From Candidatus Iainarchaeum sp. (lineage in GTDB: Archaea; Iainarchaeota; Iainarchaeia; Iainarchaeales; CSSED10-239), in contig CALBUD010000036.1 of NCBI GenBank assembly GCA_937968065.1, positions 1 to 13,022 on the forward strand: a DNA stretch of 13,022 nucleotides, in the 5' to 3' direction. This document shows, in pieces, positions 1-13,022 of the stretch; position 1 is the first letter of the stretch; every line of letters begins with the position of its first letter. Both the position numbers and the translations under genes were made by a program. The notes under the pieces were generated by a model. The model saw only the letters and a program-made list of their open reading frames with translations. It was not told the DNA's origin and ran no database searches.

Positions 1-54
1 ATTAAGAATTAAATATTTTTTTAATTTTTTAGAAAACTAAAAGATATTAAAAAA

Positions 55-819
55 TCATATTTTTTCAATTTCTCTTCTTAAAACATTATAATTTGCATCA
101 TAAGTCAAAGGATCAAACAAAAATAAATCAAATGGTTTTTTTGATAGATCTATAAAACAATTTCTATCATCAAGATCAATATCTCTTAAACCTTTTTTTT
201 TAAGTATTTCTTTTAGTTTAGAGAATTTTTGATTAATTTTTTTAACATCCTCTACATTAATCTTTTTTTTATTAACAACATCTCTTACAGTTGGAAGATA
301 AGAGAGTTCATAAACAATAAATGATTTTATAAGTTGTCTATGAAAAGGAAATTTTTTTCTATCTAAATAACTATCAAAAGCGAAATGAGGTTTTATTATT
401 TTAAAACCAATTTCTCTTGCATCTTTTTCAATTAGTCTTAAAGCAATTAATTCTTCAGTTAAAGATAATTCAACTTTATCTCTAGTTTCTTTTATAAAAA
501 ATCTTACTGGTTTTTTTTTATTAATAATTAAAACAAAACCATCACTTGCAAAAGAAGAATCTGTTCTTTTTTTATTAATAATTTGATTTGTAACTTTTAA
601 TATCTCAAATCTGTTTTTTTCATCAACAAATCTTTTTTCTTTTTTGTTATTTGATAAAAAATTAACAGCTTTAATAATTCCAGGATTTTCTCTTAATAAC
701 TCTCTTGCAAAATTACTATATACTATTTTTTTACCACCATACCTATTAGTCATGCTTTCTTTATAAGTATATCTATTAGGATTTTTTATAACTTTTACAT
801 TTCTTTTTAAAAGAGGCAT
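55..819 (-). CDS. hypothetical protein (possible atypical protein-kinase-like fold; motif-level only)
   Basis: 254-codon ORF with ATG at 817-819 and TGA at 55-57. It starts 29 nt downstream of the hisS stop, so co-transcription is plausible. I recognise no family with certainty. By eye there is a kinase-like motif order: SDGFVLII, FFIKE (K110), EELIALRLIE, hinge-like IVYEL, a catalytic-loop-like D-L-D-D-R-N (aa 215-220) and LFLFDP (D236). Confidence 0.6.
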   Translation of the reverse strand: MPLLKRNVKVIKNPNRYTYKESMTNRYGGKKIVYSNFARELLRENPGIIKAVNFLSNNKKEKRFVDEKNRFEILKVTNQIINKKRTDSSFASDGFVLIINKKKPVRFFIKETRDKVELSLTEELIALRLIEKDAREIGFKIIKPHFAFDSYLDRKKFPFHRQLIKSFIVYELSYLPTVRDVVNKKKINVEDVKKINQKFSKLKEILKKKGLRDIDLDDRNCFIDLSKKPFDLFLFDPLTYDANYNVLRREIEKI

Positions 820-848
820 TTATTTTTCACTTATTTTAATGTTGTAAT

Positions 849-2153
849 TTAAAGAGTTATTTCTTTTTTAACATCTTCTAAGTTTACTTTTTTTTCAATT
901 CCAGTTTTTATGTTTTTTAAAGATATTTTATTTTCAAAAATCTCATTTTCTCCTAAAAAACCAACATATGTGATACCAAGTTTATCTGCATACTCTATGT
1001 TTTTACTAACATTTCTTTTCAAAAGATCTATTGAAATATTTATTCCTTCTTTTCTTAATTTTTGTACAATTTCAATTGATTCTTTTATATTTTTATCTCC
1101 AATAGGAATTATAAAAAGATCAGCGGTTGTTTTTTTATACATTCCTTCTCTTTTCTTAATAATCTCCATGATTGGTTCAACTCCAAAAGCAACTCCAACA
1201 GCTGGATATTCTTTTTCTTCTTGTAGATATTTTCCAATCATCTGATCCCATCTTCCTCCACCTGCAATTGAAGAAGAAATAATTTTATCATCTTTTAAAA
1301 AAGCTTCAAAGATTGAACCTGTGTAATATCCAAGCCCTCTTGCAAGAGAAGGTAGAAAAACATAATCAACAGAATAATAATCAAGATATTTAAAAAGTTT
1401 CTTTAAAGAAGAGATTGCAGGGGTTGTCTTAATAACTTTATCTATAGCTTCTAGTTTTTCTAGATTGTTTCCTGAAACTGTTAATAGATTTAATAAAGAG
1501 TCAATTGTTTTTTCTTCAATTCCTTTCTCTTGTAGTTCTTTTTTAACACCTTCTCTGCCTGTTTTTTTAAGTTTATCAATAGTTATTATAACTGTATCTT
1601 GTTTTTTTTTATCAATTTTGTAAAAATCTAAAATATCTTGTAAAAGCTTTCTATTGTTTATTTCTATATTAACTTCTAAGTTTAATTTTTTAAAAACAAA
1701 ATCCATTAAAGAGATTATTTCTGCATCTGCAACTTCTTCTTTAACACCAACAATATCAACATCACATTGATAGAATTCTCTGTATCTTCCTGCCTTTATA
1801 GGACCATCTCTAAAAACAGATCCTATCTGATATCTTTTAAAAGGGAGTCTTGTTTGTGGGTTTTGTCCAATAAATCTTGCAAGTGCAAATGTAAATTCAT
1901 ATCTTAAACCTAAATCTCTGTTTCCTTGATCTTTAAATCTATAAATTTCTGAAACAGCATCAGAGTCTTCACCTGCTCCAAACTTTGCTTCTAGAATCTC
2001 TAATTTTTCTATGGTTGGTGTTTCAAGTGGTGAATATCCATAATTTTCAAAAATGTTTTTAATATTTGTAATAATCTTATCTCTTAAAATTTTTTCTTCA
2101 GGTGGAAAATCTCTAAACCCTTTTGGTGTTTCTAAAATTATTTTTTCTTTCAT
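849..2153 (-). CDS. hisS: histidine--tRNA ligase (class II aaRS, archaeal/eukaryal-type)
   Basis: 434-aa ORF carrying HisRS signatures: PKGFRDF near the N-terminus; LRYEFTFALARF (the LRYDLT-type His motif); motif 2 FKRYQIGSVFRDGPIKAGRYREFYQCDVDIVG; ARGLGYYTG; and motif 3 region GGGRWDQMIG. The C-terminus has an anticodon-binding-like segment (LFIIPIG...VQKLRKEGI...YADKLGI). Confidence 0.95.
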   Translation of the reverse strand: MKEKIILETPKGFRDFPPEEKILRDKIITNIKNIFENYGYSPLETPTIEKLEILEAKFGAGEDSDAVSEIYRFKDQGNRDLGLRYEFTFALARFIGQNPQTRLPFKRYQIGSVFRDGPIKAGRYREFYQCDVDIVGVKEEVADAEIISLMDFVFKKLNLEVNIEINNRKLLQDILDFYKIDKKKQDTVIITIDKLKKTGREGVKKELQEKGIEEKTIDSLLNLLTVSGNNLEKLEAIDKVIKTTPAISSLKKLFKYLDYYSVDYVFLPSLARGLGYYTGSIFEAFLKDDKIISSSIAGGGRWDQMIGKYLQEEKEYPAVGVAFGVEPIMEIIKKREGMYKKTTADLFIIPIGDKNIKESIEIVQKLRKEGINISIDLLKRNVSKNIEYADKLGITYVGFLGENEIFENKISLKNIKTGIEKKVNLEDVKKEITL

Positions 2154-2224
2154 ATCTTTTCAATTTCCTACTATATCTATTTAATTTATAAAAACATATA
2201 AAAAAGATTGTTTTTATATAAAAA

Positions 2225-2300
2225 TGGGGTCATAACCGGGATTTGAACCCGGGCCAGAGGCTCCACAGACCTCTATGCTAACCACTACACTATTATGACC
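2225..2300 (-). tRNA. tRNA-His (anticodon GTG) with encoded G-1 and 3' CCA
   Basis: The reverse complement reads GGTCATAATAGTGTAGTGGTTAGCATAGAGGTCTGTGGAGCCTCTGGCCCGGGTTCAAATCCCGGTTATGACCCCA. It folds as a cloverleaf: 7-bp acceptor GTCATAA/TTATGAC, an extra 5' G pairing with C73 (the His identity element), D stem GTGT/GCAT, anticodon stem GAGGT/GCCTC with loop CTGTGGA, and T arm CCGGG-TTCAAAT-CCCGG. It ends in CCA. Confidence 0.9.
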
Positions 2301-2301
2301 A

Positions 2302-2439
2302 TTATTTAGAGATAACTAAAACTCCTTTTTCTATAGTTATATTTACAAAATTATTAAAACCTAATGATTTTCTAACAGAAGAAGGAATAGTTATTCTATT
2401 CTTTGAATCAATGATGATGGGGTCTTGAAAAACAATTGT
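2302..2439 (-). pseudogene. second AbrB/SpoVT-type half-domain, open frame without a canonical start (+1 frame relative to 2408..2563)
   Basis: The minus-strand frame is open from 2439 to the TAA at 2302-2304. It encodes TIVFQDPIIIDSKNRITIPSSVRKSLGFNNFVNITIEKGVLVISK. The segment D-x-K-x-R-I-x-I-P-x-x-V-R-K-x-L-G followed by short beta-like segments is the classic SpoVT/AbrB swapped-hairpin signature. There is no ATG, GTG or TTG in this frame. It overlaps the 3' end of the upstream 51-codon ORF in the +1 frame. Confidence 0.45.
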
Positions 2440-2563
2440 TTATTAAAAAAGTAGAATTATTTAAATTAAAATCATATTTAAGAATATAGTTATCATTAAA
2501 CATTTTTAGAAAAATATTTGAAAGTCTTATTCTTCCTTTTTCATCTATTTTATATTTTTTCAT
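2408..2563 (-). CDS. small AbrB/SpoVT-type DNA-binding domain protein (first half of a possibly frameshifted two-domain gene)
   Basis: 51-codon ORF below the ORF-track cutoff, hand-translated: MKKYKIDEKGRIRLSNIFLKMFNDNYILKYDFNLNNSTFLINNCFSRPHHH, ending in TGA at 2408-2410. KIDEKGRIRL matches the D-x-x-G-R-I-x-[IL] AbrB/MraZ-type motif. A TTTATAAA box lies 24-31 nt upstream of the ATG. Confidence 0.5.
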   Translation of the reverse strand: MKKYKIDEKGRIRLSNIFLKMFNDNYILKYDFNLNNSTFLINNCFSRPHHH

Positions 2564-2586
2564 AGTTTTTCAAATTTTTATTTTTT

Positions 2587-2594
2587 TTTATAAA
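2587..2594 (-). promoter_or_regulatory. candidate archaeal TATA box for the AbrB-like gene
   Basis: The palindromic octamer TTTATAAA is centred about 27 nt upstream of the ATG at 2563. This spacing fits a leaderless or near-leaderless archaeal transcript. The AT-rich background makes chance occurrence likely. Confidence 0.3.
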
Positions 2595-2700
2595 CATTTA
2601 AAACATTTATAAATAATTATATAAGAATAAGGTTTTTAAAAGGTTTGTGGGTATTTTTAATTTTAAAAAAAATCAAATTTGTTTAGAATAAAAAGATATT

Positions 2701-2722
2701 AAAAAAAAGAAAAAGAAAAAAA
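2701..2722 (-). terminator. oligo-T tract (archaeal-type intrinsic terminator) downstream of HU
   Basis: On the minus strand, starting 6 nt after the HU stop codon, the sequence reads TTTTTTT-C-TTTTT-C-TTTTTTTT. Oligo-dT runs of at least 5 are known archaeal termination signals. Confidence 0.4.
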
Positions 2723-2728
2723 GTAAAT

Positions 2729-2998
2729 TTATAATTTACTCTTAAATTCTTTACCAACTTTAAATGAAACTGTTTTACTTGCAGCTATCTTCATAGACTT
2801 TCCTGTTTGTGGATTTCTACCCATTCTAGCAGCTCTTTTCTTAACTTTGAAAGTACCAAAACCAACTAATTGTAATTTTCCATCTTTTTTTACAATAGTT
2901 TTCATAGCATCTAAAGTAATATTAATAAACTCTTCAGCTTTTGATTTTGATAAATCTGTTTTCTTAACAACAGCTTCAACTAATGTACTTTTGTTCAT
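2729..2998 (-). CDS. hup: HU/IHF-family DNA-binding protein (bacterial-type histone-like protein)
   Basis: 89-aa ORF. MNKSTLVEAVVKKTDLSKSKAEEFINITLDAMKTIVKKDGKLQLVGFGTFKVKKRAARMGRNPQTGKSMKIAASKTVSFKVGKEFK matches the HU signature GFGTF-x-V-x-x-R-x-A-R-x-GRNP-x-TG-x-x-x-x-I-x-A-x-x-x-x-x-FK-x-GK along its full length. Confidence 0.92.
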   Translation of the reverse strand: MNKSTLVEAVVKKTDLSKSKAEEFINITLDAMKTIVKKDGKLQLVGFGTFKVKKRAARMGRNPQTGKSMKIAASKTVSFKVGKEFKSKL

Positions 2999-3017
2999 TT
3001 TTTATTTCCCCCTTTTT

Positions 3018-3025
3018 TTTATAAA
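3018..3025 (-). promoter_or_regulatory. candidate archaeal TATA box for HU
   Basis: TTTATAAA is centred about 23-24 nt upstream of the HU ATG (2998). A GGGGG run (complement of 3008-3012) sits 9 nt upstream of the ATG and could alternatively be a Shine-Dalgarno-like element. The two readings are mutually exclusive, so the site is uncertain. Confidence 0.3.
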
Positions 3026-3108
3026 AATCTATAAGGTATTAAATTAATATTAATACTAAAGATTTTTAAATAGATGTTTTTTTTTCCTTTATTTATAGGC
3101 TTTAACAG

Positions 3109-3182
3109 TGGATCTATTGGGATTTGAACCCAAGTTTTAGGCTCCGCAAGCCTACGTGCTATCCAGACTACACCATAGATCC
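3109..3182 (-). tRNA. tRNA-Arg (anticodon GCG), no encoded CCA
   Basis: The reverse complement reads GGATCTATGGTGTAGTCTGGATAGCACGTAGGCTTGCGGAGCCTAAAACTTGGGTTCAAATCCCAATAGATCCA. It has a perfect 7-bp acceptor GGATCTA/TAGATCC, D stem GTGT/GCAC, anticodon stem TAGGC/GCCTA with loop TTGCGGA, and T arm TTGGG-TTCAAAT-CCCAA. The discriminator is A. Confidence 0.9.
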
Positions 3183-3188
3183 TTTTTT

Positions 3189-3206
3189 AAAAAAATTAAA
3201 AAAAAA
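3189..3206 (-). terminator. oligo-T tracts between the last cluster gene and tRNA-Arg (terminator and/or tRNA promoter region)
   Basis: The minus strand after the stop at 3209-3211 reads ATA-TTTTTTTTT-AA-TTTTTTT-AAAAAA and then the tRNA 5' end. The T9 and T7 runs fit archaeal termination. The same AT tract occupies the tRNA promoter position, so its function is ambiguous. Confidence 0.3.
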
Positions 3207-3208
3207 TA

Positions 3209-3571
3209 TTACTTGCGTTTCTTTGCTGCTGCTTGACGAGAAATTGTTGAAGTTCCCCAAAAGAAAACAGACACAAGTCCAAACCCTAAGAAAAGATATG
3301 CCATCATTATAGCACTTGTAAGATAAAGATATTTATAAACTAAAAAATAAGCAATAACACCAGTTACAATAAATGTTAATATATGTTTTTCTCCAAAAGC
3401 TTGAGCTGTGTTTTCATATATAAAAAAAATAATAAGTCCCATGATAACATATCTAACAAGAGGAAACATTGCCATAGCTCCAGGAACTATTAATACAGCT
3501 ATAACAGAAATAATTAGTATTTTTACAATTAATGGAAGTGCACCAATAAATCCTTTTTGATTATTTACCAT
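3209..3571 (-). CDS. small integral membrane protein (about 4 predicted TM helices), unknown function
   Basis: 120-aa ORF starting 3 nt after the stop of the preceding gene. It has four hydrophobic stretches (FIGALPLIVKILIISVIAVLIV, FPLVRYVIMGLIIFFIY, ILTFIVTGVIAYFLVY, AIMMAYLFLGFGLVSVFFW) and a basic C-terminal tail RQAAAKKRK. I recognise no family. Confidence 0.75.
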   Translation of the reverse strand: MVNNQKGFIGALPLIVKILIISVIAVLIVPGAMAMFPLVRYVIMGLIIFFIYENTAQAFGEKHILTFIVTGVIAYFLVYKYLYLTSAIMMAYLFLGFGLVSVFFWGTSTISRQAAAKKRK

Positions 3572-3574
3572 AAT

Positions 3575-3946
3575 TTATCTACCTGGTGGCTTTGGTCCCA
3601 TTTTTTTAACCAATTTATTTCTTGCAGCAGCATCTGTTGCTCCTGGTGCTCCATGAGTTTCCATTTTTCTACCCATCATCTCTTCTGGAGAACCACCAGC
3701 ACTAATAAAGAAAAAATCAACAAATATTCCAGCAACTCCTACAGATAAAAGAATATAAAAAACATATCCTACTCTAAAAACAGGCCAAAACAAAAATATC
3801 ATAACAATAACTGTAAGACTTATAAGCACTAAAGCTAAAGTGTTATGAGTAACTCTTCTTCTAATAAAAGCTATGATTGCTAATATTAAAAATATCTGTA
3901 AGATAAAATCAAAATCTTGTAAAAAACCTAAATAAATGTTTAACAT
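3575..3946 (-). CDS. small integral membrane protein (about 3 predicted TM helices) with a charged Gly/Pro/Ala-rich C-terminal tail, unknown function
   Basis: 123-aa ORF starting 14 nt after the giant gene stop. Hydrophobic stretches are ILQIFLILAIIAFI, LALVLISLTVIVMIFLFWPVF and VGYVFYILLSVGVAGIFVDFFFISA. A soluble tail follows: GGSPEEMMGRKMETHGAPGATDAAARNKLVKKMGPKPPGR. I recognise no family. Confidence 0.75.
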   Translation of the reverse strand: MLNIYLGFLQDFDFILQIFLILAIIAFIRRRVTHNTLALVLISLTVIVMIFLFWPVFRVGYVFYILLSVGVAGIFVDFFFISAGGSPEEMMGRKMETHGAPGATDAAARNKLVKKMGPKPPGR

Positions 3947-3960
3947 ATTTTTTTCTTTTT

Positions 3961-6900
3961 TTAATCTATTTGGATAGGATTATTTATTGTGTTACAAATA
4001 AAATCTTGAGAATAATTTTCTTGTATCTCTAAAAGTTCTTCTTCTGTAAAATTAACTTCTTCTTCAACCCATTTAACATAAGTGTTTGTTGGTGATTTAA
4101 AGATACATGCTTTCTCATCTTTAATATATTCAAAGATACCTTTTATTGTTTTTAAATTTTCAAGATCAGAACCAATAACATGTGCTTGAGAGCTAAAGGT
4201 TATATCTTTTGTTCCTTGAAGATTGTTCTTTGAAAATATTTTTGTATATTCATTATTATTAAATCCTGTTGTTTTAAAAATAACAGAGTCTATAGGTAAA
4301 TCATTAACGATTGGAAGATATAACATTGCACTTATACTGTTTGTATCATTAATATTATTTGTTTCTAAAACAAATCTGTTTCCTTGAATGCTGCTTGCAT
4401 ATAATTGATCTGTTAGATAAGAGATGTTATTATCCCATCTTAAAAAGGAACTATCAAAACCACTTATAAGAGCATCTAAAGGATTATCTAATAGATAAAG
4501 ATTATATGAAAAGTTAGTTTCTAGAGGGCATCCAATATTTGCATATAAAGGTATAGGATAAGAAGGGGTATATTCAAGTTGTACAAAATCTTGTATTTTT
4601 CTAAGATCTAATATTTTTCCTTGAGAGTTAATTGTTTGTTTAATAGCTCCTAGATGATTGTTATTTGTAAGAACTAAAGTTGTTATAGGATCTTCTTTTA
4701 AAATATTTTCTAAAGTAAATGATGGATTAATAGAAATTTCATCTCCTTCAGCAGAAGAAATAGAAATTCCATACCCTAAACTTTCTGAGTTATTTAATCT
4801 ACCATTTAATGGCATATAATGGAAAACACTAAGTTCTGATGAAGGTATACTTCTTTCAAAAGATAATCTTATATCTATTCTTTTATCATTTAGATCATTC
4901 TTATAACTTACATCTTCATCTCCATAAACTTTAACTTCATAAACTCCTGGTCTAAAAACAGATTCTCCTGAATCTAAAGAAATTTTAAAATTATCATCTA
5001 TAACTGCTTGTTCTGTAAATAAATCTTGATTTGTAGGTTTATTAAATTTAGCATAAATACTTAAAGAATCATTCTCTCTATAATCTATAAAATCTTTTAA
5101 AAGATCTTTTGAGATTCCATCATTCATTAATTTTATATAGAATGATTCTTGAGATCCATCTTGTATCTTATGGAATATTGAAATTAACATTTGAAGAGAA
5201 TCACAAGCATATTTTTCACTCATGTTATCAAGAGAATCTCCAATACATTTAGTCGTCCAAGATTCAGTTTCTTCTCCCCAATTAAAAAAGACTTTTGGAA
5301 GAGCATCTTCTCCTGTGTAACAAACATCTTCTTCTTCTTCACAAAATCCTAATATAAAGATGTCTTCACCTAAATAAGTTCCACCAACACCTACACAAAA
5401 TTCATTTTCAAGATCACTTTCATAATAATCCATATCTATTTTTTTAATCTCATAACTTAAAGATTTTTCTTTTTCAAAAGATTTATCAAGACCTTGTAAA
5501 TTAAAACTAAATATTGTGTTTGTCTCTTCTGAAAAAACAGTTTCTTCTAAAGAAGAATAGTTTGAATAATATCTTAAAGTTTTATTTATAAATTCTTGAG
5601 AAAGTAAAGTACTTCCTGAAAAATTATCTACAAACAAATATTCTTGAGAAGGATTTAATGAAACTTCTGATAATAAATCAACATCATAATTATTTGCTAA
5701 GTTTCTTAAGTTATATGTTTTTCTACTATCACAATTTGTATTTGAACAAAATATAGTTAAAACATTACTTGTATTTTCTGTAATTTCAACTAATGAATCT
5801 TTATCAAATACTTTAATATTAAAAATTTCTTTTAAAGAAACAACAGTTTCATCTTTCTTTAATTTAAAATCAATAATTATAATTTCTTCTTGTGAAGGAT
5901 AACTATTAAAGTTTTCATTAATTTTAAAATTTAAAATTATTTCTAAATTATTTAAAGGTTGATTTGAAAAGTTTATAATTGAAGCTTCTAAAGCATCAGA
6001 ATCTATAAAACTTGGAAGAGAACTAAAAGATACTTCTTCTAAAATAATATCAGATGTGCTTGTTGAAAATAAATATTTTAATTCTATTTCTGGATTTAAA
6101 TCTTTTATAAGCTCTAAACTATGGTTGTTATTCTCTTGGTTATAAAAAACTCCTTTTTTAGGGGAAGGGAAAGAAACTTCATAATTTATCTGTCCAAGAT
6201 TAATTGCAAAAACATTAGAAAAAACATCTAACATCTGTGTTATGCTTGGAAATTTAAGTTCATTTCTAAATAAAGCTTTTGTACTTAAATTACCTTCAGT
6301 TGGAAGAGTATCTGATAAAAATATTTTTGTAAAAATACTTGTGTTCTTAGAACTTAAAGACCTTGGAATTGGAGAGTTTTCTTCTAAAAGATATTCATTA
6401 ATCTCTTCAACTTCAAAGTAAGATACTTCATTCGGTATAAAAGAAATATTTTCTAAAGAAGGAACAAGTGTATTTTTCTTTTCAATCTCATATTCTTTAC
6501 TAACCTCTCCTTTAACAAATCTATCATTAACCTTAAGATAATAAGTTGAAAAGTTAAGAGGTTGTCCTGGAACCATAAATCCAGAATTAATTATTTTTTC
6601 TTTTCTTATAGTATTTCCAGGAATTCCAGCACTTGCATCAAATATAAATGAAAAGGTTACTTTTTTGGACATATCTTGTATATTAAAAATAAGCTCTTGA
6701 ACATTTAAGATACCTTGTTGGTTTGTTTTTCCTAAAAGAATATTATCTTCAACTCCTTGTATCTGATATTTTATAGAAACATCATTTACAGGACTTCCAA
6801 AATCATCTAAGACTTTAAAAGAAAGATTGTTTGAACCTACAAATATTTGTTCTGGTGAAATATCTATTAAAAACTTTTCATCAGAATTATAAGCATATAA

Positions 6901-9900
6901 CTTTGTATTAATTAAAGGAAAATTATTTAAAATATTTGTAATCATTCTTGGTTCTGAATAATTTGCAATTTCAAAAAAACCTTCTGGTTTAAACAAAGTA
7001 TATTTTTTAAGAAGATATCCTCTTTGAGCATCTATATTTAATAAAGAATAATTAGTATCTTCAACAGATATATGATTATAAATATTATTTATATTTCCTG
7101 GAGAACTATCAAGAGAAGAGGTATATCCATAACTTAAATATTTAAGATTATTATTTGTGTTGCTTGAAGTTTGTAGAATATTTCCTGTTCTTGAATCTGA
7201 TTTTAGATAAATATATTCTAAATCATATTTATATGTAGAATTAATATCTATCTTATGTCCATCTAAAAAAGAAGGAAGCACACTGTTATTTATATCTTTT
7301 ATCTTAGTATTATAAATATAATCTGAGTTACTAAACGGTATTTGGTATTTATTTGTTTTAGCATAAAAATATCCTTCAGGATAGAATGGTATCTGGTTCC
7401 AAGAAGTTGGAAGTTCAGGATCATAACTATAGGTGCTTCCATAAATAACACTTAAAGCTCTATAATTAATAATATAATTTTCAATTGGTGCTATTGGTGT
7501 TTCTTTAAACTTAATGTTTAATGAAAATTCAATTATTTGTGGTTTTAATTCTCTAAAATCAATTTCTAACCATTTATAATTATTAAGATTATAATCTAAA
7601 GATTTATCTAAATTATAATTATTTTGGAAAAGAGTTGTATTAAAATCAGGAACATGCTCTCCTGAAAATCTATATCCTCTTTTAACCTCTATATCTTGTG
7701 ATAAAATATCTTCTGAAACAAAAGAAACTGAATCTTCATTTATGAAAATTTTATTTCCAGCTCTAATATGTGCTAACTTTATTTCTGAGTCTTTAAGACA
7801 AGAGATGTATTTTAATTTTATTCTATATTCTTTAGATAAACCATTTTCAATAAAATCAATATTATTAACTACAAAGGAACCTGTTTTATCAAACAAACCA
7901 AGAACTTCTATTTTTCCATCACTACAAGAGGTTAAAGATAATAAAGTTATTTCTTTAAAGATTTCAACTCCAGAAACTAAATTAATAAGTTCTGTTTGAT
8001 AAGTTGTATAACCATCAGCAGAAATAACAGCATAAACTTTATTTATGTTCTCTCCAGTGAAGGTATATTGTTTATTATTATCTACATCAACTGTTACATA
8101 TTCATTTATTTGTAAATGTTGAGAAGTATAAAAATTAATATCATATGAGATGTTAGGATTTACTTTTAGATTTAATGTTTTAGGAATATCTAAAAGATTT
8201 ACATCTAATTTTAAGAAAGAATTAACATCAAGTCTTTCAATTTCTGAAACACCTTGTTTATCAAGAACAGAATGTATTGCATAAGCATAATATTCTCTAT
8301 TTGCTCTTTGCATTGTAAAATTAACATCTCCAAATTGATTTGTATATTTAGGTTCTTGATTTACTAAAACAAAATCATCTTCAAATTCTCTATAAAGATA
8401 CACTCTTGCACTATTTACATTAATCTCTTGATTTTTAACATTTACACCAATAACTCCAGAATTAAGTTCTGAAGAATATTCAAGATAAACAATTATGTTT
8501 TTATCAATTCCATCAACTAAAACTGGATCTGGTTGAAGATAACCGTTTTCTTCAGTATTAAGAACTCTTACTCTATAAGTATAAAAGTCTAAAACATCAA
8601 AGATTGCATGACTTTTATTTCTTAAAACACTGCCAAGAGAAGAATAACTTTCATTTGAATCTTTTAATTTATATTCTAAAGTAATATCTGCAAAAACAGG
8701 TTCTTCAGTTTCACTATCTAATAAAGTAACATCAATATATCCTGGAATACCAATACTACAAGAACCATCTTCATTAAAATGAAGGAATGGTTTTAAATGT
8801 TGGTTTGAACAATCGATTTGGTTATTTATACAAAATGGTTTATATCTATCTTGAGAACAATCAAAGTCAAGTAAATCATCAATTGTGAATAATATAAATT
8901 CTACATTTGTTGTGTTATCTTTAACAACAGAAAAAGGTCCTTTTCTTGGATAGGTTAGATAACCTTCTTTTGCTGCTGTTACAAGATATTGTTTAGGTTC
9001 TAGATTAAATTGATTAACACCATAAATATCTGTTGTTGTAGAATCAAATGGTAATAATGGTGTTGATTGAGAATAATTATAAACTGTTAATTGTGCATTT
9101 GAAAGAGGATTATTTGAAATGTTTTTAACACTAATCCCTAAGGTTCCTTTATCATTATTTATTCTTATTAAAACTATTTTATTATTTTCTGGAACTACTT
9201 GATTTGTTATAGAATTAAATTGTGTAGAGGTTACAGAAACTCTTAAAGAACCACATCCTGCAGGAGTTTTAACTAAAACTTTTCCTGTAGATACCAAGGT
9301 TGTTCTAGGTTCTGGTTGTTTTTCTGTATTTGTACATGAAAAGGTTGTGTTTAATGTAACATTATTTATTAAAATATCATTGTTTTCAACAAAAATAATA
9401 TCTCTTTCTTGTGCTGGGTTTACTGGTATTATTGGATTTTCAGTATCAATGGTTAAAGTTATAATATGTCTTAAATTATTTTTATTTAATTTAAATTCAT
9501 ATTCTTTTGTGTTATAATGTTCTTTTGAAACAATTAATTTTACATTTTGTTTTCTAGATTTTAAATCTCTAAAAATAACTTCACCAAAAATATTTGTTTC
9601 AAGAGAAGAAACTTCTTTATCTTTTATTTGTAAACTTACAAGAGCTTCACTTACTGGTGTGTTCGATTGATCATAAACTTCAACTGATATTGTCCAAGTT
9701 TTTGAAAAAGATAAAGTTCCTGAGATTATAAGGTATAATAATAATACAAGTAATATTAAAAACAAAATAAAACTTGGAAATTTTTTATCAATTTTATCTG
9801 TAAGTTTATTTATTGGTAAAATTTTACTAATACCATCTACACAACTATAATAAATATCTTCAAAAAAGAAATAAATCATTCTAAAAAAATCTTTTATTTT

Positions 9901-10308
9901 TGTTAAAAAACCGACTTTAGAAACTGAGGTTAGATTTTTCTTTTTTTCTTCTTTCTTTAAAGGTTCTTCTTTTTTTATAGGTTCTTCTTTTTTTTCTTCT
10001 TTCTTTAAAGGTGCTTCTTTCTTTTCATCTACAGAAATTTTTTCTTTTTTATTTTTAATAGAGTATGATAATTCTTTTAAGATTTGTTCTTTTGAAAGTT
10101 CAGTTGTATTTTTCTTTAAAGTATCTTTTAAAGGTAACTTATTATCTTGTATCATCTTTACAACTAAAGAAGTTACTTTTTGATTATATCCTTGAGATAA
10201 AACAGCATCTTTAATCTCATCTATTGTATATTTTTGTGTTTTATTAGATAGAAGATCATATAATTTTTCTGCATCTATTTTATCTTTTGATTTTTTAAAT
10301 AATGACAT
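3961..10308 (-). CDS. giant (2115 aa) single-pass membrane-anchored surface protein with repeated beta-sandwich-like modules, unknown function
   Basis: An uninterrupted 6348-nt ORF in a genome where stop triplets are very frequent. The N-terminal 176 aa or so are Lys/Glu-rich and predicted cytoplasmic. A single hydrophobic span FPSFILFLILLVLLLYLIISG (aa 177-197, nt 9718-9780) is preceded by DKIDKK, which fits positive-inside topology. The remaining 1900 aa or so form an Asn/Ser/Thr-rich ectodomain. It contains at least five carboxypeptidase-regulatory-like/PEGA-like patterns, for example ISVEVYDQSNTPVSEALVSL...IFGEVIFRDL...VKLIVSKEHY, GISVKNISNNPLSNAQLTVY...YLVTAAKEGY, GVNVKNQEINVNSARVYLY...FGDVNF and FKVLDDFGSPVNDVSIKY...TNQQGILNV. 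I see no catalytic motif. Confidence 0.9.
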   Translation of the reverse strand: MSLFKKSKDKIDAEKLYDLLSNKTQKYTIDEIKDAVLSQGYNQKVTSLVVKMIQDNKLPLKDTLKKNTTELSKEQILKELSYSIKNKKEKISVDEKKEAPLKKEEKKEEPIKKEEPLKKEEKKKNLTSVSKVGFLTKIKDFFRMIYFFFEDIYYSCVDGISKILPINKLTDKIDKKFPSFILFLILLVLLLYLIISGTLSFSKTWTISVEVYDQSNTPVSEALVSLQIKDKEVSSLETNIFGEVIFRDLKSRKQNVKLIVSKEHYNTKEYEFKLNKNNLRHIITLTIDTENPIIPVNPAQERDIIFVENNDILINNVTLNTTFSCTNTEKQPEPRTTLVSTGKVLVKTPAGCGSLRVSVTSTQFNSITNQVVPENNKIVLIRINNDKGTLGISVKNISNNPLSNAQLTVYNYSQSTPLLPFDSTTTDIYGVNQFNLEPKQYLVTAAKEGYLTYPRKGPFSVVKDNTTNVEFILFTIDDLLDFDCSQDRYKPFCINNQIDCSNQHLKPFLHFNEDGSCSIGIPGYIDVTLLDSETEEPVFADITLEYKLKDSNESYSSLGSVLRNKSHAIFDVLDFYTYRVRVLNTEENGYLQPDPVLVDGIDKNIIVYLEYSSELNSGVIGVNVKNQEINVNSARVYLYREFEDDFVLVNQEPKYTNQFGDVNFTMQRANREYYAYAIHSVLDKQGVSEIERLDVNSFLKLDVNLLDIPKTLNLKVNPNISYDINFYTSQHLQINEYVTVDVDNNKQYTFTGENINKVYAVISADGYTTYQTELINLVSGVEIFKEITLLSLTSCSDGKIEVLGLFDKTGSFVVNNIDFIENGLSKEYRIKLKYISCLKDSEIKLAHIRAGNKIFINEDSVSFVSEDILSQDIEVKRGYRFSGEHVPDFNTTLFQNNYNLDKSLDYNLNNYKWLEIDFRELKPQIIEFSLNIKFKETPIAPIENYIINYRALSVIYGSTYSYDPELPTSWNQIPFYPEGYFYAKTNKYQIPFSNSDYIYNTKIKDINNSVLPSFLDGHKIDINSTYKYDLEYIYLKSDSRTGNILQTSSNTNNNLKYLSYGYTSSLDSSPGNINNIYNHISVEDTNYSLLNIDAQRGYLLKKYTLFKPEGFFEIANYSEPRMITNILNNFPLINTKLYAYNSDEKFLIDISPEQIFVGSNNLSFKVLDDFGSPVNDVSIKYQIQGVEDNILLGKTNQQGILNVQELIFNIQDMSKKVTFSFIFDASAGIPGNTIRKEKIINSGFMVPGQPLNFSTYYLKVNDRFVKGEVSKEYEIEKKNTLVPSLENISFIPNEVSYFEVEEINEYLLEENSPIPRSLSSKNTSIFTKIFLSDTLPTEGNLSTKALFRNELKFPSITQMLDVFSNVFAINLGQINYEVSFPSPKKGVFYNQENNNHSLELIKDLNPEIELKYLFSTSTSDIILEEVSFSSLPSFIDSDALEASIINFSNQPLNNLEIILNFKINENFNSYPSQEEIIIIDFKLKKDETVVSLKEIFNIKVFDKDSLVEITENTSNVLTIFCSNTNCDSRKTYNLRNLANNYDVDLLSEVSLNPSQEYLFVDNFSGSTLLSQEFINKTLRYYSNYSSLEETVFSEETNTIFSFNLQGLDKSFEKEKSLSYEIKKIDMDYYESDLENEFCVGVGGTYLGEDIFILGFCEEEEDVCYTGEDALPKVFFNWGEETESWTTKCIGDSLDNMSEKYACDSLQMLISIFHKIQDGSQESFYIKLMNDGISKDLLKDFIDYRENDSLSIYAKFNKPTNQDLFTEQAVIDDNFKISLDSGESVFRPGVYEVKVYGDEDVSYKNDLNDKRIDIRLSFERSIPSSELSVFHYMPLNGRLNNSESLGYGISISSAEGDEISINPSFTLENILKEDPITTLVLTNNNHLGAIKQTINSQGKILDLRKIQDFVQLEYTPSYPIPLYANIGCPLETNFSYNLYLLDNPLDALISGFDSSFLRWDNNISYLTDQLYASSIQGNRFVLETNNINDTNSISAMLYLPIVNDLPIDSVIFKTTGFNNNEYTKIFSKNNLQGTKDITFSSQAHVIGSDLENLKTIKGIFEYIKDEKACIFKSPTNTYVKWVEEEVNFTEEELLEIQENYSQDFICNTINNPIQID
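9933..10026 (-). repeat. in-frame Lys/Glu/Pro low-complexity repeat within the cytoplasmic N-terminus of the giant protein
   Basis: The peptide is EKKEAPLKKEEKKEEPIKKEEPLKKEEKKK. At DNA level the 19-mer ttcttctttctttaaaggt occurs twice (9946-9964 and 9994-10012), 48 nt or 16 codons apart. A degenerate copy lies between them. Confidence 0.6.
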
Positions 10309-10330
10309 ATTTCTTTCTTTTTTTTAATTT

Positions 10331-12769
10331 TTATCTAAAGATTGGTGTGAATGGAAAATTAAAGCTTTTACTTCCATTATCGCTAGTTATTGTTCCATCT
10401 AATCTATAATTTTGATAATAACAATATAATTCTTTATCTGAAAGATTCATTAAAGGATCATAATACCATTCAAGAACCTCTCCTGTTACCTTATACTCAT
10501 AAAGTCCTAATGTTTGGTTATACTCACCAACAATCACTTCTTTATTTTTATATAAAGCATCATATGGAGCAACAACAAAAGGATTTAAAGAAGGAATCTT
10601 TGTAAACTCAGAATTGTTTTTTGAATAAAATATAAATAAATTATTTTGATTTATCTGTCCAGGAAATGTTGAATAAAGAACATAGTCTTTGGAAAATTTA
10701 TATCCTGTGTTATCAGGCATAATATTTATTTCTTTAAGATCATAATAATCACATAATGAACAATTTGGATTATCAGTTAAAGTCTTATTAATGTTTGAAG
10801 GAATTCTATCTTTAAAATCATCTTGGTTTGCAGATTTTATAGTGACTGCTTTAGTGGTATAATTTAGATTTGAAGGAGGTTTTTGTATATAACAAGAATC
10901 TTGAACAAGAATTGAACGATTATCTAAATTTTGTTCTGTATACTCAACATCTGATAGATCTTCAAGACATATATTATAGTTAGAAATACATGCAGAACAT
11001 TCAGGTATTCCATTTAAACATTCTTGATTATAAGAAATACAATCTTCTCCTGAATAAAGAGTACAACAATCTTCACAAACCCCATCATCATCTAAACACT
11101 GATATTTATCATCTTCACATTGTTGTATTTTAGAATCTCTTTCTTTTATATAAGGTAAATTTTCTGTTTTAACTTCTTGTGGAAGATAACTTCCTGTTTG
11201 TAAAGTTTTTATAAATAATTGATTTGAATTAATATTTTCTTTATAAGTAATTAAATTTATTTTCATATCTTTTGTTCTATTTATTAAATAATCAAATCTA
11301 AGATTAAGTGTTTCATTTAAATTTCCATTTGGTTGATCTTGTCCTGTTAATCCTTTATAACCAAAGAAACCATCTTTTACATCTATATTAAAAATATGAT
11401 TATTTTCAAGTAATTTAATATTGATGTCTCCATTATTTATTCCTCCTGCATTTCCACCCTTACCTTTATATCCATCATTTGTGTGTTGGTGTTTACGTCC
11501 TCCGTTCCCACCCTCTCCTGCGTCTAAAGATAAATTAAAAGTCCCATTATTAATTACTTTTGCAATTTGAGAAATATTTATAGAACCGCCATTTCCACCA
11601 AATCCACCATGTACAGTATTTGATGTACCAGAGGCCTTTCCTCTATCTCTTCCAGTATCTCCACCATCTCCTCCATTTCCAGGAGTTAATTTTAGTTCTA
11701 ATTTTGAATTTTTATTATTAATTATAGTATTTACATTAAAAGATAAATTTCCTGCATCTCCACCAAATCCACCATGACCAATATCACCTACATATGGTTT
11801 TGATTTTTTTTGATCAAGTCCTTTCCCACCAGGTCCAGCATTACCAGTAGATAAATTAAAATTTAATTCTTTTAAATTATTTATTTCATCTATAATTATT
11901 TCAACATCTCCAGAGTCTCCTCCTCTTCTACCATCTAAATGACCTGTAGAACCAGGATTTCCAACCTTTCCATTTCCTGTTTTAATATCTAAATTAAAAG
12001 TACCTTCATTTTTTATATTTTCTAATTGTAGTTTAAAATTTTCAGAATGTGCAGTTCCTGGATTCATTAAAACCTCACCAATTGTTGGAAAATCAAAATA
12101 TACATCTTCATAAGTAGTTCCAGAATATTTAAAATCTAAAGTACTATTTTCTTTTATAATCACATCTTTTAATTTAACTTCAACAGTGTTATTTGTTTCT
12201 TTGTTTAAAATTAAAACATCTTCTTTAACATTTAATTCTGTAAAACCTTTTACAACTAAATCTAAACTTAGATCAAATTTTTTATTAAAAGATTCATTAG
12301 TGTTTAAAACAGATAAAGTTATATCTTTTCCATTTGAAATTAAAGAATCAATTCCTTGAATTTTAAATTCTTGTTTTTGTTCTTTTATCTCAAGTTCTAA
12401 ATCAGCTCCAAGCTCTAAATTAATTTTTTTATCAGAACAAGTATTATTAAAAACTAAATCATTACTTTTTTTTATTGAAAGTGGATTAGGATTAGTGTTT
12501 TGAGAAATACAACTATTTACACAACTATTATAACCATCAAAAAAATCAGTTGGACAAGAAGAAACACAAGAATCAAGAGAAGAATAAACATCTGAAGTTT
12601 TTAAAATATAAAAATAACAATCCTCTCCAGAACATCCTTGAAAAATAATTGTTTCTTGTACAGGGGTTCCTCGTAAACTTAAATTACAAGTTTCAAAAGA
12701 AAAAACATATGATTGTATAAATATAATAAATAATATTAAAACAATTGTTAAAATAATTTTTTTTATCAT
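10331..12769 (-). CDS. secreted 812-aa protein with Gly-rich tandem repeats flanked by Cys-rich modules, unknown function
   Basis: The N-terminus is signal-peptide-like: MIKKIILTIVLILFIIFIQSYVFS. There are 8 Cys in aa 28-111. Gly-rich repeats of about 55 aa span aa 246-480. There are 10 Cys in aa 551-601 (QQCEDDKYQCLDDDGVCEDCCTLYSGEDCISYNQECLNGIPECSACISNYNIC). There is no C-terminal hydrophobic anchor; the protein ends FNFPFTPIFR. Its stop codon lies 22 nt upstream of the giant gene start. Confidence 0.9.
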   Translation of the reverse strand: MIKKIILTIVLILFIIFIQSYVFSFETCNLSLRGTPVQETIIFQGCSGEDCYFYILKTSDVYSSLDSCVSSCPTDFFDGYNSCVNSCISQNTNPNPLSIKKSNDLVFNNTCSDKKINLELGADLELEIKEQKQEFKIQGIDSLISNGKDITLSVLNTNESFNKKFDLSLDLVVKGFTELNVKEDVLILNKETNNTVEVKLKDVIIKENSTLDFKYSGTTYEDVYFDFPTIGEVLMNPGTAHSENFKLQLENIKNEGTFNLDIKTGNGKVGNPGSTGHLDGRRGGDSGDVEIIIDEINNLKELNFNLSTGNAGPGGKGLDQKKSKPYVGDIGHGGFGGDAGNLSFNVNTIINNKNSKLELKLTPGNGGDGGDTGRDRGKASGTSNTVHGGFGGNGGSINISQIAKVINNGTFNLSLDAGEGGNGGRKHQHTNDGYKGKGGNAGGINNGDINIKLLENNHIFNIDVKDGFFGYKGLTGQDQPNGNLNETLNLRFDYLINRTKDMKINLITYKENINSNQLFIKTLQTGSYLPQEVKTENLPYIKERDSKIQQCEDDKYQCLDDDGVCEDCCTLYSGEDCISYNQECLNGIPECSACISNYNICLEDLSDVEYTEQNLDNRSILVQDSCYIQKPPSNLNYTTKAVTIKSANQDDFKDRIPSNINKTLTDNPNCSLCDYYDLKEINIMPDNTGYKFSKDYVLYSTFPGQINQNNLFIFYSKNNSEFTKIPSLNPFVVAPYDALYKNKEVIVGEYNQTLGLYEYKVTGEVLEWYYDPLMNLSDKELYCYYQNYRLDGTITSDNGSKSFNFPFTPIFR
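11330..12034 (-). repeat. coding tandem repeats (about 4.5 units of about 50-55 aa) alternating beta-strand-like INN-x-hxhxh segments with Gly-rich loops
   Basis: Units aligned by eye: (1) NEGTFNLDIKTGNGKVGNPGSTGHLDGRRGGDSGDVEIIID; (2) INNLKELNFNLSTGNAGPGGKG...GHGGFGGDAGNLSFNVNT; (3) IINNKNSKLELKLTPGNGGDGGDTG...VHGGFGGNGGSINIS; (4) VINNGTFNLSLDAGEGGNGG...GKGGNAGGINNGDINIK; (5) NNHIFNIDVKDGFFGYKG. The DNA 17-mer ccaccaaatccaccatg, which encodes HGGFGG, occurs at 11595-11611 and 11760-11776. These are exactly 165 nt or 55 codons apart. Confidence 0.7.
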
Positions 12770-12820
12770 ATCACATCTTTTTTTTATAAAATATTTTTTT
12801 AAAATAATTTAATACACTTT

Positions 12821-13022
12821 TCATCTCTCTAAATTAAATAAAATATTTATTCTACTATCTTCATAACCTACTCTATTAAAAATAAATCTAAAACTATTTA
12901 TGCTTGATTGATTAACAGAGGTTGGAGAATTAATAACTGGTTTTATAAAAATAATATTATTTCTAATTTTAAAATCTAAAGTAGATAATACAGAAGAATC
13001 ACTTTCAAAAGTACCCTCTGAA
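12821..13022 (-). CDS. 3' end of an upstream ORF truncated by the window edge (hypothetical protein)
   Basis: A minus-strand frame is open for 66 codons from the window edge (13021) to TGA at 12821-12823. It encodes SEGTFESDSSVLSTLDFKIRNNIIFIKPVINSPTSVNQSSINSFRFIFNRVGYEDSRINILFNLER. This is a long open stretch for such AT-rich DNA. It is on the same strand as, and 51 nt upstream of, the 812-aa gene. The composition (N/S/I-rich) resembles the neighbouring surface proteins. Confidence 0.45.
   Translation of the reverse strand, partial: SEGTFESDSSVLSTLDFKIRNNIIFIKPVINSPTSVNQSSINSFRFIFNRVGYEDSRINILFNLER

Follow-up and report, generated by a model that had tools for sequence, protein, structure and literature searches.

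The 13,022-nt window analysed here, an entire 13-kb contig of an Iainarchaeota (Diapherotrites) DPANN archaeon, encodes a giant membrane-anchored protein followed by two tiny membrane proteins (s123 and s120), and about 20 lineages retain this triad, even where identity falls to ~25% and the flanking genes have changed. Because the linkage is kept and the large proteins matched no characterised family, the block is well supported, from comparative genomics, as a single functional unit. We give roughly even chances to its being an array of surface tethers or adhesins that is served by a small membrane platform of its own.

All five ORFs were located on the minus strand. In order of reading, they were a truncated ORF (12821..13022), an ORF for a secreted protein of 812 aa (10331..12769), a 2115-aa ORF termed giant B (3961..10308), and the ORFs for the membrane proteins s123 (m1, 123 aa; 3575..3946) and s120 (m2, 120 aa; 3209..3571), with successive gaps of 51, 22, 14 and 3 nt. 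The assignments were based on ORF calls, with homologues (giant B), family membership (s123) and adjacency (s120) as further grounds for the last three. The last stop codon was followed by T9 (3198-3206) and T7 (3189-3195) tracts, together spanning 3189..3206 and read directly, with a tRNA-Arg(GCG) (3108-3182) beyond them; judging by sequence, the tracts are likely an archaeal oligo-T terminator marking the 3' end of the block. Genes, gaps, T tracts and tRNA were all confirmed as an earlier note on this DNA had described them, and the two large products, which it had put at about 70% of the window, were measured at 67% (8781 nt). The ORFs are considered real, as conserved orthologues were found for every one of them. 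The juxtamembrane motif of the giant served as the pattern of a scan for related loci (designated by L numbers). Loci came from Ca. Iainarchaeum and Ca. Forterrea MAGs, and the guess of a small-genome DPANN-type archaeon was right.

What the window retains of the truncated ORF is the last 66 codons, the C-terminal part of a small secreted protein (the sUp slot). In L001, L005 and L007 the orthologues, which have 120-125 aa and a signal peptide, are encoded after an upstream giant and before the 812-aa gene, the L007 copy (7189-7551) sharing 38% identity with the truncated product (BLASTP, E 8e-5). In relatives, the ~120-aa secreted protein of this type comes after a second giant (giant A), and the arrays contain two to five giants, three of them consecutive in L054. 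Judged against these relatives, the window is only the 3' end of a larger co-directional giant array: the cluster stands as first described, and it continues upstream of the window, past the truncated ORF.

The s123 protein possesses three long TM helices (AF2 pLDDT 83.8 overall and >90 in the helices) in a predicted N-out/C-in topology, the invariant residues D11, G70 and D77 (VDFFF motif), and a hydrophilic C-terminal tail of ~40 aa that is basic and Met/Gly-containing. Since this tail is conserved, s123 is not purely membrane-embedded, as both small products had been thought to be. The s120 protein, always encoded directly after s123, has about four hydrophobic spans or TM helices; its C-terminus is basic, and W105-G-T forms an invariant motif. 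The two share a 3-TM core and are probably diverged paralogues. Their family represented 76 clusters alone among 1.84 billion representative proteins, and the members checked by name carried Iainarchaeota, Micrarchaeota or unclassified-archaeon labels; it appears to be private and DPANN-restricted. The new s123/s120 family was defined by a length of ~105-195 aa, the 3-TM core, the motifs D-x-x-[LF]-x-L-K-I-F and G-x(6)-D-F-F-F, and a place after a giant and directly before an s120-type paralogue; the core, the motifs and the placement were all found in the s123 of the window.

Searches with s123 returned no Pfam, PDB or Foldseek match, only Pfam noise (YfhO and YdjM, E 0.04-0.09), and s120 matched no Pfam family at E<=0.1. 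When 72 family members were compared with Pfam (E<0.01), seven of the eight families listed matched one member and Wzy_C matched two. An identity as SemiSWEET/PQ-loop, SMR, Fluc (CrcB), GtrA or LrgA-type proteins was rejected, given no Pfam family match and no Foldseek match. The small proteins could still constitute an independent channel or transporter made of 3-TM hetero-oligomers of SemiSWEET or holin type, with a functional Asp77, merely co-regulated with the giants and not anchoring them; it might serve, for example, in the uptake of host-derived compounds upon contact. The 3-TM core common to m1, m2 and m3, the invariance of the TM3 Asp and Gly across the 72 members, the expansion to five small genes in some lineages and the module of L043 and L044, which follows an AAA ATPase and lacks any giant within 2 kb on these short contigs, all fit such a channel. 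It is nevertheless rather unlikely, as neither Pfam, PDB-sequence nor Foldseek searches linked the proteins to any transporter, channel or holin, the adjacency to a giant is strict in about 20 lineages, those with changed flanks included, and Asp77, going by the predicted topology, would sit near the cytoplasmic end of TM3 and not mid-membrane.

Giant B had 19 homologues, full-length or partial, with identities between 29% and 54%. A single TM span (~178-204) follows a conserved N-terminus of ~175 aa (hydropathy, alignment), and the protein, which bears 36 N-x-S/T sequons, is predicted to be a type-II membrane protein with a cytoplasmic N-terminus and ~1900 aa outside. The juxtamembrane motif YFFFEDxYY...ILPINKLTDKIDKKFPSF and the TM helix (residues ~143-204; 9697..9882, minus strand) form its most conserved segment, as shown by the conservation profile and invariant alignment columns, and the N-terminal alignment indicated that distant giants of other Iainarchaeota are anchored by the same motif. 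A CarboxypepD_reg beta-sandwich domain (PF13620) was detected above threshold (50.2 bits, cut-off 32.3) in two stretches, the best at residues 393-473 (8890..9132, minus strand), and in 15 of 16 orthologues; it is structural, not catalytic, and gives no function. Big_1 (PF02369) scored below its cut-off at residues 1159-1203 (28.4 against 34.9 bits, E 1.8e-6), and reached E<0.01 in half of the orthologues (8/16). The C-terminal head module (residues 1600-2115; 3964..5511, minus strand), marked by invariant Cys, Trp and Asp, also occurs in the upstream giant A and in stand-alone proteins of 600-850 aa in other lineages. Its model (AF2 pLDDT 70.9, pTM 0.72) gave no PDB or BFVD fold match, the best Foldseek E-value being 0.13 in both libraries.

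The 812-aa protein combines an N-terminal signal-like hydrophobic segment (hydropathy, sequence) with 22 Cys, two stretches rich in Cys (28-111 and 551-601) and Gly-rich repeats at its centre (residues ~240-480), and matched nothing in Pfam, NCBIfam or PDB searches. Its conserved C-terminal domain of ~195 aa (residues 614-812; 10334..10930, minus strand) was delimited with an HMM built locally from 15 C-termini, which matched with E-values of 1e-28 to 1e-70, C-terminal every time. The domain lay directly upstream of giant B in 14 of the 14 Iainarchaeal loci covering that position, and the same HMM detected none in more distant loci. Taken together, the large proteins showed no PDB sequence or fold match and only generic Ig-like/CarboxypepD_reg domains. 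The earlier view that they carry no recognisable signature holds as far as catalysis is concerned, and fails for the CarboxypepD_reg domain of the giant; a confident match to a characterised family, which would have counted against their novelty, did not emerge from HMM and structure searches.

Large, secreted or anchored, sequon-rich beta-sandwich proteins encoded together would also be expected of an S-layer lattice built from the giants and the 812-aa protein, with the small proteins as its membrane anchor as in SlaA/SlaB. To our knowledge, however, an N-terminal anchor behind a 175-aa cytoplasmic region is atypical of S-layer proteins, and the several fast-diversifying paralogous giants per genome would be unusual for a lattice protein. 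Neither Pfam, NCBIfam nor PDB gave a match to any S-layer family, although Ig-like archaeal S-layer proteins can be too diverged for recognition by sequence (bioRxiv 10.1101/2024.05.28.596244), and a survey names another Iainarchaeota protein as the candidate of the phylum (A0A2G9N319, 1039 aa), set apart from those here by description. An archaeal S-layer identity was rejected on these grounds, and a lattice role is improbable.

Gene order was conserved well beyond the window. The 812-like secreted protein, giant, s123 and s120 followed one another in about 14 Iainarchaeal loci, and the full order, running from giant A through the small secreted protein, the 812-like protein and giant B to s123 and s120, was found in L001 and L003. 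Wherever an Iainarchaeal locus was covered, this order and the triad linkage were present. A giant before and an s120 homologue after were likewise seen for distant s123 homologues (23-40% identity, GC 28-54%). L051 and L052 kept the triad, with TrmB, a class I aminoacyl-tRNA synthetase (PF00749) and Lon replacing HU and HisRS downstream, and in L053 a toxin-antitoxin pair was the sole insertion between giant and s123. The proposal that the small genes are linked to giants was thus upheld in relatives, including distant lineages with other flanking genes, and comparative genomics backs that part of the claim of one functional unit. Compared with L001, s123/s120 were 84-85% identical, the giant 52% and the fast-diverging 812-aa protein 33%, a gradient of rates consistent with constraint on the membrane core and diversification of the exposed surface parts. 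No relatives were found in viral contigs, and PADLOC returned no defence match.

HU and HisRS are syntenic with the block throughout the close clade, and part of the conservation therefore reflects shared ancestry. The least probable alternative, that there is no functional unit and the small genes are unrelated housekeeping neighbours held by inherited synteny like HU/HisRS, draws on this synteny and on the equal conservation of s123/s120 and HisRS among close relatives, but it is contradicted by the persistence of the triad where the HU/HisRS linkage is broken (by an 1836-aa insertion in L008 and by entirely different neighbours in L049-L053), by the short gaps of the window and a 4-nt gene overlap in L001, and by a family whose few clusters and archaeal labels do not suit a general housekeeping protein.

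For a surface tether or adhesin array, the favoured reading, the giants would leave the cell by the Sec route and reach tens of nanometres outwards, where the distal head and the secreted 812-aa-type protein, docked via its conserved C-terminal domain, would contact a partner cell or substrate. s123 and s120, with their common 3-TM core, would form a hetero-oligomeric membrane platform engaging the YFFFEDxYY...PSF juxtamembrane motif and TM helix of the giant, with the cytoplasmic tail of s123 possibly engaging a giant-B-specific cytoplasmic N-domain; the tethers would thereby be anchored, clustered or gated. From the sequences, a cell-attachment apparatus is plausible. The domain types from which adhesion was inferred occur in non-adhesive envelope proteins too, the giant-less modules on the short contigs of L043 and L044 speak against this reading, and whether Iainarchaeota live as symbionts or freely is itself unsettled (PMC5905446). 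Going further, the 3-TM paralogues, which stand in tandem as two genes here and as many as five in other lineages, might build a DPANN-specific hetero-oligomeric pore or gate at the tether base, making the array an envelope-spanning contact-and-exchange device. This is a long shot; if true, the pore-bearing array would let metabolically minimal archaea obtain lipids, nucleotides or other compounds from a partner cell, and would be an intercellular conduit of a new class, with no relation to secretion or pilus systems known so far.

Several known systems were compared with the block. An archaeal type IV pilin or class III signal peptide was rejected, as the TM span of the giant starts at ~178 after 175 aa and the small proteins are polytopic; a prepilin peptidase adjoins distant giants only, in L021 and L027. 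A Ced/Ted or type IV secretion-like DNA transfer system was rejected as well, no ATPase being present for it in the window or close relatives. Near the module in L049, L050 and L053, a HerA/DUF87-like protein was observed (21.5 bits against a cut-off of 23.2, degenerate P-loop). With ~100-130 aa, three TM helices and tandem paralogues, the small proteins resemble SemiSWEET bundles and class I holins, s123 also sharing with the latter a predicted N-out/C-in topology and a basic tail. The resemblance is topological only, with no Pfam, PDB or Foldseek similarity.

Long beta-sandwich arrays with a distinct distal module recall the bacterial giant adhesins of SiiE and Bap type, which consist of Big / CarboxypepD_reg-like domains. 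Those adhesins, however, depend on T1SS or sortase systems for export and have no N-terminal TM anchor, and none of their export components is present here. In Sulfolobales, the large outer surface protein SlaA is encoded beside its membrane-embedded anchoring partner SlaB, a likewise adjacent pairing of a large surface protein with a membrane partner. No homology was found, however. The giant here brings a TM anchor of its own and has paralogues in the same genome, so that there are several giants, and a pair of tiny polytopic proteins takes the place of a single-pass stalk protein.

The SPEAREs of Nanohaloarchaeota are said to carry serine-protease, adhesion and restriction-endonuclease domains. 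These giants (Hamm et al. 2019, cited in bioRxiv 10.1101/2025.05.02.651781) exceed 5,000 aa according to that preprint and resemble the present ones as giant surface proteins of a reduced-genome DPANN archaeon with a presumed role in host interaction; for SPEAREs, a linked module of small membrane proteins is not described. An identity with SPEAREs was rejected, as Pfam searches of the giant and its 15 orthologues detected neither protease nor endonuclease families, and no sequence relationship was detected.

The closest precedent is the 42-kbp region of Candidatus Forterrea multitransposorum, encoding five membrane-anchored proteins of >1,800 aa for which cell-cell interaction was proposed (Probst & Banfield 2018; PMC5905446). 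It is the orthologous locus, L007 (CP045477.1), with giant B at 48%, s123 at 83% and s120 at 81% identity, followed by HU and HisRS. That paper treats the region in one sentence and covers neither domains, distribution, 812-aa-type proteins nor small membrane proteins. Because a likely role of the Forterrea giants in cell-cell interaction had been pointed out in 2018, what is new here is less the giants than the family of small membrane proteins and the strictness of its linkage.

All genes of the window, which had a GC content of about 25% throughout, lay on the minus strand. On re-reading, the gene layout, gaps, T9 and T7 tracts and tRNA-Arg described in the earlier note proved correct: a truncated ORF ending at 12821, the ORF of the 812-aa secreted protein (10331-12769), that of the 2115-aa membrane-anchored giant (giant B; 3961-10308), and two ORFs with multiple hydrophobic spans by hydropathy, s123 (123 aa; 3575-3946) and s120 (120 aa; 3209-3571), were separated from 5' to 3' by 51, 22, 14 and 3 nt, with tRNA-Arg (3108-3182) placed after the T9 and T7 tracts that follow the last stop codon. 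The stop of s123 and the start of s120 (3572-3577) shared a frame with one codon between them (AGA TAA ATT ATG), an arrangement that is not conserved, since the two genes overlapped by 4 nt out of frame in L001, a locus from a relative. Downstream, beyond tRNA-Arg, came a bacterial-type HU gene, tRNA-His, HisRS and a 254-aa ORF. The HU/IHF gene (2729-2998; PF00216, 102.7 bits), of bacterial type in a DPANN archaeon, was 66-91% identical across the clade and usually lay immediately after the small membrane genes. An AbrB/MraZ-like gene (2303-2563) with the motifs IDxKGRI and IDSKNRITIP was split over two frames, with a frameshift near the run 'ccccatcatcat', and represents either a pseudogene or a sequencing error. 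For the Lys-rich 254-aa ORF (55-819), neither Pfam, NCBIfam nor PADLOC gave a match, and none of the loci retrieved contained a homologue.

Compared with L001, s123 and s120 were 84% and 85% identical, a conservation comparable to that of HisRS (77%) and HU (90%) and far above that of the giant. Word-based searches found relatives of s123 and s120 in this clade only. When 1.84 billion representatives were searched exhaustively with a profile, 76 clusters of s123 relatives were retrieved, all of 82-195 aa, whose named members belonged to Iainarchaeota/Diapherotrites, to one 'Micrarchaeota' MAG or to an unclassified 'archaeon'. Residues D11, G70, D77 and F80 were invariant or near-invariant in this family. 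None of 72 aligned members had a credible Pfam family, and a PDB sequence search with the profiles of both small proteins returned nothing meaningful. The AF2 model of s123 consisted of three long TM helices (pLDDT >90) and a flexible tail, with no Foldseek match in the PDB at E<0.001. No similarity was detected by hhalign between narrow alignments of s120 and s123. A wider s123 profile matched distant s120-type proteins at 21-30 bits, collinearly over the whole 3-TM core, and m3, a further small protein of distant loci, at 16 bits, also collinearly over the 3-TM core; scores did not exceed 10 bits for residue shuffles and were below 0 for reversed sequences. The window's own s120 reached only 3 bits with this profile; as it is clearly homologous to the matching s120-type (m2) proteins, s123 and s120 of the window are, by transitivity of sequence similarity, probably paralogues.

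The linkage of the small membrane genes to giants, raised in the earlier note, was conserved in both close and distant relatives. Giant B was directly followed by s123 and s120 in 14/14 Iainarchaeal loci. Distant contexts of s123 were obtained from a metagenome scan, using a 14-member alignment subset, and from locus look-ups. In these loci, an s120 homologue (E 1e-12 to 1e-19) came directly after every s123 homologue. Where upstream sequence exists, a giant belonging to the same superfamily lay ahead of s123, except on the short contigs L043 and L044, where an AAA ATPase lay upstream of the small-protein module instead. The downstream neighbours in L051 and L052 were TrmB, a class I aminoacyl-tRNA synthetase (PF00749), Lon and ribosomal proteins, not HU and HisRS, and in L053 an inserted toxin-antitoxin pair (UPF0175 + DUF3368/PIN-like; 3356-4160) separated the giant from the first small membrane gene. 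Taken together, these loci show a unit that has stayed together across long evolutionary distances, and after rearrangement of its neighbourhood.

A larger, five-gene module was present in L043-L050 and L053 (L043 2211-3900; L045 750-2426; L046 839-2620; L049 9917-11297; L053 4213-5889). It comprised m1 (s123), m2 (s120), m3 (80-89 aa), m4 (106-113 aa, with a Gly-rich tail) and m5 (110-129 aa, with one TM helix and a soluble helical part). None of its proteins had a Pfam match, and no m3, m4 or m5 gene was detected in those Iainarchaeal loci that are close to the window. Two genes downstream of this module, beside DNA polymerase B, a conserved 499-518-aa protein with a weak HerA/DUF87 match and a degenerate Walker A motif (GNDFERKH or GGTPEERR) was encoded in L049 (12145-13701), L050 (12567-14066) and L053 (6544-8058), with no homologue in close relatives of the window. 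A HerA-like ATPase of conjugation or Ced-like type was rejected as a part of the system, given its occurrence in three distant loci only, the opposite-strand genes in between and the degenerate P-loop.

Homologues of the giant numbered 19 in 5.8 billion proteins, most of them full length and with 29-54% identity. Scanning one genome per species yielded 25 loci, nearly all from Candidatus Iainarchaeum or Diapherotrites MAGs and one from the complete genome of Ca. Forterrea multitransposorum. The window, which spans its whole 13,022-bp contig, thus belongs to a DPANN archaeon; an exact search for the 812-aa protein returned no record. The layout of the giant was read from an alignment of its orthologues and the conservation profile of this alignment. 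A conserved N-terminal domain of about 60 aa, predicted to be cytoplasmic and seen in giant-B orthologues, was followed by a Lys/Glu-rich linker. Conservation peaked at residues ~143-204, where the motif YFFFEDxYY...PINKLTDKIDKxFPSF preceded the TM helix, and this anchor module was common to very distant giants with differing ectodomains, as judged from an N-terminal alignment. About 1000 residues consisted of CarboxypepD_reg and Big_1-like beta-sandwich domains, residues 1250-1650 formed a variable region, and residues ~1600-2115 a C-terminal head with invariant Cys, Trp and Asp. The head also occurred in giant A, the paralogous giant upstream in relatives, and in stand-alone 600-850-aa proteins of other lineages. 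Its AF2 model (pLDDT 70.9, pTM 0.72) had no Foldseek match with E<0.001 in the PDB or BFVD, and comparing the whole-giant profile with PDB sequences returned nothing meaningful. Three contigs with the same anchor motif were binned as Falkowbacteria (L022), Chloroflexota (L025) and Thaumarchaeota (L027); they are likely mis-binned, because their gene content resembles that of Iainarchaeota loci.

The expected export of the 812-aa protein and anchoring of the giant agreed with hydropathy and composition, which gave the former a signal-like N-terminus, 22 Cys and a Gly-rich centre, and the latter one TM span only (~178-204). The claim that neither large product belongs to a named family held for the 812-aa protein, which had no Pfam, NCBIfam or PDB match, but not for the giant, with its CarboxypepD_reg domains. 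The 812-aa protein was fast-evolving (33% identity to its L001 counterpart, against 52% for the giant), and its last ~195 residues formed a conserved domain (HMM E 1e-28 to 1e-70); in each of the 14 Iainarchaeal loci that cover the position immediately before giant B, the gene found there encoded this domain. A C-terminal domain common to this protein and the small secreted protein upstream was suggested by eye and found no support from HMMs.

The window represents the 3' end of a larger array. In L001 and L003, whose giants were 52% and 36% identical to that of the window, the order was giant A (>2400 aa), a 120-125-aa secreted protein, a 746-816-aa protein, giant B, proteins of ~120 aa and ~118 aa, and HU; the truncated ORF of the window matched the 120-125-aa secreted protein. 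An additional fragment of the 812-type C-terminus was found upstream of giant A in L010, and the unit of secreted protein and giant is therefore repeated. In L054 (1-17662), three giants (2489, 2952 and 2553 aa) followed one another, the first two separated by a 168-aa gene; giants thus commonly form arrays in this group. Distant paralogous giants in L021 (7843-10885) and L027 (16612-19694) were followed by a prepilin peptidase (Peptidase_A24), soluble 107-aa and 82-aa proteins and a radical SAM enzyme, which may represent another type of accessory set in the giant superfamily. Prepilin peptidase was rejected as a part of the present system, being found only beside these distant paralogues.

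Overall, the membrane core was constrained, the giant intermediate and the secreted protein fast in its rate of change, a pattern that fits a cell-surface device with diversifying exposed parts. Because the unit was kept together and the rate pattern fits a surface device, the favoured reading, given an even chance of being right, is an array for tethering or attachment in which the small paralogues provide the membrane base. The small proteins would contact the conserved anchor segment of the giant, the 812-aa protein would dock in the array, and the array would be adhesive. Alternatively, the 3-TM units could make up a co-regulated channel or transporter, and a device for contact and exchange that spans the envelope, its pore formed by the small paralogues, is considered improbable. 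An S-layer is disfavoured on two grounds: the S-layer protein already assigned in this phylum is a different one, of 1039 aa, and the giants form multiple diverging paralogues. Mere inherited synteny of the small genes and the giant is likewise disfavoured, since the triad was kept in L051-L053 despite changed neighbours. Viral and defence origins were excluded as far as the tools reach, with no relatives in IMG/VR and no PADLOC match, respectively.

Giant surface proteins are a known theme in DPANN archaea. Little is known of how DPANN archaea of minimal metabolism attach to other cells and acquire material from them, and next to nothing in the case of Iainarchaeota. The conserved parts list obtained from the locus (giants with a common head, fast-evolving secreted partners and constrained, lineage-restricted small membrane proteins) can be searched for in metatranscriptomes, metaproteomes and tomograms of enrichments, and the length of the small proteins suits heterologous expression and structure work. 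The Forterrea region orthologous to this cluster was flagged in 2018 (Probst & Banfield, PMC5905446), with nothing further said and the small genes not mentioned, and no other publication on the region was found in the literature searched. The novel points are the definition of a repeated unit of secreted protein and giant, the shared anchor and head modules and, most of all, a family of small 3-TM membrane proteins that is restricted to the lineage and strictly linked to the terminal giant. Should these small proteins indeed form the membrane base of the tethers, DPANN giant surface proteins would have in them their first described dedicated accessory components.

Follow-up and report, generated by a model that had tools for sequence, protein, structure and literature searches.

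A giant Iainarchaeota protein probably held at the cell surface by a conserved N-terminal module that recurs in other giant archaeal proteins

Giant surface proteins and adhesins with Ig-like repeats occur in DPANN and other archaea, for example the candidate surface proteins of Nanobdella and the adhesin-like proteins of methanogens. They are very large extracellular proteins in which Ig-like or prealbumin-like beta-sandwiches follow one another in tandem, and they are thought to serve envelope structure or host contact. They are described as starting with a Sec signal peptide and, in many cases, ending in a transmembrane helix. Sulfolobus SlaB and Staphylothermus tetrabrachion bear distal assemblies on coiled-coil stalks whose membrane anchor is C-terminal. 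Giant bacterial surface proteins are known to start with extended or motif-bearing signal peptides, including ESPR in autotransporters and TPS proteins, YSIRK-G/S and KxYKxGKxW. In the archaeon Ca. Forterrea multitransposorum, five membrane-anchored proteins of >1,800 aa are encoded within a 42-kb region, and a role in cell-cell interaction was proposed for them (Probst and Banfield 2018, PMC5905446). The part of that paper concerned with these proteins is a single sentence, in which their domains, N-terminal module, C-terminal head, partner genes and distribution are not analyzed.

We analyzed a window of 13,022 nucleotides of DNA from Candidatus Iainarchaeum sp. (contig CALBUD010000036.1), which carries the giant gene and its neighbors listed in Table 1. 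One of the five large proteins of Ca. Forterrea is a direct orthologue of the giant protein, with 48% identity over the full length and the same operon (CP045477.1, L008). The protein resembles those of Nanobdella and methanogens in size, beta-sandwich composition and predicted extracellular location, but it has neither a classical signal peptide nor a C-terminal anchor, and its N-terminal module includes the only hydrophobic span. Like SlaB and tetrabrachion it would carry a distal assembly on a membrane-anchored stalk; unlike them it would be anchored at the N-terminus, its stalk is all-beta, and the Foldseek match to SlaB (8qox_B) is weak and generic. With the bacterial signal peptides it shares a conserved motif on the cytoplasmic side of a hydrophobic core at the N-terminus of very large, paralogous surface proteins, yet it is archaeal, has a core of transmembrane length and shows neither sequence similarity nor a Pfam match to those models.

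Table 1. Features of the giant gene and its operon within the window
Feature	Residues	Position	Strand	Basis or remark
Giant-protein gene	1-2115	3961..10308	-	Complete, ATG to stop, 2115 aa; ORF list and translation
Three-helix bundle, subfamily-specific N-terminal add-on, predicted cytoplasmic side	8-55	10144..10287	-	AF2
Disordered, length-variable Lys/Glu/Pro-rich linker	56-130	9919..10143	-	pLDDT 27-44
Juxtamembrane module: aromatic amphipathic helix (IYFFFEDIYY...) and P-I-N-K-L-T-D-K-I-D-K-K-F motif	131-177	9778..9918	-	Conservation, profile
PSF-capped hydrophobic span, single predicted transmembrane helix (signal-anchor)	178-199	9712..9777	-	Kyte-Doolittle
Stalk array, ~15 beta-sandwich (prealbumin/Ig-like) domains	203-1623	5440..9702	-	AF2, Pfam, Foldseek
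C-terminal head, Cys-containing, mixed but mostly beta	1630-2115	3964..5421	-	AF2 secondary structure
812-aa secreted protein, N-terminal signal peptide, Gly-rich GGxGGxGG repeats		10331..12769	-	Upstream operon partner
Small secreted protein, 3' end (66 codons), cut by window edge		12821..13021	-	Translation
TM1, 123 aa, three hydrophobic segments and conserved polar basic C-tail		3575..3946	-	Downstream operon partner
TM2, 120-aa polytopic membrane protein, distant TM1 paralogue		3209..3571	-	Downstream operon partner

Homologues of the giant protein (n=19, 29-54% identity, most of 2064-2220 aa) include 16 full-length sequences, and their alignment spans the entire protein. The gene was found at 25 loci of species-representative genomes, whose titles name Ca. 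Iainarchaeum, Ca. Forterrea or only 'archaeon', and ~20 genomes have one orthologue each, at a fixed locus beside housekeeping genes. A chimeric or misassembled ORF, a concern of the first-pass annotation, was rejected: full-length homologues are colinear on independent contigs, and the operon recurs in ~20 genomes of Iainarchaeota, among them the complete one of Ca. Forterrea.

Conservation in the protein is highest in the module (0.75 for aa 151-180), a feature that the first-pass annotation had overlooked. Its consensus is a YFFFEDxYY helix followed by P-I-x-K-x-x-D-x-I-D-K-x-x-PSF and ~20 hydrophobic residues, so that ~45 juxtamembrane residues precede the span. The aromatic helix is amphipathic (hydrophobic moment 0.56-0.58), while AF2 confidence is low for both module and transmembrane helix (pLDDT 40-50). 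No Pfam or NCBIfam model matched the module, and a profile search with it recovered 908 cluster representatives at E<=1e-3 and 511 at E<=1e-10. Among the best 150 of these 908, the module begins inside the first 20 residues in 143, and other giant ORFs also carry it at the extreme N-terminus. The N-terminal anchor is most likely a conserved, previously undescribed module common to hundreds of similar giant archaeal proteins.

The claim that a single strongly hydrophobic span lies near the N-terminus held: in a Kyte-Doolittle scan (19-residue window) the sole strong peak begins at aa 177 with a value of 3.02, and the runner-up reaches 1.40. Across 146 family members the hydrophobic core measures ~20-22 residues and the first charged residue follows the PSF motif at a median of +26. 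Since the first 25 residues of the giant protein are hydrophilic, it has no classical signal peptide, as first proposed. The C-terminal 40 residues are also hydrophilic, with no hydrophobic tail, and a scan for PGF/PEF, LPxTG and class III signal motifs found none. The first-pass annotation had deduced an N-in orientation from basic residues ahead of the span, and the 15-residue flanks indeed carry +3 on the N-terminal side vs 0 on the C-terminal side. The N-terminal 176 residues (23% Lys) have a net charge of +12 vs -103 for the ectodomain. This bias across the span, together with the charged, disordered extensions of relatives and the invariant cysteine pairs C-terminal of the span (mostly even in number in the homologue alignment), indirectly favors an N-in/C-out topology. 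A point against a surface protein of this kind is that N-glycosylation sequons show no excess in the ectodomain (33 observed vs 29 +/- 4.7 expected).

Ahead of the module, the helical segment noted at first corresponds to three AF2 helices (aa 8-20, 29-38 and 43-55; pLDDT ~78). This bundle is kept in 13/16 homologues, and 12 loci have it where the ORF begins; it is missing or replaced in some orthologues (P0008, P0009 and P0015; loci L014, L016 and L018), and it had no match in Pfam, PDB or homology searches. Orthologue P0015 has hydrophobic segments inside its N-terminal extension. The linker shows the lowest conservation of the protein and numerous indels; within it lie one conserved helix (KEKILKELS, aa 73-84) and the KKEE-P repeat already recognized at first (~aa 95-123), visible in the DNA as a tandem repeat at 9942-10054. 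Pre-module extensions of relatives are likewise long (100-190 residues), highly charged and disordered. Because the module lies so close to the N-terminus in most of its best matches, the bundle and linker are an addition of this subfamily and no conserved core feature of the module family.

Beyond the span, the ectodomain models had mean pLDDT values of 79.3 and 72.4, with unreliable inter-domain geometry (pTM 0.42-0.46). The carboxypeptidase-regulatory-like sandwiches expected early in the ectodomain were recovered with Pfam CarboxypepD_reg (50.2 bits; cutoff 32.3), which matches at aa 206-278 and, best, at aa 393-473. A further match near aa 1150-1200 exists as predicted, but it is a weak one to Big_1 (aa 1159-1203) and not to the same family; SpaA also matches within the array. 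An insert with four conserved cysteines occupies aa 484-517, and the membrane-proximal half is better conserved than the distal stalk. Foldseek returned only tandem Ig-like arrays, among them Gram-positive pilins, the TIE protein, alpha-2-macroglobulin MG domains, integrins, cadherins, SlaB and the HPI S-layer protein. An extended rod is an assumed shape for the stalk; the matches also include compact MG-domain proteins.

The first-pass annotation had described more than half of the ectodomain, including its C-terminal ~900 aa, as unnameable. The Cys-containing head indeed has no Pfam match, but the remainder is mostly beta-sandwich array. The C-terminal ~900 aa are no single unknown block: they resolve into such an array and, after it, a 480-aa head that paralogues and distant relatives also have. 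Five cysteines of this region (C1638, C1656, C1663, C1688 and C1702) are the same in all 16 homologues, and C2068 is likewise invariant. The head has homologues at the C-terminal end of the upstream paralogous giant (E=1e-10) and of distant module-bearing giants; 36 of the 46 module-bearing representatives with at least 2000 aa have it, C-terminal every time.

The operon comprises, in order, a paralogous giant, a small secreted protein, the 812-aa Gly-rich protein, the giant gene, TM1 and TM2, with intergenic gaps of 22 nt (812-aa gene/giant), 14 nt (giant/TM1) and 3 nt (TM1/TM2), and gene order around the giant gene is identical at the compared loci. The 812-aa protein was recovered by tblastn in most of loci L001-L020. 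The counterpart of the truncated small protein is ~120 aa long and has a signal peptide in L001; genes at the same position occur in L003 and L008. TM1 lies immediately downstream of the giant orthologue in all 16 loci, at 47-84% identity across most and 30% in the most distant, and is absent from loci L021-L030. TM2 (40-85% identity over 16 loci) follows directly with TM1.

The 2115-aa protein is most likely a surface protein of Iainarchaeota (Diapherotrites, DPANN) that is anchored in the membrane at its N-terminal end. We favor, at a probability of about 60%, a single-pass, signal-anchored N-in/C-out protein with the module as anchor, a beta-sandwich rod and a distal head. The giant size, N-terminal anchoring and ~1900-residue ectodomain proposed at first agree with this reading, while a cytoplasmic head as the key feature does not. 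The aromatic helix would rest on the cytoplasmic membrane face, and a Pro/Asp/Lys-rich turn would link it to the PSF-capped transmembrane helix of ~20 residues. From there the rod of ~15 domains could extend outward from the cell to a tip formed by the disulfide-stabilized head, with the three-helix bundle and charged linker added ahead of the module, probably on the cytoplasmic side.

The anchor probably stays uncleaved. It is unlikely that module and span form an unusually long, conserved cleavable signal peptide, with the mature protein held at the surface by TM1/TM2, the 812-aa protein or the paralogous giants. A conserved motif ahead of a hydrophobic stretch at the extreme N-terminus of most top relatives would suit such a leader, as would the first beta strand only ~8-12 residues past the core, AxA-like strings in many members, and small residues and Pro enriched right after the core (G, S, P, T and A at +23 to +30 after PSF). 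However, a core of transmembrane length exceeds typical h-regions, no AxA or (-3,-1) motif is fixed in position after the core in the 146 family members, and the candidate -1 Ser in the window is Asn in some close orthologues. Cleavage would also leave a giant protein without any other anchor, and pre-module extensions of 100-190 residues would be very unusual for a leader. The inside-out coupling suggested in the first-pass annotation, or its outside-in converse, would make the protein a transmembrane receptor whose three-helix head links intracellular state and ectodomain. The bundle is a folded unit conserved in most close orthologues, no part of the protein is more strongly conserved than the module on the cytoplasmic face, and the polar tail of TM1 offers a possible partner. 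We nevertheless consider this quite improbable, and coupling is unlikely as a core function, since several orthologues lack the bundle or have another segment in its place, and no extension stands ahead of the module in 95% of the best relatives that carry it. Moreover, the linker is disordered and of variable length, a search for signaling domains detected none, and TM1 and TM2 are kept where the giant is without the bundle (L004 and L016).

A structural role is somewhat easier to entertain, though still doubtful: paralogous N-anchored stalks could hold heads that pack laterally into an S-layer or canopy far from the membrane, similar to tetrabrachion with opposite polarity and with no adhesin function. 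Single-copy occurrence at a fixed locus, stronger conservation near the membrane and a head common to paralogues are consistent with this, as are the Foldseek matches to SlaB (E=4e-6) and the Deinococcus HPI S-layer, and according to a 2023 preprint the S-layer protein of a DPANN archaeon has yet to be determined (10.1101/2023.10.27.564410). Yet no S-layer family model matched, those Foldseek matches are of the generic Ig-array kind with TM-scores of 0.07-0.18, and a ~15-domain stalk would far exceed usual pseudo-periplasmic spacings. Long Foldseek alignments to alpha-2-macroglobulins, A2ML1, CD109, ECAM, TEP1 and C3/C5 (E down to 5e-11), together with weak Pfam MG4 and bMG3 matches (E 0.015-0.04) and faint MG4 matches on the upstream paralogue, would suit a membrane-anchored, alpha-2-macroglobulin-like protease trap comparable to bacterial ECAM/YfhM. 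This already disfavored reading appears highly improbable: the CxEQ thioester motif occurs in 0/19 family members, TM-scores of 0.06-0.13 fit generic beta-sandwich array similarity only, and the AF2 secondary structure has no helical TED-like region.

Returning to the signal-anchored surface protein, its function is most likely to build the outer cell envelope or to mediate cell-cell or cell-substrate contact. It is one member of a large superfamily, so far without annotation, whose giant archaeal proteins follow the same plan of N-terminal module, beta-sandwich stalk and C-terminal head.

The window has a G+C content of 25%, and every substantial gene in it lies on the minus strand. A database search with the giant protein returned 19 homologues, mostly 2064-2220 aa long, with 29-54% identity at 93-100% coverage. 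When one genome was scanned for each GTDB species, 25 loci were located, in records titled Candidatus Iainarchaeum, the complete genome of Candidatus Forterrea multitransposorum (CP045477.1) or an unclassified archaeon. Among the neighbouring genes are those for ProRS with ProRS-C_1, a KaiC-like ATPase and an ATP-dependent DNA ligase, which fits an archaeal origin. Since the 16 homologues in our alignment are colinear end to end, misassembly of the gene was ruled out, and with it the chimerism raised as a concern in the first-pass annotation. An internal start at Met144 was also rejected because this methionine is not conserved, whereas in 12 loci the N-terminal 60 residues, including the helical bundle, are preserved as protein sequence beginning at the same start codon.

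Hydropathy, charge, repeat and Pfam results bore out every descriptive element of the first-pass annotation. The giant ORF had been described as having no cleavable-looking signal peptide, and its first 25 residues are hydrophilic by hydropathy and manual inspection; therefore, it does not have a classical signal peptide. The single hydrophobic span noted near the N-terminus corresponds to the sole strong Kyte-Doolittle peak, which begins at aa 177 (score 3.02; the runner-up reaches 1.40). The Lys-rich character of the preceding part is borne out by 23% Lys and a net charge of +12 in aa 1-176, and the basic residues before the span by charges of +3 and 0 in its N- and C-terminal 15-residue flanks, while the other 1918 residues have a net charge of -103. 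The K/E-P repeat is also a tandem repeat in the DNA, at 9942-10054. Carboxypeptidase-regulatory-like patterns were recovered as Pfam CarboxypepD_reg (50.2 bits against a cutoff of 32.3; aa 206-278 and 393-473), placing the protein in PF13620 with at least one domain above the gathering threshold, and the pattern reported near aa 1150-1200 is a sub-threshold Big_1 match at 1159-1203.

Two halves of the protein were modeled with AlphaFold2 using the 19-sequence alignment as input, with mean pLDDT values of 72.4 (aa 1-1130) and 79.3 (aa 1131-2115). Invariant cysteines were found at C325/C352, C1521/C1526, C1638, C1656, C1663, C1688, C1702 and C2068 and nearly invariant ones at C484, C493, C500 and C517, a pattern that fits extracellular disulfides. 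The fold search proposed in the first-pass annotation could be run on these half-models, yet it matched only tandem Ig-like arrays, for both halves against PDB and for the C-terminal half against BFVD. These include hydin-type ciliary proteins, alpha-2-macroglobulin MG arrays, the TIE protein, Gram-positive pilins, integrins, cadherins, SlaB and the HPI S-layer; TM-scores were about 0.06-0.41 and the similarity is therefore generic. Pfam and NCBIfam searches with the whole protein, the N-terminal module described below, the C-terminal 479 aa, ten stalk segments and the N-terminal 90 aa of five orthologues returned prealbumin-like domains only, and a PDB sequence-profile search with the full-length alignment gave 0 matches at E<=1. 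The C-terminal 40 residues have a mean Kyte-Doolittle hydropathy of -0.60 and form no hydrophobic tail, and a motif scan found no PGF, PEF, LPxTG, RTX, CxEQ or class III signal motifs.

Genes of the operon (nucleotides of the window) and predicted parts of the giant protein (amino acids)
Feature	Position	Strand	Remarks
Small secreted protein, 3' end	12821-13021	(-)	operon member
812-aa secreted protein, Gly-rich repeats	10331-12769	(-)	operon partner
Giant protein gene	3961..10308	(-)	ORF, 2115 aa
TM1	3575-3946	(-)	downstream partner
TM2	3209-3571	(-)	downstream partner
Three-helix bundle	aa 8-55		pLDDT about 78
Disordered linker with one conserved helix (KEKILKELS)	aa 56-130		pLDDT 27-44
Two helices	aa 134-176		low pLDDT
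TM helix	aa 179-195		low pLDDT
Unbroken series of beta-sandwich domains (stalk), roughly 15	aa 203-1623		holds conserved four-Cys insert at 484-517
Cys-rich hinge	about aa 1626-1660		low confidence
Head, mixed but mostly beta	aa 1663-2105		

The best-conserved 30 residues of the protein are aa 151-180 (mean majority fraction 0.75), which we infer to sit on the cytoplasmic side of the span. They belong to a module (aa 131-199) in which an aromatic amphipathic helix is followed by D-x-I-D-x(2-4)-PSF and about 20 hydrophobic residues. The motif reads IYFFFEDIYYSCVDGISKILPINKLTDKIDKKFPSF in this protein, followed by the hydrophobic core; the module as a whole is made up of a YFFFEDxYY amphipathic helix, a P-I-Y-K-V-I-D-P-I-D-K-V-V-PSF turn and a TM helix. 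Alignment A5 of the module has seven invariant and eight nearly invariant columns, and the helical hydrophobic moment of the aromatic part is high (0.56-0.58), which suggests an in-plane interfacial helix.

The same motif directly opens P0020, a 2553-aa relative of the giant encoded upstream, and in the higher-GC loci L021-L030 a regular-expression scan also detected it in other giant ORFs (1488-2529 aa), 6-56 residues into the sequence; L028 and L029 each contain two such ORFs. An exhaustive HMMER search of 1.84 billion representatives with the module profile matched 908 proteins at E<=1e-3, of which 511 reached E<=1e-10. The module begins at most 20 residues from the N-terminus in 143 of the 150 best matches, and 98 of 135 new module-bearing representatives have at least 1000 aa and 46 at least 2000 aa, up to a maximum of 3251 aa. 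Another protein-database search with this profile yielded no more than 17 short fragments. Neither Pfam nor NCBIfam has a model for the module, and in the representatives that bear it Pfam identified nothing but prealbumin-like domains. The few with names are called "carboxypeptidase regulatory-like domain-containing protein" and come from Candidatus Diapherotrites or an "archaeon"; this NCBI label covers one domain, not the whole protein. Giant genes with the module also occur in MAGs that are labelled Falkowbacteria, Chloroflexota and Thaumarchaeota (L023, L026, L028), with helicase-like ORFs of uncertain type adjoining the giants in L026 and L028. The contigs concerned are probably archaeal (DPANN) and mis-binned.

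At the opposite end, the last 486 residues share homology with the C-terminus of the upstream giant, a paralogue encoded outside the window (BLASTP E=1e-10 and the Cys motif), and with the C-termini of distant giants in L021, L022, L024, L028, L029 and L030. This Cys-containing head of about 480 aa (aa 1630-2115) was detected, using a profile from the target subfamily alone, in 36 of the 46 module-bearing representatives of at least 2000 aa. Where detected, it is invariably the last part of the protein, with a median distance of 29 residues to the end. An N-terminal module, a beta-sandwich stalk and a C-terminal head are therefore the architecture of the superfamily. Both the upstream giant (L001:560-7069) and P0020 (residues ~1400-1640) contain Gly-rich hydrophobic segments in the middle of otherwise extracellular-looking sequence in the former, for example SGVSIGIIASSILAEIGIVGALLVVPVWGWIGGGALLAIAALAP in L001, and MTGAMIGATIGGLIGKGF and WFTLAGAVIGGVLAYM in the latter. 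These could be internal TM hairpins or membrane-active segments; they are absent from the protein studied here.

The operon is tightly packed and has the order upstream giant, small secreted protein, 812-aa partner, target giant, TM1 and TM2, with intergenic gaps of 22, 14 and 3 nt within the window. The 812-aa partner has a clear signal peptide, Cys-rich inserts, and a conserved C-terminal domain ending in FPFTPxF. Its glycine repeats of the GGxGGxGG type extend over about 250 residues, interspersed with I-x-N-x-G-x-h-N-h motifs that resemble a beta-helix or beta-roll, and the protein has no match in Pfam, NCBIfam or PDB. TM1 and TM2, both small polytopic membrane proteins, are distantly paralogous, and no family was found for either. 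Their between-species identity reaches 84-85% and exceeds that of the giant, and TM1 has a conserved polar tail (GGSxEEMMGKKMETHGTPGATExAARNxLVKKMGxxPPGR). They were seen only directly downstream of orthologues of the target and are absent beside the distant module-bearing giants in L021-L030, which rules them out as general partners or readers of the module and makes them subfamily-specific partners.

Several other genes of the window deserve mention. A gene for a bacterial-type HU/IHF DNA-binding protein in this archaeal genome (2729-2998 (-); Pfam Bac_DNA_binding, E=1e-29) occupies the same place next to the surface-protein operon in every Iainarchaeota locus inspected. The tRNA-His(GTG) gene (2225-2299 (-)) is immediately upstream of the histidyl-tRNA synthetase gene (849-2153 (-)), and tRNA-Arg(GCG) (3108-3182 (-)) lies 27 nt downstream of TM2. 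A basic 254-aa ORF (55-819 (-)) has no family match and counterparts in 0 of 30 related loci and may be strain-specific or mobile.

Our preferred reading, to which we assign a probability of about 0.6, is that the giant is a signal-anchored, N-in/C-out protein whose stalk projects the head and which acts in envelope architecture or cell-cell contact. The conserved module would fix the protein at the membrane and possibly sort or cluster it; the beta-sandwich stalk, presumably a rod, would carry a disulfide-stabilised head away from the cell, and the protein would work together with its operon partners. The analysis established anatomy, conservation, paralogy and synteny directly; membrane topology, rod-like shape and function are inferences. 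In 146 family members the hydrophobic core that follows PSF spans about 20-22 residues, the first charged or strongly polar residue comes at a median of +26, and G, S, P, T and A are abundant at positions 23-30; the first beta strand begins around +31 to +36. AxA-like strings occur in many family members and would suit an extended leader in which signal peptidase removes both module and span. However, AxA has no fixed position, and together with the core length this favors a signal-anchor; a cleaved leader is unlikely. Enrichment of N-glycosylation sequons was considered as evidence of topology, and no enrichment was seen.

The three-helix bundle bears on another alternative, a signalling receptor. 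It is present in 13 of the 16 aligned homologues, missing from P0008 and P0009 and shortened in L014, L016 and L018. In the homologue P0015 (L004:10001-10550) its place is taken by an extension of ~140 residues that contains several hydrophobic segments (KKPWLAWIPIFNMF); an odd number of membrane passes there would conflict with a simple N-in model for this protein. The extensions of other superfamily members are unrelated, charged, low-complexity sequences, and long, highly charged segments preceding the module support the N-in orientation. The profile searches envisaged in the first-pass annotation were productive for the head. For the bundle, Pfam, PDB and the protein database yielded no homologue; PDB gave only insignificant EF-hand-like matches (E>=0.06) and no candidate scored in the protein-database search. 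The bundle is an add-on rather than a core feature, and its patchy, replaceable nature and lack of known homologues argue against a core signalling role. The inside-out coupling once suggested for the cytoplasmic domain is weakened by this distribution, and a receptor acting through the bundle is improbable.

Whether the protein is a component of an S-layer or canopy rather than an adhesin is a question on which the architecture is shared with our preferred reading, and we regard this possibility as rather doubtful. Canonical archaeal S-layer and surface glycoproteins combine a Sec signal peptide with a C-terminal TM or a PGF-CTERM/PEF-CTERM lipid anchor, whereas the giant has neither a short cleavable N-terminal signal peptide (hydropathy and manual inspection) nor a C-terminal anchor or PGF/PEF motif. 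S-layer families, full-length homology to which would have argued against novelty, did not appear among the Pfam and NCBIfam matches. Likeness to MG arrays might instead point to an alpha-2-macroglobulin-like trap, with Foldseek E-values down to 5e-11, but TM-scores of only 0.06-0.13 and Pfam MG4 and bMG3 matches at E 0.015-0.04 only. C[GLAS]EQ was found in 0 of 19 family members and a TED-size helical domain is absent from the AlphaFold2 models, making such a trap highly improbable.

Type IV pilin-like class III signals place a short, basic leader that ends in [KR][GA] directly before the hydrophobic helix; a regular expression found none here, and the span follows K-K-F-P-S-F and lies 176 residues into the protein. 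SPEARE-type giants of Nanohaloarchaeota unite serine protease, adhesion and restriction-endonuclease domains, while Pfam and NCBIfam identified no protease or endonuclease family in our protein. The giant resembles Gram-positive pilins, MSCRAMM and TIE proteins in its prealbumin-like domains alone, and LPxTG is lacking. The giant resembles in kind the giant Ig-repeat surface proteins of DPANN and other archaea, but departs from the usual pattern of signal peptide and C-terminal anchor described for Nanobdella candidates. DPANN archaea have tiny genomes. Candidatus Forterrea devotes about 5% of its genome to five giants of this kind (PMC5905446); this cluster, mentioned previously and not analysed, is the nearest described entity, and an orthologue of our protein is present in that genome (L008). 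According to a 2023 preprint, no DPANN S-layer protein had been determined (10.1101/2023.10.27.564410).

Module, stalk and distal head together allow a large superfamily of giant proteins (908 cluster representatives) to be defined by sequence and give a search handle, and a family model built from the module could replace the uninformative label these proteins now carry. ESPR, YSIRK and KxYKxGKxW are signal extensions of giant bacterial surface proteins, and the module recalls them in function, by analogy only and without sequence relation. In these extracellular proteins the best-conserved part sits on the presumed cytoplasmic face, which may reflect an as yet undescribed step in the targeting, insertion or clustering of very large archaeal surface proteins. 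Tentatively, the module may be a signal, so far unrecognised, that serves specifically to sort or anchor giant surface proteins in Iainarchaeota and related DPANN archaea. As an archaeal counterpart of YSIRK or ESPR signals, it would be read by membrane or cytoplasmic machinery that would insert, position or cluster proteins of 2000-3000 residues. If this is true, the module and the common head would together mark out a new, modular class of envelope or attachment fibres in archaea.

Follow-up and report, generated by a model that had tools for sequence, protein, structure and literature searches.

A tandem repeat of predicted beta-hairpins and glycine-triplet motifs in a predicted secreted protein of Iainarchaeota

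Introduction

Packed domains of Gly-rich PPII helices are rare, with about 10 experimental cases, among them Obg, the springtail antifreeze proteins (AFPs), acetophenone carboxylase, phage gp38 with related tail proteins, and ALK/LTK; an archaeal example is mentioned in neither of the two reviews (bioRxiv 10.1101/2023.11.25.568672; PMC13243192). The N-terminal domain of Obg has been solved as a two-layer bundle of six PPII helices (PMC8409303). The "PGII sandwich" of Salmonella phage S16 gp38 (PDB 6F45) and the ALK/LTK domain are extracellular Gly-rich PPII lattices, which serve as rigid scaffolds with variable binding loops (PMC13243192). Protein design seeks PPII-helix domains as a third type of building block.

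Iainarchaeota are DPANN archaea with genomes of 0.66-0.84 Mb, and to our knowledge their cell-surface machinery is essentially uncharacterised. We analyzed a 13,022-nucleotide stretch of Candidatus Iainarchaeum DNA (hereafter the window), in which the ORF list and translation place the gene for an 812-aa predicted secreted protein, P0001, at 10331..12769 on the minus strand, stop codon included. All features described below lie on the same strand.

P0001 resembles two of the described systems. Like the Obg/CgtA N-domain (PDB 1LNZ, 1UDX, 4CSU), it runs through a beta-strand, a G-[DN]-G-G-x-G motif, a connector of about 10 residues, a G-G-x-G-G-x-G-G-[DN] motif and a further beta-strand. Obg, however, is cytoplasmic and ribosome-binding and has one unit set fused to a GTPase, whereas P0001 has four to five tandem units in a predicted secreted protein without a GTPase. 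With the collembolan PPII-bundle AFPs (PDB 7JJV, 3BOG, 2PNE), P0001 shares Gly triplets with one non-Gly residue per turn and, in the fold proposed here, antiparallel helices joined by short turns. These AFPs are all-PPII proteins of 81-126 aa with an Ala-rich ice-binding face and no beta-strands, whereas P0001 alternates a beta-hairpin with every Gly-motif pair and would expose polar or charged residues.

Results

P0001 belongs to a small family. A search of 1.84 billion representative proteins gave about 45 homologues with E<=1e-10 (some 45 clusters at the 50% identity level); all relatives are annotated "hypothetical protein", and neither P0001 nor its relatives matched a Pfam or NCBIfam family at threshold. 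The N-terminal segment (aa 1-25, MIKKIILTIVLILFIIFIQSYVFSF; 12695..12769), KK followed by a hydrophobic stretch, reads as a signal peptide or membrane anchor; all sequences of an 8-member alignment share V22 and F23, and AF2 models a helix at aa 2-23. P0001 is presumably secreted via this signal or anchor, with a putative cleavage. A Cys-rich region follows (aa 26-112; 12434..12694), with conserved Cys 28, 68, 72, 83, 87 and 111 and a mixture of strands and helices in the AF2 model. In the same model, aa 113-220 (12110..12433), which lie ahead of the repeats, form a Gly-poor beta-stack of ten short strands (4-11 residues by DSSP, pLDDT mostly 84-97). Beyond the repeats lies a Cys-rich, poorly conserved helical linker (aa 541-610; 10940..11149; AF2 pLDDT 42-75), the length of which is highly variable between homologues. 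The conserved C-terminal domain (aa 612-812; 10334..10936) ends in FNFPFTPxF and has invariant C626, C670, C673, Y759, Y788, F807 and P809. Some database proteins, P0032 and P0049 among them, have this domain by itself, and no family or fold assignment was obtained for it.

The repeat domain extends from aa 244 to about 531 (11177-12040) and comprises four complete units, each 45-55 aa long, followed by a degenerate unit and a unit made of strands only (U1-U5: 45, 53, 55, 51 and 41 aa; U6: 43 aa). U1 (aa 244-288; 11906..12040; unit HMM 32 bits) has strands at 244-254 and 257-263 and then a Gly-rich segment, and matched U2-U4 with hhalign probabilities of 96.1-97.8%. U2 (aa 289-341; 11747..11905; unit HMM 41 bits) has the hairpin VEIIIDEINN-LK-ELNFNLS, motif 1 GNAGPGGKG, a connector and motif 2 HGGFGGDAG; its G309, G314, G315, G317, G333, G337 and G340 do not vary among 8-9 homologues, and it matched U3 at 98.6% (E 1e-15). 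By hhalign, the unit HMM and the family alignment, U3 (aa 342-396; 11582..11746) has motif 1 GNGGDGGDT, a connector and motif 2 HGGFGGNGG, and U4 (aa 397-447; 11429..11581) has motif 1 GEGGNGG, the connector RKHQHTNDGYK, in which K426 and H429 are conserved, and motif 2 GKGGNAGG. U5 (aa 448-488; 11306..11428) retains the hairpin (strands 448-456 and 459-465) with decayed Gly motifs (GFFGYKGLTG), and matched U1-U4 at 82-93%. The terminal U6 (aa 489-531; 11177..11305), with strands at 489-497, 502-509 and 516-523, is weakly similar to the other units and is probably a cap.

The tandem repeat in P0001 is real. In off-diagonal self Smith-Waterman alignment of aa 230-520, the best score was 197, compared with 66.8 +/- 11.4 (maximum 103) for 30 composition-preserving shuffles (z ~11). 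The lag peaks lay at 53-58 and 105-110, and U1-U4 matched one another over whole units with hhalign probabilities of 96.1-98.6% in the 40-sequence family alignment. These results confirm the roughly 4.5 units with a period of about 55 residues that an earlier note had read from the window. The span it had assigned to them, 11330-12034 (aa 246-480), does contain repeats, but the domain is slightly longer. Gly makes up 22.6% of the repeat region, compared with 4.0% of the remainder of P0001, and Asn makes up 13.6%.

Across the family, the column profile gave G-x-G-G-x-G-G-x-G as the consensus of motif 1 and G-G-x-G-G-x-[GSA]-G as that of motif 2, so that both motifs have a non-Gly residue at every third position. 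Counted over 105 units of 37 proteins, whose overall identity is just 24-45%, Gly occupies 84-99% of most motif positions and 64-73% of two, and 17 Gly are invariant in the 9-sequence alignment. The family column profile was used in place of a single-sequence Fourier test; in P0001 alone, the period-3 power of Gly was significant in only one of four segments because the phase is reset across the connectors. The every-third-residue pattern is thus clear only at the family level. The residues directly following each Gly motif are often Asp or Asn, and D375 is conserved. In about 40 diverged homologues, motif lengths are constant and indels are confined to the connectors of 8-15 residues between the two Gly motifs, which are the exposed variable parts. 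The unit HMM detected 3-4 units in nearly every family member. Copy number, which the earlier note had suggested comparing among relatives, proved fixed by this measure and not variable, and a VNTR-like contingency locus was rejected on this ground. An identical P0001 occurs on 41 contigs, and length variants are absent from its cluster.

At the DNA level, the one exact repeat measures 18 nt (TCCACCAAATCCACCATG) and occurs at 11594 and 11759, a spacing of 165. The U3 copy (11594..11611) encodes H387-G392 and the U2 copy (11759..11776) H332-G337, both HGGFGG. Given the same peptide and the codon bias of the window, identical codons have P ~0.04. The repeat is a by-product of HGGFGG coding. Of the earlier statement that an exact 17-nt repeat sets the period, the exact match and the 165-nt spacing stand, but the length is 18 nt and only one spacing is fixed by it. 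A GC-enriched DNA signature had likewise been described. The GC rise exists (0.30-0.34 in the repeat region, 0.21-0.25 in its surroundings), but GC3 is unchanged (0.072 in the region, 0.073 in the rest) and GC without Gly codons is 0.205 in the region and 0.221 in the rest. The rise is therefore due wholly to Gly codons and is no independent DNA signature. DNA identity between units is low, the one 18-mer excepted, and the only tandem array that TRF found in the region is a 9-nt ATCTCCACC x2.8; at the DNA level, the repeat is ancient.

The predicted structure was ordered. AF2 was run on the full-length protein and on the domain only, each with a 9-sequence alignment; pLDDT was mostly >90 over aa 244-540 in the full model and 89.2 (pTM 0.87) in the domain-only model, so that the check for disorder proposed in the earlier note came out in favor of order. 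Low pLDDT was found at the connectors 320-329 and 378-380. The high-pLDDT Gly motifs were neither helix nor strand by DSSP. Only 2 residues lie between the two strands of each unit, a spacing that indicates hairpin geometry, unlike a solenoid corner. The earlier picture of a solenoid with Gly-rich loops keeps its ordered stacked beta segments, whereas its "loops" are two conserved motifs of 8-9 residues.

When the domain model was searched against the PDB with Foldseek, the sole match at E<0.001 was 7jjv (E 3.4e-4, probability 0.97-1.0), followed by the snow-flea AFP 3bog. 7jjv is a springtail antifreeze protein of nine PPII helices. The target TM of the 7jjv match was 0.34-0.49 and its rmsd 17-20 A (superposition TM 0.16-0.49), and the match may be aided by shared Gly composition, as the Foldseek score mixes 3Di and amino-acid terms. 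For the full-length model nothing was found at E<0.001; 7jjv ranked third, below significance, and the weak top matches were beta-helices (EtpA/HMW1 TPS domains, tailspikes and SufD; E 0.019-0.9). A search of viral folds in BFVD gave no match at E<0.06, and a link to phage gp38-type proteins was not found there. Both motifs have the conserved Gly triplets over at least 2-3 turns that serve as the sequence criterion of the PPII-bundle class. The every-third non-Gly spacing, the conserved Gly and the PPII-bundle fold match suggest that the Gly motifs are packed polyglycine-II (PGII) helices rather than floppy loops.

In sequence searches, Obg was the only family to which a resemblance recurred. 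Over 40 family members, the commonest Pfam match was GTP1_OBG (PF01018; 9/40, best E 3.9e-4). P0048 scored 20.5 bits over profile positions 3-84, against a Pfam gathering threshold of 27, and P0001 itself had no GTP1_OBG match in Pfam. Obg was the top PDB sequence match for both the family profile and the 105-unit profile at sub-threshold E-values of 0.19-3.8, with the alignment in the order strand, motif 1, connector, motif 2. The Obg-type GTPase domain was absent from all 40 members by Pfam. Homology between P0001 and Obg is not established, since all scores of this recurrent resemblance lie below threshold. The earlier note had considered the repeat family possibly undescribed, and indeed no Pfam or NCBIfam model covers it, but the architecture has precedents in 7jjv and the PPII domain of Obg, given the fold match to the one and the recurrent resemblance to the other.

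A search of a word-indexed database with the 40-sequence alignment returned mostly Gly-rich bacterial proteins. Similar modules of strands and Gly motifs occur in other secreted proteins, where they adjoin MACPF, anthrax-PA-domain-3, dockerin/cohesin, autotransporter and TPS domains. With the unit HMM, reversed-sequence controls scored as high as 22 bits, so most of these bacterial links are indistinguishable from composition. Among the bacterial Gly-rich proteins only P0010 and P0103 exceeded 22 bits, as did the divergent family member P0048.

Other Gly-rich families were compared. The earlier view that the repeat is not RTX, collagen or PE_PGRS agrees with regex and Pfam results. RTX (PF00353) was rejected, with no nonapeptide by regex, no lag-9 signal and, over the 40 members, no Pfam match at E<=10; P0001 has the GGxGxD string only three times, at scattered places and never within a nonapeptide. 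Collagen was rejected, as the longest run with Gly at every third position is 5 triplets and no Collagen Pfam match was found, and so were chlamydial Pmp repeats (PF02415), with no GGA[ILV] string and no Pfam match. Gly_rich_2 (PF21722) matched 2 of the 40 members with a best E of 0.077, and Gly_rich (PF12810) none. The PGRS domains of mycobacterial PE_PGRS proteins are reportedly predicted by AlphaFold to form PGII arrays ("PGII sandwich"), and these proteins are, as is predicted for P0001, secreted or surface proteins with Gly-rich GGx repeats. P0001, unlike them, is archaeal and has no PE domain (Pfam) and no GGA/GGN tract of hundreds of residues; its Gly motifs measure 8-9 residues within regular 50-residue units with hairpins, and its copy number is not polymorphic. 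PE_PGRS was therefore rejected.

The gene lies in a conserved block with intergenic gaps of 3-22 nt within the window. A gene for a predicted giant membrane-anchored surface protein of 2115 aa (3961..10308) starts 22 nt past the end of the Gly-rich gene; the product has a KKEE-rich N-terminal region followed by a TM helix, as well as CarboxypepD_reg and Big_1 Pfam matches. Closely following are two small polytopic membrane proteins of 123 and 120 aa (3209..3946). The conserved order comprises genes for proteins of ~1000 aa and ~2450 aa, a variable small gene, the Gly-rich gene, and genes for ~2140 aa, a 123-aa TM protein and a ~118-aa TM protein. This full order was found at three other loci, L001, L002 and L007, where the 2115-aa orthologue keeps its place, the two small proteins keep position and size, and the Gly-rich proteins are 24-42% identical to P0001. 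At L008 the upstream part of the order is present and the contig ends just past the Gly-rich gene. To judge from sequence, the block would comprise two or three giant proteins with Ig-like domains and two small membrane proteins, and belongs to Iainarchaeota (DPANN).

Discussion

We favor, with modest confidence, the reading that aa 244-531 form a tandem beta-hairpin/polyglycine-II repeat that serves as a rigid scaffold or binding platform of a surface subunit. In each unit, the tight hairpin would consist of a 10-residue strand with a conserved Asn at its end, a turn of the N-x-G type and a 7-residue strand, and the variable connector would join the two Gly-triplet motifs. The hairpins would stack as a continuous beta layer extending the Gly-poor stack of aa 113-220, and the Gly motifs, as PPII-type helices, would pack laterally via faces made up of Gly only, the arrangement found in the Obg N-domain and the springtail AFPs. 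About 8-10 such helices would make up an array that is flat and rigid and turns the variable connectors and one residue in three (Asn, Asp, Lys, His) toward the solvent. The domain could then act as a rigid stalk or binding platform of the 812-aa subunit within a conserved cell-surface gene block, which plausibly serves cell-cell or surface attachment. We infer the PPII geometry and the way the layers pack, as well as a surface location and a role in binding; claims beyond the sequence pattern of P0001 are predictions. Phage gp38 and the ALK/LTK domains, which have no tandem beta-hairpin/PGII repeats and to which no sequence or fold match was obtained, are proposed as a functional analogy that may apply to P0001.

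A conventional beta-solenoid or beta-helix with flexible exposed Gly/Asp/Lys loops, possibly binding Ca2+ like RTX beta-rolls, is an unlikely alternative, although predicted short stacked strands occur both in the region and ahead of it and TPS domains, tailspikes, pectate lyases and SufD fill the fold lists below the PPII match. Right-handed beta-helix adhesins and TPS proteins (EtpA, HMW1, tailspikes) are, like P0001, elongated surface modules of stacked strands, but they have three-stranded coils of 20-25 residues and no conserved Gly triplets. The beta-helix matches had E-values of at least 0.019 (full model) and at least 0.49 (domain) at a low TM (<=0.22), and no Beta_helix, Haemagg_act or Pectate_lyase match was found in Pfam. 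Flexible loops would not retain >90% Gly at fixed positions with strict every-third spacing in proteins of 24-45% identity, or reach pLDDT >90, and the 2-residue gap between strands fits a hairpin. The Asp/Asn after the Gly motifs, the conserved D375 and the GGxGxD strings speak for this alternative, whereas the RTX nonapeptide, a period-9 signal and a HemolysinCabind match are all lacking.

Disordered low-complexity spacers, with AF2 confidence and the fold match as compositional artefacts, are favored by the high Gly and Asn content, the shallow alignment of 9 sequences behind the AF2 models, a Foldseek score that includes amino-acid identity, and the low pLDDT at connectors 320-329 and 378-380. 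Such spacers normally drift in length and sequence, whereas here Gly is position-specific and motif lengths are constant over about 40 diverged homologues, indels occur in connectors only, unit number is fixed, and P0001 is identical on 41 contigs with no length variants in its cluster; we regard this explanation as very improbable. Even less credible is a flat Gly array that itself binds ice, mineral or crystal surfaces. The top structural matches, 7jjv and then 3bog, are in its favor, as are relatives from cold subsurface and groundwater metagenomes, such as CG_2015 Forterrea. The exposed third positions, however, are Asn, Asp, Lys and His, as against the Ala-rich, uncharged faces of AFPs (PMC8409303), and P0001 is a large multi-domain operon subunit, not a small free AFP. 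An antifreeze function was considered and rejected on both grounds.

Returning to the hairpin/polyglycine-II repeat, a broader proposal is that its unit is an open-ended repeat module, the first with a PGII repeating block, which shares ancestry with the single-copy Obg N-domain and is widely used as a rigid receptor-binding module in archaea and bacteria, on DPANN surfaces as well as in MACPF/anthrax-PA-type toxins and cellulosomal proteins. We consider this proposal rather doubtful. If true, the fold family would be widespread and as yet without a name, and PPII-based design could use it directly.

A modular PPII array alternating with hairpins would be a new architecture, and it would suggest that PPII arrays can be lengthened unit by unit. 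For Iainarchaeota, gene order and sequence suggest that P0001 is a constant subunit encoded in a conserved operon for giant surface proteins.

Statistical evidence for the repeat of P0001

We aligned aa 230-520 of P0001, the 812-aa predicted secreted Gly-rich protein, against itself. The best off-diagonal score was 197, compared with 66.8 +/- 11.4 for shuffled sequences (maximum 103), and the lags peaked at 53-58 and 105-110 residues. Units were cut at predicted strand boundaries, giving U1 (aa 244-288), U2 (aa 289-341), U3 (aa 342-396), U4 (aa 397-447), U5 (aa 448-488), and U6 (aa 489-531), and their profiles were compared on a 40-sequence family alignment. U1-U4 matched each other pairwise over the full unit length (probability 96.1-98.6%, E 3e-9 to 1e-15), U5 matched U1-U4 at 82-93%, and U6 matched weakly. 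The Gly-rich repeat is statistically real, and the earlier note's count of about 4.5 units with a period of about 55 residues is therefore correct. The note placed the repeat at 11330-12034, corresponding to aa 246-480, where Gly content is 22.6% versus 4.0% elsewhere in the protein; the repeat domain does lie there, but runs slightly longer.

Column statistics from 105 units in 37 proteins defined the anatomy of a unit. The consensus opens with [IVL]-x-[LFI]-x5-[ILV]-N-x-I-x-N and continues with a (Y/N)-(G/S) turn, the segment x-[LFI]-N-[IL]-[ND]-[LIV]-x-[SAT], and motif 1, G-[ND]-G-G-x-G-G-x-(G). A variable connector of 8-15 aa leads to motif 2, G-G-x-G-G-x-[GSA]-G-[DN]. Hydrophobic positions alternate along the strands. 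Gly occupancy was 84-99% at most motif positions and 64-73% at two, and in both motifs a polar non-Gly residue (Asn, Asp, Lys, Ser, His) falls at exactly every third position. Packed polyglycine-II (PGII) helices have three residues per turn, so that two of their faces consist of Gly throughout and the third is exposed; as read from the consensus, the spacing in motifs 1 and 2 is this pattern.

We also examined the DNA-level signals. An exact 18-nt repeat, previously given as 17 nt, occurs at 11594 and 11759 with the reported spacing of 165 nt, and it encodes HGGFGG of U2 and U3. Under the codon bias of the genome (GGA 0.60, GGT 0.34, CAT 0.93, TTT 0.91), the probability that an identical hexapeptide shares identical codons is ~0.04, and TRF found no DNA-level tandem array in the repeat region. 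GC does rise locally to 0.30-0.34, as had been noticed, but the enrichment vanishes once Gly codons are excluded (0.205 versus 0.221 elsewhere), and GC3 is equal inside and outside the region (0.072 versus 0.073). Both the DNA repeat and the GC rise are by-products.

Predicted structure and comparison with known folds

AF2 models were built from shallow alignments of 9 sequences. Full-length P0001 gave an overall pLDDT of 77.6, with values mostly >90 across aa 244-540, and aa 240-540 alone gave a pLDDT of 89.2 and a pTM of 0.87. Both models predicted the same hairpin in each unit: a strand of 9-11 residues, a 2-residue turn (4 residues in U3), and a 7-residue strand. The 23-34 residues after each hairpin were neither helix nor strand by DSSP, yet were modelled with high confidence; the DSSP program as used assigns no label to polyproline-II (PPII) helices. 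Low confidence was limited to connectors at about 320-329 and 378-380. Upstream of the repeats, aa 113-220 were predicted as short stacked strands poor in Gly.

With the full-length model, no PDB entry matched at E<0.001; the list was led by TPS beta-helices of the EtpA/HMW1 type (E 0.019 for EtpA), and 7jjv, a PPII-bundle antifreeze protein from springtails, ranked third at E 0.038. With the domain-only model, 7jjv was the sole significant match (E 3.4e-4 and 2.3e-3, probability 0.97-1.0), followed by the snow-flea antifreeze protein 3bog (E 0.45) and by beta-helices from E 0.49. TM-scores were low (0.16-0.49), and we take the 7jjv match to favour PPII-bundle geometry locally and not a common global fold. 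A BFVD fold search returned nothing significant. The repeat region lacks the hallmarks of RTX repeats, collagen, and PE_PGRS, in agreement with the first reading of the sequence, and likewise those of Pmp repeats, the Pfam Gly_rich families, and canonical beta-helices.

The only recurrent sequence resemblance was to the Obg N-terminal domain, with all scores below threshold. Obg led the structurally meaningful matches of the family profile (E 1.7-3.8) and the matches of the unit profile (E 0.19-2.2), both sub-threshold, and it was the most frequent Pfam match (9 of 40 members, best E 3.9e-4). The database protein P0048 scored 20.5 bits against the Obg profile over positions 3-84, where the cut-off is 27. 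These alignments paired strand B, motif 1, the connector, and motif 2 with Obg 'VxAGDGGNG...(K)GGPDGGDGGDGGD', a segment belonging to a solved bundle of six PPII helices in two layers (PMC8409303). On sequence grounds, Obg is the nearest known analogue and possibly a distant relative of the P0001 family; we do not claim family membership.

The repeat region has the sequence character of the glycine-rich PPII-bundle class, and it agrees with the structural definition partly and indirectly, through high-pLDDT segments that are neither helix nor strand and a 7jjv match with low TM-scores. Only a small number of members are known, most of them single domains (bioRxiv 10.1101/2023.11.25.568672; PMC13243192). 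As modelled, the beta-hairpin/PGII unit repeated in tandem in this predicted archaeal surface protein is new within this class and does not form a new category. The earlier suggestion of an undescribed repeat family holds for curated sequence families but not for the structural principle.

Distribution and copy number of the family

Just 8-9 full-length relatives were found in a word-indexed database of 5.8 billion proteins. When 1.84 billion cluster representatives were scanned exhaustively with an HMM, 81 matched at E<=1e-3; of these, 45 reached <=1e-10 and 36 reached <=1e-30. All relatives are unnamed or annotated 'hypothetical protein'. Genomic relatives came from Candidatus Forterrea multitransposorum (complete, 839,632 bp), Candidatus Iainarchaeum MAGs, and one uncultured archaeon, and the genomes carrying them are assigned to the phylum Iainarchaeota of the DPANN archaea.

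Copy number was compared among relatives and proved fixed. The unit HMM found 3-4 units in almost all family members, indels were confined to connectors, and an identical 805-aa orthologue was present on 41 contigs; together these rule out a variable-number locus. Judged from these comparisons, the repeat is an ancient internal duplication of fixed copy number.

A conserved gene block of probable surface proteins

The window spans 13,022 nt with a GC content of ~22%, and its minus strand is a string of closely packed genes. A conserved, operon-like block (3209-12769, minus strand) comprises genes for the 812-aa Gly-rich protein (10331-12769), a 2115-aa giant protein (3961-10308), and two small polytopic membrane proteins, its last members (3575-3946 and 3209-3571), with intergenic gaps of 3-22 nt. 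The full conserved order is a ~1000-aa, a ~2450-aa, a variable 120-570-aa, the Gly-rich ~800-aa, a ~2140-aa, a 123-aa membrane, and a ~118-aa membrane protein. This order is kept whole in three related loci (L001, L002, L007) whose Gly-rich proteins are just 24-42% identical to P0001, and its upstream part also in L008. Domain signals in the giant neighbours are all faint; they point to CarboxypepD_reg and Big_1 Ig-like domains and to MG4 and SpaA. In the 2115-aa giant, a Lys/Glu-rich N-terminal segment precedes a transmembrane helix. TRF detected a DNA tandem repeat there (9942-10054, minus strand), with periods of 18, 30, and 48 and a top score of 128, encoding 'KKEE(P/A)(L/I)KKEE' at aa ~85-122, and the KKEE tract lies ~55 residues (aa ~123-178) upstream of the helix.

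The remaining genes are tRNA-Arg, HU, tRNA-His, HisRS, and one additional ORF downstream of HisRS (55-819, minus strand; 254 aa, no Pfam family). HisRS (849-2153, minus strand) and its cognate tRNA-His (GTG; 2225-2299, minus strand), 72 nt upstream, are neighbours, and HisRS is likewise close to the surface-protein block in the Forterrea relative L001. This archaeal genome also encodes an HU/IHF DNA-binding protein of the bacterial type (2729-2998, minus strand; PF00216, E 1.3e-29), whose gene adjoins the block in L001 and L002 as well. AT-rich tandem repeats of 10 nt and 19 nt (TTTTTCATAA, TTTATAAACA) cluster at 2536-2621, in the intergenic stretch that separates tRNA-His from the HU gene.

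Besides the repeats, P0001 has an N-terminal sequence that serves as signal or anchor, two regions rich in Cys, and a C-terminal domain that is conserved in the family (aa 612-812; 10334-10936, minus strand) with invariant Cys and Tyr, ending in FNFPFTPxF. This domain had no family or fold match and patchy AF2 confidence; it also stands alone as short database proteins (P0032, P0049, P0053).

Similar strand/Gly-motif modules sharing the ~50-residue period adjoin MACPF, anthrax-PA domain 3, dockerin/cohesin, autotransporter, and TPS domains in other secreted proteins. By a reversed-sequence control, most links to them are inseparable from composition. Several database proteins (P0011, P0014, P0070, P0090, P0093, P0097, P0106) have Gly-rich strand/GGxGG modules C-terminal to MACPF pore-forming domains, accompanied by dockerin, cohesin, C-type lectin, or Flg_new; P0064 carries the module after a segment resembling anthrax-PA domain 3. 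Those near MACPF or PA-like domains may represent an unnamed receptor-binding module of toxins.

The conserved Iainarchaeota block is probably an uncharacterised surface apparatus. From this giant-protein block, its synteny, and the architecture of P0001, we infer a function for the repeat domain: it would serve as a rigid stalk or display platform of a multi-protein cell-surface apparatus in these small-genome archaea, with the connectors and the every-third-residue face of the Gly motifs as the interaction surface. The repeat of P0001 is real, conserved, and unusual, and it represents a plausible rare fold, in a small family, from a poorly known lineage.
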